Shown here: one piece after another, positions 1-64,000 of the stretch
Position numbering within the stretch: position 1 is the first letter of the stretch
Layout of the letters: every line of letters begins with the position of its first letter
Assembly: GCA_964636545.1 (NCBI GenBank)
Contig: CAZWSR010000001.1
Coordinates: 80,007-144,006 of the forward strand
Length of the DNA: 64,000 nucleotides
Reading direction: 5' to 3'
Source of the DNA: Candidatus Undinarchaeota archaeon
GTDB taxonomy: Archaea; Undinarchaeota; Undinarchaeia; Undinarchaeales; UBA543
Position numbers and translations under genes: made by a program
The notes under the pieces: model-generated
Told to the model about the DNA's origin: nothing
The model's database searches: none
The model's input: only the letters and a program-made list of their open reading frames with translations

Positions 1-983
1 GAATCTCCAGCTGGCTTAACTCTGATTGTTTTTCCTTTCAACATTTTCTCAACTTCCTCAACATTCTCTGGCCTAGTCAGCACATGCACATTTGGTCCAG
101 CATCAATTGTGTAATAGCATTCCAACCCTCTGCTTCTTGCTTTCTCAACTTTCTTCATTATTTTAAAAGTATCTTGGTTTCGGTAATAAAGCGGAGGTTT
201 TGAAGTTTCCATAACAGCGTGCATTAGTTTGCAGTTCTCTTCAGCAATACTGCCAACTGTTTTAAAATCGTCATCAAGAATGGCTTTCTTGAGTTCAACA
301 ACATGCTCCTGAGACTTTTTGATTTGCGCATTATTAAGAGGGCTGGTTGCAGCTAGTGTGTGGCCAGAATCAGAAGTTGTTGTTTTCGGCTCATCACTAA
401 CAAGTGCAATAACAGCATTCATTTGAAAATCAGTAGGTCCGCAGAGCTGTTCTGCATAAGAAGTTTCATGATCAACACCCTGATGCCAGTGCACAAAACC
501 GCCATGAACCGACCGCGCTGCAGAGCCAGAACCAAGACGCGCATATTTTGAAACATCATCCTTAGATAATTTTAATCCAAGTGCGTCAGAAGTTGCAATT
601 GCAAGAGCAGCGAATCCCGCAGCAGATGAAGCAAGACCACTTTGGGTTGGAAAATCGTTTGTGCTTGCCATCATAAATTTGTGATTAATCCCAGCCATTT
701 CCCGGAGTGGATTAACAACAGCAAGTACTCGCTCCTTGTTTCTGTCAACTAATGATTTTTTATTTAGAAATGCAACATCCTTGACATAATCTTTAGAAAA
801 GAAAATCGTTGTGTGCGCCTTTAGCTCAATATCGCCTAGCCCTTGTTTTGTCATGCTAATACTGTCGTTCATAGGAATATTCAATTCTGAAGAGCGTCCC
901 CAATATTTGATAAGTGCAATGTTTGAGTGAGCAATTGCTGAGGATTTCATTAGCAATACATGACCTAAGGGACTTAATAACAT
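1..983 (-). CDS. mvaD: diphosphomevalonate decarboxylase (GHMP kinase family), 3' end truncated by window edge
   Basis: Minus-strand translation from ATG at 983 gives MLLSPLGHVLLMKSSAIAHSNIALIKYWG...SSAAGFAALA...RLGSGSAARS...TIDAGPNVHVL, the classic MVD/GHMP motifs. GGGGTG SD lies upstream. The ORF runs off position 1. Confidence 0.8.
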   Translation of the reverse strand, partial: MLLSPLGHVLLMKSSAIAHSNIALIKYWGRSSELNIPMNDSISMTKQGLGDIELKAHTTIFFSKDYVKDVAFLNKKSLVDRNKERVLAVVNPLREMAGINHKFMMASTNDFPTQSGLASSAAGFAALAIATSDALGLKLSKDDVSKYARLGSGSAARSVHGGFVHWHQGVDHETSYAEQLCGPTDFQMNAVIALVSDEPKTTTSDSGHTLAATSPLNNAQIKKSQEHVVELKKAILDDDFKTVGSIAEENCKLMHAVMETSKPPLYYRNQDTFKIMKKVEKARSRGLECYYTIDAGPNVHVLTRPENVEEVEKMLKGKTIRVKPAGD

Positions 984-1063
984 TTTCACCCCTGTAAATT
1001 TCTTGCAGAAGCAGATAAGCTTAAATACAATTATCCTCAAGCCAACATCAAGGTGAAATAAAA

Positions 1064-1453
1064 ATGCCAGCAGTAGTTGATAAAACAAAATGTCAAAAGA
1101 ATTACGCTTGTATTGGAGTATGTCCAGTAAAAGCGATTGAGAAAGATGCAGATGGTTTTCCAGTAGTTGAAACTGCAGAGCACAAAGAAAACAAATGTAT
1201 TGAGTGTGGAGCTTGCGAAGCATCATGCCCAACAGCAGCAATCAAAGTGCAGATTGGAGATACAACTCCAGTTCCTGAAGAATCAACAGTGGAAGAACCA
1301 GACCAGCCAGCAGTTACAGAAGTGCCTGTAGAAACTCCAGTTGAGCCAGAACAGCCAGAAGCTTCTCCTGAGCCAGAACCTGTAGCACCTGAACCTCAGC
1401 CAGAACCTGCACCACCATCAGAGCCAGTTCCTGCACCTAAAGAACAAAAATAA
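1064..1453 (+). CDS. ferredoxin (4Fe-4S binding domain) with Pro/Glu-rich C-terminal tail
   Basis: Cys motifs are CQKNYACIGVCP (Cx5Cx3CP, not canonical CxxCxxC) and CIECGACEASCP. The C-terminal 60 aa are low-complexity PEPEP/PVETPV repeats. Confidence 0.75.
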   Translation: MPAVVDKTKCQKNYACIGVCPVKAIEKDADGFPVVETAEHKENKCIECGACEASCPTAAIKVQIGDTTPVPEESTVEEPDQPAVTEVPVETPVEPEQPEASPEPEPVAPEPQPEPAPPSEPVPAPKEQK

Positions 1454-1675
1454 ACGAATTCTAAACAGAATCACTTTTATACTAGAGAATTTTCTAATAA
1501 CAGTGCCAATGATGTACCGACATCGAGCTGATACTCCCAAATGATGATAGATGGGCGGGCAGAGGCAATATTTTTGAAATTGGTTAAGCTAGCAGCTTGC
1601 ATCAAAAATGAAAAAGAAAATTGAAAACACACCACAACAATAACCCTTATAAACCATCGCAGATTATTCAGAATT

Positions 1676-2194
1676 ATGAAAAACAAAGAGGATATTTTCC
1701 TTATTGGATTAATTATCGTAATTATTGTGCTTGTTGTAGCACTTTTTATGACTCCTGCAAGAGTTGCAGTAGTTGATGGAGAAGGAGAAGGTAGTGCATC
1801 AATAAATATTGCAGATCCACCACGCGAAGCAATAGAACGTCAGAACACACCGGACCCAATCATTAGACCAGTAGAAACACCCGTGGTAACATCAGAACCG
1901 GAGCCTGAACCAGAACCTGAGGAAGAACCTGAAGAAGTTATTATAACACTTGCTAGTGGAAGATTTACACCAAATGACATAGAGATAGAATCAGGAACCA
2001 TGGTCACATTTATCAGCGAAGATGATTTCAAAGTATACCAAATTGATCTTGTGTCATATGGAAAACACTCCTATTCACCACGGATACAAGAGGGTGAAAG
2101 CTGGAGCGTAACATTGGTTGGACCACAAGTATTCTACTACAATGCAGTTGGATATGAATCCAGGAAAGCACGAATAACTGTGGATGCACCATAA
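1676..2194 (+). CDS. membrane-anchored protein with PE-rich linker and cupredoxin-like C-terminal domain (no Cu ligands)
   Basis: N-terminal TM helix, then PVETPVVTSEPEPEPEPEEEPEE linker, then a beta-rich domain (FTPNDIEIESGTMVTF...) lacking Cys/His ligands. Confidence 0.55.
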   Translation: MKNKEDIFLIGLIIVIIVLVVALFMTPARVAVVDGEGEGSASINIADPPREAIERQNTPDPIIRPVETPVVTSEPEPEPEPEEEPEEVIITLASGRFTPNDIEIESGTMVTFISEDDFKVYQIDLVSYGKHSYSPRIQEGESWSVTLVGPQVFYYNAVGYESRKARITVDAP

Positions 2195-2227
2195 GGTTCA
2201 TTAATAAGAAGGGAGGGAGATTTTAGT

Positions 2228-2653
2228 ATGGAGTGCGAACTGTGTGGGAAAGGATTAGAAAACCCAAGAAAGGTTAGTGTGGAAGGTTCTATTTTGAATG
2301 TTTGTGAAAACTGTGTCAAATACGGGACTGAAGTTCAATTTTCAAGACCACAGCCAGCAGCTAGTTCTGGAGCAAGTCAACAATCATATTCTACTGGAAG
2401 GAAAGTGAAAATGCCATATTCTCAGCAGATTGGTCAAGAATTTGAACTTGTTGAGGATTATGGGAAACTGATACAGCAGGCTTGGAACAAGAGTGGGAAA
2501 AAACTTGATGAATTTGCAGCTGACCTTAATGAGAAAAGTTCAGTTATTAGTAAATTGATTTCAGGAAACATGACGCCAGATAATTCACTTGTGAAAAAAC
2601 TTGAGAAAAAACTGAATATAACTCTACGCGAACCTATTTCTGACGAGACTTAA
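2228..2653 (+). CDS. archaeal multiprotein bridging factor 1 (Zn-ribbon + XRE-type HTH)
   Basis: N-terminal CELCG...CENC zinc ribbon and C-terminal HTH (QQAWNKSGKKLDEFAADLNEKSSVISKLISG). SD GGGAGGGAG lies upstream. Confidence 0.8.
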   Translation: MECELCGKGLENPRKVSVEGSILNVCENCVKYGTEVQFSRPQPAASSGASQQSYSTGRKVKMPYSQQIGQEFELVEDYGKLIQQAWNKSGKKLDEFAADLNEKSSVISKLISGNMTPDNSLVKKLEKKLNITLREPISDET

Positions 2654-3455
2654 GGAAGTAAGAAGTTTTGATTATTACGAAAAGAGGCGACAGTATCAAG
2701 AAAGTAAAGATGAACTCAGCTGCCTGTGCAAATATTACCAAACCAAATCCAATCATCAAGTAATTTGCAAGAGTTATGAAAATTTGCTTGAAAACAATGA
2801 ATGCTACAAGTGTGAATAGATATGCACCGAGCAGTAAAAGAACATTTCCAAGATTTTTTCTGATAACATTATAACTTTTCTGAAATGCTGCCCATGCCCA
2901 TAAACCATCAAGAACAATTGCTTGTTTTCCAAAAAATCCAACAAATTGAAGAAGAATAGAAAAGAAAATAACACAAAGTCCAGCAAAAACAAGACCTAAG
3001 AGCCCAAACATGAGTGCAGCTGGAATTGATATTAGAACAGCGGCAATCAATGTGAAACCCCAAATCAAAATCTTGAAAGAAAATACTCGGAGACCAGATC
3101 GAAGAGCAGAAAAACCATGTTGGAGTGTTGGTTTTTTTCCTTTTGCTATTTGTTTAGCTAATCCAATTGAAAATGCATGGAAAAACGAGCTGATGAATGA
3201 AAGGAAGAAGCCGCAGACAATTATCAAAAGAATGTATTTCCCAAAAATACCCATAAGATAAGATGAAGCAGATTCAGAAAGAACAGCAGAACGAACACTT
3301 TCCATAGTTATCTGACTGCTAATTGAATTTAAATACAAACTTGAGATAATACCTAAACCAGTTGTTATCAAACCCATTATTGCAAAAGGAGCTAAGATAA
3401 TAGGATTGTCTAAATAATTCGATACAGATTTTCTCAAGAACTTTCCAATGTTCAT
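2634..3455 (-). CDS. multi-pass membrane protein, function unknown (alternative GTG start at 3647)
   Basis: Long hydrophobic ORF. The ATG at 3455 avoids most of the overlap with the divergent CBS gene; the track ORF extends to 3647. Confidence 0.5.
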   Translation of the reverse strand: MNIGKFLRKSVSNYLDNPIILAPFAIMGLITTGLGIISSLYLNSISSQITMESVRSAVLSESASSYLMGIFGKYILLIIVCGFFLSFISSFFHAFSIGLAKQIAKGKKPTLQHGFSALRSGLRVFSFKILIWGFTLIAAVLISIPAALMFGLLGLVFAGLCVIFFSILLQFVGFFGKQAIVLDGLWAWAAFQKSYNVIRKNLGNVLLLLGAYLFTLVAFIVFKQIFITLANYLMIGFGLVIFAQAAEFIFTFLILSPLFVIIKTSYFLKSRQK

Positions 3456-3957
3456 TAAGAGAAGTACGAATGTCAGTGTTAAAAAGGTTACTAATATAAA
3501 GGTGCGAGAATTAAGAAAAATCATGACAACAATAGAAGAAATAATGAGAAAACACATTGATGTTGAAAAACAAGACACACTTATTATGGATGCAGTAAAA
3601 GCAATGGAAAAACAGAAAGTGCGTTGTGTTTTAGTTGCTTCGGACACAGAGATTTTAGGGATTGTAACAAGTACTGATGTACTTTACAAAGTAGTTGCAA
3701 AAGCAACAGATCCAAAAAAAGTGACACTAAAAGAAATAATGAGTTCTCCAGTTCATGCAATTGGCCCAAGAAATACAGTTCCAGAAGCAGTTGAAATGAT
3801 GGACAAAAATAAGATAAAAAAATTACCTGTGATTAATGAAAAAGGTGAAATTGTTGGAATAGTTACAACAACAGAAATACTTGCAACAGATCCTGAATAC
3901 ATTAATACAATGGTTAATTTGCAATTGCCAGTAGAACACACAAGTGTTGGAAGCTAG
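3448..3957 (+). CDS. CBS domain pair protein (alternative start 3524)
   Basis: Two CBS motifs (VKAMEKQKVRCVLVASD.EILGIVTSTDV and VEMMDKNKIKKLPVINEKGEIVGIVTTTEIL). Confidence 0.7.
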   Translation: MFIKRSTNVSVKKVTNIKVRELRKIMTTIEEIMRKHIDVEKQDTLIMDAVKAMEKQKVRCVLVASDTEILGIVTSTDVLYKVVAKATDPKKVTLKEIMSSPVHAIGPRNTVPEAVEMMDKNKIKKLPVINEKGEIVGIVTTTEILATDPEYINTMVNLQLPVEHTSVGS

Positions 3958-4454
3958 AATTTTGCTTCTCTTTCTTGAACAAAACCGTAATGCCGTAGAA
4001 CATCTCTTAATTCGCGATTATTGTTGTAATGCTCATTAACACCTTTTAGAATTGAATCCAAATCTACAAAAACTAATTTTCCTCGTTCTTTTTTGTATTC
4101 TTCATAAGGCGTTCCACTTGGAGTAATTACAAACAAGTCATCGCGCTCTGGAACAAATATTTTTGTTTTTGCCATTTGCGCAGCATATTCAGAATAATTA
4201 TCAATATCAATTTTCTTGATGAATGAATTGGCGTCGTGTTCAATTACAAAGATTTTCTTAACAATTTCATCAGGTAATTCGCATTCAAGAATAACAGCAG
4301 CTCGTACACTGTAACCAATTGGAACATCAATATCAACGCCAATTTGTTTTTTAGTAAAATTCTGGTGCTCTGCCTGAAACAATGCACCTAACATCTGTTC
4401 TCTGTGCTCTTTCTGCATTCCCATAAATTTTTTCTTGTCGATAATCATTATCAT
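3954..4454 (-). CDS. hypothetical protein
   Basis: 166-aa ORF with GGGGAG SD 9 nt upstream of the ATG. No recognisable motif. Confidence 0.5.
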   Translation of the reverse strand: MIMIIDKKKFMGMQKEHREQMLGALFQAEHQNFTKKQIGVDIDVPIGYSVRAAVILECELPDEIVKKIFVIEHDANSFIKKIDIDNYSEYAAQMAKTKIFVPERDDLFVITPSGTPYEEYKKERGKLVFVDLDSILKGVNEHYNNNRELRDVLRHYGFVQEREAKF

Positions 4455-4522
4455 AAAGTATTAATACTCCCCTATTTAAAAATTTGTTGTTCTTAGAATT
4501 TGTTGGGGGAGCGTATGCTATA

Positions 4523-6100
4523 ATGGAAAAAATAATACCAGACACAAGCGTGTTGATAAAAGGAAATCTTTCAGAACTAGTGGAAACTGGAAAACTGAAA
4601 GGAGAGATAATTATTCTAGAAATAGTTCTTTCTGAGCTTGAGAATCAGGCAAACAAGAAACAGAAGATTGGTTTTAAAGGACTAGAGGAACTTGGAAAGC
4701 TGAAAAAGTTTTCTGATGATAAGAAAATCACATTAACTTTTCATGGAAACAGGCCAACTCCTGATGAAATAAAGGCAGCAAAATTCGGAGCAATTGATTC
4801 TGCAATTCGGGATGCTGCAGTGAAGTTGGAAGCAAAATTACTAACTGCTGATTATGTTATGTTTTTGACTGCAAAAGCAAGAGGAATTGAGTGCGAGCAT
4901 ATTGAAACAGAAGTTGCAGAAACACTTGAGATTGAGAAACTTTTTGATAAGGAAACAATGAGCATTCATCTGAAACTCGGAACTAAACCGCTTGCGAAAA
5001 AAGGAATGCCCGGAAAAGTCAGATTGGAGAAAATTTCTGATAAAGAAACTACTGAAGAAGAGCTTGATAGACTAATCAAGGAAATTATTGATTATGGCAG
5101 AGAGAACAAGAGAATAGAAATCAGTATGCGCGGAGCAACTGTTGTGCAGATGGAAAATATTCGGATTTCAATTACAGAACCCCCATTTTCAGATGCTACT
5201 GAAATTACTGCTGTTAGACCGATTATTAAGGTTAGTTTGAATGATTACAAAATGAGCGATAAACTGCGAAAACGATTAGAGGAAAAAGCAGAAGGTGTTT
5301 TCATTTGCGGACCACCTGGTGCAGGAAAATCCAGTTTTGCAGCTGCTCTTGCTGAATTTTATCAGAGACGTGGCGCTATTGTGAAAACAATGGAGAATCC
5401 ACGAGATTTGCAAGTTAATAAAAATATTACACAGTATGCACCACTTGAAAAATCAATGGAGAAAACTTCAGATATTTTGCTTTTGGTTAGACCTGACTAT
5501 ACAATTTATGATGAAGTTAGGAAAAGCGTAGACTTTAGAATTTTCGGAGATATGCGATTAGCAGGTGTTGGAATGGTTGGAGTAACGCATGCAAGTGAGC
5601 CAATTGACGCAATTCAGCGAATGGTTAGCAGACTAGAGCTTGGGCAGATTCCACACATTGTTGATACAATAATTTACATTAAGGATGCTAAGATTCGTAA
5701 GATTTACGAAACTAGAATGTCTGTGAAAGTTCCTGGTGGAATGAAAGATGATGACTTGGCAAGACCAGTTGTTGAAGTTCTTGATTTTGAAACTGGAAAA
5801 GTTGAGTATGAAATTTACACTTTTGGAGACCAGACAGTTGTTATGGGAACTGATAATCAGCCAACTGAAGTTGAAGCAAATATGACTGAAGGAAGATCAG
5901 AGTATATTATTAATTTTAACTCTGAAGCTGCTGGGAAAGAAATTACTTGCTATGCTGGACGGAACTTTTTGTTTAAAGTGCGACTAGGAAAAAGAGGAGA
6001 AGTTCGGATTCCGAAAAAGAATGCTGTTGGTGGAAAGATTAAAAGAAGTCAGAGGTATGGAGATAGGATTAAGGGTTATCTGGCGGAGAATTTAGAGTAA
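4523..6100 (+). CDS. PIN + P-loop ATPase + KH domain protein (COG1855-type PilT-family ATPase)
   Basis: N-terminal PIN-like region (IIPDTSVLIKG), Walker A FICGPPGAGKSSFAAALAEF, and C-terminal KH-like region. ATG at 4523 has a GGGGGAG SD; the track ORF starts upstream at a TTG. Confidence 0.75.
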   Translation: MEKIIPDTSVLIKGNLSELVETGKLKGEIIILEIVLSELENQANKKQKIGFKGLEELGKLKKFSDDKKITLTFHGNRPTPDEIKAAKFGAIDSAIRDAAVKLEAKLLTADYVMFLTAKARGIECEHIETEVAETLEIEKLFDKETMSIHLKLGTKPLAKKGMPGKVRLEKISDKETTEEELDRLIKEIIDYGRENKRIEISMRGATVVQMENIRISITEPPFSDATEITAVRPIIKVSLNDYKMSDKLRKRLEEKAEGVFICGPPGAGKSSFAAALAEFYQRRGAIVKTMENPRDLQVNKNITQYAPLEKSMEKTSDILLLVRPDYTIYDEVRKSVDFRIFGDMRLAGVGMVGVTHASEPIDAIQRMVSRLELGQIPHIVDTIIYIKDAKIRKIYETRMSVKVPGGMKDDDLARPVVEVLDFETGKVEYEIYTFGDQTVVMGTDNQPTEVEANMTEGRSEYIINFNSEAAGKEITCYAGRNFLFKVRLGKRGEVRIPKKNAVGGKIKRSQRYGDRIKGYLAENLE

Positions 6101-6163
6101 CATACCTCATAAACTCACCCCAGTTGGTGAAATTGTATAAACCCCAAATGCACCCGCTCTTTT

Positions 6164-6415
6164 ATGCATTCAGACATACAGAAAGCAATACTCAGGAAAC
6201 TGTACATGCTTGACTACTGGGGAGGAAGGCACACTTCTATTGACAATCTGCAAAAAGGTTTTGAAGGGCACTTGAAAGGGTTGGTAAAGAAAGAAGCAAA
6301 AGAGCTGCTTAAACTAGGATTAATTCTCTGCAAACCGAAGCCAGACAGTTTACATGTTTTCCTGAATCCAAGGCGGGTTGAAGAGATAAGGAGGATAGTT
6401 GCGACAATAAAATGA
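6164..6415 (+). CDS. hypothetical small protein (possible winged-helix)
   Basis: 83-aa ORF whose stop overlaps the next ORF by ATGA (operon-like). Confidence 0.4.
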   Translation: MHSDIQKAILRKLYMLDYWGGRHTSIDNLQKGFEGHLKGLVKKEAKELLKLGLILCKPKPDSLHVFLNPRRVEEIRRIVATIK

Positions 6416-6792
6416 CCATTACAGAAACGAAACACATATATACCAAAATAGAGGAAGATAATAGCATGGAAGATCAAACTCTTTTCGTAAAAGTGATGGG
6501 AGCGTATCCAATAATCAAAGTCCTAGACTTCCTGATAATGTTTCAGGATTTTGACTACTCACTTTCAGATATTTGCAAGAACGCTGGTGTTGGATGGAGT
6601 ACTTTGCACAGGTTCTGGCCTCAATTGGAAAAATATGAATTAGTGAAAAAGACCAGGGAGGTCGGAAATGCGAATATGTACAAACTGAACACTGAGAACG
6701 AGATTTCCAAACAGATAATGCAACTGAACTTGACAATTTGTGAGAAATTTGGAGGACCTGAGAAGCAGAGAATAGAAAAGGTTGTTAAGTGA
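6412..6792 (+). CDS. winged-helix DNA-binding protein
   Basis: HTH-like SLSDICKNAGVGWSTLHRFWPQLEKYELVKKTRE followed by a wing VGNANMYKL. Confidence 0.5.
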   Translation: MTITETKHIYTKIEEDNSMEDQTLFVKVMGAYPIIKVLDFLIMFQDFDYSLSDICKNAGVGWSTLHRFWPQLEKYELVKKTREVGNANMYKLNTENEISKQIMQLNLTICEKFGGPEKQRIEKVVK

Positions 6793-7113
6793 TTATTTTC
6801 TCCTCTTTTCTAATTCTCCTATTATTTCACTCAATTTTATATCTTTCCCAGTGAGTTGAACCATAACAAAATACAGTAAATCCGCTGTTTCTTCTATTGT
6901 TCTCTGCCTCCCTTCTTTTCATTTTAATCTCCTACAGTTCTTTGAAAGAACCACTCCGTCAAGAAACTCTGAATTTTTCAAATAAGCAACACCGTTATCT
7001 AGTACTACAGAAACTGCATTAGAAATTCCTAGTTTTTTGCGAATAGAAAAAGGCACAACTAATCTAAACTTGTTGTCCAGTTTGCAGACAAATGTGAAGG
7101 CAATCCCTTCTTT

Positions 7114-8436
7114 TCATTTTAGTAACCTCTTGTCTGATTTTCCCACTATATTTAACTTGCTGATAATCTGGTCAATTGAAAGAAGTTCTTGTTCGCCAGT
7201 TTCCATGTTTTTCAATGCGTATTTCTTTGCCTTAATTTCCTTTTCACCAATTATAACAACAAATGGAATTCCACTTGAGTTTGCAAAATCCAGATTCTTT
7301 GAAATACTTCTTGCTTTTGTATCAAAATCAGTATTGATTCCAGCTTTTCGAAGCTGCTGAGCAATTTCAATTGCTTTCTCATTACAATTTGGGAAATAAC
7401 ATACAAGTGCTTTGATTGCTCCTGATTTCTTTAATTTTCCAACTTGCTCAAGAACTTGAACTAAACGATCAATTCCAATTGAAAGACCTGTAGCTGGAAT
7501 TTTTTCTCCACCAGCAAGCGAAACTAAATTGTCAAACCGTCCGCCACCAGTAATTGAACCAATTTTCGCATCCTTTGCTTTGAATTCATAAACCATTCCA
7601 GTGTAATAAGCTAGTCCACGAGCCATGCTCAAATTCAATCTAAGATAATCAGAAATTCCATATGACTTTGCTAATTTGAAAAATTCTTCTAATTCAGCTA
7701 GTCCTTCTTTTGCAATATCATTCTTTGCAATATTTTTGGCTGTTTTCAGAACTTCAGTTGGTTTTCCTTCTGCAAGAAGTGCATTCAAAAGATTCCTACC
7801 CTTTTCTTCATCAAGTTTCTTGTCTTTCATTTCAGCAATAACTGCATCTTCTCCAATTTTGTCAAGCTTGTCAATGCATCTAAGTAAGTTTGGAACTTCT
7901 TTTTCAGTAAAACCATAATCAAGTGCAATTCCTTCAACAAGCTTTCTGTTATTTATGTCAACATAAAATTCTTTGAAATCTAATTCAAGCATTACATTAG
8001 TTGCGCAAGCAACAGCTTCCAAATCTGCTTCTACACCTTCTGCACCGAATGTATCAATATCTGCTTGCCAAAATTCTCTGTACCTTCCAGCTTGTGGCCT
8101 CTCGTATCTCCAAACCGGACTGATTATGAATCTCTTGAATGGTTTTGGTAATTGTGAATTATTTGCAACTAAACGTGAAGTTGGAACTGTTTGGTCAAAT
8201 TTCATTCCAAGCATTCTGCCGCTCTGATCTTTTAATGAAAAAATTTCTTTAGCAACTTCTTCTCCACCACCAGACTTTGCAGTAAGCAAACTTAAATTCT
8301 CAAGCGCTGGTGTCTGTATTTCGCGGAAACCGTATTTGGAATAAACAGTTCTGATAGTGTCGATTACATACCTGCGCTTTTCCATGTCCTCTGGTAAGAA
8401 GTCACGCATTCCTCGTGGTGTTTCAAATTTAGGCAT
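7114..8436 (-). CDS. hisS: histidyl-tRNA synthetase
   Basis: MPKFETPRGMRDFLPEDM... with class II aaRS motifs. AGGAGG SD is 7 nt upstream of the ATG at 8436. The track ORF extends upstream into the tRNA gene. Confidence 0.9.
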   Translation of the reverse strand: MPKFETPRGMRDFLPEDMEKRRYVIDTIRTVYSKYGFREIQTPALENLSLLTAKSGGGEEVAKEIFSLKDQSGRMLGMKFDQTVPTSRLVANNSQLPKPFKRFIISPVWRYERPQAGRYREFWQADIDTFGAEGVEADLEAVACATNVMLELDFKEFYVDINNRKLVEGIALDYGFTEKEVPNLLRCIDKLDKIGEDAVIAEMKDKKLDEEKGRNLLNALLAEGKPTEVLKTAKNIAKNDIAKEGLAELEEFFKLAKSYGISDYLRLNLSMARGLAYYTGMVYEFKAKDAKIGSITGGGRFDNLVSLAGGEKIPATGLSIGIDRLVQVLEQVGKLKKSGAIKALVCYFPNCNEKAIEIAQQLRKAGINTDFDTKARSISKNLDFANSSGIPFVVIIGEKEIKAKKYALKNMETGEQELLSIDQIISKLNIVGKSDKRLLK

Positions 8437-8440
8437 TTTT

Positions 8441-8477
8441 CCTCCTGTTAGCTGATAGCTGCCAGCTGTAAGCTGAA
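8441..8477. repeat. family-A tRNA-flanking octamer-word element (CAGCTAAC/TAGCTGAT words)
   Basis: Copies also at 8555-8600, 13217-13250, 18629-18686 and 55561-55596. Every copy abuts a tRNA gene. Confidence 0.6.
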
Positions 8478-8478
8478 A

Positions 8479-8554
8479 TGGGGCCCGGGCCGGGAATTGA
8501 ACTCGGGTCTGAAGATCCACAGTCTTCCATCCTAACCATTAGACTACCCGGGCC
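8479..8554 (-). tRNA. tRNA-His (GTG) with encoded G-1 and CCA
   Basis: Hand-folded: G-1, acceptor GCCCGGG/CCCGGGC, anticodon stem GAAGA/TCTTC, loop CTGTGGA, T-loop TTCAATT, discriminator C, CCA present. Confidence 0.85.
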
Positions 8555-8742
8555 AAATATATAGCTATCAGCTACCTGCTTGCAGCTAACAGAAATAGAA
8601 ACTTTCCTACTACTTAAAACTTTGTCAAAACTAAAACTAGACGAACTTCCTTGTTCAACAATGAAGGCAATCCCTTCTGTTCATCATAGTAGTGACATAT
8701 GCCATATTGGTAGTATATAAAGTTTGTTATGTTGGTTAAGGC

Positions 8743-8793
8743 GTCAGCCCTCGGCCCTCAGGTCCTGACTGCTGATGGCTGATACCTGACACC
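8743..8793. repeat. family-B GC-rich element GTCAGCCCTCGG...GCTGATGGCTGATACCTGACACC
   Basis: Four copies (8743-8793, 11508-11558, 21456-21519, 31453-31502), each within a few nt of a stop codon. Internal GTCAG/CTGAC inverted repeats. Confidence 0.6.
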
Positions 8794-8800
8794 TGTTTCC

Positions 8801-9544
8801 CTATCCATCTTGGATACAATAAATTCTAAAATCACGATTACAGCTAGTTACGCCAGCATCTGTCCATCTGTCATCAGTGCTTGATGCTAAACCATAACTT
8901 CCTGAAAGAGTAGAGGCGCTGTAAGTCCAGTCATAGCATTGAGGTAATGCACCTTTAGTTTTCTCTTTTGTAAAACCCATGTCCTGCGTACCAGTCAAAA
9001 CCATTGCAGCTGGTGGGACTTTATCTCCATTCTCGTCAAACATAATTGGATTTACTAAATTTCCATACGCTAAGTCATCCAAATTTGCAGCAACTGGTTG
9101 ACCCTGCATATTGTAATACGGTCTGTCGCCAGCTCTAAACCGTGTTATAGCATCTAATTGCCTTTCTGAAAGCCATGCCTTAAAATCGCCATCAAGAGAA
9201 GCAGTTTGTGCCATTTCATTACAGCGCTGGTCAGCAGTACGAACACCACGGAGATCTCCTGAAAATTCTTTTGAAGAAACAAAAATCATATTTCCTGGAC
9301 CAGAAATAACTCCATCTGCATTCTTAACCCATTTAATTGGCTCAGCGTCTTTGATATCGAGACCTGAAGCTTCATCAAATGGTAAATTAGAGTATTGTGA
9401 CATGTCAGCTCTAGGGCCAGAACCACCACCCTCATAAAATTTTCCAACAAAACCAAGAGGAGTAGCAGTGAAAAGAAATGCTCCAGCAACAACTATTATA
9501 ATAAGAAATGTTCCGCCAATCACAAGCATCTTGCTACTTTCCAT
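8801..9544 (-). CDS. TM-anchored secreted protein with 4 Cys, possible C-type-lectin-like (FGE-like) C-terminal domain
   Basis: N-terminal TM helix. C-terminus ...QCYDWTYSASTLSGSYGLASSTDDRWTDAGVTSCNRDFRIYCIQDG resembles the W.D..C...F.C end of CLec folds. Confidence 0.6.
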   Translation of the reverse strand: MESSKMLVIGGTFLIIIVVAGAFLFTATPLGFVGKFYEGGGSGPRADMSQYSNLPFDEASGLDIKDAEPIKWVKNADGVISGPGNMIFVSSKEFSGDLRGVRTADQRCNEMAQTASLDGDFKAWLSERQLDAITRFRAGDRPYYNMQGQPVAANLDDLAYGNLVNPIMFDENGDKVPPAAMVLTGTQDMGFTKEKTKGALPQCYDWTYSASTLSGSYGLASSTDDRWTDAGVTSCNRDFRIYCIQDG

Positions 9545-9585
9545 TAGTTAGAATAGTGTAATGGCACATATAAAAAGTTGGTGAT

Positions 9586-10362
9586 TTAGATCATCACTTC
9601 AACAAACGCGCCAATTACAATTAGAACTAACGCTACCATGAACATTCCCATTGAGTCAAACATTATACGCTCCGCTGTTTGCTTCAAACGCTCACGCTCG
9701 TGCAGCACCAAGATGGATATCAACCCGCCTGAAATAGCTGCGAAAAAGAACGCAATAAATTCCATTCCTGTGTGAGGGATGAATGCAATAAAGGACGTTA
9801 ATTTTCCAAAACTGCCAATGAAAACACCGAGTACAGATGCGTTCCATGCAAGCAAGAGAATTGAACCACTACCATACAATAATGAAAGCACCATACAAAC
9901 AAACACGACTTTAAGATTATTAAGAAGAATTGGCATGAACATATTCATGTGAGAACCAGAAAATTGGCCAAGCATTCCACCAGAACCGCCACCGAAAACT
10001 GCTAGCTGTTTGCTGAAAATCAAGTTTTTCATGAAGATTGGAAGAATCATGTACCAAAGCATGTATGCTGCAGTCATTCCAATGAAAAACATTCCGTAAA
10101 TATAGATTATCCACAAGTTTCGCTTGAGAATTTGTTTTGAATTGGTAAGTCCAGCTCTTGCAATTTCCTCAAGGTCAAGGATTTTCTTGAAAAACGGAAC
10201 AGCAGAAATTGTTGTGAATAAAACACCGGCGATACTGGCGTCTTCTGTGAAAATTAAAGCTCCAACCCAAATACCAATAGTGGTTAGACAAACTCCAAGA
10301 AGTAGCGCATATAATGGACTTCGTTCAACCCATTCTGGTTTTATCAGGTTCTCAACAACCAT
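9586..10362 (-). CDS. SpoIIM/DUF95-family membrane protein
   Basis: Multi-TM protein with GGGSGGMLGQFSG and LAWNASVLGVFIGS..IPHTGMEFIAFFFAAISG, typical of COG1300. Confidence 0.65.
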   Translation of the reverse strand: MVVENLIKPEWVERSPLYALLLGVCLTTIGIWVGALIFTEDASIAGVLFTTISAVPFFKKILDLEEIARAGLTNSKQILKRNLWIIYIYGMFFIGMTAAYMLWYMILPIFMKNLIFSKQLAVFGGGSGGMLGQFSGSHMNMFMPILLNNLKVVFVCMVLSLLYGSGSILLLAWNASVLGVFIGSFGKLTSFIAFIPHTGMEFIAFFFAAISGGLISILVLHERERLKQTAERIMFDSMGMFMVALVLIVIGAFVEVMI

Positions 10363-10410
10363 AGGTGCGAATAGGAAATCGCAGGTTATAAAGGTTAGGT
10401 TTTATTCAGA

Positions 10411-10481
10411 TAGGTAGTGGGTAGTAGGCAGTTGGCAGTAGGTCAGTTCCACTACCTAGTGCCCAGTGCCTACTGCCTGTG
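10411..10481. repeat. family-D GC-rich imperfect hairpin built of GGCAGTAGG / TAGGTAGTGG words
   Basis: Sits in the divergent promoter region between the SpoIIM-like gene and trxB. A second copy lies inside the dtdA ORF at 40491-40516. Confidence 0.55.
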
Positions 10482-10530
10482 AAAATTGCAAAGCTGTTTT
10501 TAACAACAAATATAAAGAGGAAAAATAAAC

Positions 10531-11490
10531 ATGGAGACTATGCCAAGCAAATATGAGGTAATAATTGTCGGGTTTGGTCCAGCTGGTCTGACAGCAGGAA
10601 TGTATGCAGCAAGACAAGGACTCAAGACCCTTGTTATTGGAGTTGGGGCACCAGGTGGACAAGTGCTCACCACATTGAAGATTGAGAATTATCCTGGTTT
10701 TGAAGTTGTTAGTGGAAAAGTTTTAAGCATCCTGATGCAGAGACAAGCGCAGAAGCACGGAGCTACTCTTAAAACAGGAGATGTTGTAAAACTGACTAAG
10801 ACTAAGAGTGGAATCGCAGTATATACAGACAAGGGAACAAAATATACTTCAAAAGCAGTTATACTTGCAACTGGAGCAAAATACAAGAATTTAGGTATTC
10901 CAGGAGAAAAAGAATTTATGGGTAAAGGAGTTTCATATTGTACTACTTGTGATGGACCGTTTTTCAAGGGAAAAACAGTTGCTGTAGTTGGTGGCGGGAA
11001 CAGTGCATTAACTTCAGCTATTTATTTAGCTGGATTAGCTAAGAAAGTTTATATTATTCACAGGCGGGATGAATTCCGCGGTGCAGACGCACTTGTTGCA
11101 CAAATAGATGCTAAAGGTATTGAAAAGGTTCTTGATTCTACAAGTGTTGAAGTGAAAGGTGATAAGGTTGTTACTGGACTTGTTGTTGAGAACTTGAAGA
11201 CAAAGAAGAAGAAAGAATTGCCTGTTCAAGGTGTTTTTATCAATATTGGAGTTGCTCCAAGCACAGCAGTTGCTGAGAGTGTTGGAGTTGAATTAGATGA
11301 AGAAAAGTACATTAAAGTAAACAAGAACATGCAGACAAACATACCTGGGGTGTTTGCAGCAGGTGACATGACCGGTGGCATACGGCAGATTGCAACAGCT
11401 GTTGGAGAGGGTTGCTGTGCTGGTTTAATGGCTTACAAGTACATTCGTTCACAAGAAGGAAAGAAGGTTGATGTTGTTGATTGGGATTGA
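10531..11490 (+). CDS. trxB: thioredoxin reductase
   Basis: FAD motif IIVGFGPAGLTAG, redox CTTCDGPFF, NAD(P) motif VVGGGNSA. AGAGGA SD upstream. Confidence 0.85.
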   Translation: METMPSKYEVIIVGFGPAGLTAGMYAARQGLKTLVIGVGAPGGQVLTTLKIENYPGFEVVSGKVLSILMQRQAQKHGATLKTGDVVKLTKTKSGIAVYTDKGTKYTSKAVILATGAKYKNLGIPGEKEFMGKGVSYCTTCDGPFFKGKTVAVVGGGNSALTSAIYLAGLAKKVYIIHRRDEFRGADALVAQIDAKGIEKVLDSTSVEVKGDKVVTGLVVENLKTKKKKELPVQGVFINIGVAPSTAVAESVGVELDEEKYIKVNKNMQTNIPGVFAAGDMTGGIRQIATAVGEGCCAGLMAYKYIRSQEGKKVDVVDWD

Positions 11491-11651
11491 AAAACAGGTG
11501 TCAGCAGTCAGCCCTCGGCAGTCAGGTGCCTGACAGCTGATGGCCGATACCTGATACCTTTCACAAATTTAACCAACACTGACATATGTCATTACTAACA
11601 ACACATAAATACTCTATTTATGTATGGATTAGCTAAGGAGGATGATTAAAC

Positions 11652-11837
11652 ATGGTAAAAGGACAATGTATGAAATGCAAGAAACAAGTTGAAATAAAAG
11701 ATGGTAAGGACACTATAAGCCCAGGTAAAGCAAACCCAGCAATGAGTACAAAAATGATTAAGGGAAAATGCCCAGAATGTGACACAACTGTTTGCAGAAT
11801 TACAGGACGCATTAAAACAGCAGACATAAAGAAATAA
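11652..11837 (+). CDS. small zinc-ribbon protein
   Basis: CMKC...CPEC (two CxxC) in 61 aa. Strong AAGGAGGA SD 8 nt upstream. Confidence 0.55.
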   Translation: MVKGQCMKCKKQVEIKDGKDTISPGKANPAMSTKMIKGKCPECDTTVCRITGRIKTADIKK

Positions 11838-11915
11838 GCTTCTTGTGTAACTAAAAAAATAACATTACTGTGGCATGGAATAAAACACATGCCACGCTTA
11901 ACTTTTTAATTAGCT

Positions 11916-13169
11916 TTATCTATGGCAACTACGTAGTTCTACTGCTTTTGCTACTCTCTGCATAGCTAACACAAATGCTGCAGTGCGCATATGGCACTTT
12001 TTCTCCTTGCAAATAGCAAGAACATCGTCAAAAGCTGTCACCATTCGCTTCTCAAGTCGCTCAAACACAACCTCTTCTGTCCAATAGTCGCCTGTGCGGT
12101 TCTGAACCCACTCAAAGTAGCTCACAGTCACGCCGCCAGCATTACAAACGATATCTGGAATAATGAAAATATTATTCTTGTGTAAGATTTCATCTGCTTC
12201 AGGTGTAGTAGGACCATTTGCAAGTTCAGCAATGATTTTTGCTTTGATATTTCCAGCATTCTCTTGTGTAATCTGATTCTCAAGAGCTGCAGGAACAAGA
12301 ATATCACACTCAAGCTCAAGAAGAGCTTCGTTGGTAATTGCTTCAGTGCCTTCAAATCCAGCAACAGATTTTGTTTTTTGTTTGTGCTCAAACACTTTTT
12401 CAGGATCAAACCCATCTTTTGAATAGATTCCGCCTTTGGAGTCACTTGCAGCAACAATCTTGAAACCTGCTTCATGAAGTAGAATAGCCATATTGTGTCC
12501 AGCATTACCATATCCTTGAATGGCGACGGTTGCGCCTTTTGGTTTTATTCCAACGTATTTGACTGCTTCTAGTACAGTAAAGACTCCGCCTTTAGCAGTT
12601 GCAGTTCCACGTCCTTGCGAACCACCTAATTCAATTGGTTTTCCAGTAATCATTCCAGGTTCTTTCCTGTCTTTCAGTTTTTCATATTCGTCAAGCATCC
12701 AAGCCATTACTTGCGGAGTTGTGTACACATCAGGAGCAGGAACATCTTTGTTTACTCCAACAACCTCAGCAATTTCACGAATAAAACCACGAGAAATTAA
12801 TTGAAGCTCATGTTCAGAAACTTCTTTTGGATTAAAAATAACTCCACCTTTTGCTCCACCCATTGGAATTCCAACAACTGCAGTTTTCCAAGTCATCCAA
12901 GCAGCTAGTGCTTTGACTTCAGCTAATGAAACATTTTGGTGGAAACGAATTCCGCCTTTCCCAGGTCCGCGCACATCACTGTGTAATACACGCAATCCAT
13001 CGAAAGTTTTTGTTTCACCATTATCCATTTCAATTGGGAAAGAAACTTCAGTAACACGCTGAGGTGTTTTCAAAACTTCGTAGATATTCGCGTCAATCTG
13101 CGCGATGCTCTGGGCTTTTTCAAGCTGTTTTAGTTGGTTTGCGAAAGGGTCAATTACCATTATGTTCAC
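11916..13169 (-). CDS. gdhA: glutamate dehydrogenase
   Basis: GGAKGGVIFNPKE catalytic motif and a dinucleotide fold, 417 aa. Confidence 0.9.
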   Translation of the reverse strand: MNIMVIDPFANQLKQLEKAQSIAQIDANIYEVLKTPQRVTEVSFPIEMDNGETKTFDGLRVLHSDVRGPGKGGIRFHQNVSLAEVKALAAWMTWKTAVVGIPMGGAKGGVIFNPKEVSEHELQLISRGFIREIAEVVGVNKDVPAPDVYTTPQVMAWMLDEYEKLKDRKEPGMITGKPIELGGSQGRGTATAKGGVFTVLEAVKYVGIKPKGATVAIQGYGNAGHNMAILLHEAGFKIVAASDSKGGIYSKDGFDPEKVFEHKQKTKSVAGFEGTEAITNEALLELECDILVPAALENQITQENAGNIKAKIIAELANGPTTPEADEILHKNNIFIIPDIVCNAGGVTVSYFEWVQNRTGDYWTEEVVFERLEKRMVTAFDDVLAICKEKKCHMRTAAFVLAMQRVAKAVELRSCHR

Positions 13170-13263
13170 TAAAGAGTAGGAGGGTTGGGACTTATTTAAA
13201 GTTTGTTGAAAAATATCTGATAGCTGACAGCTGGTAGCTGTAAGCTTTAGCCAATTTCAAAAG

Positions 13264-13340
13264 ATGGTGGGGGTGCCCAGATTTGAACTGGGGACCACTT
13301 GCTCCCAAAGCAAGTATCATACCAAACTAGACTACACCCC
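13264..13340 (-). tRNA. tRNA-Pro (TGG), CCA encoded
   Basis: Hand-folded: GGGGGTG/CACCCCC acceptor, anticodon stem CTTGC/GCAAG, loop TTTGGGA, T-loop TTCAAAT, discriminator A, CCA present. Confidence 0.8.
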
Positions 13341-13449
13341 CGATGGTGTTTCCTGATGAACAAATTTCACACTTAACCAAGCGCGTTATAGCGGCGCAGC
13401 CGCATCTCATCCTCCGCGAGAAGGCGGAGCTACGAATACACCCCCAACT

Positions 13450-13620
13450 TTAGAAAATCGCGCTTCCGTATAGGTGTAGCAGAATTTCGACAACCACTAC
13501 TGTTGCTGCGAATCCAATAACATGTATTGGCTTGAACTTGAAACCACGACTTTCCTCACTACTGACGCGGAAAATTCCTCCGCCAGCACCCGGAATTGAG
13601 ACATTATTCTTTTTTGACAT
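13450..13620 (-). CDS. secG: preprotein translocase subunit Sec61-beta (SecG, archaeal)
   Basis: 56 aa MSKKNNVSIPGAGGGIFRVSSEESRGFKFKPIHVIGFAATVVVVEILLHLYGSAIF, the archaeal Sec61beta pattern. Too short for the ORF track. Confidence 0.7.
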   Translation of the reverse strand: MSKKNNVSIPGAGGGIFRVSSEESRGFKFKPIHVIGFAATVVVVEILLHLYGSAIF

Positions 13621-13660
13621 GAGTTTAGTGTTAGGTTGGGTGTTTTTAAATGTTATTATT

Positions 13661-14545
13661 CTAAATTATTATAAAAACACCTGCGAGAAGTAAAGCAATT
13701 GCAATTAATTTTTGAAGGAAAATAAACCCACTTGTTTTTTCCTTAACAATTTTAGTTGAAAATGCAGTTATGACAGTGACAATAACCAAAACAAAGAAGG
13801 CTTGAATCTCTTCCAATGCAGAAACAAGAGTTACAAAACCAATTGAAAGTGACATGAAATGGAAAATAAAACCAAGGAATGGGAGAATTGAAGAAAATAT
13901 AAGTAAGGTAAGTATTTTTCGTGTCTTGATTTTTGCGAAGAACTCTTGCTTATCTTCAGTTATCCAGAAAACAAGAGGCAAGAATAAACTAGAACCAATA
14001 AAATAGAAAAAGAAAAATGAGTATGGATCAATATATCCAAGGAAATATTTTGTTATAATATTCATTATAGCATACAGGAAAATTGACAAAAGGAAAAACG
14101 CAATTGGTTTTTTATTGAATTTTTCTTTTCTAGATTTTTCATAAGAAATGAGTATAGCTCCACCAACAAGAAAAATCACACCAAAATAAGAAGACACAGG
14201 CAGAATTTCTGAAAGAAAGATAGCTGAAAGAAGAGCCGTTATTACAGGAGTTGTGGCAAATAATGGAGTTAATCTTGTAACTTCTCCTTCTCTAAGTCCA
14301 AGGTAATAAAAAATAACACTGAATCCGGCAAGTCCGCCACCTAAGAAAACCACAAAGCTGAGCCAGGAAAATGTCAAGTCAAATAGGAAAAACATTGGAA
14401 TTGCAAGAACAAGTTTGAAAGGTGCAAACATAAAAATCTGTTTGTAAGACAGATGATCTGTCACAATAATTTTGTCAATAATATTAGTCACTGCCCAGAA
14501 AATTGCAGCAGAAAGCGCAAATATTGCCCAGAGTGGAAAGTTCAT
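13661..14545 (-). CDS. EamA/DMT-family transporter
   Basis: 10 predicted TM helices with internal duplication, 294 aa. Confidence 0.7.
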   Translation of the reverse strand: MNFPLWAIFALSAAIFWAVTNIIDKIIVTDHLSYKQIFMFAPFKLVLAIPMFFLFDLTFSWLSFVVFLGGGLAGFSVIFYYLGLREGEVTRLTPLFATTPVITALLSAIFLSEILPVSSYFGVIFLVGGAILISYEKSRKEKFNKKPIAFFLLSIFLYAIMNIITKYFLGYIDPYSFFFFYFIGSSLFLPLVFWITEDKQEFFAKIKTRKILTLLIFSSILPFLGFIFHFMSLSIGFVTLVSALEEIQAFFVLVIVTVITAFSTKIVKEKTSGFIFLQKLIAIALLLAGVFIII

Positions 14546-15165
14546 TCTTTATCAGGGATTGGATAGCCATTACTATTTAAAAATTCTTGCACTGCTTTAA
14601 TAACAGAATCCTTAACAGCCATTTTGTCAGGCATGGCATCAATGCGTTTGAAATTATTTGATTTGTCATTTGCTAGCTCTTCATAAACACCCCTAACTTT
14701 TGTTAGGAATTCAATATTTTCAAATTTTTCACCTTTGTCACAGCGATTGACTCCTTCTTCAGGAGTCACATCAAGATAAATAGTAAGGTCTGGATCTCTT
14801 GCAAAAAAGTGAATGTCCTTGAGCATTTTAAGGTCTTGCCCTTGAGCAGTCTGATATGCAAAACTTGAGTATTTGTAACGCTCACACACAACAACTTTTC
14901 CTTCATTGATAGCTGGACCGATTTCATGTTCCAGGTGCTCGGCGCGGTCTGCTGCAAAAAGAAATGCATCAGCCAATGACAAACTTGATTCATCCTTGAG
15001 ATATTCGCGAATTAATCTTCCAATTCTTCCGCGTGACGGTTCTTCAGTATAGAATACTTTGTAGCCTCTTCTGCGAAGGTAGTCAGTAATAAAACCAGCA
15101 TGCTCCGACTTACCACAACCATCAATTCCTTCTATTGCAATAAATAATCCCTTTTTTTCTCCCAT
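14542..15165 (-). CDS. tmk: thymidylate kinase
   Basis: FIAIEGIDGCGKS P-loop and DRAEHLE lid region. 4-nt overlap with the downstream gene. Confidence 0.85.
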   Translation of the reverse strand: MGEKKGLFIAIEGIDGCGKSEHAGFITDYLRRRGYKVFYTEEPSRGRIGRLIREYLKDESSLSLADAFLFAADRAEHLEHEIGPAINEGKVVVCERYKYSSFAYQTAQGQDLKMLKDIHFFARDPDLTIYLDVTPEEGVNRCDKGEKFENIEFLTKVRGVYEELANDKSNNFKRIDAMPDKMAVKDSVIKAVQEFLNSNGYPIPDKE

Positions 15166-15389
15166 CCTGAGCTGAGATTGTGATAAGTTTGTTATAAAGT
15201 TTTGGGGGTGTTGGAGAAATGTAGAAAACTATATAACCGACGATACGGAATTTTATAAGGCTATTTTGTAGCCAGGATTGGATGTAAAGAGTGAAGACTG
15301 GAACTGGAATTAGGAATCGGGGAATATTAGATACAGTTTCATCTCTAAAAAAACCTGGCAAGAATATACTACTTCAGAAAGAAACCTGG

Positions 15390-15932
15390 ATGGTGATTGG
15401 GGCAGTTGCTATTGCGCTAGTCATTGTATCTTTTGTATTCGCATTTCTTTGGAATAAATTTATATTAATGTTTTACTGGGTTATTGGAGCACTTGCAATA
15501 TTCCTGACAAGAAGAAAAGATTTCTGGTATATGGGAATTGAAATTCATTTTCCACTAGCATTTTACATGACTTACGCATTTGGGTGGATGTTTGCATTTA
15601 GTATGGTGATAATCGCATATTTGTGTGTATGGAAAGTTAGACCAGACCAAGGGCACGGAATTATGATTCAGATGACATCGTTGAATGTAATGATGTTACT
15701 AAGCTTGGTAATGAAACATTTCTATGGAACTAGTTTAGGTGCAGGAAAATTCTTATTCATATTTCTGATTTGTTTCATAAGTGTGCAATTACTGGATGGA
15801 ATTCTTTCAAAAATGTTCTGCCCAAGTCCGCCACTGAAAATTTTAATAATTCACTCACTTGACGTTATAATAAATTTCTATGTTGCAAAATTCATTGGCT
15901 ACAAATTCTTGATGTATTTGTTCACGCTCTAA
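15390..15932 (+). CDS. membrane protein, unknown (track ORF starts at a GTG at 15291)
   Basis: Hydrophobic multi-TM ORF. The first internal ATG is at 15390. Confidence 0.4.
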   Translation: MVIGAVAIALVIVSFVFAFLWNKFILMFYWVIGALAIFLTRRKDFWYMGIEIHFPLAFYMTYAFGWMFAFSMVIIAYLCVWKVRPDQGHGIMIQMTSLNVMMLLSLVMKHFYGTSLGAGKFLFIFLICFISVQLLDGILSKMFCPSPPLKILIIHSLDVIINFYVAKFIGYKFLMYLFTL

Positions 15933-17149
15933 CCTTTGTATTCTGTGTTTTCTTCAACATCTTTGTAAATAACAACGCCAGGCCATATTCGTGACCCTGC
16001 ACCAATCTTTTTTCCAGGATTTATCACAACATTTGAACCGAACTTGACATTATCCCCAACAATTCCGCCGAGTTTTCTCAAGCCAGTATCAACTTGTTTT
16101 CCTTTGACATTCACAAGAACATTGTTGTCATCATGCCGTAGGTTTGTCATAATTGCCCCAGCACCGAAATTTACATTTTGTCCAATTACTGAATCTCCAA
16201 CATAAGAAAGATGAGGAATACAAGTTCCATTCATCACAATTGAATTCTTGACTTCAACGCCTTGTCCGATTTTGCAGTTGTCACCAATGCAAGTGTAAGG
16301 CCTGATGAAAGCATTTGGACCAATTGTACAGTTCTTTCCGATTATTACAGGACCTTCAATATAAACACCAGATTTGATAACAGTCCCTTCACCGGCGACT
16401 AATTTTCCGGTTACATGAACAAATTCCTCAACAGTTGCTTTGTTTTCTTCAGGTGCTTCGTCAATGAATTTCTTACTAGCTGTGATAAGTTCCCATGGAT
16501 AATTTATTGAGCGCCAATATTCAACTGGGATTACAGTAACACCATCTGGAATAAGTTTAGTGATTGCGTCAGTAATTTCATATTCGCCTCGCTTAGATTT
16601 TTCAAGAGTGTCAATTACTTTGAAAATTTCAGGAGAGAATGCGTAAATTCCAACATTAACAAAATGCTCGCCTTCTGCATGTTCTGGTTTTTCAACAAGA
16701 CTTTTAACAAAATTCATTTCAACTTCAACAACACCAAGACCTTTTGGATTTACTTTTTTTGTTATAGAAACAGTTGCTTTGGTTTTGTGTGCTTCCATTA
16801 CATTTTTTAGATGCTCAGAAGTGCTGAAATCATCACCATTTAGAACAAGGAAATCTTCAGTGAATTTATCTTTTGCCAAGCCAATTGCATTTGCTGTTCC
16901 AATTGGTTTAGCTTGAATTGCATATGAAAGTGAAACGCCTTCTTGCTCGCTACCTAGTGCTTTTTCAACTTCACTTTCTGGATTTACAACAATAAGTACT
17001 TCAGAAATTCCAGCTTGTTTTAGAGCAGACAAACTGCGGGATATAATTGGCTTGTTTGCAACAGGAAGTAGACATTTGTTTCTAGTGTCACTTAGCGGCT
17101 TCATCCGTTGACCTTTTCCTGCAGCAAGTATCAATGCTTTTGTTATCAT
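15929..17149 (-). CDS. bifunctional sugar-1-phosphate nucleotidyltransferase / acetyltransferase (GlmU-like)
   Basis: N-terminal LILAAGKGQRMKP nucleotidyltransferase motif and C-terminal left-handed beta-helix hexapeptide repeats. Confidence 0.8.
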   Translation of the reverse strand: MITKALILAAGKGQRMKPLSDTRNKCLLPVANKPIISRSLSALKQAGISEVLIVVNPESEVEKALGSEQEGVSLSYAIQAKPIGTANAIGLAKDKFTEDFLVLNGDDFSTSEHLKNVMEAHKTKATVSITKKVNPKGLGVVEVEMNFVKSLVEKPEHAEGEHFVNVGIYAFSPEIFKVIDTLEKSKRGEYEITDAITKLIPDGVTVIPVEYWRSINYPWELITASKKFIDEAPEENKATVEEFVHVTGKLVAGEGTVIKSGVYIEGPVIIGKNCTIGPNAFIRPYTCIGDNCKIGQGVEVKNSIVMNGTCIPHLSYVGDSVIGQNVNFGAGAIMTNLRHDDNNVLVNVKGKQVDTGLRKLGGIVGDNVKFGSNVVINPGKKIGAGSRIWPGVVIYKDVEENTEYKG

Positions 17150-17206
17150 TGTACAGAGAAAGACTGATTTGGCTTTATAAAGTATTGCTAAAAAAAAATC
17201 TAAAGT

Positions 17207-17274
17207 GGAGCTGGGGCGCAGGGGCGCCGTGTTGTTTTTCGACTCTCCAGCCCTGCGGCTCTACGGTGCCCCAG
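17207..17274. repeat. family-C GC-rich element containing tandem GGGGCGCA octamers
   Basis: GGAGCTGGGGCGCAGGGGCGCCGTG...ACGGTGCCCCAG imperfect hairpin in a divergent promoter region. GGGGCGCA x3 recurs in frame in dtdA (40284-40316). Confidence 0.55.
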
Positions 17275-17316
17275 ACAATAGTATTTATAAACCAGTGACA
17301 GATACAAATTGAAGGA

Positions 17317-17817
17317 ATGAAAAAGATAAAAGAGCGTTACAAAAATGTAGCTGATTTGTGGGTCGACATAGAGAATTTGTTCATACTTATTTATCTTGGA
17401 ATTGGAGCATATGGAATGAGATCGCTATTGTTTAGAGGAGCCCCGATTGTTTCAATATTTTATGTTTCTTGTGCGATTGTGCTTGTGATGGGATTGACTT
17501 TGATGCACAGGCGTGCCAGTGGATTCTGTTTTGGAAAACGGTATGCAAGTGCTTGGGGAATTGTAGCTGCTGAATTATATAGAAAAGGTGACTGCAAGAA
17601 CCAGACTGCAAGGAGATTGGCGTTTATTACTTTAGTTGTTGTGACTGCGCTCCCAATATTTGCAATGGGATATTTGCTGTATTGCTGCTACACAAAAGCA
17701 ATATTGAATCTTTTTGTGATTTTCCTTGCACTAAGTATTGTACAGTTTGGAATTAACAAGCAGTTTAGGAAAAAGTTCAGTATGGACTACAGCAAGGCGC
17801 CGGAAGAGTACAAGTAA
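17317..17817 (+). CDS. membrane protein, unknown
   Basis: 166-aa hydrophobic ORF. Confidence 0.45.
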   Translation: MKKIKERYKNVADLWVDIENLFILIYLGIGAYGMRSLLFRGAPIVSIFYVSCAIVLVMGLTLMHRRASGFCFGKRYASAWGIVAAELYRKGDCKNQTARRLAFITLVVVTALPIFAMGYLLYCCYTKAILNLFVIFLALSIVQFGINKQFRKKFSMDYSKAPEEYK

Positions 17818-18117
17818 TCAACTGCATTTTTTTGAAAGAATATCATATGCCTTCAGTGCATCTTCTTTTTCAACAATGAAAATTGTATCAGTGTAGCAGG
17901 ACAGAACTTCAACTATATTTATTCCATTCTCAGCTAGGAGGCCTGTTGTGTATTGCACAAAACCGTGAGTGGATTCCACATTTGAATTTGGAATGATTGG
18001 TCTTGCTGATGAAGTTTGCACATCAAGTTCCATAATGCCGCAGAAAAAGAACCCTGACCCACTGGAAGTTCTGCATGCAAAAACCACTGAAGTACATAGT
18101 TTGCTATTCCAGAACAT
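17818..18117 (-). pseudogene. ORF whose C-terminal 40 aa form an ACT-domain fragment (aspartokinase-like); likely gene remnant
   Basis: ...GLLAENGINIVEVLSCYTDTIFIVEKEDALKAYDILSKK. The N-terminal part is antisense to the argH fragment. Confidence 0.3.
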
Positions 18118-18385
18118 GATGACTCTGAAATCACTGACGTCTGGGTATCACAAAGATATGCAACAGACGAAAAAAACAGTGATAAATGGATTTAGTATTG
18201 TTTTAAAGAGCTTGAAAGTGATGGAAATTGTTGTGAAAGGAATTACAGCAAATAAGGAAAAAATGCAGGAAATAATTGAAAAAAGCGGATGCTTAGCCAC
18301 AAACGAGGTAGATAAGTTGGTGTTGGAAGGAATTCCGTTCAGACAAGCGTACAAGCAGGTAAGAATAGCTTATAACAACAAATAA
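17969..18385 (+). pseudogene. argH: argininosuccinate lyase C-terminal fragment (about 138 of about 460 aa)
   Basis: Fumarate-lyase signature SSIMPQKKNPD plus LATNEVDKLVLEGIPFRQAYKQV. An in-frame stop lies immediately upstream and there is no room for the N-terminal two thirds. Confidence 0.6.
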
Positions 18386-18414
18386 AAAGCACCTGTTTTA
18401 GAATAATGTGCTAT

Positions 18415-18626
18415 GGGCCTATAGCCTAGTCTGGATAAGGCGGCAGCCTTCTAACGGCCGCAAAATCGGCCGGCGCTTTGCGCTGCATTCAGCAGAACCT
18501 CAACAGGTTAAGCTGAAGCAGCGTGGCTCGCACACATAGGTGAAAAACCAAATATGTGCGCGCTCGCCGGACCTTTGAGGTTTGGAAGAGAGCTGCAAAT
18601 CGGGGGTTCAAATCCCCTTGGGCCCA
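18415..18626 (+). tRNA. tRNA-Arg (TCT) with about 137-nt intron (about 18454-18590) at canonical 37/38
   Basis: 5' exon GGGCCTA-TA-GCCT..AGGC-G-GCAGC-CTTCTA. 3' exon A-GCTGC-AAATC-GGGGG-TTCAAAT-CCCCT-TGGGCCC-A. Intron GAAG pairs with exon CTTC (BHB-compatible). Confidence 0.75.
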
Positions 18627-18698
18627 TCTCAGCTAACAGCTACCTGCTAACAGCTAACCTGTTCTGGTAGCTGGAAGCTGTAACCAACAATTAGCATT

Positions 18699-18775
18699 GG
18701 GCCTGTAGTGTAGCTTGGATATCACGGGAGGCTTCGGACCTCCAAAGCGGGGTTCAAATCCCTGCAGGCCCACCA
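18699..18775 (+). tRNA. tRNA-Arg (TCG), CCA encoded
   Basis: GGGCCTG/CAGGCCC acceptor, anticodon stem GGAGG/CCTCC, loop CTTCGGA, T-loop TTCAAAT. Confidence 0.85.
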
Positions 18776-18815
18776 ATACACCCATTTAAAAACTAATCAA
18801 ACATAGAGGTTAAAT

Positions 18816-20561
18816 ATGGTAACAGATCCTTGGCAAAAAGCAAGAGAAGATGTCACAAAAGCAGTGGCAGAAGTTATACCTCAATTGGCAATCCCAAAAA
18901 CACGATTAAAGAAAATAAAGCTGGTAAACCACATTGATGAGCCACCTAGCTACAAAATGGGAGACCTTGCTTGTAGTATTTCATTTCCATTTGGAAAAAT
19001 AAAAAAAGTCAGTCCAAGGAAGATTGCAGAAGATATTATTGACAAAATTCACAGACCACGCAGTGTTTACTTAATAAAACTGGCAGGTGCATATGTTAAT
19101 TTTTTCCTGAAATTCGGAGAATTTGCAAAAGCGGTTGTTACTGAAGCATCAAAAGATACTTTCGGAAAAGGCGAGAAAAAGAAAGAGAAAGTAATGATTG
19201 AGTACAGTCAGCCAAATCCACTAAAAGCATTCCACATCGGACATGTTAGAAATACTGTTCTTGGAGAAAGTTTGAGCAGAATAATGAAAGAAGCTGGATT
19301 TGATGTTATTCAAGCAAATTTGTTTAATGATATTGGAATGCATGTTGCAAAAACACTGTGGTGCTACAAGAAATACCACGATGGAGAAAAGGCGCACACT
19401 AATGTTTCTAAATGGATTGGAACAATTTACAGAGATGCTTGCAAAAAAATTGAAGAAGATCCTAAAAACAAAGAAGAAGCAGATGAAATTCTAAAACATT
19501 TAGAAGCGCAAGATAATGAGGAAATCACTAAATTGTGGAAGCAATTCAGAAAATGGAGTGTTGATGAGTTCAAGGAAATTTACAAAGAATTAGATGCGCA
19601 CTTTGATGTTGACTTTTATGAAAGCGATTTGAAACCAAGAGGAAGAGAACTTGTTGAAGAGCTGAAGAAAAAGAAAATCGCGAAAAAGAGTAAGGGCGCC
19701 ATTATTATTGATTTGAAAAAAGATGACTTACCAGTTTGGTTGTTGCTGAAAAGTGACGGAACAGCACTTTATTCAACACAAGACCTTGCACTTGCTGAAG
19801 AAAAATTCAAGAAATTCAAAATTGACAAGTCAATTTATGTTGTTGGGTCAGAGCAAAGATTGCATTTCCAGCAATTGTTTAAGACATTACAGAAAATGGG
19901 TTTCAGAAAAGCAAAGAAATGTTACCATTTGGCATATGCTTTGGTTGCTTTGCGAAGTGGAAAAATGTCATCCAGAGAAGGAACCGCAATATTATATTCT
20001 GATTTGAAACATGAAATGCTCAAAAAAGCAATGAATGAAGTTGCTGAGAGAAACCCTGAAATGGCTGTAAAAACTCAGAACGAACTTGCTGAAAAGATAA
20101 TGATGTCTGCTATGAAATACAGCATGCTTAATGTTGGAAACAACAAGACAATCTTTTTTGACTGGGACACTGCACTTGAATTTGAAGGTAATACTGGACC
20201 GTACTTGCAATATGCAACTGTTCGTGCAAAAAGAATTTTGGAGAAAGCTGGCAAGAAACCAACACTAGCTGGGATTCAGTTCAAGTTATTGGATAGTAAG
20301 GATGCACAGCGCTTAATAAAACAAATAGCAAAACTGCCATCTGTGATAAGAGAAGCTGCAGAAACATACCAACCACATATTATTTCAAATTACGCATATT
20401 CTTTAGCTGACAAATTCAGCACATTTTACACAACAAATCCAGTTATTGAGGCAGAAACACCTGAACTAAAAGCAGCTCGGATTGCACTAGTAAACGCAAC
20501 ATATAAAACCCTCCAGAAAGCCCTTTATCTCCTTGGAATTGAAGAGCCAAAGAGGATGTAG
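18816..20561 (+). CDS. argS: arginyl-tRNA synthetase
   Basis: Class I HIGH motif (AFHIGHVRNT) and a DALR-type C-terminal region, 581 aa. Confidence 0.9.
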   Translation: MVTDPWQKAREDVTKAVAEVIPQLAIPKTRLKKIKLVNHIDEPPSYKMGDLACSISFPFGKIKKVSPRKIAEDIIDKIHRPRSVYLIKLAGAYVNFFLKFGEFAKAVVTEASKDTFGKGEKKKEKVMIEYSQPNPLKAFHIGHVRNTVLGESLSRIMKEAGFDVIQANLFNDIGMHVAKTLWCYKKYHDGEKAHTNVSKWIGTIYRDACKKIEEDPKNKEEADEILKHLEAQDNEEITKLWKQFRKWSVDEFKEIYKELDAHFDVDFYESDLKPRGRELVEELKKKKIAKKSKGAIIIDLKKDDLPVWLLLKSDGTALYSTQDLALAEEKFKKFKIDKSIYVVGSEQRLHFQQLFKTLQKMGFRKAKKCYHLAYALVALRSGKMSSREGTAILYSDLKHEMLKKAMNEVAERNPEMAVKTQNELAEKIMMSAMKYSMLNVGNNKTIFFDWDTALEFEGNTGPYLQYATVRAKRILEKAGKKPTLAGIQFKLLDSKDAQRLIKQIAKLPSVIREAAETYQPHIISNYAYSLADKFSTFYTTNPVIEAETPELKAARIALVNATYKTLQKALYLLGIEEPKRM

Positions 20562-20572
20562 ATTCCAAAACT

Positions 20573-20647
20573 ACCACCGTAGCCTAGTTTGGATAAGGCG
20601 TTTCCCTCCTAAGGAAAAGGTCGAGAGTTCAAATCTCTCCGGTGGTG
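20573..20647 (+). tRNA. tRNA-Arg (CCT)
   Basis: ACCACCG/CGGTGGT acceptor, D-stem GCCT/AGGC, anticodon stem TTTCC/GGAAA, loop CTCCTAA, T-arm GAGAG-TTCAAAT-CTCTC. Confidence 0.8.
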
Positions 20648-20697
20648 CTCTTTATTTTAAAATTAAACAGGACGAACCAATTTCTACAGAATTGTTT

Positions 20698-20820
20698 AAG
20701 CCCCTTCGCGTAAGCGAACGCGATTAATCTTCAGCGAAAAAACAAAGATATATCCTGAAGATTCATCGTGTAGGGGCTTCATGCAGTGCGCGCTGCACTC
20801 TGGAGCGCCACTCAAGAACA
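20698..20820. ncRNA. candidate structured RNA (GC-rich, nested helices), identity unknown
   Basis: 8-bp helix AAGCCCCT/AGGGGCTT enclosing a 9-bp helix AATCTTCAG/CTGAAGATT and a CGCG helix, then a TGCAG-TGCGCG-CTGCA hairpin. GC far above the local background. Confidence 0.25.
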
Positions 20821-20915
20821 AATTAACCAACTTCACCAATTCAAATATCAGCAGAGTACCAGAACATTAATAAAGTTTGGAAAACAAAATAGTGGAATAA
20901 TAGGGGGCAGTAACC

Positions 20916-21449
20916 GTGGTATTGAAAGGACACACATTGGACATCATATCTTTAGTGCTAATTTTCGTTCTTTCACGGTTTGTAATGCCAGAACACACTC
21001 GTCTTTTGATCTTGATAATTTTTATATGTATTTTAAGTAGATCAAATTTTGTTTATCATTCAGTAAATCTAGAGATTCATAGTATTTTGATGGTGTTTAT
21101 CGCAATAACATATGGATTCTGGCCTTGTTTTTTTATTGCGATAATGTCAACGTGGCCAGCAAAAAGTTTGAGTGGATGGATGGGAATTTACAATCCAATA
21201 TTGACAGGAATGGATACAATACACATGGTTTTTGTTGCGTTATTTGCTAGCTTGCTATCGATTCACACTTATTTCATACCTGCTATGCTGATACTATTCT
21301 TTGCTGAATTTATTAGAGAAGGATTTAGATTCTTCACATTCCATGAAAACTTTATTAAATACACAATAATGGGTACATTTTTCATGATAATGTTTTATTT
21401 AGCAATGAAGAACATCCCACATATTTTCATAAATTTCATTGGTGGATAA
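20916..21449 (+). CDS. membrane protein, unknown (GTG start in track)
   Basis: Hydrophobic 177-aa ORF. Confidence 0.5.
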   Translation: MVLKGHTLDIISLVLIFVLSRFVMPEHTRLLILIIFICILSRSNFVYHSVNLEIHSILMVFIAITYGFWPCFFIAIMSTWPAKSLSGWMGIYNPILTGMDTIHMVFVALFASLLSIHTYFIPAMLILFFAEFIREGFRFFTFHENFIKYTIMGTFFMIMFYLAMKNIPHIFINFIGG

Positions 21450-21542
21450 AGACAGGTAACAGCCCTGAGCCCTCAGGTGTCAGGTCGTCCTGACTGCTGA
21501 TGGCTGAATGCTGACACCCTAACCAATTTCAAAAAAGATGAG

Positions 21543-21616
21543 CAGGCCCGCCGGAATTTGAATCCGGGTCTGCGGCTCCGCAAGCCACTATGATATCCAA
21601 GCTACACTACGGGCCT
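21543..21616 (-). tRNA. tRNA-Arg (GCG)
   Basis: AGGCCCG/CGGGCCT acceptor, anticodon stem GTGGC/GCCGC, loop TTGCGGA, T-arm CCGGA-TTCAAAT-TCCGG, discriminator G. One D-stem mismatch. Confidence 0.7.
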
Positions 21617-21709
21617 AATAGCAGGACAATAAGAGTAGAGAGGTTATTTAATAATGTTGTCGTGTAGCGAACAGTTAACTAAATAACATAGGACCTGCAT
21701 TATCTTTTT

Positions 21710-22564
21710 ATGGTCAAGAGAATATTAGAAGATTACTGGATTCCTATTGAGAATCCACTAATTGGTAAAGTTGCTGCTGCTTTTATTGAAGCAATCACTT
21801 GGTCACCCATTAATCCCCATGGTTTGAAAGATATACGGCATCCTGTTTACATATACAAAAATCTTAATGTAAATAAAGGAAAATCATATCATGATGGCAG
21901 GTATGCTGAGAACAAAAAATTCTTCCCAATTAAGTTTCAAAAAATAATGGAACGTAAGCGTTTCAATCTGATTTTTTTAATAATTGCTGAAAACAATCAG
22001 CAATATGTGATAAAACCTTTCCAATACTCACCTGAAATGGATGAAGAATGGAAAATTGCAAACGAAATGACTACTGAAAATATGGGACCTAAATTAATTC
22101 CTCATAAATTCAAGTGCAACATAGGCAGATTTCATGGAAATCTTATTGTTGAGTCTTGTTTATCAAGACCAGGGGGTTGGAGACCTGCTTATCTTGTGGA
22201 AAAACACATACAGAATCACAAGTGGTTTATATCTCCGTTTGCCAATCTTATTAAAAAATTGCATCAGAAAGGTATATTCTTTTTTGAGGATTTTTACACA
22301 CACTTGTTTGTTAACATAATGACCCATGACCTGAAGCTTGTTGATTTTGGAATGTCTTTTTATCCCCCTGAGGAGGAAAAAACAAAACGATTTGATATTG
22401 AAATTGGACTTGCCCTTGATAATTTAAAAAGATCTAGATTCAAACCAGCATATCAACTCGCTTTTTTGAAAATATATCAAAAAAAGTTCAGGCAAATTAA
22501 AAAAACTCTAAGAACAGATACAATTATTCTTGAAGGGAAAGAATATAAGTTTAAACGAGGATAA
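21710..22564 (+). CDS. hypothetical protein with degenerate protein-kinase-like (Bud32/RIO/KdoK-like) C-terminal motifs
   Basis: LHQKGIFFEDFYTHLFVNIMTHDLKLVDFGMS resembles LH.xGIxHGDLxxxNxxx...xLIDFGLS, with the catalytic His and Gly replaced. Confidence 0.5.
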   Translation: MVKRILEDYWIPIENPLIGKVAAAFIEAITWSPINPHGLKDIRHPVYIYKNLNVNKGKSYHDGRYAENKKFFPIKFQKIMERKRFNLIFLIIAENNQQYVIKPFQYSPEMDEEWKIANEMTTENMGPKLIPHKFKCNIGRFHGNLIVESCLSRPGGWRPAYLVEKHIQNHKWFISPFANLIKKLHQKGIFFFEDFYTHLFVNIMTHDLKLVDFGMSFYPPEEEKTKRFDIEIGLALDNLKRSRFKPAYQLAFLKIYQKKFRQIKKTLRTDTIILEGKEYKFKRG

Positions 22565-22678
22565 CCTTTTGGTTGCAGAATGTAGTTCAAAGCGCAAATT
22601 GAGACAAGCTTAATTGTGCGAGCGAACTAAGTAGGGAAAAGTTTTTATGATGCATCTTCCTAACCAAATAGAAGTAAA

Positions 22679-22837
22679 ATGAGTAATTTCCTAAAACGAA
22701 TTGGAATCGGTGAAACATTCAGCGCAGTGCTGATGATAGCAGTTGGAGTACTGGTTTTAATCTGGCCAAAACTTCTGACTACTCTAATAGCTGTTTATTT
22801 GATAATTGTCGGTGTTGTGAAATTAGTTTCAAATTAA
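22679..22837 (+). CDS. DUF3096-like small membrane protein (52 aa)
   Basis: MSNFLKRIGIGETFSAVLMIAVGVLVLIWPKLLTTLIAVYLIIVGVVKLVSN. Not in the ORF track because it is under 60 aa. Confidence 0.4.
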   Translation: MSNFLKRIGIGETFSAVLMIAVGVLVLIWPKLLTTLIAVYLIIVGVVKLVSN

Positions 22838-24192
22838 ATTTTCTTAACAAAACCTAATTCAGCATTAACCTCAACCCCATCTCCATCTTTTAGAACTTTT
22901 GTTGCAGTTTTAGTTCCAACTAAACAAGGTACTCCTAATTCTCGTGAAACAATTGCAGCATGGCAAGTTACTCCACCTTCGTCAGTTACGATTGCTGCTG
23001 CTTTCTGCATTGCTGTAACATAATCTGGGTGAGTTGTTACTGCAACTAAAATATCGCCTTTTTTAACTTTTTTAAGATCAGCAACTCCGCGAACAATCAC
23101 CACTTTGCCTTTTGCAGTTCCTTTGGATGCAATTGTTCCAATCAGTTCGTCAGTTTTTGCTTCTTCAATTGGCAAATTAAATTCTTGGATAATTGAAAGT
23201 GCTTTGTCTCCATGCTCGCACTGGATATTGCGATCACTGTCATAATAAATTGAAAATCCGTTCTTGCGCTCTGCAATAATATTTGAATCAAATTTTCCCC
23301 CATTCTGCAAGAAATCCATAATTTCATTTTTTAGAACATAACTCATGTCAAGTGTCCCAATTCCTATTCTCTTTCCAATTTCTGAAAATAGTTTTTGAGC
23401 AAGGAAAACACTTTTTCTGCGGAAATCATCTTTGATATCCTTGAGATATGCAAATCCCTTTGCAATATCAATCATTTTCTTGTCTTCATCAGAAATCGCT
23501 AGCTGACTAATGAATTCATCATAAGTTATTGAATGTTTTTCAAGTGGTTTCAAGTTTGCAAGATAATCTTCAAACTCTTCCATTGTCCATGGGTCATTGT
23601 GCAAATCAAGACAAGACATCCATTTGTATTCTTCAAAAAGCATAGTCTTGTCCTTTCCAGCTGCTGCATGTTCCTGAAGTTTGAAAACAGCTGCTTGGCC
23701 ACGTGGGCTGAGTGCTATTTTGTATAATTCTGCTTCATTTACCATGTTCTCAAAATATTTACTGAGGATATCACTTGCTTTTTTTGAAACAAGATTATTG
23801 ATAATGAAACTAGTCCAAATCAGAGTGCAGTAAGGCAATTGTGCTTTGTAATATTGCTCATAAAGATCAGCAAGTTCAGAATTTTCAAGAGCTGAAAGAT
23901 TTTTGCTTGCTATTTTTTCTGATGTGTTCAGATATTCTTCACCAAGCTTGACAAATAATTTTTCATATTCTTTTAATTTTGGAAGAGTAGAATATTCTTT
24001 TTCAAGTGACTGAACAAGATTATTCCAGTTTTCTTCATGAAAAAAGCACACCTCATTCTGGTTATCAGGAACATAGATCTGGCTGTAAATCGGTTCTGGG
24101 AGTAAATCTTTGCATTCCTCTGACAAACAGCGGAGAGAAACTTCAGTATATTGCACACCATATTCTCTTGAAATTATTTTCATCCACTTCAT
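22834..24192 (-). CDS. PEP-utilizing enzyme mobile (phosphohistidine swivel) domain protein with unknown 340-aa N-terminal region
   Basis: C-terminus ...VTTHPDYVTAMQKAAAIVTDEGGVTCHAAIVSRELGVPCLVG is the PEP-utilizers His domain. No ATP-grasp or TIM-barrel partner domains are seen. Confidence 0.7.
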   Translation of the reverse strand: MKWMKIISREYGVQYTEVSLRCLSEECKDLLPEPIYSQIYVPDNQNEVCFFHEENWNNLVQSLEKEYSTLPKLKEYEKLFVKLGEEYLNTSEKIASKNLSALENSELADLYEQYYKAQLPYCTLIWTSFIINNLVSKKASDILSKYFENMVNEAELYKIALSPRGQAAVFKLQEHAAAGKDKTMLFEEYKWMSCLDLHNDPWTMEEFEDYLANLKPLEKHSITYDEFISQLAISDEDKKMIDIAKGFAYLKDIKDDFRRKSVFLAQKLFSEIGKRIGIGTLDMSYVLKNEIMDFLQNGGKFDSNIIAERKNGFSIYYDSDRNIQCEHGDKALSIIQEFNLPIEEAKTDELIGTIASKGTAKGKVVIVRGVADLKKVKKGDILVAVTTHPDYVTAMQKAAAIVTDEGGVTCHAAIVSRELGVPCLVGTKTATKVLKDGDGVEVNAELGFVKKI

Positions 24193-24710
24193 TCAATTCC
24201 AAGCTCCTTTTTCACATTAGCAAATCTTTTCATGTATTCTTTTGCAATTTCAGGTGGCTTTTCTTTATTGTAAACAGTTTCGTCGTAGAGGCAGCAGTCC
24301 AAAGTGTCTGCATCCTTGATTAATTCAGTGTAGACATCTTCAGAATAAATCTGCTTGTCACTGTGACTCTTGATAGCGTTTATTATAATTTCTTTTTCTT
24401 CGTCATTGTAATCAGTTAGTAATTCTTTTGCTAATTCACCACTTTTGATAGCATGTTCTTTGTAAGAGCCAGTGTCAAGAACGGCTAAGTCGTAGAGAGC
24501 TGCAATTGTTGTTGCTAAGTCGCGATCCAAATTCCTTTTCATTGCAAGAAGTCGAGTAATTTGAATGCAACTATTGATGTGCTTTAATTCAAATGTTTTG
24601 GACTCTTCTCGATTTTCATCAGAAACTTTACTGGAAAGAATCCGGTTTACAACAAGTTGTTCAATTTTTTCAGAGCGGGATAAATTATCCCCTTTGAAGT
24701 GATGGTACAT
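24189..24710 (-). CDS. HD-domain-like protein (HD dyad reads YD)
   Basis: H..(28 aa)..LYDLAV..H..H..D pattern. 4-nt overlap with the upstream gene. Confidence 0.5.
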   Translation of the reverse strand: MYHHFKGDNLSRSEKIEQLVVNRILSSKVSDENREESKTFELKHINSCIQITRLLAMKRNLDRDLATTIAALYDLAVLDTGSYKEHAIKSGELAKELLTDYNDEEKEIIINAIKSHSDKQIYSEDVYTELIKDADTLDCCLYDETVYNKEKPPEIAKEYMKRFANVKKELGIE

Positions 24711-24766
24711 AACAAAATACTGCGTTAAAAGAGAATATATAATTTGTTGTATTAAAAATAAATTAA

Positions 24767-27700
24767 CTAATCTGCGTAGTATTCTTTTAATGATTTGATT
24801 CCAAAACTTTTTTCTCGGTTTCTTTTGATTGCCTCAAGTACAATTTTTGCTCCAGCCAATGTTGTGATACATGGAACTTTCTTGAAAATACAGGCATGTC
24901 GTATCTTGTATCCGCCCCTGCTTGCGACTTCTCCACGAGTTGGCGTATTTATTACAAGCTGGATACTATCATTATTTATTACATCAACAACATTTGGAGA
25001 ACCTTGACTTGGTTTAAGGAGTTTCTGATTCTTGATACCATCCACATGAAGTATTTTTGATGTGTGACCAACTGCGGCAATTTTAAAACCAAGATCTTTG
25101 AATCCTTTAGCAACAGCATAGATGTGTTCCTTGTCCTGATCTCGAACTGCAAAAAATACTCGTCCAGAATCAGGAAGCTTAGTTCCAGCACCAAGCTGGG
25201 CTTTGTAAAATGCTTCTGCGAAATTATCTGCAATACCCATACTCTCCCCTGTGCTCTTCATTTCAGGCCCAAGACGAGAGTCAGAACCTGGAATTTTGTT
25301 AAATGGGAAAACAATAGACTTTACAGAAACATGTTTTGGTGTTTTTTCAGTGTAGCCGAGCTCTTTCAGGGTTTTTCCAGCAAGAACCTTAGCTGCTATT
25401 TTTGCAATTGGGAGATTTGTAGCTTTGCTGATGAATGGAACAGTCCTACTGCTTCTTGGATTTGCCTCAAGCACATAAACAGTATCACCTTTTACTGCAT
25501 ATTGCATATTCATTAATCCAATTACATTCATCTCAAGTGCGAGTTTTCTTGTGTAATCTTTTATTTTATTTACAATATCAGTGCCGAGGGTTTGTGGAGG
25601 AACAACACATGAGGAATCGCCAGAATGAATACCTGCTTCTTCAATATGCTCCATGATCCCGCCAATTAAAACATCCTTGCTATCGCAAACACAATCCACA
25701 TCAACTTCAATTGCGTTCTGGAGAAACTTGTCAATTAAAATTGGCTGATTTTCTGAAACACTAACAGCTTCTCTGACATAGGATTCTAACTGAGAATCTT
25801 CGTGAATGATTTCCATTGCTCGGCCACCAAGAACATAACTTGGACGAACCAGAACAGGATAACCCAGCCTTTCAACTATTTTCTGAGCATCTTCTAAACT
25901 GCGTGCAATGCCGTTTTCAGCTTGTGGAATGTTTAGTTTAGTGAGAATTTGTGTAAATTTATCCCTGTCTTCGGAAAGATCCATATCTTCAGGAGAGGTT
26001 CCAATAATATTGACTCCTGCTTTTTTCAGTGGCAAGGACAAGTTAACTGCAGTTTGACCACCGAATTGAGTTATGACGCCGAATGGTTTTTCCTCGCGAA
26101 CCACATTCATCACATGCTCAAAATCAACTGGCTCAAAATAGAGTTTATCAGCAGTGTCATAATCAGTGCTGACGGTTTCAGGATTGTTGTTGAGAATTAT
26201 TGTTTCAATACCTTCTTCTCGCAATGCCCAAACTGCATGAACAGTGCAATAATCAAATTCTATTCCCTGGCCGATTCGGATTGGTCCTGCGCCAAGAATT
26301 AACACTTTTTTATTATCAGTGTGCCGTGTTTCTGTTTCAGTCCCTGATGTACTGTAGTAATATGGCGTTTTTGATTCAAACTCTGCAGCACAAGTATCAA
26401 CCATTTTGAAACAAACATTCTTTTTTTCTTTAGGAGAATCAATAATATTCTTTATTTTTTCAAGGAACCATAAATCAATATTTGTTAGCTCGTGGATTTC
26501 TTCAAGAGTAAAACCAATTCTTAAAGCATCTGCAATATAGAAGAGCCGCTTGTGAGTGGGTGTTCTTAAAAGTCTCTTGAGAAGTCGAGGATCTGTTATA
26601 CCGGTTGTTTCAAAACCTTTTCTTTTTATGTCAAGACTGCAAATTGCTTTCAAAAGAGATTCTTCAAAAGTTCGACCAATTGCCATAACCTCGCCAGTAG
26701 AACGCATTTCAGTACCGAGCTCGCATTTTGCAAGACGAAACTTTTCAAATGGCCAGCGAGGAATTTTGACAATAATATAATCAAGCGCTGGCTCAAAGCT
26801 GGCAGAAGTGTCCTGAGTGATTGGGTTTGGGATATCTGTGAGAGTTTTCCCAATTGCGATTTTTGTTGTTATGAGTGCGATTGGATAGCCAGTTGCTTTG
26901 CTTGCAAGAGCAGAAGATCTGGAAACACGCGGATTAACTTCAATTATGCAATATTCATTGCTTTTTGGATTAAGACCATATTGAATATTGCATCCACCTT
27001 CCACCCCAAGGGCTCGGATTATTTTAATGGATGCAGACCTGAGCATCTGGTATTCATCATCACTCAAAGTTTGCGACGGAGCAACAACAATACTTTCACC
27101 AGTGTGGATACCCATTGGATCAAAGTTTTCCATGTTACAGATCGTAATGCAATTGTCATCAGAATCTCGCATAACTTCATACTCTACTTCTTTCCAGCCA
27201 GAAACACACTTTTCAATTAGAACCTGACTTATTCTGCTGAGAGTAATTCCTTTTTTAGCTATTTTTTCCAGATCAGTGATTGTGTGTGCGATTCCCCCAC
27301 CAGATCCCCCAAGTGTGTAGGCTGGGCGAATAACAACTGGATACCCTATTTCGCTTGCATACACTTTTGCATCCTCAACAGTATTAACTGCTTTTGACGG
27401 GAGAACAGGTTCTCCGATTTCAATTAGCAGTTTCTTGAATTCATTCCGGTCCTCACACAATTTTATTGCTGAAATTGGAGTTCCAAGAACAGCCACATTG
27501 TGTTTTTTCAGAATTCCTTTTTCCCCAAGCTCAGATACAAGATTCAAAGCAGTTTGACCACCAAGACTTGACAAAATTCCATCTGGTTTTTCCTTTTCAA
27601 TTACTTTTTCAACAAACTCAAGAGTCAGTGGTTCAATGTAAACTGAATCTGCCATGTCTGAATCTGTTTGGATTGTTGCTGGATTGGAATTAATCAGAAC

Positions 27701-27823
27701 TGTTTTGATTCCTTCTTCTTTCAGAGCTTTGAGAGCCTGTGAACCAGAGTAGTCAAATTCTGCAGCTTGACCGATTATGATTGGTCCAGAACCTATTAGG
27801 AGAACTTTTTTAATTTGTTTCAT
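24767..27823 (-). CDS. carB: carbamoyl-phosphate synthase large subunit
   Basis: 1018 aa with two ATP-grasp halves (LIGSGPIIIGQAAEFDYSGSQA / LILGAGPIRIGQGIEFDYC) and an MGS-like C-terminus. Confidence 0.95.
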   Translation of the reverse strand: MKQIKKVLLIGSGPIIIGQAAEFDYSGSQALKALKEEGIKTVLINSNPATIQTDSDMADSVYIEPLTLEFVEKVIEKEKPDGILSSLGGQTALNLVSELGEKGILKKHNVAVLGTPISAIKLCEDRNEFKKLLIEIGEPVLPSKAVNTVEDAKVYASEIGYPVVIRPAYTLGGSGGGIAHTITDLEKIAKKGITLSRISQVLIEKCVSGWKEVEYEVMRDSDDNCITICNMENFDPMGIHTGESIVVAPSQTLSDDEYQMLRSASIKIIRALGVEGGCNIQYGLNPKSNEYCIIEVNPRVSRSSALASKATGYPIALITTKIAIGKTLTDIPNPITQDTSASFEPALDYIIVKIPRWPFEKFRLAKCELGTEMRSTGEVMAIGRTFEESLLKAICSLDIKRKGFETTGITDPRLLKRLLRTPTHKRLFYIADALRIGFTLEEIHELTNIDLWFLEKIKNIIDSPKEKKNVCFKMVDTCAAEFESKTPYYYSTSGTETETRHTDNKKVLILGAGPIRIGQGIEFDYCTVHAVWALREEGIETIILNNNPETVSTDYDTADKLYFEPVDFEHVMNVVREEKPFGVITQFGGQTAVNLSLPLKKAGVNIIGTSPEDMDLSEDRDKFTQILTKLNIPQAENGIARSLEDAQKIVERLGYPVLVRPSYVLGGRAMEIIHEDSQLESYVREAVSVSENQPILIDKFLQNAIEVDVDCVCDSKDVLIGGIMEHIEEAGIHSGDSSCVVPPQTLGTDIVNKIKDYTRKLALEMNVIGLMNMQYAVKGDTVYVLEANPRSSRTVPFISKATNLPIAKIAAKVLAGKTLKELGYTEKTPKHVSVKSIVFPFNKIPGSDSRLGPEMKSTGESMGIADNFAEAFYKAQLGAGTKLPDSGRVFFAVRDQDKEHIYAVAKGFKDLGFKIAAVGHTSKILHVDGIKNQKLLKPSQGSPNVVDVINNDSIQLVINTPTRGEVASRGGYKIRHACIFKKVPCITTLAGAKIVLEAIKRNREKSFGIKSLKEYYAD

Positions 27824-28928
27824 GTTTCTCCATTATTTTTACAAGCCTGTCAAATTCATCGAGCTTGTCGTATGGCCCAGGTCTTGCTTCTGGGTGGTAT
27901 TGTGTTGAAAAAATTGGAAGGGATTCGTGCTCTATTGCTTCTACAGTTTGATCATTGCAGTCAGTTTCAGTTACAGTAAGGCCTGTTCCTTTTAGAGAGT
28001 CTGCATCAACACAGAAACTGTGGTTTTGGGAAGTTACAAAAACTTTTCCAGTTTTGAGATTTTTTACAGCGTGATTTCCGCCGCGATGACCGAATTTGAG
28101 TTTGAAATTCATTCCACCACACGCAGCCGCAATTATCCCATTGCCAAGACAGATTCCATTGAGTGGAACTTTTCCAACAAGCTCCTTAACAGTTTTGATT
28201 GTGTAGGTTATCATTTCAGGGTTTCCAGGACCATTAGAAATGTGAACGCACGTTGGTTTGAGTGATAGAATTTTCTCTGCGCTTGTTTCAGGATGAACTC
28301 GTGTGACTTCAATATTTCTCTTAACCATTTCCCTGACAATGCTGAGTTTGACACCGCAGTCAATCATTACAAGTTTGTGCTTGTTGCCCTGGCCGTGGAT
28401 TATTTCTTTTTTGTCTTTGTACTCTACTTCTGCATAATCCTTCACAAGGTCCGTGTTTGCATAGTCAAATGATTTTATTTCTTCAATAATTTTTGTAATG
28501 TCTGCTGTTGGATCCTGTATTATTTTGCCAACCATTGTGCCTTTGTTTCGGATTTGGATTGTAAGAGCTCTGGTGTCAATACCATGAATTCCAGGAACAT
28601 CATGTTCTTTTAAAAATTCATCTAATGATTTGACTGACTTGTAGTGAGAGGGAGTGTGACATAAATTATTAACAATCATTCCGCTAGCCCATACTTTGCT
28701 CCCTTCAAAACTTTCTTCATTAATGCCATAGTTGCCAATAAGTGGATAAGTTTGTGTTAGAATTTGTCTGTGGTATGATGGATCTGTTAGAGATTCCTGA
28801 TAACCAGTCATGGCTGTGTTAAAAACAACTTCTGCAACAATATCCTTGTGAGCACCAAAAGGGTGACCCTCGTAGACTGTCCCGTCTTCCAGCACTAACC
28901 GTATCGTATCTCCCATTAATCTCTCCAA
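27810..28928 (-). CDS. carA: carbamoyl-phosphate synthase small subunit (glutamine amidotransferase)
   Basis: VVFNTAMTGYQESLTDPSY...TYPLIGNYGIN N-terminal domain and a GATase C-terminal domain. Overlaps the carB start. Confidence 0.9.
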   Translation of the reverse strand: MERLMGDTIRLVLEDGTVYEGHPFGAHKDIVAEVVFNTAMTGYQESLTDPSYHRQILTQTYPLIGNYGINEESFEGSKVWASGMIVNNLCHTPSHYKSVKSLDEFLKEHDVPGIHGIDTRALTIQIRNKGTMVGKIIQDPTADITKIIEEIKSFDYANTDLVKDYAEVEYKDKKEIIHGQGNKHKLVMIDCGVKLSIVREMVKRNIEVTRVHPETSAEKILSLKPTCVHISNGPGNPEMITYTIKTVKELVGKVPLNGICLGNGIIAAACGGMNFKLKFGHRGGNHAVKNLKTGKVFVTSQNHSFCVDADSLKGTGLTVTETDCNDQTVEAIEHESLPIFSTQYHPEARPGPYDKLDEFDRLVKIMEKHETN

Positions 28929-28993
28929 TAATTAGGTATAACCTTAAGGCGTTCTCCCTTTAAAATGTTTTGGTTATTTTGAGACAACTGTCT

Positions 28994-29926
28994 TTATAAT
29001 TTGTCAAGTAAGAATAGCATAATTGCTTTTTGAATATGCAAGCGGTTTTCTGCTTGATCAAATACAATGCTTTTTGAACCGTCAATTACATCAGCTGCTT
29101 GCTCATAACCGCGCTTTGCAGGTAAGCAGTTCATGAAAATCACATCATCTTTTGCTAAGTTTACTAATTCAGTTGTGACTTGGTATGGTTTGAAAGTTTC
29201 AACTCGTTTCTGCTCTTCCTTTTCTGGAATTCCGTAGCTCATCCAAGAGTCAGTGTAAATCACATCAGCATCTTTTGCAGCTGCTTGTGCATCATGAGAA
29301 ACATAAATATTTGCCTTGCTTGTTTCTGAAATCTTTGCAATTTCATCAAGAACAGCTTGTTCTGGTTCGTATTCTGAACCTTCTGGTCCACATACTGCCA
29401 TTTCCCAGCCAAGTAGTGCAGACAAACGCATTAAATCATAAGTTACATTATTGTGACAGTCGCCAAAGTAAGTCATTTTACGAGGGTTAAGGTCGCCTTT
29501 TTTCTCCTTTATTGTCTGAAAGTCGCACAGAATCTGGCAAGGGTGTGCAAAATCGTCAAGTGCATTGATTACAGGGATTGTTGAGTGTTCTGATAACTTG
29601 ACCAGGTCTTCTTTCTTGAAAACGCGGGCCATCATAATATCAGCATATCGTGAAATACAGCCTGCAGTATCCTCAATGTTTTCCTTTTTGCCAAGTGGTG
29701 AATCCTTAATTGAGTAAAAAATACCGTGACCACCGAGCTGAGTCATGCCAACTTCAAAAGAAACGCGAGTCCTGAGTGACGGTTTTTCAAAAAGCATTAA
29801 CAAGGTTTTGTCTTTCAAATCGCTTGCGTGTGCATCAATATTTGCCTTGATTTCAATAGATTTATCTATGATGTTCAGGCATTCTTCTTTAGTAAAATCA
29901 GTAATTTTTAGTAAATGTCTAACCAT
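28994..29926 (-). CDS. argF: ornithine carbamoyltransferase-family enzyme
   Basis: SLRTR, HPCQ, DSWMSYG and NCLPAKRGYE match OTC motifs STRTR/HPxQ/DxWxSMG/HCLP, with S-L-RTR and N-CLP substitutions. Confidence 0.8.
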   Translation of the reverse strand: MVRHLLKITDFTKEECLNIIDKSIEIKANIDAHASDLKDKTLLMLFEKPSLRTRVSFEVGMTQLGGHGIFYSIKDSPLGKKENIEDTAGCISRYADIMMARVFKKEDLVKLSEHSTIPVINALDDFAHPCQILCDFQTIKEKKGDLNPRKMTYFGDCHNNVTYDLMRLSALLGWEMAVCGPEGSEYEPEQAVLDEIAKISETSKANIYVSHDAQAAAKDADVIYTDSWMSYGIPEKEEQKRVETFKPYQVTTELVNLAKDDVIFMNCLPAKRGYEQAADVIDGSKSIVFDQAENRLHIQKAIMLFLLDKL

Positions 29927-30044
29927 TTTTCCACCCTTGACAGATAATACAAGTTGTAGATTAAATAATATTCGGTTGGTTTAAAACAATTACCTAGATT
30001 AGTATACTCTTCACTCTTAGAGTAAACTTTTCCCACTAGCTTCC

Positions 30045-30272
30045 TTACATTAACTGTTCTATTTTGCGGATTAAAGGCACTGTGAACAGCAGTAAGCCAA
30101 GCCATATTATAAAGACACCAAGGATGAAATTCGCAACCCAGCTTTCTGCAGCGTTTCCGATAACCATGACACCGAATGCCATGACGAGAGCGCCGACAAA
30201 ACTGAGGATTATCTCCTCAACTGCGAACATTATTCTTTTTTCCTGTTTGGATGTCTTTCTCTTTTTTGCCAT
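30045..30272 (-). CDS. small membrane protein, unknown
   Basis: 75 aa, basic N-terminus then two TM helices. Confidence 0.4.
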   Translation of the reverse strand: MAKKRKTSKQEKRIMFAVEEIILSFVGALVMAFGVMVIGNAAESWVANFILGVFIIWLGLLLFTVPLIRKIEQLM

Positions 30273-30359
30273 GATTCAGGGTATGTTAAGTTGTTTTATA
30301 AAGGTTATTATATGACACTAAAAACAAGATATATATACAGGAGTATACACTTTTTAAAC

Positions 30360-31136
30360 ATGAAAAGGATGGCATTTACTGCTTTCGCAGTTTTCTTTCT
30401 GGTTTTAGCTAGCGCAGTTAGTGCAGGGCCAACTGACTCGTGTTCTGTAGATAAGCTCAAAGTTGAAAACATTGCAACAGAACTTACTACAAAAACAAAG
30501 CTTACTTATTATGTTGAATGTAGCCCAACAGCAGATGCTGGGCAGATAAACCGACTTGTTGTGACAGTTCCTTATCGTGATGTTTACAATGTTGAAGCAG
30601 AAGATGCTCTTGGAGGAATGAAAGTTTTTGAAGGACCAGGATATGCTGGTTTTACAAGCACTGACACTGACTCAACAATTGGAAGTTTTTTCAGAAAAGC
30701 AATTGTGCTGGAAAGCAATAACACAACTGGTTACATGATGACTCTTGGTTTCCAGAGCGACTTGATGGTTTATGAAGCAGAAAAGATTTTCAGGATTACT
30801 CCATCTGGTTTGGGTGCAAACCCAAAAGTAACTGCAGTTGGAACAGGAATTACTGAAGCTCAGATTTCAATTAACAGTGTTGATTATTCACTCTCACTTC
30901 CTCTTGGAAGCGCAGTAACTTCATCCCCAAGTGGATGTTCAGTTACAGATGGTTTTGTAAATTGTACTGGAATTAGTGCAAGTGTATTAGATAGTATGGA
31001 AATAAAATGGACAGGTAGCGGACCAGGAGTACTCTTCACACAAGTGCGAGAGTTCACTTATGACCTTCCAGACTTCTTCACAAGCTTTTTTAATGGGCTA
31101 AAGAGTACTATAGATAGGTTATTGAACAGAGATTAA
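30360..31136 (+). CDS. secreted protein, unknown
   Basis: Signal-peptide-like MKRMAFTAFAVFFLVLASAVSAG, then a Ser/Thr/Gly-rich domain with 4 Cys. Confidence 0.55.
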   Translation: MKRMAFTAFAVFFLVLASAVSAGPTDSCSVDKLKVENIATELTTKTKLTYYVECSPTADAGQINRLVVTVPYRDVYNVEAEDALGGMKVFEGPGYAGFTSTDTDSTIGSFFRKAIVLESNNTTGYMMTLGFQSDLMVYEAEKIFRITPSGLGANPKVTAVGTGITEAQISINSVDYSLSLPLGSAVTSSPSGCSVTDGFVNCTGISASVLDSMEIKWTGSGPGVLFTQVREFTYDLPDFFTSFFNGLKSTIDRLLNRD

Positions 31137-31137
31137 A

Positions 31138-31422
31138 ATGGGGATAGGAATTTACTTCTTTGCAGGAGTGGCGATAGTAGTTGCTGTTTTAGCTTATTTA
31201 ATATATTTTCAAAAGGACCCATTTAAGGTTATTACAAAGCATCCAAGCTTATCAGGAAGGATTGAGCCGATAAAACCAAGTGGGAAAGAATCAGCACCAG
31301 TAACTGGTGTTTGTGGAATGTGTGGCGACCAGGTGACAATGCCGTTTAAGTGTAAATTCTGTAAAGGGCTTTATTGTGAGAATCATCGGTTGCCTGAAGA
31401 TCATGATTGTGACGGGGTTTAG
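31138..31422 (+). CDS. membrane protein with AN1-type zinc finger
   Basis: N-terminal TM helix, then CGMCGDQVTMPFKCKFCKGLYCENHRLPEDHDC (AN1 pattern). Confidence 0.65.
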   Translation: MGIGIYFFAGVAIVVAVLAYLIYFQKDPFKVITKHPSLSGRIEPIKPSGKESAPVTGVCGMCGDQVTMPFKCKFCKGLYCENHRLPEDHDCDGV

Positions 31423-31577
31423 CTTGGATAACGAATTTAGTTACTTTGGTATCGGCTGTCAGCCCTCAGCAGTCAGGGCCTGATGGCTGAATGCTGACAC
31501 CTTAACCAATAGGGCAAACCTTTATATACCAAATACACTACTCCAAAGTAGTGACAAACGTCACTGGTGGTTAAAAA

Positions 31578-32423
31578 ATGGTTATGTGGATGCTCATAGC
31601 AATACCAATAATTCTCGTGTTCGGAGGACTAGGACTTATTGTAAAGTCTCCAAAGAATCTTATTCTTGGAAAAGTTTTGTTTGAATTTAAGGAATATGAA
31701 CGAGGAGTTATCTACAGATTCGGTAAATACCATCGTGTTGCAGAACCTGGATGGAAATTTATTATACCAGTTATTGAGAGTTTTATCAAGTACGATCTTC
31801 GTACTGAAACAATTGACATTCCACCACAATCAGTTATCACACGCGACGCAGTTAAATTAAATATTGACGCTATTATTTATCTTAGAGTTGACGATCCAGT
31901 AAAAGCAGAACTTTATGTTGAAGAAGATTACAGAAAGGCAATTGAAGAGCACGTAAAAGGTCGTATTCGTAACCTTGTCGGAAGCATGGAACTTGATGAA
32001 CTTTATGGAAAAATTGACACAGTTAACAAACAGCTCAGAGAAGATGTTCAGAAACTCGCAATTGAGTGGGGCGTAATGATTGTTAACGTGGAACTTATCT
32101 CAGTTGCACCGCCACAGCAAATGGTTGATGCAATGCAAGCAGAAGAAATTGCAGAGAGATACAAACGTGCAGAAATGCAGACAGCAGAAACAACCAAGAT
32201 TAGAATTGGCGCAATTGAAGAAGCTGCTGGAAAATTGTCAACTCCTGCTTTGAATTATCTTTACATAAAAGCATTGAAAGATATGGCAGACGGCAGAGCA
32301 ACAAAGATTGTGTTCCCAATGGAGCTTACAAAAGCAGTTGAGAAACTTGCTGGTGGGCTTGGTGGAAAAGACAAATCAGATCTTGCAAGCACTGCAGAAA
32401 AGCTATTGGAGAGAATCAAATAA
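31578..32423 (+). CDS. SPFH/band-7 (stomatin/prohibitin-like) protein
   Basis: TM anchor plus SPFH core (YRFGKYHRVAEPGWKFIIPVIESF...IDAIIYLRVDDP) and a coiled-coil C-terminus. Confidence 0.85.
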   Translation: MVMWMLIAIPIILVFGGLGLIVKSPKNLILGKVLFEFKEYERGVIYRFGKYHRVAEPGWKFIIPVIESFIKYDLRTETIDIPPQSVITRDAVKLNIDAIIYLRVDDPVKAELYVEEDYRKAIEEHVKGRIRNLVGSMELDELYGKIDTVNKQLREDVQKLAIEWGVMIVNVELISVAPPQQMVDAMQAEEIAERYKRAEMQTAETTKIRIGAIEEAAGKLSTPALNYLYIKALKDMADGRATKIVFPMELTKAVEKLAGGLGGKDKSDLASTAEKLLERIK

Positions 32424-32429
32424 AGTTTT

Positions 32430-32497
32430 TTAGAGTTTAGATTTTGGAATTTAGAATTTAGAGTACTCCAAATTCTAAACTCTTAATTCCAAATTCC
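32430..32497. repeat. family-E AT-rich palindromic element of GAATTTAGA octamers
   Basis: Left arm of tandem (g)a(g/a)tttaga units, right arm of tctaaatt complements. Second copy at 48650-48717. Confidence 0.55.
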
Positions 32498-32555
32498 ATT
32501 CAGAAAATATTAACAAAACCCAACACTATTTATAAAAAAACAAACTAGCCCCACT

Positions 32556-32924
32556 GTGAAACAAATTATTGCTGAAACTAAGGAAGATATTTGGAGAATC
32601 CCTGCAGACACTAATGAGCTTATTGTGGAGTTTCAGTTGTCATTGCAAGGTGCGCATGAGATTTTCAAGAGATGTGGTGAGCTTGAGAGAATTATTTTTA
32701 ATGGGAAAGTTTATGGATTGATGAGTCAAGATGTGAAGGATTATGTTGGAGAAAATTTTCATGTTGAAGTTAGAGGAGAGATTGGGAAAAGGCGGATGGA
32801 CCCTGTAATTGAGAAAGAGATTAGAAATAAGTACGAAGGCGGAATGGTTAGTATTGAGCACATTGCAGAAGAATATGGAATTGATTATGATGTTGTGAAG
32901 AAGGTTATTGAGGGAAGATATTAA
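32556..32924 (+). CDS. hypothetical protein
   Basis: 122 aa with a possible C-terminal HTH (MVSIEHIAEEYGIDYDVVKKVI). Confidence 0.45.
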   Translation: MKQIIAETKEDIWRIPADTNELIVEFQLSLQGAHEIFKRCGELERIIFNGKVYGLMSQDVKDYVGENFHVEVRGEIGKRRMDPVIEKEIRNKYEGGMVSIEHIAEEYGIDYDVVKKVIEGRY

Positions 32925-33640
32925 TATTCCTTAAGAAGTTTTTTCAATTTAGAGCTTTTCTTTAGCAACCTGAGTTTTCGTTTAGTATATTTTCCTCTTC
33001 TTGCAACTATTTTTACAAAATATTGTTTTCCAGCATCTAAAGTAAATGGAGATACTGGATAGAGAAAAGGATCTTCTCCCGTTTCTATTAGAACTTCGAT
33101 TTGTCTCGCATTTAGAACACGACCTTTCACAAGAGCTTCTTGTTGTCCCAAATCAACAATATCAACCACAACCTCAAATCCCTTGTCCTCTAAAATTTTT
33201 TTGATTATTTTGACATTTTTTGGATCATCAATTTTTCTCCATCGACCATGATGGAAAGTTCCACTAGTTGCTTCATCAGGCCATAATCTTATGTAAACAC
33301 TTGAGTCATCCTCTAATTCATCAAGAGCTTCTGAAAAATATTTTTGAAAATAAAGATCATCACTTAAATCATCTTTCTTAGCTATGTGCTCCAGAGCGAA
33401 ATTGAAGAAGAGAATATCTGGCTTGCCTTTTGGAACTTTGAAAGTTTCAATTGTTTTGTTAAAAATAACTATTTGGTTTTGGAGATTCGCCTTTTTCAAG
33501 TTATTTTTGGCAAGCAGCCTATTCTCTAGATTAGGGTCAATGGCATAAATTTTAGCTTTGGGACACCACTTTGCAATTGCTAATACCATTTCACCAGCAC
33601 CACAACCATAATCAACAATTACTTGCTTTCCGTTATGCAT
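32921..33640 (-). CDS. class I SAM-dependent methyltransferase
   Basis: Motif I VIVDYGCGAGEM and motif post-I IYAIDPN. Confidence 0.75.
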   Translation of the reverse strand: MHNGKQVIVDYGCGAGEMVLAIAKWCPKAKIYAIDPNLENRLLAKNNLKKANLQNQIVIFNKTIETFKVPKGKPDILFFNFALEHIAKKDDLSDDLYFQKYFSEALDELEDDSSVYIRLWPDEATSGTFHHGRWRKIDDPKNVKIIKKILEDKGFEVVVDIVDLGQQEALVKGRVLNARQIEVLIETGEDPFLYPVSPFTLDAGKQYFVKIVARRGKYTKRKLRLLKKSSKLKKLLKEY

Positions 33641-33766
33641 ATTGATTATTAGATAAAACAGATATTTATAATGTGTGTTCGTTTCGTGACACTAACCTTA
33701 AATACGATTACAAACTTTTAGATTGCACTATGAATAACAACTCTACGCGGAGGCATCTTTTCCTAC

Positions 33767-34003
33767 ATGAAGAAGGTGGTAGCCTGTGGCCTCGGTATCA
33801 AAGTAGAAGTGGTAGCGGAACCAGTCGGAAGCCTTTGCAGTAGAGAGGAATCTAGTTCTAATAAAATTGGAAGACCATCAAAACTAGATCAAAGAGATCG
33901 TGATGAAATTCTTAGAATAAAACCATTTTACTCAATTCGACAATTAGCCCGAATTTTCGAGGTTTCTCGGAGCAGTATAATGAGGGTGTTGAAAAATGGG
34001 TGA
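33767..34003 (+). mobile_element. orphan resolvase/IS630-type HTH domain ORF (GRP..KL + HTH), likely mobile-element remnant
   Basis: GRPSKLDQRDRDEILRIKPFYSIRQLARIFEVSRSSIMRVLKNG matches a serine-recombinase HTH_7 or IS630 second HTH. No catalytic domain is present. It opens an AT-rich stretch. Confidence 0.45.
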
Positions 34004-34221
34004 AGATTGGTCGTGCTGGGAAATTGACGGGAACAAATTCGCTTTCAGAGTTGGAATAGGATTCTTAGTTTTCCTTTTTGTATTATGCTATGCAGTTTAC
34101 TGGGTAGGTCGAGATATTGTAAATGCTATACTTTGAAGTAGTTAGTGAGATTTCTTGAAACAAAAGTTTAAAACGAAGTTGAATACTATTGAGAGTTATA
34201 ATGGTATATAGGAAATGAAAA

Positions 34222-34851
34222 ATGAGTAAGGATGAAACATGGGAAAAGATAAATATTCCAAAAAAAACACTTTGGAGAATATATTTGAAAGAGGTAAAAC
34301 CGTACAACAAGCAGGTAATTGCTAGTAGATATGTAAAAAAAGATCTTTTTAAGATAGTGGAGGAATTGAGAACAGAGCAGGTACTTATAGAAAATCTTGA
34401 AAAAGTTATTAAAAAAAAGATTACAGAAGGATCTCTTGTTGTTGATGCATTGGAGACGAAAATAATTACTAAAGGAATTATCACAGTTATGTATTGCCTA
34501 CTTATCCAAGAAAATCGCGCGCAAAAACAGACACCAGTTGTTGCAATAGATGACGCAGAATATAAGGGAACTGAGGTGATTACTATAATTAAATTTAAAA
34601 TTAACACAAGAAGACGATATATAGGTAAAATAAAAAATATGGAGACAAAGAAAAACCAGTTTGAAAATCTGAAAAAGAAGCACAACATCAACCAAATAAT
34701 ATGTAAAAGAATTGAGAGTAAATGGTGGAGGGAGAAAAAGTTTCAAATAATGGAAAGTATGTTAAAAGATATAAATTTTTCAGATGTGAAACATATTTTC
34801 TGTTGTAATCTGAATCTACAGAGGGATGATCTGCTGGTGGAATTTTTATAA
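34222..34851 (+). CDS. Lys-rich hypothetical protein in AT-rich island
   Basis: 209-aa ORF. The competing minus-strand ORF is a low-complexity artefact. Confidence 0.35.
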   Translation: MSKDETWEKINIPKKTLWRIYLKEVKPYNKQVIASRYVKKDLFKIVEELRTEQVLIENLEKVIKKKITEGSLVVDALETKIITKGIITVMYCLLIQENRAQKQTPVVAIDDAEYKGTEVITIIKFKINTRRRYIGKIKNMETKKNQFENLKKKHNINQIICKRIESKWWREKKFQIMESMLKDINFSDVKHIFCCNLNLQRDDLLVEFL

Positions 34852-35069
34852 AAATATATAGAAAAAAACAAAATTTATATTGGATATACTCATGGGAAAA
34901 ATAGGGAAAAAGGAAAAACTGAATTAGAACGACAAGTAAACAAGTGGGTAGATGTGGCAGGAAATATAGGAAGAGCAATCTTAATAGAAAAACCAGAATT
35001 AATTTTGGAATGATCTCACCCCGGGCTTCACGATAATTATATAAGTTCAGATTCTAAGAGGTGTTTGTT

Positions 35070-36989
35070 ATGAAAGAGCTGATTCAGCATGTTGACTATG
35101 TGCAATGGCAAGCAAAGAAAAAGACCAAACTAGCTGGGGAACTGAAGGATGATCAGAAAAAAGGTCGGATGGAAGAGTGTTTGTTTGCTCGTTTTGCAAC
35201 TGAAGTTGAGGATGAAGGTCATGAAAAGGAAGTTGCAAAGAAAGCAGTTGCTGATTTAATTAAGATTTCTGACCAGCTTAAGACAAAAAATGTTGTATTT
35301 TATCCATATGTTCACTTGCTTTATGGTTCAAAGCCGTCAAAACCAAGAACTGCACTTGAAATTCAGAATTTAGTGAAAGAAGGACTTGAGAAAAAGGGTT
35401 TGAAAGTTAAGCTAAGTCCGTTTGGATGGTATAAAGAATTTGAAATGAAGTGTAAAGGCCATCCATTAAGTGAGTGGTCTAGGATTATTCGCGCTGGAGA
35501 AGGTGAGGGCGGAGAAGGAGAGCAGGAAGTTTCAGATGCAGTTAAAAAAGAAGAGACTTTGAAATCAAAATTCTATATTCTTGAACCAACTGGAAAGAAG
35601 CACGAGATTAAAATTGATAATGGAAAGATTAAGGGATATGATTTTGGAAAATATCCAAAACTTGAGAAACTGTGTTTGTATGAATTAGCAAAGAACAGAA
35701 CTGTTGACAAAGCACCACCACATATTGAATTAATGAAGAAACTGGAAATTGCTGATTATGAACCAGGCAGTGATCCAGGAAACTTGAGATTTTATCCAAA
35801 TGGACGATTGATTAAGGGCTTGCTTGAAGATTATACCACCAGAGAAGTTATTGATTATGGTGGTATGGAAGTTGAAGCACCAATAATGTATGATTATGAG
35901 CATCCGGTTTTGAAAAAATACTTGAATCGTTTCCCAGCAAGGCAATATATTGTCAAAACCCCGAATAAAGAATGTTTCTTGAGGTTTTCAGCTTGCTTTG
36001 GACAATTTTTAATGGCACATGATGCAACTATTTCGTATAAGAACATGCCAATGCGAATTTACGAGATGACTAAGTACAGTTTCAGGACTGAAAAGCGCGG
36101 GGAATTGGCAGGTTTAAGGCGATTACGAGCATTTACCATGCCAGATGTTCATGCACTGTGCACTGATGTTAAGAGTGCGAGTGAGGAGCTTTTAGTTAGG
36201 TTTAATCTTGCTGAAAGGGTACTGAAAGGCTATGGTTTTGATAAGAAAACTGATTTGGAATTTGCAATGCGTTGGGTTAAGGACTTTGAAGATGAACATC
36301 CTGAAGTAATTAAAGATCTTGCAAAGAAATGGGGAAGGCCAATGCTTGTTGAAGTTTGGGACAAACGCTTTTTCTATTTTGTTTTGAAATATGAAATTAA
36401 TTTTGTTGATGCTTTAGATAAGGCAGCAACTTTGACAACTGATCAGATTGATGTCGAGAATGGAGAAACTTATGATTTGAATTATATTGGCGAAGATGGA
36501 AAAGAGCACAGGCCAGTTATTTTGCACATGTCACCAGGTGGAGCTATTGAGCGAGCGATTTATGCTTTACTTGAAAAAGCGTACATGGATCAGCAGAAAG
36601 GAAAGAAAGTTATTTTGCCACTTTGGTTGTCTCCAACACAGGTTCGTATTTGCGCTGTTTCAGATTCTCATGTTAAGGCATGTTTGAAAATTGCTGATGA
36701 ACTGGATAAAGCAACTATTCGTGTTGATGTTGATGACAGAGGAGAAAGTGTTGGCAAGAAGATTTCTGGAAGTGAGAAAGAGTGGGTGCCTTATACTTTA
36801 GTTATTGGAGACAAGGAACTGAAAGCAAAGAAGATTCCTGTTAGAGTTCGGGAAGAAGGAAAAGTTGTTGACATGAGTTTGGATGAGCTTGTTAAAGTGA
36901 TTCAGAAAGAAACTGAGGGAATGCCATTTAAGAAATTGAGTTTGCCAAGAGAATTGTCAAAAAGACCTAAGTTTACTGGTGGGAATTAA
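35070..36989 (+). CDS. thrS: threonyl-tRNA synthetase (archaeal type)
   Basis: Archaeal editing domain N-terminus, class II core and anticodon-binding C-terminus. ATG at 35070 with a GAGGTG SD. Confidence 0.9.
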   Translation: MKELIQHVDYVQWQAKKKTKLAGELKDDQKKGRMEECLFARFATEVEDEGHEKEVAKKAVADLIKISDQLKTKNVVFYPYVHLLYGSKPSKPRTALEIQNLVKEGLEKKGLKVKLSPFGWYKEFEMKCKGHPLSEWSRIIRAGEGEGGEGEQEVSDAVKKEETLKSKFYILEPTGKKHEIKIDNGKIKGYDFGKYPKLEKLCLYELAKNRTVDKAPPHIELMKKLEIADYEPGSDPGNLRFYPNGRLIKGLLEDYTTREVIDYGGMEVEAPIMYDYEHPVLKKYLNRFPARQYIVKTPNKECFLRFSACFGQFLMAHDATISYKNMPMRIYEMTKYSFRTEKRGELAGLRRLRAFTMPDVHALCTDVKSASEELLVRFNLAERVLKGYGFDKKTDLEFAMRWVKDFEDEHPEVIKDLAKKWGRPMLVEVWDKRFFYFVLKYEINFVDALDKAATLTTDQIDVENGETYDLNYIGEDGKEHRPVILHMSPGGAIERAIYALLEKAYMDQQKGKKVILPLWLSPTQVRICAVSDSHVKACLKIADELDKATIRVDVDDRGESVGKKISGSEKEWVPYTLVIGDKELKAKKIPVRVREEGKVVDMSLDELVKVIQKETEGMPFKKLSLPRELSKRPKFTGGN

Positions 36990-39040
36990 AAGTTATTTTT
37001 CTTTTTAACATATAATAAAGCAATTACTCCACCAACCATTATAAAACCAATAACAGCAGAGAATGTTCCACCGCGGCTCCCAGTAACCAATCCAGACATT
37101 CCTGAAAGCTCACCAATATTCACTTCAGGGTCAGCTTCTTTTAAAATATCTTCAATTGGCTCAATATTCAGCTGAGGAATTGTTCCAGGTGAAGTTTCGC
37201 TGAGTAATTGGATTTTTGAAAGTAATGCTTGCCTTGTTTCTTCAACATCTGCACTGATTTCATCTTTCCGGTTGTTTACTTTGAGAATTTCTGTTTTTTC
37301 ATTGTCATTTGGATCAGTTGCTCTGACAATTATTTCCTGTTCTCCTGTTTTTAGTGGAATTATTGTCAGAAATCCGCCATTTTTATCAATTAAAACATCC
37401 TCGTCAACTCCAGAAATGTGCATTGTTGCATCAGGATCTGTTATTCCAGCAACAACCATCATGTCTTGTGAAACTTTTGATTCAAAACCAGGTTGGACAA
37501 TCTCTAATTTCAATTCTAAATCTCTTGCAGTGTCGCTAACTGAACGCTGATTAGTGTCCTCGTTTCCTGCTGTATCTTCTGCTCTAACAATGTAATAATA
37601 ATCTTGTCTGTGTATTAATTCAGTGTCTGTAAAGCTGTTCAGTGTAGTGATTTTGTGAGGAACTGAAAAGTCGAATGTGCTAATTGTTGAACGGTAAATA
37701 TTGTATTGCTTGAAATCTGAATCTTCAGAAGCTGGCCAAGTTAAAGTGATGCTTGAGTCAGGATTTGCAACTGCAGATAAGTCAGAAACGGCTTGAGGAG
37801 CTGAGGAATCTGGTGCGAGTTTAACTATATTTGAAATTTCAGCTTCGTTTCCTGCTTCATCAACTGCAGCAATTGCGTAATATGTTTCACTTTGTGGAAA
37901 ATGTGTGTAAGTTGTGATTTCGCCTGTGATAATAATTGGATCTGTGTCTAAGTTTCGGGTTGACGAAGCATAAACATGATAATAATCAGCACCAGCAACT
38001 TCAGTCCATTCTAAAACAATTTTTCCACCTTTTTGACTGGAGGCAGTTAATTCAGTTTCTAATGGTGGATCTTCATCTGAAACTGCACTTAGAATTTGAG
38101 AAGGATCTCCGATATTTCCTGAAGTATCAACAGCAGCGATTGCATAGAAATATTCTCTACCATCTTTTGCTTTTTCATCAGTGTAAGTTAGCTCACGAGT
38201 TGCTTCATCTGGGTCATCAAGGTCAATTTCATCAGAAAGTGATTTTAATTTGTAAATATTGTATTCCTGCACTTCAACATTGTCTTCAGAAGCTTGCCAG
38301 CGAAGTTTGATGTCTCCACCTTGAATTGGAGATACAACCAAACCAGTTACTGAGCTTGGTGCTGTTTCATCTTTTAAATCAATACACCCAATATTTGAGA
38401 TTGGTGCAATATTTCCTGCTAAATCAACTGCAGAAATTCCATAACAGTAGGTTTGGCCGTCTCTGGCTGTTGAATCTTCATACTCAGTTTGTTTAGTTGT
38501 GAAAATGTCAGCGAGTTGCTTGTTTTCGTCAGTGAATTCTGAAATACTTCTGTAAATATTGTATTGTAGTAATCCAATTTCTGGAGAAACTTCATCCCAC
38601 TCAAGATTTACTCTGTCTTTGAGTTCTGCATCCATTTCAGTTGAATCTGGTTTGATGTAGTAAGCTGAAATATCTGAAGTGCGTTTGTAAATTGGAGTAA
38701 ATTCAACTTCAATACTTGCTGATTCGCCATTTGCCATTTGAACTGAACCATCTTTTACATCTGAACTAATTGTAAAACTGCCTTTGTAGAAACCATTGTT
38801 GATATCAGTGAGCTTGATAGTGGTTTTTTCAATATCGTTTATTGAGATTTTTGCATTTATTTCAGTACAGCAAGTGATGCTGTTGGATGCTAGAATGTAA
38901 ACTGTTGAGCCATCAGTGAAATAATCAGATTGGATTGTGTATTCTGAATCGCGGTAGGTTTTAACTTCAGATGATGCAAGCGCAGGGCTGGATAAGATTA
39001 TTAGAAATAATAGTGTAAATATTACTGTTCTCCCCCACAT
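36986..39040 (-). CDS. cell-surface protein with multiple fibronectin type III repeats and C-terminal TM anchor
   Basis: Signal peptide, at least four Fn3-like modules (LEWDEVSPEIGLLQYNIYRS, LRWQASEDNVEVQEYNIYK, TLTWPASEDSDFKQYNIYRS) and a C-terminal TM helix. Confidence 0.75.
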   Translation of the reverse strand: MWGRTVIFTLLFLIILSSPALASSEVKTYRDSEYTIQSDYFTDGSTVYILASNSITCCTEINAKISINDIEKTTIKLTDINNGFYKGSFTISSDVKDGSVQMANGESASIEVEFTPIYKRTSDISAYYIKPDSTEMDAELKDRVNLEWDEVSPEIGLLQYNIYRSISEFTDENKQLADIFTTKQTEYEDSTARDGQTYCYGISAVDLAGNIAPISNIGCIDLKDETAPSSVTGLVVSPIQGGDIKLRWQASEDNVEVQEYNIYKLKSLSDEIDLDDPDEATRELTYTDEKAKDGREYFYAIAAVDTSGNIGDPSQILSAVSDEDPPLETELTASSQKGGKIVLEWTEVAGADYYHVYASSTRNLDTDPIIITGEITTYTHFPQSETYYAIAAVDEAGNEAEISNIVKLAPDSSAPQAVSDLSAVANPDSSITLTWPASEDSDFKQYNIYRSTISTFDFSVPHKITTLNSFTDTELIHRQDYYYIVRAEDTAGNEDTNQRSVSDTARDLELKLEIVQPGFESKVSQDMMVVAGITDPDATMHISGVDEDVLIDKNGGFLTIIPLKTGEQEIIVRATDPNDNEKTEILKVNNRKDEISADVEETRQALLSKIQLLSETSPGTIPQLNIEPIEDILKEADPEVNIGELSGMSGLVTGSRGGTFSAVIGFIMVGGVIALLYVKKKNNF

Positions 39041-39065
39041 AAGAATATTGTAGTAGAGGTGGTTT

Positions 39066-39410
39066 TTATATGTTTATGTGCTTCGGTAGCTTGTGGATGT
39101 CATGCTTTCGCAAACCACCTGTGAACTTTTTTGGAATATGCATTAATTCGTGAATAAGAATTTCATCTTGTTTTTCTTTTGGAAGAGGGTCAAACCGTTC
39201 GCCAATGATTTCAATGACATACCGCGGTTCCATGTAGAGTGCTAATTGCCAGATTTTCGGGAAAGACCAAATTCTTGCGAGAACTCGTTCTGCAGCTGAA
39301 CCAGAACTGCGGAAACAGTAAACACGATCAGCATTAACATTATTGAAATCTTTAGCTAGTTCTATTATTCGCAATTTAATATCTGGTGCGCGGTGGTACT
39401 TTATGGGCAT
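39066..39410 (-). CDS. putative zinc metallopeptidase (HExxH; SprT/WLM-like)
   Basis: IHELMHIPKKFTGGLRKH motif in a 114-aa protein. Confidence 0.55.
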   Translation of the reverse strand: MPIKYHRAPDIKLRIIELAKDFNNVNADRVYCFRSSGSAAERVLARIWSFPKIWQLALYMEPRYVIEIIGERFDPLPKEKQDEILIHELMHIPKKFTGGLRKHDIHKLPKHINI

Positions 39411-39448
39411 AGAAAGAAATAGGTTGAGTGGGTTTAAAGAGTTTTAGT

Positions 39449-40153
39449 CTACATTTCGATTTTATATTTTTTAAAATCCTTAATTGCTTGTTGATCGCGA
39501 TTTGAGTTCTTGTAGTCAGTATATTTCAAATCAACAACAACATCAAATCCAAGTTCCCGGAACATTTTTGCATAAGTGCGAACGCAAGCACCGAATTCGA
39601 CACCCGTTATAAAGATAGCATGGTCATCTTTGTGTAGAGAATGGTCAATACAAATTTGTGTGACAACAGCTTTTGGCCATGGCCATTTTTTATCTTCTTC
39701 CAATTCCTCACCATCTTTTTTAACCTCTCCTTTTCTTGGATCAATGTAGAATTTCCGGTAAGTAACATATTTTTCATCAAAATGAACAGGAATAAGAATT
39801 GGTTGTTTTTTCCCTCGTTCAGTAAACTGAGCATAGAAAAGTTTTTCCATGGCTCTGTACATTTTTGGATCAGTAAGCTGAACAGGCCAAGGCCTTGTTT
39901 CTTGAACTTCGTCGAAAAGAATTTTGAGGGGGCCGTGATCAAATTCTGACTTGCTAGAAGTATCTAAAATTATTATAGGTTCTTCTTTGGAATCAATTAA
40001 TTCCTCCATTTTCTTTACATGCTTGGAAAAATCCTTTTTAGTCTCAATATTAAATGATCCTGCATTTGGATGCACAAGCACATAGACATTCGTTTTGCGA
40101 CCCATAACATTTTTAATATGGTAGAGGAAGTATATAATTCTTAACATGAACAC
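39449..40153 (-). CDS. isochorismatase-family-like hydrolase (divergent)
   Basis: C-terminal AIFITGVEFGACVRTYAKMFRELGFDVVV resembles the isochorismatase Cys region. Confidence 0.45.
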   Translation of the reverse strand: MFMLRIIYFLYHIKNVMGRKTNVYVLVHPNAGSFNIETKKDFSKHVKKMEELIDSKEEPIIILDTSSKSEFDHGPLKILFDEVQETRPWPVQLTDPKMYRAMEKLFYAQFTERGKKQPILIPVHFDEKYVTYRKFYIDPRKGEVKKDGEELEEDKKWPWPKAVVTQICIDHSLHKDDHAIFITGVEFGACVRTYAKMFRELGFDVVVDLKYTDYKNSNRDQQAIKDFKKYKIEM

Positions 40154-40967
40154 AAAAATCCTTTACTGGACCAAGAATCCAGCAGCTCAGAATATTATGA
40201 AACAGTTTAATGAGCTTGGAGTAGATGTAGAAGTTTTTGAAACAGAGAAGGATTTTTTGTATTTGACTGATGAGGATATTAACGGGGCGCAGGGGCGCAG
40301 GGGCGCAGGGGCTCAGACTGATTTATTGATATTTCCAAGCACGCACAAGAGCGCTGCAAATAAAAAGTCATTAACTATTCACGCTACAGGTAATTTTGGG
40401 AATGCTGATTATGGTGGAGAGCCAAAGAAATTGAATCCAACAAGTTCTGAGGCGATTGCAATAGGACTACGCAGTATGGCGAATCAGGCACTAGGTAGTA
40501 GGCAGGGGGCAGTAGGTTTTGAAGTTTGTTTGGAAGTAACACATCATGGACCGACAATTAAAACTCCGTTAGTTTTTATTGAAATTGGTTCAACTGAAGA
40601 AGAATGGGGAAATGTGGAAGCTGGGAAGGTTATTGCAAATGCTATTAAGGATATTATTGAATACCTCAAACCCCCAACCCCAAACCCCAAACCTTTCACA
40701 AACTACATCGGCTTCGGCGGTCCTCACTATGCACCAAGCTTTACAAAAAAAATTATTGAAAATGAGAATATTGCAATTGGCCATATTTTGCCAAAATATC
40801 AGCAAGATAATGTTACTAAAGATATTATTCAGCAAATGTTAGATGGAAGTAATGCAAAGAAAGCTGTTTTTGATTGGGATGGAATGAATTCTGAGCAGAG
40901 GAATAAGGCTGTTGGGATTTTAGATGAGTTGGGGATTGAGTGGTGTAAGACAAAGGAATTAGTTTAA
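40146..40967 (+). CDS. dtdA: D-aminoacyl-tRNA deacylase, archaeal type (DtdA)
   Basis: THHGPT, FIEIGSTEEEWG, GFGGPHYAP, IGHILPKY as in Pyrococcus DtdA. Two GC-rich repeat insertions lie in frame. Confidence 0.8.
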   Translation: MNTKILYWTKNPAAQNIMKQFNELGVDVEVFETEKDFLYLTDEDINGAQGRRGAGAQTDLLIFPSTHKSAANKKSLTIHATGNFGNADYGGEPKKLNPTSSEAIAIGLRSMANQALGSRQGAVGFEVCLEVTHHGPTIKTPLVFIEIGSTEEEWGNVEAGKVIANAIKDIIEYLKPPTPNPKPFTNYIGFGGPHYAPSFTKKIIENENIAIGHILPKYQQDNVTKDIIQQMLDGSNAKKAVFDWDGMNSEQRNKAVGILDELGIEWCKTKELV

Positions 40968-40984
40968 ACTTTCTTAAAAATATC

Positions 40985-41633
40985 CTACTTTTTTTTATCA
41001 TCCTCTACAATAGAATTTAATTTTTTCCAGTGTTCTTTACAATAACCTTCTATGTAATCTTCAGCTATTTTGTTTGGAGATATTTCAGTAAGGTTTGCGA
41101 TATCTTCAGAGATTGTCATTGAACAGAATTTTTTTCGACCACTTTTATTATGACAGTGACCTAATCCAAATAAATGTCCTATTTCATGTAGTGATCTTTT
41201 TAAGATCATATGTAGAAGTTGATCTTTAGACACATCTGAATCAAGCTGCCATGTGCTTACGAGACAATCTGGAGCATCTGCAAAACCAAGCCATGGCGAG
41301 AGTGGACCATATGCATGATACTCTGAAAGAATTTTTAAGTTTGGTTAAAACAAGAAGGTCATAACCTGAATTTTTTTGAATATTTTTCCGAAAAAGAGGA
41401 AAATCGCCAGCAAATGGCCCATCCCCACGTAATAAATCAAGATGGAGAAAAAAAGAACGATCACCGTTAGTATCTTTAACGAAATAAGAATTATCATTAA
41501 AATCAAAAACAGGCCTTATTTCTATACTTTCGTACTGTTTTACTAAGATATTTGAAAGATGTTCCTTTAAGCCGTCTAAGAGATTGGAAGGAAGATTAGA
41601 ATGGAACGTTGTGAGGATCAGTTTTCTTTTCAC
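40985..41633 (-). pseudogene. amzA: archaemetzincin (M54 peptidase) disrupted by +1 frameshift near a homopolymer
   Basis: The downstream ORF has HEIGHLFGLGHCHNKSGRKKFCSM (HExxHxxGxxHC...C.M). The upstream ORF has an AmzA-like N-terminus. The reading frame switches around 41336-41352 (aaacttaaaaattctttc). Confidence 0.55.
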
Positions 41634-41682
41634 ATGAAAGATATAAGTGAGCTATCTTAAATAAGTTGAGATTTTGAAAGAG

Positions 41683-41755
41683 TAGCCCCGAGCAGATTCG
41701 AACTGCTGTCAAGAGATCCAGAATCTCTCATGCTTGACCACTACACTACGGGGCT
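41683..41755 (-). tRNA. tRNA-Gln (CTG)
   Basis: AGCCCCG/CGGGGCT acceptor, anticodon stem AGAGA/TCTCT, loop TTCTGGA, T-arm AGCAG-TTCGAAT-CTGCT. Confidence 0.8.
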
Positions 41756-41837
41756 AACAACACTTTTGATAATAGTAACCCTTTATAATTTTTTTTCTAT
41801 TGAAAAACTATATTTAGATGGAAAACAAGTATTGTTT

Positions 41838-42761
41838 ATGGAATTTTACTTCCTGACACTAGAGCCAGAAGAATATGATGAACCAGATGAGGAGCTCTAC
41901 AAAATTCATTATGAACTTCTGAAAAAACTAATTGAGAGAATTAAGAAACGACCAGGTGAAGGGCCAATATTCATAACACTTCCAGAATTTGCATATGCTT
42001 TTATTGATGATAAAGATATTGAAAAGGAACAAAAAAAATTAATAAACCTTTTGAAAAAAATAAACAGACCAGTGTTTCTTTCACTAAACGCACTGATTGT
42101 TAAGAAGCAAACAACACACCCAACAGCACAACAGTTTGAGAATATGCTTGAAAAATCCGGCACTTGGGGTTGGCTTATCACAAATAACAATAAAGGAGAG
42201 GTTAATATGAACCACAAAACAGGTTTTGGTGATGGGTTGAAAAGAATATATAAATTTTATAAAAAAAGGAACACGGTTGCTGACGGGTATACAAATGACG
42301 ATTGTTTTACATTCTGCAGGAAAAAATGGTGGTATAGAATATATATGAGGACGATGCTTGCACTGGAAGAATATAAAATTGGAGTATGTGCATTAACTTG
42401 TTCTGACCTAATGAATGAGAGTTTTTTGCGGCCGCAGAAAGGTTGGAAGAAAGTGTATCTTGCACCCGCACAACATTTATCAGTTAGACAAATGGACATT
42501 GTTAAAAGACAACTAAAAAAACAGAGAGACGAAAACATACTTGTAGCAATAATGGATCCCTTCAAAACAATAGGTAAAACAATTAAGTTTTTCAAAAGAA
42601 AATGTGGAGTTTTCAGTTACTCAAAAGAGAAAGATAAAATTCTTCAGTACAAAGGAGTAGATATTGGAGAAGTAACTGCGGAGATTAGCAAATGCAAAAT
42701 TGAAGCAGAAGTTTATCACATTGAAATACTTGACCGCAGTGATTTGAAGGAGTTTGTTTAG
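41838..42761 (+). CDS. hypothetical protein (weak carbon-nitrogen hydrolase-like Cys motif)
   Basis: KIGVCALTCSDLMNESF resembles the nitrilase Cys region. The track ORF start at 41730 lies inside the tRNA-Gln gene, so an internal Met was chosen. Confidence 0.45.
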   Translation: MEFYFLTLEPEEYDEPDEELYKIHYELLKKLIERIKKRPGEGPIFITLPEFAYAFIDDKDIEKEQKKLINLLKKINRPVFLSLNALIVKKQTTHPTAQQFENMLEKSGTWGWLITNNNKGEVNMNHKTGFGDGLKRIYKFYKKRNTVADGYTNDDCFTFCRKKWWYRIYMRTMLALEEYKIGVCALTCSDLMNESFLRPQKGWKKVYLAPAQHLSVRQMDIVKRQLKKQRDENILVAIMDPFKTIGKTIKFFKRKCGVFSYSKEKDKILQYKGVDIGEVTAEISKCKIEAEVYHIEILDRSDLKEFV

Positions 42762-42803
42762 ATATAGCAAACTTCATATACACCTTATTTTTACGGAAAG
42801 AAC

Positions 42804-43892
42804 ATGAATGTAGATATTAACAAGCTTTGGAATGATATGGATTATTCTGACAAACTCAGAAACCATTGTTATGCTGTTAACAAAAAAGCACTGGAGCTGG
42901 CAGACTCACTTATTGCTGACGGGATTAAAGTTAATAGAGATATTGTTGATGCAGGTTCACTACTTCACGATTTTGGTAGAGCAAAAAAACATGAATTAAA
43001 TCACGGAGTTCTTGGTTATGAGAAACTTGTAGAACTTGGTGTTGATGAGGAAATTGCACGTATTGCAAGAAATCATGTTGGTGCTGGAATACGAAAAGAA
43101 GAAGCTGAAAAACTCAGCTTACCTGATGAAGATTTCATGCCAACCACAATTGAGCAGAAAATTGTTTCTTATGCTGACAACCTAATTGATAATAACAAAT
43201 TAGTTGGATATGAAAAAGAACTAGTTGGTTGGAAAAAGCGTTGGGGAAATAACGCAGTTCAAGTTCAAAGGTTCAGAATGCAACATGAGGAATTGGAAAA
43301 TTATATTGATTCTGCTGGAATGATTGCGCTTGAAGAAAGTGCAGGAATTCCAAAAAAAGATTTGATGGAGAAAGCAGGAAAAGGTGTTGCAGAATTTGTG
43401 AAAACATTTGATCTTGAAAACAAGAAAGTTTTGGTGTTCTGCGGCTCTGGAAATAATGGCGGAGATGGTTTTGTAACTGCACGATATTTGAAAGAAGCTG
43501 GAATTAGTGTTGAAATGGCTGTTTTTGACGAGCAGAAAACAAAATTATCTAAAGAGAATTTCAAAAAAGCTGAAGAGCTTGGTATACCATTCCATACAAT
43601 TCTTGCACCAGAGAGTGTTGGGGGGTATGGAGCAGATATTGTTGTTGATGCTATTTGTGGAACTGGTTTGCGAGGAGAAGCACGAGAGCCGCTTGCTAGC
43701 GTTATTGACTGGATAAATCGGAAAGAAGTAATAACTATTTCTGTTGATATTCCATCTGGATTAAACCCAGATAATGGCGAGGCTAATGGTATTTCAGTGA
43801 ATGCAGATTATACAATTTGTGTGCACAAAGTGAAAAAAGGCCTTGTTGGAAATGAAAATGCTGGTGAAATGCGAATTGTGAAGATTTTTTAG
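42804..43892 (+). CDS. HD-domain phosphohydrolase fused to NAD(P)HX epimerase (YjeF-N) domain
   Basis: N-terminal HCYAV...LLHDFGR...H (HD), C-terminal VLVFCGSGNNGGDGFVTARYL (YjeF_N). Confidence 0.7.
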   Translation: MNVDINKLWNDMDYSDKLRNHCYAVNKKALELADSLIADGIKVNRDIVDAGSLLHDFGRAKKHELNHGVLGYEKLVELGVDEEIARIARNHVGAGIRKEEAEKLSLPDEDFMPTTIEQKIVSYADNLIDNNKLVGYEKELVGWKKRWGNNAVQVQRFRMQHEELENYIDSAGMIALEESAGIPKKDLMEKAGKGVAEFVKTFDLENKKVLVFCGSGNNGGDGFVTARYLKEAGISVEMAVFDEQKTKLSKENFKKAEELGIPFHTILAPESVGGYGADIVVDAICGTGLRGEAREPLASVIDWINRKEVITISVDIPSGLNPDNGEANGISVNADYTICVHKVKKGLVGNENAGEMRIVKIF

Positions 43893-43933
43893 AATCGAAA
43901 GCAGTTTAAAGAAGTAAAACCATAGGAAAAAGC

Positions 43934-44203
43934 ATGGCAGGAAGATATAAGCATACAGAAGATGTTTTGGATAGATTAGAACAGTATGTTGACGACCTAG
44001 AGGTATTTGAACGGAACGAAGATGAGGAATCTATACACAGATTTATAATAGAAAACAGTTTGGATGGATGGCTTGAGAATCAGTTTGGAGATACTGAGTG
44101 TAAAAACTTAAAAACAAGAAAACTTGGAGATGATGAGGATGCAGTTGGTGTGGTATCTTGGCTTGGTATTGCTGGTTTTTTATTACAATTGGACAGATTT
44201 TGA
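43934..44203 (+). CDS. hypothetical protein
   Basis: 89-aa acidic ORF overlapping the next ORF in another frame. Confidence 0.35.
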   Translation: MAGRYKHTEDVLDRLEQYVDDLEVFERNEDEESIHRFIIENSLDGWLENQFGDTECKNLKTRKLGDDEDAVGVVSWLGIAGFLLQLDRF

Positions 44204-45144
44204 AAAGGAATATTTATGACAAATATGATTACGTCCCTTTGTGGAGAAAAGGAAGAGATGATAAAAAATATTCATATGAGTTTACAAAAGAAAAGGGTGC
44301 AGGGGAAGAAACAAAGGTTTTTGAGAATTTCCTTAAAAAAGTAATAAAAGATGAAAGTCCAAAATTCGGATTTCTTTTTGGAGATCGCAAAGAGGATAAA
44401 AAAGGAAAGAAGATAATAATTGAAGCAGTAATGCCAGCAAAAGAACTTGCAGAAGTTCTAGATGAATTTGTTGATAAACTTCCTGAAAACTATAGAGGAC
44501 CACGCTGGAAAATAAAGAAAAGGGAAAATGAGAAAGATAAGAAATTAAAGGAAGTACTGGAAAAAATAGCACTTCACGGACCAAAAGAAGAAGATGTTAG
44601 AACCGCGATTCATTATCTCTTATCATTAAAAGAAAGTATAAAATTTTCAAAAGAAAAAATTAAGAGAGTGAAAGAAAAACTTGCGTATCTGACACGTACA
44701 GGTGTATGGAAAAGTTTGAAAAACCACAGATGGCGTGAAATCACTTATTTAAGAAATAAATTTTTGGGAACTTATTATTATGAGCCAGGGCTTTTGAAAC
44801 ATTCATGGGCCAAAGAGAATATTTTAAAGAAAATGAAGGAAGGGAAGCTTAAAACAAGATTAACTTCCGAAGAATTGAAAGAAAAAATAAAGGTATTAAA
44901 AACTAAATGCAAGATTGAAAACACAATGCCAAAATTCTTGTTCTTTGACAATGACCAGTTTGCTAAAATTGATGGAATAATGAAAGGAAGTATGACCTTC
45001 TTTAGTACTCGTAGAAAAAATAGCAAGAATTTGCCAATACTTGTTTGTATGGACAAAAACAGTGTGACTGCAAAGTGTATGTGTCTTGGTTATAGGACAG
45101 ATGAAAAGGTTTACAAAAGAATACGAAGATATCAGAAAAAGTAA
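44158..45144 (+). CDS. Lys-rich hypothetical protein
   Basis: 328-aa ORF. The true start is uncertain. Confidence 0.45.
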   Translation: MAWYCWFFITIGQILKRNIYDKYDYVPLWRKGRDDKKYSYEFTKEKGAGEETKVFENFLKKVIKDESPKFGFLFGDRKEDKKGKKIIIEAVMPAKELAEVLDEFVDKLPENYRGPRWKIKKRENEKDKKLKEVLEKIALHGPKEEDVRTAIHYLLSLKESIKFSKEKIKRVKEKLAYLTRTGVWKSLKNHRWREITYLRNKFLGTYYYEPGLLKHSWAKENILKKMKEGKLKTRLTSEELKEKIKVLKTKCKIENTMPKFLFFDNDQFAKIDGIMKGSMTFFSTRRKNSKNLPILVCMDKNSVTAKCMCLGYRTDEKVYKRIRRYQKK

Positions 45145-45882
45145 TTATTCTTTAACTGGTTCTTCTAATTCCTGAACTTTCTCTTCCACTTTCTTTTCTG
45201 CTTCATCAATATTCTCAACATATAATTCTTTGAAAAATTCTTCTTGATGCAGAGTAACTTTGTGCTCATTTGCTAAATGAAGAAGTGGGAGGAAGGTTTC
45301 AATAATTCCTCGGCAGTTCTTTTTCTCAGTGAGATTTGAGAATGGGATTTTCTTTAAGCTGTGGGTGACGATTTGCTTGTAAAGATTATCGATTTTTTCA
45401 GAAATGTCTTCTTCTGGAAGGTCTAGCTTGAACTTTATCTTTCTTCCTCGTGGTTTTGGCGGCTCCATTGAAACTTTTAATTTGTCAATTAAGTCACCAA
45501 GAGTTATTTTTCTGATGTGTTTTCGCTTGACATTTATGTTAAGATCTGGCACATCTGCCATTAATTCGCGCTCATCGCCGTCTTGGTCAAACAGATCCTC
45601 GTCAGTGAAATCAGTAAAATCATCATCAGAACCAGAAACATCTAGCGAAAGCAAAAGTTCTGACTTCATTTTTAAGAGAATTGAAACAGTAAGAATAAGA
45701 CGAGCTGGAACTCGCAAGTCAAGTTGTTTCATTTCATTAACTCGAGCTGTGTATTTTGAAGTTAGTTTAGAAATATCAATGTCCCAAGGATCAAGGTCTT
45801 CAGCTTTTACAATATCAAGTAAAACAAATTCCCATGCATTTTCGCTCTGAAGCATCTGCTCAATATTAGATTCTATATCCAT
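45145..45882 (-). CDS. scpA: segregation and condensation protein A (kleisin)
   Basis: WEFVLLDIVKAEDLDPWDIDISKL N-terminal ScpA pattern. Immediately downstream of smc. Confidence 0.75.
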   Translation of the reverse strand: MDIESNIEQMLQSENAWEFVLLDIVKAEDLDPWDIDISKLTSKYTARVNEMKQLDLRVPARLILTVSILLKMKSELLLSLDVSGSDDDFTDFTDEDLFDQDGDERELMADVPDLNINVKRKHIRKITLGDLIDKLKVSMEPPKPRGRKIKFKLDLPEEDISEKIDNLYKQIVTHSLKKIPFSNLTEKKNCRGIIETFLPLLHLANEHKVTLHQEEFFKELYVENIDEAEKKVEEKVQELEEPVKE

Positions 45883-45884
45883 TT

Positions 45885-48602
45885 TTATTCCCCCTGTGGT
45901 GGCTTTTCTGGCTGTTCAACAGGAACTTCTTGGGGACTGTCAAGATTTGGCACATCAAGGTTTTCAATTGGTGTTTCAGTAGGTGCTTCAGGTTCTAGAT
46001 TGGGTAATTCAAGTGGAATGTCTTCAAGCATTGGCTCATTTGATTCTTCCACTGCCTCCTGCCCACTGCCTTCTGCCTCGTCTTCTATAATTTCTTCCAT
46101 CTTTGGCTCTTCAACTTCTTTTTCTGCAATCTCGTCATTCGTTCCAATTTCAATTCCAACAAGTTTGGAAGTGCCATCTGATTGCATTGAAACACCGAAT
46201 AGGCGCTCTGCATTTCTGACAACAGAATTATTGTGACTGATAATTAGAAGTTGGGATTTTTTTGCTCGCTCTTGCATTAAAGTGACGAATCGCATTGAGT
46301 TTGCTTGGTCAAGAGCAGCATCAACTTCGTCAAGAACATAAAATGGGGATGGTTTGTAGCTCTGGAGAGCAATTAAGAATGCTAATGCAGTCATTGTTTT
46401 TTCACCACCAGACAAGGAATCAATACTGAGAATCTTTTTTCCAGCTGGTTTTGCTTCAACAAACAATCCGCTTGCTAGTGGATCTTCTGGATCTTCAATT
46501 ATTAAACGAGCTTCTCCCTCAGGTGAAAGTTTTGGGAAAACTTGTGAAAATTCTTCTCCGACCTTGTTGAAAACTTCAAAGAAAACTTCCTTTTTACGTT
46601 TTTCAATATCTTCAATAAAGTCAATAATGGAATTGCGCTCACTCTTGAGAGTATTGAATTTTTCTTCAAATACTTGGAATTCTTTCATGTGCTGACCATA
46701 CAGTTCAATTGCTTTCATATTCACTGGCTCAAGTTTTATGACATTATTGTTAACTTTGATTAAGCGCTCATCCATTTTTTCAATGTCGCCTTCTTCAAAG
46801 TCCATATCCTTGAACTTCTCCATGTTCAGGCGAATGTCAGTGAGTTTTGCATCAATTTGCGCTTTTTCAATTCTAATATCAGAAATTTTGCGGGTTGCGG
46901 ATTCTTTTTGAAGGCGAACTTGATCACATTTTTCTCTGAGCTTGTCAATTTCCAAATCAAGAACTTCAGAATCTCTCTGCATAGATTCCATTGTGTTTCC
47001 AACTTCCTTGTCCTTTTTCAAATAATCTTCATATTCTTTTTTGAGTGCCTCGTTACTGAGTGAAAGATCTTCAATTTCATCAAGGAGCTTGTCTCTGGTT
47101 TTGACATATTCCTCAATTTCTGAACCTGAACCTTTCTTTCCTCTTTTCTGAGATCCGCCACTAATTGATCCAGCTCTTTCTGCAATATCACCAAGAAGAG
47201 AAACCATTCTGATTTTACCAATGTGTGATTTTACTTTGTCAATATCTTCAACAATGTGAGTATTTCCAAAAGCGTATTGGAAGGCTTTATCGAATTTGCT
47301 GTCGTATTTCACAAGATTAAGTGCAAGTCCGATAATTCCAGCCCCATTTGTTTCCCTGATTTCTTTTGGTGGTTGGATTTTGTTGAGCGGGAGGAAAGTT
47401 GCGCGACCCATGCTGTTTTCTCTAAGGAAATTAACGCACTTGATTGCAGTATCGTCACTGTCAACAATCACAAAATGACTTCGTTTTCCAAGAGAATTTT
47501 CAATTGCACTTGCATATTTTGCATCGTGAGTCATTAATTCAGAAACTGTTCCATGAATTCCTTCAATTTCTGATTTGAGATTGGAAATAAATCGTGCAGG
47601 AGTTGAACTGCGGGCTTGCAGGTTTGAGACCATCCCATCTATTCTTGAAATTTCAGATTGTTTGCTCTCTATTTTGCTTTCGTTAATTGAAATTCGGCCT
47701 TTAATGCGCTCTGCTTCGAATTTGACACCGACTTGCTCTGTGCTACCTTCGTGAATGAGCTTGGTATCAATTCCTTTTTTGCGTGATTGTTTTTCAGTGA
47801 GCTTGTTGTTGATATCTGAAAATTCAGATGCAAATTTCTGCTCTTCTGTTTGTTCTAAACTTATTTTTTCCTGAATTTTGGATTCAATTACTTCTGCGTT
47901 TTTTAATTTAGTAAATGCTAATTGTCCTTCAAGCCCAGCTGCCTCATCTTTGAGTGCTTTGTATTTTTCAGCATCTTCTTTTTCTTTCCTTAGTGATTCT
48001 ACATGCTTTTTGCGCTCAGACATCACAATTACAATTTCTTTTATGTGAACTTCAACTGCACCAAGATCTTTCTGTGCTTTGTCTCGCTTTTCATCGTATT
48101 CTGAAATTCCACAGATTTCATCAAGAACTTGTCTTCGGCCAAATGGGTCCATTTCAATGAAGTTCGTGACATCTCCTTGCAAGACAATGTTGTGACCACT
48201 GGCCTTGAACATGTGAGAAGAAAGAAGGTCAACCATTTGCTGTTTTGTGCATTTTTGGTTATTGACTTTGTAAGACATTGTACCGTTTCTGGTGAGACGG
48301 CGAGTTACGCGGACTTCGTCATTTTCAAAAGGTAGTTCTCGCTTTTTGTTATCTAAAACTAGAGTGACTTCCATAGCAGTGGCTGGTGGATTACCTTTGC
48401 CCCCGTTGTAGATGAGATGCGCAAGCCGTTCTGCCCTCATTGAGCGTGCAGATGAACGCCCAAGAACAAAACAGATGGAGTCACAAATGTTTGACTTTCC
48501 AGAACCATTTGGTCCAACGAATGCTGTTAGGCCTTCGGAAAGCGGGATAACGACCTTCTTGTTGAAGGATTTGAAGCCCTGCATCTCTAAGCTCTTAATC
48601 AC
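45885..48602 (-). CDS. smc: chromosome segregation ATPase SMC (short form with acidic C-terminal tail)
   Basis: Walker A FVGPNGSGKSN, hinge region, signature LSGGEKTMTALAF, Walker B VLDEVDAALD. Confidence 0.85.
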   Translation of the reverse strand: MIKSLEMQGFKSFNKKVVIPLSEGLTAFVGPNGSGKSNICDSICFVLGRSSARSMRAERLAHLIYNGGKGNPPATAMEVTLVLDNKKRELPFENDEVRVTRRLTRNGTMSYKVNNQKCTKQQMVDLLSSHMFKASGHNIVLQGDVTNFIEMDPFGRRQVLDEICGISEYDEKRDKAQKDLGAVEVHIKEIVIVMSERKKHVESLRKEKEDAEKYKALKDEAAGLEGQLAFTKLKNAEVIESKIQEKISLEQTEEQKFASEFSDINNKLTEKQSRKKGIDTKLIHEGSTEQVGVKFEAERIKGRISINESKIESKQSEISRIDGMVSNLQARSSTPARFISNLKSEIEGIHGTVSELMTHDAKYASAIENSLGKRSHFVIVDSDDTAIKCVNFLRENSMGRATFLPLNKIQPPKEIRETNGAGIIGLALNLVKYDSKFDKAFQYAFGNTHIVEDIDKVKSHIGKIRMVSLLGDIAERAGSISGGSQKRGKKGSGSEIEEYVKTRDKLLDEIEDLSLSNEALKKEYEDYLKKDKEVGNTMESMQRDSEVLDLEIDKLREKCDQVRLQKESATRKISDIRIEKAQIDAKLTDIRLNMEKFKDMDFEEGDIEKMDERLIKVNNNVIKLEPVNMKAIELYGQHMKEFQVFEEKFNTLKSERNSIIDFIEDIEKRKKEVFFEVFNKVGEEFSQVFPKLSPEGEARLIIEDPEDPLASGLFVEAKPAGKKILSIDSLSGGEKTMTALAFLIALQSYKPSPFYVLDEVDAALDQANSMRFVTLMQERAKKSQLLIISHNNSVVRNAERLFGVSMQSDGTSKLVGIEIGTNDEIAEKEVEEPKMEEIIEDEAEGSGQEAVEESNEPMLEDIPLELPNLEPEAPTETPIENLDVPNLDSPQEVPVEQPEKPPQGE

Positions 48603-48713
48603 TGTGAAATAGTATAGCGCCTAGTGTATTTAAGAGTTTTGTCAAAATGGAGTTTGGAGTTTAGAATTTAGAGTTTAGAGTAACTCCAAATTCCAAAATC
48701 TAAATTCTAAATT

Positions 48714-50021
48714 CTACGGAGTTAATCTCTTAGCATCTCTTGGGAACAAAACAGCTTCCCGTACATTTGGCAAGCCAAGCATGACCATAACCAATCTGTC
48801 AACACCAATAGCCCAGCCAGCATGTGGCGGCATTCCGTATTTGTAAAACTCAATTGTTGATTCAAAGCCCTTTGGATTCATGCCTTTTGATTTCAAACCA
48901 GCAATGTACATGTCAGGATCGTGGATTCTGCGGCCACCTGAAGCTAATTCCATTCCTTCAAAAATTAAATCAAATCCGTATGATAGTTTTTTGTCTTTCT
49001 CATGTGGGTGGATGTAGTACGGTTTTTGCTCCATTGGCATTTCAGAAACTATCACAGGCCCTTTGTAAAGTTCTTGAATTATTCTCTCTCCCTCAGGTGG
49101 GATGTCCTCACCCCATTTTAGTTTAAGTCCTTTGCCTGCAATTTGTTTTAGAATTTCAGTATAAGTTTTCACAACCATTTTCTTTGGCTGAGTAAGTGTG
49201 ACTTTGAGGGTTTCAAGTTCTTTTTTGCAATTCTTTGCAACATCTGAGTAAATTCGCTTTAGGATGCCTTCTGCAACTGACCAAGTTGCTGTTTCATCAA
49301 CAAAACCCATTTCAATATCAAGTTGTGTTACTTCTGCTAAATGTTGAGTTGTGTCAGATGGTTCTGCGCGGAATACCTGACCAATTTCAAATACTTTTTC
49401 AAAACAAGATGTCATTAATTCTTTGTAGATTTGCGGGCTTTGTCGCAAAAATGCTTCTTTATCAAAATAATTAATTGGGAAAAGTTCTGCACCACCTTCT
49501 GTGGCGCTTGCAATCATTTTTGGTGTCTCAATTTCGCGGAAATCGCCTTCAGTTAGGTAATCGCGAGCTGATTTAAGAACTTGAGCGCGAATTGCGAAAA
49601 TTGCCGATATTCGTGGTTTTCGGAGGTCAAGAACACGTGCGTCAAGGCGTGTGTCAAGCTCTGCCAAAACCTTCTCATTTACTTCAAGTGGTAGTGGTGT
49701 TTTGGACTTGTTTAGCAAAAGAATGTCGTCCAGGATGACTTCAACGCCCCTGTTTGTCTTATCTGTCTTTTTTACTGTTCCTTTTACTGCGACAGCAGAC
49801 TCTCGTGTGATTTCTGAGAGTTTTTCAAAGGCCTTTGGTGCATTTTTCTTAAGAACCGTTACTTGAGCATCGCCTTCGCGGTCTGCAAGAACTAGAAAAG
49901 CTAGGTTTCCGTGGAGGCGAACGTCTCGCAACCAACCCATTAATGTTACTTTTTTCCCATCTAGAGCTGGAACTATTTCATTAGTGAAGTGTGTTTTAGT
50001 CCAGTTGGATAGTGAGTCCAT
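48714..50021 (-). CDS. aspS: aspartyl-tRNA synthetase (archaeal/eukaryal type)
   Basis: OB-fold N-terminus, class IIb motif 2 FRAEPSDTTQHLAEVTQLDIEMGF, motif 3 GMPPHAGWAIGVDRLVM. Confidence 0.9.
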   Translation of the reverse strand: MDSLSNWTKTHFTNEIVPALDGKKVTLMGWLRDVRLHGNLAFLVLADREGDAQVTVLKKNAPKAFEKLSEITRESAVAVKGTVKKTDKTNRGVEVILDDILLLNKSKTPLPLEVNEKVLAELDTRLDARVLDLRKPRISAIFAIRAQVLKSARDYLTEGDFREIETPKMIASATEGGAELFPINYFDKEAFLRQSPQIYKELMTSCFEKVFEIGQVFRAEPSDTTQHLAEVTQLDIEMGFVDETATWSVAEGILKRIYSDVAKNCKKELETLKVTLTQPKKMVVKTYTEILKQIAGKGLKLKWGEDIPPEGERIIQELYKGPVIVSEMPMEQKPYYIHPHEKDKKLSYGFDLIFEGMELASGGRRIHDPDMYIAGLKSKGMNPKGFESTIEFYKYGMPPHAGWAIGVDRLVMVMLGLPNVREAVLFPRDAKRLTP

Positions 50022-50344
50022 TAGATTATGTTATAAAACAAAACCCAGTAGAACAGCCAGAATATTATGAATGGGTAGAAGCCGTTTGCGAGCCACCATT
50101 TTTTTGTGCGTTTTTCAGTGCCGTCTGCTTGTTTTTCTAGCGGATGCCACTTTGTGAATTTCTGTATTCCCTGACCAGTTGCCCAGGAAAATACTACCAT
50201 CATTATTAAAGCAAGTTTTCCACTTGTTAAAACACTTGACACCAAGCCGACTAGTGAGCCGACAGCTGCGTGAACCAGAGTTGACTTTAACTCAGGAGTC
50301 CATTTTAATTCAAAGTTCCAGTTAAGTTTCATTTGTGAAATCAC
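50021..50344 (-). CDS. small membrane protein, unknown
   Basis: 107 aa, 3 TM helices. Confidence 0.45.
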   Translation of the reverse strand: MISQMKLNWNFELKWTPELKSTLVHAAVGSLVGLVSSVLTSGKLALIMMVVFSWATGQGIQKFTKWHPLEKQADGTEKRTKKWWLANGFYPFIIFWLFYWVLFYNII

Positions 50345-50993
50345 CTAATTGTTTTTGTTTTACATCTCCGATGAGATTTTCAATTGTTTCCCACGTATGC
50401 CTTACGATTTTTGGGAAGCCAGGATGTTCATTAAGCCAGTTCCTTAAAAAGGTTTGCGTCTTTGGATCGGACGGGTAGCCAGAGCCAAGATCACCATACA
50501 AATGTTTTAAGGATGCAACTTCAGCATCACGGTCAACTTTTGCAAGTATGGAAGCTGCTGAGACAATTGGATAAGTGTCGTCTGCTTTGCATTCTGCAAT
50601 GACTTTACAATCAACTGTGAGCTGTGGAGTTAGTTTTGCAACAACATTCATTGTGTTTGCTTCAATTGAATCTAGATAAACAACATCTGGCTTAAGTTCA
50701 TTGATTATTTTTGCCATATTTGAAAGTTCAAGAGCATTAAGATTGCCTTCAGCTCGCTTGTTATTGTCAATTTCTTCAGGTGAAATCTTGACAACGCGAT
50801 GAGATTTTACTTTGGTTCGGATTTTGTGGTACAAATCAGCTCGCTGTTTTGGAGTATGTCTTTTTGAGTCCCTTACTCCGAGTTTTTGAAGGTCTTTTAA
50901 TTTGTCTTCTTCCATCATAGCTCCAGCTATCACTAATGGACCAATTACTGCACCACGTCCTGCCTCATCAATACCAAGAATTAATTTTGTCAT
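50322..50993 (-). CDS. rnhB: ribonuclease HII
   Basis: GIDEAGRGAVIGPLVIAG catalytic motif. Confidence 0.85.
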   Translation of the reverse strand: MTKLILGIDEAGRGAVIGPLVIAGAMMEEDKLKDLQKLGVRDSKRHTPKQRADLYHKIRTKVKSHRVVKISPEEIDNNKRAEGNLNALELSNMAKIINELKPDVVYLDSIEANTMNVVAKLTPQLTVDCKVIAECKADDTYPIVSAASILAKVDRDAEVASLKHLYGDLGSGYPSDPKTQTFLRNWLNEHPGFPKIVRHTWETIENLIGDVKQKQLGDFTNET

Positions 50994-51058
50994 TTCCCTC
51001 TCAATGAAAATGATTGGAAGTATTTATGTAGTTTTGTATTAATGAGAATATGTAGAAA

Positions 51059-52387
51059 ATGACAGAAGTAGACCATGAAAGACTGGAAAAGTTTTTAGCT
51101 AAAGGTGGTAGTCTGAAACCTCCTCCGCAACTCTGGTTCGATCAAGATGATTTTAATAGAGTAAGGCCTAGAACAATAAAAAGTGGAACTGATGTTGTGC
51201 TGGCAATGGATTTGCCTTCAAAAATAAAGAGATTTGAAAGAATACGATGGAAGAGCGACTATGTTGCTATACTCAATATAAATAATCAAGACAGAAATAT
51301 GTTGATATTTAATAAGGATTTTGACACGAAAAATTGGATAGCTCTGCAAAAAATACTTTCACCAGTTTTGTCTACGAAAATGACTAGAGAGGAAGCGCTT
51401 TCCATTTTGATATTTTGCACTAGTCTTGCATATTCATACTCATTAAATCAGTTTGTGTTTTCAAAAGGTGTTGTTAAAAAAATGAATTCAGCTCTTGGTA
51501 ATCGTTTGCAAGTGAAAGAGACAAACAAGACAGATACACTGCTGAAACAATTGAAAATAAAAAAGGACGAGCTGAAGAAAATTGTTTTGGATCAATTACA
51601 ATTATTCCTTGAAAAAACAGAATCAAATAGAGAGTTCCCAGTTCCAATGGAACTGTTTAGGATGGGGCGTTTGATTTCAACTAGAGAGAATTCGTTTGTA
51701 AGTATGATTAAAAAACAAGCAGAACGAAAATGCAAAAACGTGATTGTGGATGTTGGATGTTTCAAAAGTGTGTTTTTCCACACCTTGATGGAAAAGCAAG
51801 AAAAACTTTTGAAAAACAGTTGCCTAGTTGGACTTGATATTGGTGGAATCTCAGAACCAGTGTGGAGACTTTACAAGGAAGTAAAAGATTTTGATGAGAT
51901 AAGAAAAGTAATTCAAAACGCTGGAGCATTTCGGCCGGGCGCAGAGCAGTGGTTCAGGTACACTGACATAAAGAAAATTCCAAAAACGGAACGGAATAAG
52001 TTGTTTGTTAATAGAAAATATCCAAATGTAATACTTATTGTTGGGAAGAGAGGGATGAATGAATATGAACATCGAAAGTACAGAAGTGGGCCTGGAGATT
52101 ATAGAAAAATTGGACGAATATTTTCAGATGAAGTTTTGAAGAATCGGTTTGGAATGGTGACTTACAGGAGAATGTTCAAGCACGAGCACAATATTGTAGG
52201 AAATCCATTAGAATTTCTTGAAAAATATTCAAATGCATTTTACATTTGTTCAGAAAGGTATGAAAATGACCAGAGGAGAATAAGAAGAGGAATTGGAAAT
52301 GCAAGAAAAGTGTTGAAAGATTGGAGAACAAAAGAGTGGAAAGAAGAACACTCATACTTTTTATTTGCTGAGAGGAAGAAGAAATGA
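51059..52387 (+). CDS. basic hypothetical protein, 442 aa
   Basis: No clear domain. Weak NVIVDVGCFKSV / CLVGLDIGG motifs. 4-nt overlap with the next gene. Confidence 0.5.
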   Translation: MTEVDHERLEKFLAKGGSLKPPPQLWFDQDDFNRVRPRTIKSGTDVVLAMDLPSKIKRFERIRWKSDYVAILNINNQDRNMLIFNKDFDTKNWIALQKILSPVLSTKMTREEALSILIFCTSLAYSYSLNQFVFSKGVVKKMNSALGNRLQVKETNKTDTLLKQLKIKKDELKKIVLDQLQLFLEKTESNREFPVPMELFRMGRLISTRENSFVSMIKKQAERKCKNVIVDVGCFKSVFFHTLMEKQEKLLKNSCLVGLDIGGISEPVWRLYKEVKDFDEIRKVIQNAGAFRPGAEQWFRYTDIKKIPKTERNKLFVNRKYPNVILIVGKRGMNEYEHRKYRSGPGDYRKIGRIFSDEVLKNRFGMVTYRRMFKHEHNIVGNPLEFLEKYSNAFYICSERYENDQRRIRRGIGNARKVLKDWRTKEWKEEHSYFLFAERKKK

Positions 52388-53094
52388 AATTCGAAATAAA
52401 CCCTGAAATATTTGAGAAGTTCCCAGGACTGAATCTGGGTGTAGTTATTGCAAAAAATGTTGATAATGCTGGTGAGAATGTTGAGATTATTAAGTTTTTG
52501 AGGGAACAAGAAAAGGCAGTTGCTGATACGTTGGAAACTGAAACTCTTTCCCAAAACCCGAAGATAGCGCCATGGAGAGCAGCTTATTCAAGTTTTGGAG
52601 CAAAGCCGAAAAAATACAAATGCTCAGTTGAAGCACTGATGAGGAGAGCAATTAAAGGTGAAGAGCTTCCACATATTAGTAAATTAGTTGATGTTTACAA
52701 TGCACTGAGTTTGAAGCATATTTTGCCAATGGGTGGAGACGATATTGACAATATTGATGGGAATGTTATGCTGAAAATTGCTGACGGAACTGAGAAATTT
52801 GTTCCACTATTGTCTAAAGAAGTTGAAAATCCACATGCAGGTGAAGTTGTTTATGAAGATGATAAAGATATTTTGTGCAGAAGATGGAACTGGCGGGAAT
52901 GTGATAAGAGTAAAATGACTGAGGAGACCAAGAATGTTATTTTGTATGTTGAGGGTTTGGTTCCTGTTGAAAAAGCTGAGGTTGAAAGTGCTATTTCAGA
53001 GTTGGCTGAGCTTGTGAAGAAGTATTGTGGAACTGAGACAACTGAAATTGTTACTAAGATTTTGAGTAAGGAAGATTCGAGTGTTGAATTTTAA
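52384..53094 (+). CDS. stand-alone B3/B4 tRNA-binding-domain protein (COG3382-like)
   Basis: VDVYNALSLKHILPMGGDDIDNIDGNVMLKIADGTEKF...GEVVYEDDKDILCRRWNWRE...MTEETKNVILYVEG matches the PheT B3/4 pattern. Confidence 0.65.
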   Translation: MKFEINPEIFEKFPGLNLGVVIAKNVDNAGENVEIIKFLREQEKAVADTLETETLSQNPKIAPWRAAYSSFGAKPKKYKCSVEALMRRAIKGEELPHISKLVDVYNALSLKHILPMGGDDIDNIDGNVMLKIADGTEKFVPLLSKEVENPHAGEVVYEDDKDILCRRWNWRECDKSKMTEETKNVILYVEGLVPVEKAEVESAISELAELVKKYCGTETTEIVTKILSKEDSSVEF

Positions 53095-53690
53095 GCCATT
53101 CCAAAACCGTATAGAACTGCCATGAAATTACCAGCTGCAAAAATTATTGTTGCTAAGATTAGATTAGGACGAAAATGATAAGCAGTTGATATTAGTAATC
53201 CAAAAAAGAATGTCAGAATTACAAACAACAGGCTTGGATATATTGAATGCATTAGTGCAAAAATTATAGAAGTTATGAGAATTGCCAGCCAAGGTTTTGA
53301 GGTTAAATTTTCAAGACGTGGTAAGAGAAAACCAAGATAAAGAAAAGCTTCCGCAAATGCTACAAGAATGAACAAGCCGTAAAAATGATAGTATGAAGTA
53401 TAACCTGGAAAAAAAGATAAATTAAGAAACTGTGTAACAATAGCAAGGCCGAGGATTGCAGAAAATAGAGTTGCACCATAGAAGGGTAATGCTTTAAGAA
53501 GATTGTCAACACGCAGGCCAATATCTTTTATGTGGATTTTTTCGTGGAAAAGTATTGCAAGTATGGAGATCAGAACAACTGCAACTGCACCCCAGCGGAA
53601 AGCATATGGAATTAGATTAAAATAAATTAAAAGAATTGGAAGTGGGAATAGTAAGATGATTTGGAGCCATTTGAGGAATTGTTTGTTCAT
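53091..53690 (-). CDS. CPBP-family intramembrane metalloprotease (CAAX protease/Abi-like)
   Basis: AFAEAFLYLGFLLPRL (EExxxR-like) and FALMHS (FxxxH) within a multi-TM protein. Confidence 0.65.
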   Translation of the reverse strand: MNKQFLKWLQIILLFPLPILLIYFNLIPYAFRWGAVAVVLISILAILFHEKIHIKDIGLRVDNLLKALPFYGATLFSAILGLAIVTQFLNLSFFPGYTSYYHFYGLFILVAFAEAFLYLGFLLPRLENLTSKPWLAILITSIIFALMHSIYPSLLFVILTFFFGLLISTAYHFRPNLILATIIFAAGNFMAVLYGFGMA

Positions 53691-53764
53691 TAGAGAATAT
53701 TGCTGTTTTTAACTTATAAAACAATCCCACAAAGTATTTAACACCAGAATAATTAGCCCACTGC

Positions 53765-55381
53765 ATGGAAACAAAAACCATTGTGCGTAATGTGCAGATA
53801 ATAATTGTATTAGCACTCTTCACCTACTTTTCTTGGTGGAAGAGCTTAAGTGTTCAAGTTGTTTACACGAACCTTTTCTTTATTTTACCAATAGCACTTT
53901 TGATGTTTAATGCATTCAAATGGCAAGGCAAGGGCAAAATGCCGTTCCAAATGGGGAGCGGTTCCAAGAAGATAGGAACATATATTTTCCTTATTGTGAT
54001 TGCAGCAGTTGCGTGGAATGTTGTCTGGGTAGGAATGTCAACGGGCTTTTATGGCGTAGATGATGCAGTTGATTTTGAAGCACAAGACATAACACTTGGA
54101 AATATTGATAATGTTAATTTGTTCCAGACAGATGTGATAAGAAAAGTTCCGCACAATACAGGTGAAATTAGGTTGCGTGCTAACCGTTTTGGTTGGGCAG
54201 ATGTTGTGAATACTGATCCATTATATGAAAATGGAAAACTGGTTTGGAGAGCGGTTATTGAACCAAAAGGTTTGATAAATCAATTAACAAAGAGTGCTCC
54301 AGCTGTTGCAGAGACCTCTGCAGAAATTGAAAGCAGTCCAACAGTTATTGAAAAAGATTTGAAATATTCAGAAGCTAAATTATTTACACAGTTTTCAATG
54401 AGACGGGCTTGGTATGCTAACAGGTTCTTGCTTGTTGATGATGGTTATATTACAACAGGAGCTGATGGTTCTTATTGGTGGGTTTACCCAAGAATTGGAA
54501 TTAAATGGTTCCTTTTCACTTACAAAAAAGAGTTCCGAGGAGTTACTTTAGTGAGTGCAGAAAGTAGTGAGATAAAACATTATGATGAGAATGAATTAGG
54601 CGAAGCAGAGGCGTTCCTTGGAAAAGATCATTTGAGAGTTTATCCAGAATCACTTGCGCTTCAACAAGCCGATATTTATGGAACTAACAGATTTGGATGG
54701 TGGGCAAAGTATGTTACTCAGAGATCTGGAGATGGAGAGTCACTTTATGAAATTCCAGGCGGACAACTACAAGCTGGTGCTGGATGGTGGCAGAAATATC
54801 CATTCTTGACAGTTTATTCTGATGAATTGTACTGGGTTACTGTTTACGAGCCAGTTGGAGGAGAAATTAGCGGTGCGCGTATTGCTGCAATTCTCTTAGT
54901 AGGTGCTGAGAGTAGCAATTCTGGTGAAATTACAATGCTGAAATTTGATAAATTAGAGAAGAACTTGCCAGGAGTGAATAAGATTTTGAGGTTTGCAAGA
55001 GCAGAAGTGCAGAATTTCGAGGGCTGGATACCTCAGCAAGTTCAGATTTATCAAGATAATGGGAACTGGTATGCACTTTCTTCAATTGTGAGCGGTTCCG
55101 GAAGTGGTCAGAGGATAATGGCTCTTGCTGGAGTTGATTTACTTGGTGAAGAGGAGAGAGCATATGTGGTGAAAACATCTGATTATGAGAATTTAGATGC
55201 AGCTCACAGTGCATTAGTTGCTAGAATGTTTGGAGGCGCTGAACTACTACCAATTCGAGAAGAAATTGACGATCCAGGAATTGTTGTGAGTGATCCTGCT
55301 CAAGAAAATGATGTTGAAGAACGGCTTGATGAAATGGATGCTAAGCTGGACAAGATTATGGAGAAACTGGAAATAGAATAA
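53765..55381 (+). CDS. membrane-anchored hypothetical protein with C-terminal coiled coil
   Basis: 538 aa, 3 N-terminal TM helices, then a large Trp/Tyr-rich domain. Confidence 0.5.
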   Translation: METKTIVRNVQIIIVLALFTYFSWWKSLSVQVVYTNLFFILPIALLMFNAFKWQGKGKMPFQMGSGSKKIGTYIFLIVIAAVAWNVVWVGMSTGFYGVDDAVDFEAQDITLGNIDNVNLFQTDVIRKVPHNTGEIRLRANRFGWADVVNTDPLYENGKLVWRAVIEPKGLINQLTKSAPAVAETSAEIESSPTVIEKDLKYSEAKLFTQFSMRRAWYANRFLLVDDGYITTGADGSYWWVYPRIGIKWFLFTYKKEFRGVTLVSAESSEIKHYDENELGEAEAFLGKDHLRVYPESLALQQADIYGTNRFGWWAKYVTQRSGDGESLYEIPGGQLQAGAGWWQKYPFLTVYSDELYWVTVYEPVGGEISGARIAAILLVGAESSNSGEITMLKFDKLEKNLPGVNKILRFARAEVQNFEGWIPQQVQIYQDNGNWYALSSIVSGSGSGQRIMALAGVDLLGEEERAYVVKTSDYENLDAAHSALVARMFGGAELLPIREEIDDPGIVVSDPAQENDVEERLDEMDAKLDKIMEKLEIE

Positions 55382-55485
55382 CACCCAGACCTTGTAATTT
55401 ATGACTGGGTGAATCTTGAAGCGGCTGTGGCCACTTCAAGATAAGCAATAAACTTTAAATAGCCACGACTTCAGAAAATCCGTAT

Positions 55486-55560
55486 AGCGGGGTAGGGCAG
55501 CCTGGAGTGCCCGTCGGGCTCATAACCCGGAGGTCGGTGGTTCAAGTCCACCCCCCGCTA
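55486..55560 (+). tRNA. initiator tRNA-Met (CAT)
   Basis: A1:U72, anticodon stem TCGGG/CCCGG with three G:C, loop CTCATAA, T-arm GGTGG-TTCAAGT-CCACC. Confidence 0.8.
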
Positions 55561-55603
55561 CTCATCAGCTATCGGCTAACAGCCAACAGCTATCAAACTT
55601 GTT

Positions 55604-56167
55604 ATGACCAAATCCAACCTAATCAAACCAGCAATTCCGAAAGACCTTTTCAAATACATTGCAGTTTTTGCAGGGATTGTTTTGATTGTTATTTACGGAA
55701 TCTTTTTCCTGAAAATTAATTTTAAAACAGTGATGATACTGTTTGGTTTTGTGTTGATAGGCGCTGTTTCACGATTACCGCAAAGGATGGCGCCAGTTGC
55801 AATTGGTATTGAACTGGTTTCGCTAGTTACAATTGTTTCAGCAATGAAGTATAGTCCAGTTATTGGTGCTTTAGTTGGCGTTTCAGCAGCTGCTTTGTCT
55901 GGATTTTATACAATTGAAAGGCCACAGGACGTTATTGTGATGAGTATTGGATTTATTGGAATGGGTTTGCTGACTCCGCTGTTAGTTAATTGGTTTGGAT
56001 TAGGAATTGGTGTTGTGGTGATTACAGCAATTTATGATTTGTTTACTGGAATTTTCTATTCTTTGACTGGGCATAGTTGGGTTGGAGTAATTAGGTTTGC
56101 AGCAATGCATATCCCATTCAACTTTTTTGTAGTAATAGGACTAAGTCCGATGTTGATGGTATTGTAA
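55604..56167 (+). CDS. membrane protein, unknown
   Basis: 187 aa, 5-6 TM helices. Confidence 0.45.
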   Translation: MTKSNLIKPAIPKDLFKYIAVFAGIVLIVIYGIFFLKINFKTVMILFGFVLIGAVSRLPQRMAPVAIGIELVSLVTIVSAMKYSPVIGALVGVSAAALSGFYTIERPQDVIVMSIGFIGMGLLTPLLVNWFGLGIGVVVITAIYDLFTGIFYSLTGHSWVGVIRFAAMHIPFNFFVVIGLSPMLMVL

Positions 56168-56233
56168 AAAATAAAATTAGGGCGCAGATTTTACACTACA
56201 CCCTTTTAGATTGTGTCTAGCACAGTTCAAAGC

Positions 56234-56542
56234 TTAAAGCTTCTTTATGTGCTCAACTCTTACCTTTGACACTACTGGTTTCCAAACTTGTGCTGGGAGC
56301 CAGCTTGGCCTGTTTTCAGGGGACTTGACTTTCTTTCTTGATCCCTTGAACACGTGAATAGAGTATGATCCGTCTGAATTTCTCCTTCCACGCTGTCGTA
56401 GCCTGATGTCAGTTAGGTTTCGAGTTGCTGCTTTTAGAGCTGCCTGTCGTGGAGCAGATCCAGTGAAAACTCTCTCAGAGTCTTTGGACTTGTTCCTCAA
56501 AACGTAGGTCTTTTTTGCTCTTGTTTTTCTTTTTTTTGCCAT
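56234..56542 (-). CDS. chromosomal protein MC1
   Basis: KTYVLRNKSKDSERVFTGSAPRQAALKAATRN...IRLRQRG...HVFKG...NRPSWLP closely matches Methanosarcina MC1. ATG at 56542 has a GGAGGTG SD; the track ORF extends upstream. Confidence 0.8.
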   Translation of the reverse strand: MAKKRKTRAKKTYVLRNKSKDSERVFTGSAPRQAALKAATRNLTDIRLRQRGRRNSDGSYSIHVFKGSRKKVKSPENRPSWLPAQVWKPVVSKVRVEHIKKL

Positions 56543-56761
56543 TTTTATTCCACCTCCTTTGGACATTCGAAATATTAACAAAAACGGTAAGCTAGAACCA
56601 TATATAAGCATATCGACACGCTTGGTGCCGGTTTTGAGTAGTAAAGTATATATACTAGGATTTACTCGCGTTTTTCCCGCAACAAAAACGATAGCAAGCG
56701 AAGTATTTTTGAAAAGGGTTTTCCCAGTGAAGTATTAAGTAAATTCCCGGAAGAACTGAGT

Positions 56762-57157
56762 GTGGTGAAAAACATGGATGAAATGATAGCGTATCTTAGA
56801 AGATTAGGATTAACAGAATACCAAGCAAGGGTGATGATTGTACTGTTTTGCAAACATGAAACAACTGCAAAAGAGATTTGCAAGTATGGTGGATTGCCAA
56901 ACTCAAAAGTATATCAGGTACTGAAACGGCTTGAGGACAAAGGTTTTGTGTCTTACAATTACACAAGCCCGCGGGAGTATGTTGGAATGAGACCAGGGAA
57001 AGCACTGAACATGCTGTTGAAAAAGCAAGAGAAAGAACTAGATAAGCTGAAAGAATTTAAGAAAAAGCGGATTGATACACTCAAAAAACTAGAGTTGCAT
57101 GAGATAAAAAGAGAGAGTCCGCATCCTATGTGGAGTACAGAACAGTACAAACAATGA
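56762..57157 (+). CDS. TrmB-family winged-helix transcriptional regulator
   Basis: LGLTEYQARVMIVLFCKHETTAKEICKYGGLPNSKVYQVLKRLEDKGFV. Confidence 0.65.
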   Translation: MVKNMDEMIAYLRRLGLTEYQARVMIVLFCKHETTAKEICKYGGLPNSKVYQVLKRLEDKGFVSYNYTSPREYVGMRPGKALNMLLKKQEKELDKLKEFKKKRIDTLKKLELHEIKRESPHPMWSTEQYKQ

Positions 57158-57508
57158 TTACTCTTCTTTCAAATCTAAAATAGCTTTTGCCAAATCCCCG
57201 CCAGATGCTTGAAGAGCAGATTTTGCAGCTTCAGGAGTTGAGCCAGTCTGTGATGTGACCATTTCTACATCGCCTTCATCAACTTCAGCTTCAGCAGCAG
57301 CTCCACCTTCAGATGAACTACCAGAAACCTGATACATTTCCTTACCCTGTACATTCATCTTGGAAACATCAGGATTTGTAATGACAATTTGGGTTCCATC
57401 AGCTTTCTTAATAATAACTTCAGTAGCGTCGATCTCGTCAACACTCATACCGAGTTTCTGCATCATCTTCTGCATATTTCTTGGATTCATGTTCATTCCT
57501 GGAAACAT
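57158..57508 (-). CDS. nac: nascent polypeptide-associated complex alpha subunit
   Basis: NAC domain (MQKMMQKLGMSVDEIDATEVIIK...) plus a C-terminal UBA (EAAKSALQASGGDLAKAILDL). Confidence 0.85.
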   Translation of the reverse strand: MFPGMNMNPRNMQKMMQKLGMSVDEIDATEVIIKKADGTQIVITNPDVSKMNVQGKEMYQVSGSSSEGGAAAEAEVDEGDVEMVTSQTGSTPEAAKSALQASGGDLAKAILDLKEE

Positions 57509-58920
57509 TATTTTTTCACCTCTTTCTTTGTTGCAACTTTCTTAATTATAGGTTTCGGTGCAGGTGGAATTGTGCTAGTGCCAGCAGTTTTGACAATTTC
57601 ACGAGTACTTAGAACATTCAAACCAGGAACTCTTTTCATTCTAAATGGTTTTGTGTGGCCAAGAACAAATTTGATTCCTTTTGAATGTGCATTGTTGATT
57701 AGCACTTGTTCAATAGGAGAATCAATCACGAGTGCCTGAGCAGCGCCGTTTTGCAAATTCTTCATTACACTTGAAAGTTCAGTTAATGGAACTCTTCCAA
57801 TTTCTCTGAAGCTTGCACCAGATTGTTTCAAAAGGCAGGCGTTCTTGCTTCCAGCAATTCCAGAAGCGATTTTTCCAAGTGCCTTGTAGTTTGGCTTGAA
57901 CTCTGTTTTTGGATCTAGAAGCTCTCGAGGAGTTGCAGTTGCTGGATATGAAGAAGCTGGACTTCTCCTATCTGTTCTCTGGGCGTCTCTTCGATCAGGG
58001 GTTCTTCGGTCAGTTCTGTACTCTGTTCTTTGTCTTGAGTATGGTCTGGTTGGAGAACGTGTTGAAACTGATCTTGGAGCATAGGTTGTAGTTGCTTTTT
58101 GGCGCATGACAGTTTCTATTGTTAATTTGCTTCTAAGTGCTTTGATGAGGTCTTTTTGAGTCATTTCCTCAACTTCCATTCCAGATGGAGCTTTTGCAAC
58201 ATATTCGATTTTGACAAATTGCATCAAGCTCTTCAAAATAAGATCTCCACCGCGGTCTCCGTCAAGGAAAACTGTTATTTCCTTGCCAGCGCACAAATCC
58301 TTGATTGATGCGTGGATGTTGGTTCCGCCAACACTGAGAACATTTGGCATGTTTGATCTAAGAAGATTTATAACATCTGCTCTACCTTCAACAAGAATTA
58401 GATCTTTTGCACTGCCGATATCAGGACCGCCTGCAAGTTTTGCAGGTCCGTATTCCTTCAATTCTCCAGTACGAACACTTACTTTGACTTTGTCACTGAG
58501 CTCGTTTGAGCCAGGTGAACCTTGTCCAAGTGAAGAAAGTAGTGCTTTTGCACGGTCAACAACATAATCGCGCTTTGCAGTGCGGACATCCTCAATCTCG
58601 CTAATTGCAATTTTTGAATCGCATGGACCGATTCTTTCAATTGTTTCAAGAGCAGCTGCAATTAAAGCAGTGTCTTCTTTACTGAGCGAAGTTGGAATGT
58701 CAATTGAACCAGTGCTTTTGCCGTCAGCAGAAGAAACCTTGACCTCTATTCGTCCAATTCTTCCGCCTTTTTGCAATTCTCTGAGCTCTAACTCATTTCC
58801 GAGTAGACCTTCTGTTTGTCCAAAAATAGCGCCGATAACATCCGGTCTCTCAACAACTCCAGTTGTCGCTATTTTTGCTTTAATTATGTATTTTGTGGCT
58901 GAAACGCCTATTTTACCCAT
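57508..58920 (-). CDS. dnaG: archaeal DnaG primase (Toprim)
   Basis: VVERPDVIGAIFGQTEGLLG and Toprim ILVEGRADVINLLRSN...VFLDGDRGGDLIL. Confidence 0.85.
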   Translation of the reverse strand: MGKIGVSATKYIIKAKIATTGVVERPDVIGAIFGQTEGLLGNELELRELQKGGRIGRIEVKVSSADGKSTGSIDIPTSLSKEDTALIAAALETIERIGPCDSKIAISEIEDVRTAKRDYVVDRAKALLSSLGQGSPGSNELSDKVKVSVRTGELKEYGPAKLAGGPDIGSAKDLILVEGRADVINLLRSNMPNVLSVGGTNIHASIKDLCAGKEITVFLDGDRGGDLILKSLMQFVKIEYVAKAPSGMEVEEMTQKDLIKALRSKLTIETVMRQKATTTYAPRSVSTRSPTRPYSRQRTEYRTDRRTPDRRDAQRTDRRSPASSYPATATPRELLDPKTEFKPNYKALGKIASGIAGSKNACLLKQSGASFREIGRVPLTELSSVMKNLQNGAAQALVIDSPIEQVLINNAHSKGIKFVLGHTKPFRMKRVPGLNVLSTREIVKTAGTSTIPPAPKPIIKKVATKKEVKK

Positions 58921-59028
58921 TAGTGCCTCCTTTGGAAATTATCTAAAAATCAACATCAAACAATATAGAAATAAATCATTACTGTGCTATTCTAGTGAGC
59001 ATGCATCGTGATTCTATTTCTTTTGAGT

Positions 59029-59304
59029 TTAGTCGTGAGTAACAGCAGATATTGCTGTCTTGACTTGTGACCACAGGCAGTTTATTTCAACAATCTTTGT
59101 TGTTGATGTTTTTCCTGTGATGATGTCGATTTTTGGAATTGTTCCTATATGTTTTTTTATTGTTTTTTTCAGGAACTGTGTGATTTCCGTATTTGCTTTT
59201 CCATTGATTGGCTTGGAATTTACCCAAACCTTGAGTTTGTGATCGCCTAAAACCTGAATTTTCTGTCTTGTTGCGTTGGTTTTGGCAATGACTGTAACTT
59301 TCAT
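59029..59304 (-). CDS. DUF167/YggU-family protein
   Basis: LKVWVNSKPINGKANTEITQFLKK...IDIITGKTSTTKIVEI. Confidence 0.65.
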   Translation of the reverse strand: MKVTVIAKTNATRQKIQVLGDHKLKVWVNSKPINGKANTEITQFLKKTIKKHIGTIPKIDIITGKTSTTKIVEINCLWSQVKTAISAVTHD

Positions 59305-59410
59305 GGAATTGCTCTTAGACCGGTACTAACACCCAGATTCACAGCATGACAAGGTCGTACTCCACTGAGTAACCCTCGCACCGGGCTAAAAAGCAATATA
59401 AATTGGTGGA
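59305..59410. ncRNA. GC-rich leader/possible small RNA upstream of DUF167 gene
   Basis: GC-rich against the background. Contains the D-arm-like TACTCAGTGGAGTA on the minus strand and CTGA/ATGACA words on the plus strand. No complete tRNA or C/D fold. Confidence 0.15.
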
Positions 59411-59436
59411 AAATGAGTATATAATAGTTATGGTGA

Positions 59437-60348
59437 CTAAACTTGTACTGCTTTTATCAAATCCTTTGCAGTTATCATTCCAACACATTTTTCCCCTTCC
59501 ATTACAGGCAAACCACTAATATTGTGCTGAGTCATGAGCTGAGCAGCGTCCTGAAGAGTTGCATTTAGGTCAATTGTTTTTGGTTTGCTCATTAATCGAG
59601 AAATTTGCGTGTTCAAGAAGTCTCTTGAGAATTGGCGAGCGAATTCAAATACTAAATCCTTTGATGTGACTATTCCAACTAAGTGCCTTTCTTGAAGAAT
59701 TGGGATTCTGCGGAAGCTGTTTCGAGCCATTGTTTTGGAAATATCAAGAACAGTTTCACCAGGAGTACCGAAAATGATTTCTTTTGCCATATGATCTTTG
59801 ACCAGTTGGCCGGTGAGGGATTTTGACATTAAATTCACTATTCGCTTTTCAGTAATCATCCCAATAAGTACATCATTACGCTCAACAGGAACTCCGCCAA
59901 GCCCTGTTTTTTTCAAATGAGCTAGGGCATCCTTGAGTGAATTTGAGCTTTTGAGAGCAGTTACGCGCTGAGTCATTATTTCGCGAACTGGCTCATTCAT
60001 TGCAGCTGTTAAATTACCTTGGTGCTTTTCCTTAATGAGGTTGTAGTGTTCTCCGCCGCCAAGGAAATTCATAATGTCTTTACAAGTGACAACTCCTTCA
60101 ATTCTGCCTACAGAGTCAATTAGAAAAACTCGTCTTGTTTGAAGAGAAAGCATTTTTTCTGCAGCATGTTTGATTGTGTCTTCTTTACGCATTGATGCGG
60201 TGTTGCGGACTGTAGCAAGAATTGAACCATCTGGGGACGCATCACGGCGCTTTCGCTCGTACTTTGGACTCCAGTCAAAAGACAAGATTTTATTTTTCAG
60301 ATTTTTGAATGTATTCATGTTATTCAGTTGATTCGCGACAGTTCTCAC
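59437..60348 (-). CDS. protein with four CBS domains
   Basis: Four CBS repeats, 303 aa. Confidence 0.7.
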   Translation of the reverse strand: MRTVANQLNNMNTFKNLKNKILSFDWSPKYERKRRDASPDGSILATVRNTASMRKEDTIKHAAEKMLSLQTRRVFLIDSVGRIEGVVTCKDIMNFLGGGEHYNLIKEKHQGNLTAAMNEPVREIMTQRVTALKSSNSLKDALAHLKKTGLGGVPVERNDVLIGMITEKRIVNLMSKSLTGQLVKDHMAKEIIFGTPGETVLDISKTMARNSFRRIPILQERHLVGIVTSKDLVFEFARQFSRDFLNTQISRLMSKPKTIDLNATLQDAAQLMTQHNISGLPVMEGEKCVGMITAKDLIKAVQV

Positions 60349-60877
60349 AAATAAAGGCTTCGTTCACTTCAAAAAGTTTCTCAGCATAATTTCCACAGGT
60401 TTCACAATTTCCTTCTGTTGGAGAATCGCGGAATGAGATATCTTCGCTCTTTATGTTTGTGAGTTCGCGGAGCGTCTCCATTTCAGCTGGAGCTGCTTTT
60501 ACAATATCGTCTGCAGTTAGGATTCCAATGAGATTTCCCTTGTCCATTACAGGGAGTTTCCTCTTGCCAGTTTTTACAATAAGTTTTGCAACATCCATTA
60601 ATCCTTCTTCAGGTGAAACTGTGATTAATTTTTTAGACATAACTTGCTTGACAAGTATGTCACCAGGATCTTTTTTATGAGCCAATAAACCAACAAAATC
60701 ACGTTCTGTGATAATGCCAACTGGCTTGTGATCGTCTACAACAACTAGACCGCCGATGCCGTTTTTAAGCATTGTCTTGGCTGCATCATTTACAGTGTCC
60801 TCTGGAGTGATTGTAATCACTGGAGAAACCATTACATCTCTAATTGGAATTTTTGAACTTACCATTTTAACCCACAT
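60320..60877 (-). CDS. CBS-pair protein with C-terminal zinc ribbon
   Basis: Two CBS motifs, then CETCGN...CENC. Confidence 0.7.
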   Translation of the reverse strand: MWVKMVSSKIPIRDVMVSPVITITPEDTVNDAAKTMLKNGIGGLVVVDDHKPVGIITERDFVGLLAHKKDPGDILVKQVMSKKLITVSPEEGLMDVAKLIVKTGKRKLPVMDKGNLIGILTADDIVKAAPAEMETLRELTNIKSEDISFRDSPTEGNCETCGNYAEKLFEVNEAFICENCRESTE

Positions 60878-60911
60878 AAGACGATAGTGTGTTGAGGTTT
60901 AAAAAGTTTGC

Positions 60912-61373
60912 TTAAGAAAAATCTTTGGCTACAATAGGAGGAACAAACTGTTGCCAAGGTTGTCCGTTCTTTTTTAATTCTCGAATTTTTGTAGCAGAAA
61001 TTCCGTCAAGAAAGTCAACTTCTTTTACTTCAAACCCGCAGGACTTGATAAAATCAAGTCGGACATTGTCTCCAGAAACATACATAGTATCAAATGGATT
61101 TGCTTTTTTTCTGACCTCATCAGCCCATAGCTGATGGGTTTCTTGATCATTTATGAGAACAATTCGGTAATTTGTTATGTTTTCAGATTGTAGTACTTGT
61201 TCAATTAATTCTTTTCTTTTAGTTGAAGTTAGGGGGTTTTGTTCCGTGATTTCGCTGTTTGCTGAACCAATCCCGATTATGATTTTGTCACATTCTTTCA
61301 AAATCTGCTTAATGACATGCAAGTGCCCGTTATGGAATGGCTGAAATCTGCCAATGAATAATCCAGTTGTCAT
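60912..61373 (-). CDS. nadM: nicotinamide-nucleotide adenylyltransferase (archaeal NMNAT)
   Basis: GRFQPFHNGH motif and ISATKIR. Confidence 0.85.
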   Translation of the reverse strand: MTTGLFIGRFQPFHNGHLHVIKQILKECDKIIIGIGSANSEITEQNPLTSTKRKELIEQVLQSENITNYRIVLINDQETHQLWADEVRKKANPFDTMYVSGDNVRLDFIKSCGFEVKEVDFLDGISATKIRELKKNGQPWQQFVPPIVAKDFS

Positions 61374-61424
61374 TGAAATAACAGCGGGTGTTCTATTTAA
61401 TAAAAGTTTTGATAAAGGGAAAAA

Positions 61425-62111
61425 TTGTTAAAGCAGGAAAGTGTAGTAAGAACTGTGACTGAGAAAGGAATTGTTTCATGGGATAGAATATTTTACATTA
61501 GCGCCGGTCTTGCAGGTTTAGGAATTTTAACTGGATTTTTCAGTGATACAATTTCATTTATTTGTTGGGTTCTTATTCTTGCTTTGTGGAGTGAGATTCC
61601 AGGATTCATTAACATACACCTGAATGAAATAAACATCTCAGAATTCATAGTGGTACTGCTTGCAATACACTTTGGAGGAATACCAATGGGGCTTCTGGCA
61701 GCAGTTTATGTTGCAGCTTTGCCGATTTGTAGCAGAATGTGGAAGCCAGCATTTGCAATAAAGGGAGCAGTTGCCACATTTATTGCAATTTCAACTTCTC
61801 CATTGTTTTATTATTATGTTTTTAATCAGAATTTATTATGGACTTTATACACGTACACAGCTATTTTGTTTATAACATTTGGTTTGTTTTCTTTGTTTTT
61901 GACAACTGGGGCTTTTTTTGAAGACCTTAGGCTTTGTATGATTTCTCTACCTATTGCTTATTTGACAAACTTGATTTATGTTTATGCTCTAGAGGATTGG
62001 GTTGGTGGATGGTTTGTTCCAACACCACACTTCCCAGGCGCGTATAAATTAATAATAATCGCGTTTATGCTAGCAATTGGTGGAGTTGCGATTGTTAATC
62101 GGAAAAAGTAA
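61425..62111 (+). CDS. membrane protein, unknown
   Basis: 228 aa, 6 TM helices. Confidence 0.45.
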   Translation: MLKQESVVRTVTEKGIVSWDRIFYISAGLAGLGILTGFFSDTISFICWVLILALWSEIPGFINIHLNEINISEFIVVLLAIHFGGIPMGLLAAVYVAALPICSRMWKPAFAIKGAVATFIAISTSPLFYYYVFNQNLLWTLYTYTAILFITFGLFSLFLTTGAFFEDLRLCMISLPIAYLTNLIYVYALEDWVGGWFVPTPHFPGAYKLIIIAFMLAIGGVAIVNRKK

Positions 62112-62164
62112 ACTGTAGAGAGTTAAGAAAATTATAATAAGGAGTAAGATTACACTTTACAAAA

Positions 62165-63556
62165 ATGTTTATGAAGAAACAGCTTGGGGAAGCGACACGA
62201 CTTGTTAAAAATGCGAAGAGCATACAGGTTATTACTCACTTGGATGCTGACGGCCTGTCTGCAGGCGGTATTATTTCTCAAGCACTTGAAAGAGCAGGGA
62301 AAAAGTTTGAGATTAAAGCAATTCCGGGAATACACAAGGAAAATGTTGGAGATCTTCCAAAAGCTGATTTAACTATTTTCACAGATTTGGGTTCTGGACA
62401 GCTTGATATTTTAAATCCGCATTTCAAAAATGATAATGTTTTGATTTTAGATCACCATATGCCGTTTGGGAATACATGGAACAAATTAGTTCAGATTAAT
62501 CCGCATTTGATTGGAAAAGATGGATCAAGAGAAATAAGTGGAGCTGGTGTTGCTTATCATTTTGCAATTGAAATGAGTTCTGAAAATGTTGATTTAAGTC
62601 AATTGGCAGTTGTAGGAGCTGTTGGCGATATTCAGAATTTCTGGGGGAAGCTGGAAGGTATGAATGCAGAGATTTTGGATGATGCAGTTGAGGCAGGAAT
62701 TGTTTCAACTGAAAAGGATATTTTGTTTTATGGCAGACATACAAGACCGATTTTCAAAACACTTCAATATTTTACTGACCCATATGTTCCAGGAGTTTCA
62801 AATAATGAAAACGGGGCTATTGCACTGCTTGGAATGCTTGGAATTCCGTTTAAGCAAGATGGAAAGTGGCGGTCGCCAGTTGATTTAAATGAAGATGAAA
62901 AGCGGGCGCTTGCAGATGAATTGATTCGTAGAGCAATGGCAGATGTTCCGCCTGAGTTGATGGCGCATATCCCCGGAATTGTTATTGGAGAGCAGTATAC
63001 TTTAGAGAAGGAAGATCCACGAACTGAACTTCGGGATGCTTCTGAATTTTCAACTTGTTTGAATGCAACTGGACGAAATGATAGACCAGAAGTTGGTTTG
63101 GAAATTGCAAAAGGGAACAAAAAAGAGTATAGAACTGAAATGCTGAGAATACTTGCAAAACATAGGAAAGGTATTGCAACGAGCTTGCGAGTTGTTGAAG
63201 AATCTGGAACCCAAGTTGGGCCAAATGATCATGTTCAGTGGTTTGATGGAGGAGAGGAGATTAGTGCAAAGATTATTGGAACTATTGCAAGTATGACACT
63301 TGGAAGCGAAGGAACTGATCCTTACAAACCAATGGTTGGAATGGCAAGAACTGAATTTGGAACTAAAGTTTCTGCAAGGTGTTCAAGGTTGTTGGTTTTG
63401 AATGGAATTGACTTGGCAACATCTTTGAGAGCTGCTGCTGGAAAAGTTGGCGGAACTGGAGGCGGACACATGGTTGCTTGTGGTGGAAATATCCCAGAAG
63501 GCAAAGAGGAAAAGTTTATTGCTGAGTTTGAGAAGGAATTATTGAGGGAAAAATGA
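62165..63556 (+). CDS. RecJ-like DHH/DHHA1 phosphoesterase (archaeal RecJ/GAN-type)
   Basis: DHH motif VITHLDADGLSA, DHH-core LDHH, DHHA1 GGGH (GTGGGHMVACGG). Confidence 0.8.
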   Translation: MFMKKQLGEATRLVKNAKSIQVITHLDADGLSAGGIISQALERAGKKFEIKAIPGIHKENVGDLPKADLTIFTDLGSGQLDILNPHFKNDNVLILDHHMPFGNTWNKLVQINPHLIGKDGSREISGAGVAYHFAIEMSSENVDLSQLAVVGAVGDIQNFWGKLEGMNAEILDDAVEAGIVSTEKDILFYGRHTRPIFKTLQYFTDPYVPGVSNNENGAIALLGMLGIPFKQDGKWRSPVDLNEDEKRALADELIRRAMADVPPELMAHIPGIVIGEQYTLEKEDPRTELRDASEFSTCLNATGRNDRPEVGLEIAKGNKKEYRTEMLRILAKHRKGIATSLRVVEESGTQVGPNDHVQWFDGGEEISAKIIGTIASMTLGSEGTDPYKPMVGMARTEFGTKVSARCSRLLVLNGIDLATSLRAAAGKVGGTGGGHMVACGGNIPEGKEEKFIAEFEKELLREK

Positions 63557-64000
63557 TATTATCAAATTCTGAAATCAAAAAACTAGTGGATGAGAAAGCA
63601 CTGTTAGAGAATCACGAGGAAAAGAATATTGGTGGTGCTGGAGTTGATTTGCGAGTTGGAAAGTTTTACAGAATGAAGACGGGTGCGAAACTGGGTGTTG
63701 ATGAGCGAGAACTGCCTGAGATTGAGGAAATTTCGGAAGATTGGATTGAAGTTCAGCCATCAGAGTATATTTTAGTTGAAACTGTGGAGAAAGTTAATAT
63801 GCCAAATGATATTGCAGCTTGGATGCGGCACAGGAGCACTTTGCAGAGGAGTGGGGTTGGTTTGTTGACTGCGTTGATTGATCCTGGTTTTAAAGGAACT
63901 CTGACTTTTGGATTACGGAATTTTGGAGCTCATTCATTTAAATTGCAGAGAGGTGCAAGAGTTGGGCAGATTATTTTCTCAAAAATGTCTGGTGCTGGGA
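63553..64000 (+). CDS. dcd: dCTP deaminase, 3' end beyond window
   Basis: LIDPGFKGTLTFGLRNFG...RVGQIIF dUTPase-fold motifs. The start overlaps the recJ-like stop (ATGA). Confidence 0.85.
   Translation, partial: MILSNSEIKKLVDEKALLENHEEKNIGGAGVDLRVGKFYRMKTGAKLGVDERELPEIEEISEDWIEVQPSEYILVETVEKVNMPNDIAAWMRHRSTLQRSGVGLLTALIDPGFKGTLTFGLRNFGAHSFKLQRGARVGQIIFSKMSGAG

Follow-up and report, generated by a model that had tools for sequence, protein, structure and literature searches.

In-frame arrays of 7- and 8-nt units in the dtdA gene of a Candidatus Undinarchaeota genome as probable translated arms of dispersed repeats

In a 64-kb stretch, hereafter the window, of the genome of a tiny marine archaeon, a Candidatus Undinarchaeota (DPANN), the gene dtdA carries three short in-frame arrays built of tandem units of 7 or 8 nt. 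Our preferred explanation, which we hold to be probable, is that these segments are translated arms of dispersed, lineage-specific periodic repeats resembling REPs and MITEs, carried as DNA-level passengers in loops that tolerate them. The related loci or genomes compared with the window are designated by L-numbers (L005, L067, L068, etc.).

The dtdA open reading frame (40146-40967, forward strand, 273 amino acids) encodes a D-aminoacyl-tRNA deacylase of the archaeal type. Its product matches the PF04414 profile over positions 3-204 of 205 (score 214.3 bits, cut-off 33.6; E = 1.6e-63) and the sequence of PDB entry 2gfq (E = 1e-37). The AlphaFold model (mean pLDDT 91.3) was compared by Foldseek with 2gfq (PH0006) and 1yqe (AF0625) and shows the DtdA fold (TM 0.85-0.86, E = 5e-26). 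An alignment of 25 homologues contains 36 invariant columns, including the HHGP and GGPHY blocks. By profile and modelled fold, the protein is a member of the DtdA family, with a predicted deacylase function. The gene content of the window is of the housekeeping type (aminoacyl-tRNA synthetase genes, CarAB, SMC/ScpA, RNase HII and others).

The first array (site 1, forward strand, 40284-40316, codons 47-57) reads GGGGCGCAGGGGCGCAGGGGCGCAGGGGCTCAG, i.e. three copies of GGGGCGCA followed by GGGGCTCA and a G, and encodes GAQGRRGAGAQ; TRF reports 4.1 copies of the octamer with 96% matches. The word GGGGCGCA occurs four times in the window (three times in dtdA and once at 17213) against 0.29 expected, and none of 100 shuffles reaches this number. 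The earlier note had equated the words of this array with those of an intergenic hairpin at 17207-17274. An exact 15-mer, GGGGCGCAGGGGCGC, is indeed common to the array and to this GC-rich element (at 17213-17227), but the element folds poorly (DNA fold z -0.69 for 17200-17280) and is at best a weak hairpin. At full length the two sequences share 24 of 39 positions, which equals the maximum of the shuffle null, so that the 15-mer is what links them. At the orthologous position, no array is found in L005, L006, L073, L074, L087 and L088, while (GGRACACA)x4 takes its place in L067 and a degenerate GGGGCKC array in L068. The sense strand of 40284-40311 is also the sole canonical G-quadruplex motif of the window (four runs of at least three G, loops of 1-7 nt). 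This motif is not kept at the orthologous site, since the L067 array lacks the four G-runs and in most orthologues the array is missing. A motif limited to the window lineage is not the cause of the array, and this candidate was rejected.

The second array (site 2, forward strand, 40485-40518) has a period of 7, with the units CAGGCAC, TAGGTAG, TAGGCAG, GGGGCAG and TAGGT, of the general form GGYAGNN, and encodes QALGSRQGAVG. Within it, 40491-40516 reads CTAGGTAGTAGGCAGGGGGCAGTAGG, in frame within the ALGSRQGAVG codons. The earlier note was thus correct on the sequences and in-frame translations of the first two sites and on the over-representation of their words: GGCAGTAGG occurs three times in the window against 0.14 expected, in dtdA and in both arms of the 10411-10481 hairpin. 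The match that it reported between site 2 and this hairpin also holds, as 27 of 34 positions are identical to the left arm (10411-10444) and shuffled queries reach at most 22. The hairpin itself, at about 10409-10481, is bulged and intergenic, with arms made of GGYAGTN heptamers (-19.8 kcal/mol, z -4.97; TRF period 7). A third member of the family lies in the C-terminal tail of SMC (46049-46081, reverse strand), where the units GAGGCAG, AAGGCAG, TGGGCAG and GAGGCAG encode, in frame, AEGSGQEAVE; in SMC orthologues, the sequence at the corresponding place is unrelated. The 10411 hairpin, site 2 and the SMC tail form one family, found both between genes and in unrelated open reading frames.

Empty alleles have six codons at site 2. 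In other lineages, this position is occupied by CAGGTAT, TCAGNNN or TAACGCC arrays or, in L005, by two inverted arrays of 75 nt in total, of which the insert adds 57 nt; this 75-nt segment does not fold as DNA (z +1.2). Two of these inserts match the arms of an intergenic hairpin of TCAGNNN heptamers in the window (11494-11561, z -3.06). The L068 insert is identical to its left arm at 29 of 34 positions, across genomes (null maximum 22), and the L074 insert to the minus strand at 11528, i.e. the right arm, at 27 of 34 (null maximum 23).

The third array (site 3, forward strand, 40665-40697) was missed by the earlier note. It also has a period of 7 (CTC, AAACCCC, CAACCCC, AAACCCC, AAACC and TTTC, with (AACCCCA)x3) and encodes LKPPTPNPKPF; TRF reports 4.4 copies of ACCCCAA with 87% matches. 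Orthologous arrays are identical to it at 27 of 33 positions in L005 and 29 of 33 in L068, L067 has a plain 15-nt tandem duplication, and the array is absent from L006, L070, L074, L087 and L088. A match search of the window found no relatives of this array elsewhere in it.

The three arrays are the sole low-confidence coils of the model (mean pLDDT 91): residues 48-59 at site 1 (block pLDDT 65-76), 119-122 at site 2 (below 50) and 175-184 at site 3 (block pLDDT 77). Two of the three sites, site 2 among them in the alignment to 2gfq, are gaps relative to the solved structures PH0006 and AF0625, which agrees with the placement in loops first proposed. They are also indel hot-spots: orthologues that are 70-85% identical either have no residues there or have another array of 7- or 8-nt units at the same codon, and we found no orthologue with the same residues and no repeat in its DNA. 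Neither of the two outcomes that the earlier note had named as refuting it was observed, its words being over-represented as well. Compared with empty alleles, the net length changes are +30, +18 and +21 nt at sites 1, 2 and 3, respectively, and not the multiples of 24 nt by which the frame had been supposed to be kept. Relative to orthologues the segments are insertions, as claimed, but not clean ones, since 12-18 resident bases are replaced and the boundaries are not sharp. The comparison of filled and empty alleles revealed no target-site duplication at the dtdA arrays.

Across the array-bearing lineages, the period of the DNA is kept and the units differ: GGGGCGCA, GGRACACA and GGGGCKC at site 1; GGYAGNN, CAGGTAT, TCAGNNN and TAACGCC at site 2; AACCCCA, AACCTYC, AACCACA and AGCCTAA at site 3. 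The encoded peptides are unrelated among lineages, both at site 1 (GAQGRRGAGAQ, QGTQEHRNTGTQ and GAPGLGGSEDQ) and in a second set (NQALGSRQGAVG, RQVAAVSPQLSE and RQYLTPKAQRLTPG). Because neither 7 nor 8 is divisible by three, translation of an array passes through all three frames. The peptide is set by the DNA unit and is wholly different between lineages; what is constrained is thus the DNA, with the peptide carried along as a passenger. Arrays survive only in versions free of stop codons: L073 has CAA in the unit where TAA would otherwise stand in frame. The in-gene arrays are single arms and form no hairpin (DNA folding z -0.84, -0.02 and -2.2; MFE -1 to -6 kcal/mol), and the idea of a hairpin within dtdA was dropped.

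Such arrays are common in this genome. The window contains seven period-7 arrays against 0.4 expected in shuffles (about 17-fold enrichment) and one period-8 array, site 1 of dtdA, against 0.7 expected; a lenient scan yields 19 period-7 arrays. The octamer proposed as the unit of expansion is therefore right for site 1, the only octamer array in the window genome, but the general unit is a heptamer, as at site 2. From a comparison of loci, 27 arrays were counted in 181 kb of Undinarchaeota-like loci, whereas the dtdA loci of other archaea yielded 5 in 571 kb, and periods 6 and 9 showed no enrichment in the same comparison. Array abundance is high in the lineages of the window, L067, L005 and L068, and zero or one array was detected in each of the L006, L007, L070 and L075 samples. 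The class is characterized by units of 7 nt, sometimes 8, that often start with YAG, and by about four to five units per arm. Its intergenic form consists of two inverted arrays, and most of the intergenic arrays fold as bulged hairpins (z -2.2 to -5.6) or form tRNA trailers. In addition to those described above, heptamer hairpins are located at 8741-8796 (intergenic, TCAGNNN family, z -2.19), 18627-18690 (CAGCTAA units, in the spacer between tRNA-Arg(TCT) and tRNA-Arg(TCG), z -5.61), 21459-21522 (directly 3' of tRNA-Arg(GCG), z -3.51), 32427-32499 (AT-rich, TTTAGAR family, z -4.01) and 48650-48716 (AT-rich, GGAGTTT/AGAGTTT units, in the spacer between SMC and a class II aminoacyl-tRNA synthetase gene, detected by TRF and DNA folding). 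At the spot orthologous to the last one, L067 has two octamer units (GGGGCTTA) and L075 none. The arrangement (CAGCTNN)x4 occurs directly 3' of five tRNA genes, and tRNA-His is bracketed by complementary arms.

In-gene copies and matches between loci are also found in related genomes. In L067, the ScpA tail carries a 7-unit AGCTAAN array and the tail of a 23S_rRNA_IVP-family protein carries (CACGTMCC)x4. Sites 2 and 3 of L073 match an intergenic sequence of L075 (L075:1400) at 29 of 38 and 29 of 35 positions, with the non-repeated flank CAATACC included. The shuffle maxima for all these array matches range from 22 to 25, under a shuffled-query null that destroys periodicity and is therefore somewhat lenient. 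We surveyed 17 syntenic genes against seven related loci, and indels with a 7- or 8-nt periodicity were found only at dtdA and the SMC tail; the arrays are thus not a general property of every indel.

Searches for an associated enzyme or a known family gave negative results. Pfam scans of the approximately 55 open reading frames of the window revealed no transposase, HUH/RAYT protein, integrase or reverse transcriptase, and an Rfam scan of the window at gathering scores detected tRNAs only, with no known RNA family at the arrays. Viral contigs scanned with the site 2 family pattern gave one match, in the portal gene of a Mu-like phage from an unrelated organism, i.e. about the chance level. 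The Undinarchaeota genome paper does not mention repeats, and full-text searches returned nothing on heptanucleotide or tandem repeats in DPANN.

Then, we considered how the arrays evolve. Identity between units of the same array ranges from 0.64 to 0.94, and between lineages the identity of units at the same position equals that of units at other positions. The units evolve in concert, each being more similar to its neighbours than to its positional orthologue; in L067, for instance, all four site 1 units show the same G->A changes relative to the window. At four-fold degenerate sites, identity is down to 0.33-0.56, close to saturation, so the perfect arrays cannot be old unconstrained sequence. 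Each supported clade of the insert-free tree holds both array-bearing and empty alleles, and the pattern of presence and absence conflicts with the gene tree. Array-bearing segments have been repeatedly gained, lost or exchanged among lineages. Along dtdA, sliding-window identity places the window closest to L005 in most positions, with L074 near and closest in several; right at the arrays only, the window is L068-like, in tracts too short for a formal recombination test. Copy number of the 40284-40316 array, for which a check of polymorphism had been suggested, does not vary at the consensus level across five independent assemblies from different samples (four contigs with the exact protein and one found by pattern; JGI, ENA and others). 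It is also identical between the arrays of L005, L078 and L072. A metagenome scan with the window dtdA protein returned 10 loci and no new close alleles.

In dtdA and in the SMC tail, single arms sit in frame where the protein tolerates extra residues, i.e. in disordered surface loops and C-terminal tails. The in-gene copies would result from the copying of an arm, by a transposition-like insertion or by templated or ectopic gene conversion, and not from the slippage of one unit. Homogenization would then go on by slippage or conversion that preserves length, and short-tract homologous recombination may carry array-bearing alleles between related genomes. Random insertion followed by selection does not explain why the same three codon positions are reused in several lineages, nor why a single gene, dtdA, holds three of the window's four in-gene arrays.

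A more specific proposal, which we put forward tentatively, is that Undinarchaeota possess a novel archaeal element made of phased hairpins with about four to five tandem 7- or 8-nt units per arm. Such an element would spread or convert among dozens of sites, bracket tRNA genes and place single arms in frame in loops and tails. It would be homogenized by a dedicated process (an enzyme specific for structure or period, or a binder in the form of a ring that reads YAG every 7 nt) and passed on by short-tract recombination. If this were true, it would represent a new class of element invading coding sequences, from which loops could evolve rapidly in archaea with reduced genomes.

Among the alternatives, a local origin of the microsatellite type is unlikely, although several observations agree with it. 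The arrays would have arisen in situ by slippage from seed words under weak repair, and their likeness to intergenic sequences would reflect a shared mutational bias. The tandem structure itself is expected from such a process. At site 1, L070 has a single unit-like word (ACAGGGGAGGCAGAC), a plausible local seed; this one-unit state favours an in-situ origin for the site 1 array and counts against arm copying there, and empty alleles also carry unit-like words (CCGGAAGCAGAT). The site 1 arrays of the window and L067 agree in register and number of units, and their units have changed in concert. The simple duplication at site 3 of L067 and the different units found at orthologous intergenic spots (48650 and the corresponding L067 spacer) point in the same direction. 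However, 7- or 8-nt units added singly would shift the frame, and the changes of +18, +21 and +30 nt are accompanied by the replacement of flanking codons. Furthermore, matches across loci and genomes extend over the variable N4 and non-repeated flanks (29/34, 29/38) despite saturated neutral sites, the five assemblies show no length polymorphism and site 2 of L005 contains two inverted arrays. Slippage and a mini-element had both been proposed initially; the mini-element fits best, and stepwise slippage by one unit would disrupt the frame.

It is improbable that the arrays are functional cis-elements, i.e. phased (YAG-N4)n sites for an oligomeric RNA- or DNA-binding protein analogous to HutP, in which case the copies in the dtdA mRNA and in tRNA trailers might be regulatory or processing signals. 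This would fit the conservation of period and copy number with a free unit sequence, the many units starting with CAG or TAG, the arrays 3' of five tRNA genes and the arms around tRNA-His, and the conservation of family sequences between genomes beyond neutral expectation; HutP sites have a documented XAG-N4 x3 architecture (PMC2425495). However, the YAG phase holds for no more than about 8 of the 11 unit types, a statistically weak result, octamer arrays break the spacing and no candidate binding protein was found. When the two strands of eight elements were folded as RNA, in search of a G-U asymmetry that would point to a functional strand, no consistent difference between them emerged. In addition, many relatives (L006, L007 and L070) have no detected array or at most one, which indicates that the arrays are dispensable.

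An adaptation at the protein level, in which loops such as the RGG-like GAQGRRGAGAQ were selected for tRNA binding or another property of DtdA, is very improbable. Arg/Gly-rich loops can bind RNA, all three inserts are kept in frame and site 3 is common to the window, L005 and L068. Against this, the lineages keep the period of the DNA but have unrelated peptides at a given site, close relatives are entirely without inserts and the inserts are predicted to be disordered. Still less credible is a contingency (phase-variable) locus, where slippage of a non-triplet repeat would toggle dtdA. Four 8-nt units do form a perfect non-triplet repeat in the open reading frame, but there are no more than these four, the copy number is the same in the five independent assemblies and between L005, L078 and L072, no lineage has the array out of frame, the arrays of heptamers are imperfect and dtdA is a housekeeping and not a surface gene. 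Finally, metagenome assemblies can collapse or misjoin repeats and contig L082 ends soon after the array, but a chimeric insertion of repeat reads during assembly or binning is practically discounted by the identical DNA in the JGI, ENA and other assemblies, the intact open reading frame and the related arrays at the same codons of independent genomes.

The case of dtdA has several implications. It shows that a streamlined DPANN genome can fix non-triplet arrays in frame within a conserved enzyme, and the same three dtdA loops are used repeatedly by arrays that stay internally homogeneous while neutral sites saturate. The dtdA arrays offer a tractable natural system for the creation and renewal of protein loops by repeats, whether selfish or driven by mutation. 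They are also a warning to those who annotate, align or build phylogenies of DPANN proteins, since the hypervariable inserts are DNA repeats and not protein features. The array families could also serve as sequence markers for tracking recombination among uncultured lineages, and the heptamer arrays flanking tRNA genes point to a wider unexplained feature of Undinarchaeota genomes.

Several known systems resemble these arrays in part. Like REPs, BIMEs, REPINs and prokaryotic MITEs, they are short imperfect palindromes in many copies, mostly intergenic or near gene ends, forming hairpins of several families per genome and non-autonomous. However, REPs are extragenic by definition and lack a 7-nt tandem periodicity, whereas four arrays of the window are translated; a MITE is bounded by terminal inverted repeats and a target-site duplication, neither of which was seen here. 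REP, BIME and REPIN elements go with RAYT transposases (Y1 HUH), and no such IS200/IS605-like gene is present among the approximately 55 open reading frames of the window. The GC clusters and double-hairpin elements of fungal mitochondria are GC-rich palindromes in AT-rich genomes, occasionally in frame in coding sequence (yeast var1), but they are organellar and not tandem arrays; since the window also has AT-rich families (TTTAGAG), a high GC content does not define the class. Simple-sequence contingency loci and low-complexity inserts produced by slippage share tandem repeats in open reading frames, rapid turnover and concerted units. The former vary in copy number within populations and switch frame, unlike the arrays of the window with their fixed, in-frame length, and the latter usually have triplet periods instead of 7 or 8. 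On each of its faces, HutP recognizes three XAG triplets separated by 4 nt (PMC2425495). Many arrays share the resulting (XAG-N4)x3 spacing, with its period of 7, a purely formal resemblance to HutP and TRAP, as the motif phase is not universal, some arrays are octameric and no such protein was identified.

Rickettsia is the textbook case of repeat DNA colonizing coding sequences without destroying the protein; to our knowledge, such non-autonomous repeats are far less known in archaea. The Rickettsia palindromic elements (RPEs) are about 150 bp long and comprise ten families, with 44 insertions in R. conorii, nearly half of them inside open reading frames (PMC10969869). As with RPEs, the repeats described here form a dispersed family in a small, AT-rich, reduced genome, lie both between genes and in unrelated housekeeping genes, and have in-gene copies that preserve the frame, occupy structurally tolerant positions and belong to a family defined by its DNA. 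However, RPEs are inserted as whole palindromes of about 100-150 bp with a conserved family peptide, which is not the case of the in-gene pieces of the window: these are 18-33 nt long (up to 57), usually represent one arm, consist of 7- or 8-nt units and are read in three frames as lineage-specific peptides. They also show clear concerted evolution, and their host is an archaeon and not a bacterium. By analogy, the dtdA arrays may be regarded as a small-scale archaeal parallel to selfish DNA of the RPE type within genes.

The dtdA ORF (40146-40967, + strand) encodes a 273-aa product that matches Pfam PF04414 (D-aminoacyl-tRNA deacylase, E=1.6e-63) and, by sequence search, two archaeal DtdA-type proteins of solved structure, PH0006 and AF0625. 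The window has a housekeeping gene content and a G+C of 37.6%. Among genome records, Candidatus Undinarchaeota MAGs come closest: L005 at 80% identity and L006, which is UBA543, at 72%. This DPANN genome also encodes a homologue of chromosomal protein MC1 (56234-56611, - strand; PF05854, E=8e-23). Just downstream of dtdA, an archaemetzincin-like gene (40985-41633, - strand; PF07998) is split by a frameshift into ORFs of 130 and 82 aa. L001 and L002, which are independent assemblies, have these split calls too. Possible explanations are a pseudogene, programmed frameshifting and an error common to the assemblies.

We aligned 25 homologues and inspected the orthologous DNA of ten relatives by codon. 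Among dtdA proteins 70-85% identical, length varies at exactly three positions: site 1 (40284-40316), site 2 (40485-40518) and site 3 (40665-40697). Empty alleles, such as those of the related loci L006, L087, L088 and L070, have 9, 6 and 6 codons there, and every filled allele carries a tandem array whose period is 7 or 8 and whose unit differs by lineage. At site 1, the window has GGGGCGCA x4 (4.1 copies at 96% by TRF), L067 has GGRACACA x4 in the same register and copy number, and L068 has a degenerate GGGGCKC array. The units at site 2 are GGYAGNN in the window, CAGGTAT in L074, TCAGNNN in L068 and TAACGCC in L073, with a 75-nt insert of two inverted arrays in L005; those at site 3 are AACCCCA (window), AACCTYC (L005), AACCACA (L068) and AGCCTAA (L073), with a 15-nt duplication in L067. 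The earlier note had placed the first two arrays correctly, with the reading frame kept, and its words are indeed over-represented in the 64 kb (GGGGCGCA, 4 vs. 0.29 expected; GGCAGTAGG, 3 vs. 0.14). It had read the second as octamers, but this array is made of heptamers (CAGGCAC TAGGTAG TAGGCAG GGGGCAG TAGGT), and it did not list the third (ACCCCAA x4.4, TRF 40663-40693, translated as PPTPNPKP). Site 1 also holds, on the mRNA strand (40284-40311, +), the sole canonical G-quadruplex motif on either strand of the window (four G runs of at least 3, loops of 1-7 nt), which is not kept in dtdA orthologues.

In an AlphaFold model of the product (mean pLDDT 91.3; superposed on PH0006 and AF0625 at TM 0.85-0.86), the three inserts are coil and form the only low-confidence stretches (block means 65-76, 73-81 and 77; residues 119-122 below 50). 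In the alignment with PH0006, sites 2 and 3 coincide with gaps. These features, with the orthologue alignment, support the previous proposal of insertions in surface loops. Since indels in 17 syntenic genes included no further insert of period 7 or 8, dtdA is a conspicuous array hot-spot. Arrays are also translated in C-terminal tails: that of SMC in the window (GAGGCAG AAGGCAG TGGGCAG GAGGCAG, family of site 2), that of ScpA in L067 (14721-14767, -; seven AGCTAAN heptamers, ..KANSQELIAKSKAPKAE..) and that of a 23S_rRNA_IVP-family protein in L067 (127-172, +; four CACGTMCC octamers, TPRPHVPTYPRP*). Loops and tails are the only places where arrays are tolerated, and then only as stop-free versions; L073 has CAA in the unit whose TAA would be in frame. 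What is constrained is the periodicity of the DNA; the peptide is not. The single viral-collection match to the site-2 family pattern, AGTAGTA GGCAGAA GGCAGTA GGCAGTA AGCAGAA in frame near the C-terminal part of a Mu-like phage portal gene (L086:2305-2345, a 4.3-kb IMG/VR contig; PF06074, E=1.6e-102), is probably coincidental.

We then scanned for arrays of at least 3 units with a lag identity of at least 80%, the expectation coming from dinucleotide shuffles. The window contains 7 arrays of period 7 (0.4 expected; 19 in a lenient scan) and 1 of period 8 (0.7 expected), which is dtdA site 1. The octamer is therefore not the general unit of expansion, as had been suggested. The arrays group into families by their unit (TCAGCNN/TCAGGNN, GGCAGTA, TTTAGAR, GGGGCGCA and CCCCAAA). 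Nor does G+C richness define the class, since some families are AT-rich. Most period-7 arrays are paired inverted and fold as bulged hairpins by DNA folding (8741, 10409, 11494, 18627, 21459, 32427 and 48650; z-scores -2.2 to -5.6), whereas the octamer-word hairpin claimed at 17207-17274 folds poorly (element 17200-17280, z -0.69). The class is lineage-specific: Undinarchaeota-like loci contain 27 period-7 arrays in 181 kb, and the 65 other dtdA loci from archaea contain 5 in 571 kb, without enrichment of periods 6 and 9. None was found in the 12-20 kb scanned of L006, L007 and L070, and L067 favours octamers (a hairpin between genes made of GGGACTAG units, GGGGCTTA x2 and the dtdA array). Upstream of the SMC promoter, the position is constant, the unit different and the presence variable: a GGAGTTT/AGAGTTT heptamer hairpin in the window (48650-48716), two octamer units, GGGGCTTA GGGGCTTG, in L067 (18240-18270) and no array in L075 (16990-17010). 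At L075:1271-1493, complementary intergenic heptamer arms (GGCGTTA... / ...TAACGCC) surround about 130 nt with a long stem (GAGCTGGCGTTAGGC...GACGTTAGCTC); a structured RNA that annotation has missed may thus lie between the element arms.

On the sense strand, each of five tRNA genes (His, Pro, Arg-TCT, Arg-GCG and Met) has directly behind it about four heptamers of the form CAGCTNN/CAGCNNT (8444-8479, 13211-13250, 18627-18660, 21487-21522 and 55562-55596; also 8560-8600), which in two trailers are preceded by TCTTTTGAAATTGGYTA. As tRNA-His has a complementary array upstream in addition to its trailer array, leader-trailer pairing around this tRNA is predicted. It adjoins the histidyl-tRNA synthetase gene (7114-8520), and the arginyl-tRNA synthetase gene (18816-20561) is surrounded by four tRNA-Arg genes (TCT, TCG, CCT and GCG). 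That for TCT (18414-18628), which default ARAGORN and Rfam missed but a run allowing introns recovered, has a 137-nt intron after position 40.

The dtdA arrays are members of dispersed families. We compared the best ungapped match of each query with those of 60 shuffled queries. Site 2 of the window matches the left arm of hairpin 10411 at 27/34 (null maximum 22), and site 2 of L074 the reverse complement of the right arm of the 11494 element at 27/34 (23). Site 2 of L068 matches intergenic 11494-11527 at 29/34 (22), between genomes with just 52% identity at four-fold sites. In L073, sites 2 and 3 match an intergenic arm of the sister genome (L075:1400) at 29/38 (25) and 29/35 (23), including the non-repeated 5' flank CAATACC. 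The link of site 1 to the 17213 element is the weakest (a common 15-mer at 17213-17227; full-length match 24/39, equal to the null maximum), and no partner of site 3 occurs in the rest of the 64-kb window. The words thought to be shared between dtdA and intergenic elements are confirmed. The in-gene arrays form no fold by DNA folding and are single arms of the dispersed elements. The palindromic word CCGGGGCGCCGG is present both in L067, within a short insert of ScpA (NSGAP; L067:14790 region), and in L068, at the start of the dtdA site-1 array (L068:10163), which again hints that GGGGCGC-type words travel between genes.

Unit identity inside arrays (0.64-0.94) exceeds that between lineages, where same-position units are no closer than other-position units, which is the mark of concerted evolution or of replacement. 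Site 1 shows this best: all four L067 units carry identical G->A changes relative to the window. Four-fold degenerate sites among dtdA genes are near saturation (identity 0.33-0.56); a perfect array is therefore not old, unconstrained sequence. In an NJ tree built without inserts, filled and empty alleles are both present in each of clades A (window, L005, L074, P0008; 93.5%), B (L067, L068; 56%) and C (L006/L075, L073; 85%), the empty alleles of Clade A retaining the ancestral words VPEA and NQKTFE. The window segments at sites 1 and 3, with their flanks, look like Clade B, while the remaining gene groups with empty alleles (L087/L074); the resemblance to L068 is confined to the arrays. This conflict suggests short-tract recombination between uncultured lineages or parallel templated copying. 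In filled alleles, resident sequence is replaced (12->42 nt, 18->39 nt), and no target-site duplication was seen on comparison with empty ones.

Arms would enter genes by transposition-like insertion or by ectopic, template-switch conversion, and length-preserving conversion would keep the arrays homogeneous. The mini-element idea of the earlier note stands. Pfam scans of about 55 ORFs in the 64-kb window detected neither a transposase or HUH enzyme nor a reverse transcriptase. A local seed may have given rise to the site-1 array, as one unit-like word is present in L070. Alternatively, an oligomeric binder could recognise the arrays as phased YAG-N4 sites, in formal parallel to HutP sites (PMC2425495). 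This functional reading is weakly supported: the YAG phase is seen in about 8 of the 11 types of unit, octamer arrays also occur, and relatives dispense with the arrays. Simple replication slippage by single units is unlikely because one unit shifts the frame, and the net changes of +30, +18 and +21 nt fit neither it nor the proposed multiples of 24 nt. The arrays do not behave as a contingency locus, as the dtdA array shows no copy-number variation in five independent assemblies (consensus level).

Among known systems, REP/REPIN and MITE families also form intergenic hairpins. Unlike REP/REPIN, the Undinarchaeota arrays also occur in coding sequence; unlike MITEs, they display no TIR or TSD. 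No RAYT was found in the 64-kb window. In the literature searched, no such repeats are reported for Undinarchaeota. This clear pattern is apparently undescribed, while the closest concept is already known. The nearest analogue is the Rickettsia palindromic element, a dispersed family found between genes and in frame at tolerant positions of housekeeping genes (PMC10969869). The Undinarchaeota arrays share this dispersal, intergenic and in-frame, and these tolerant positions, but differ in size, whole-palindrome insertion and conserved peptide. The finding is a variant, in an archaeal phylum, of repeat DNA colonising coding sequence.
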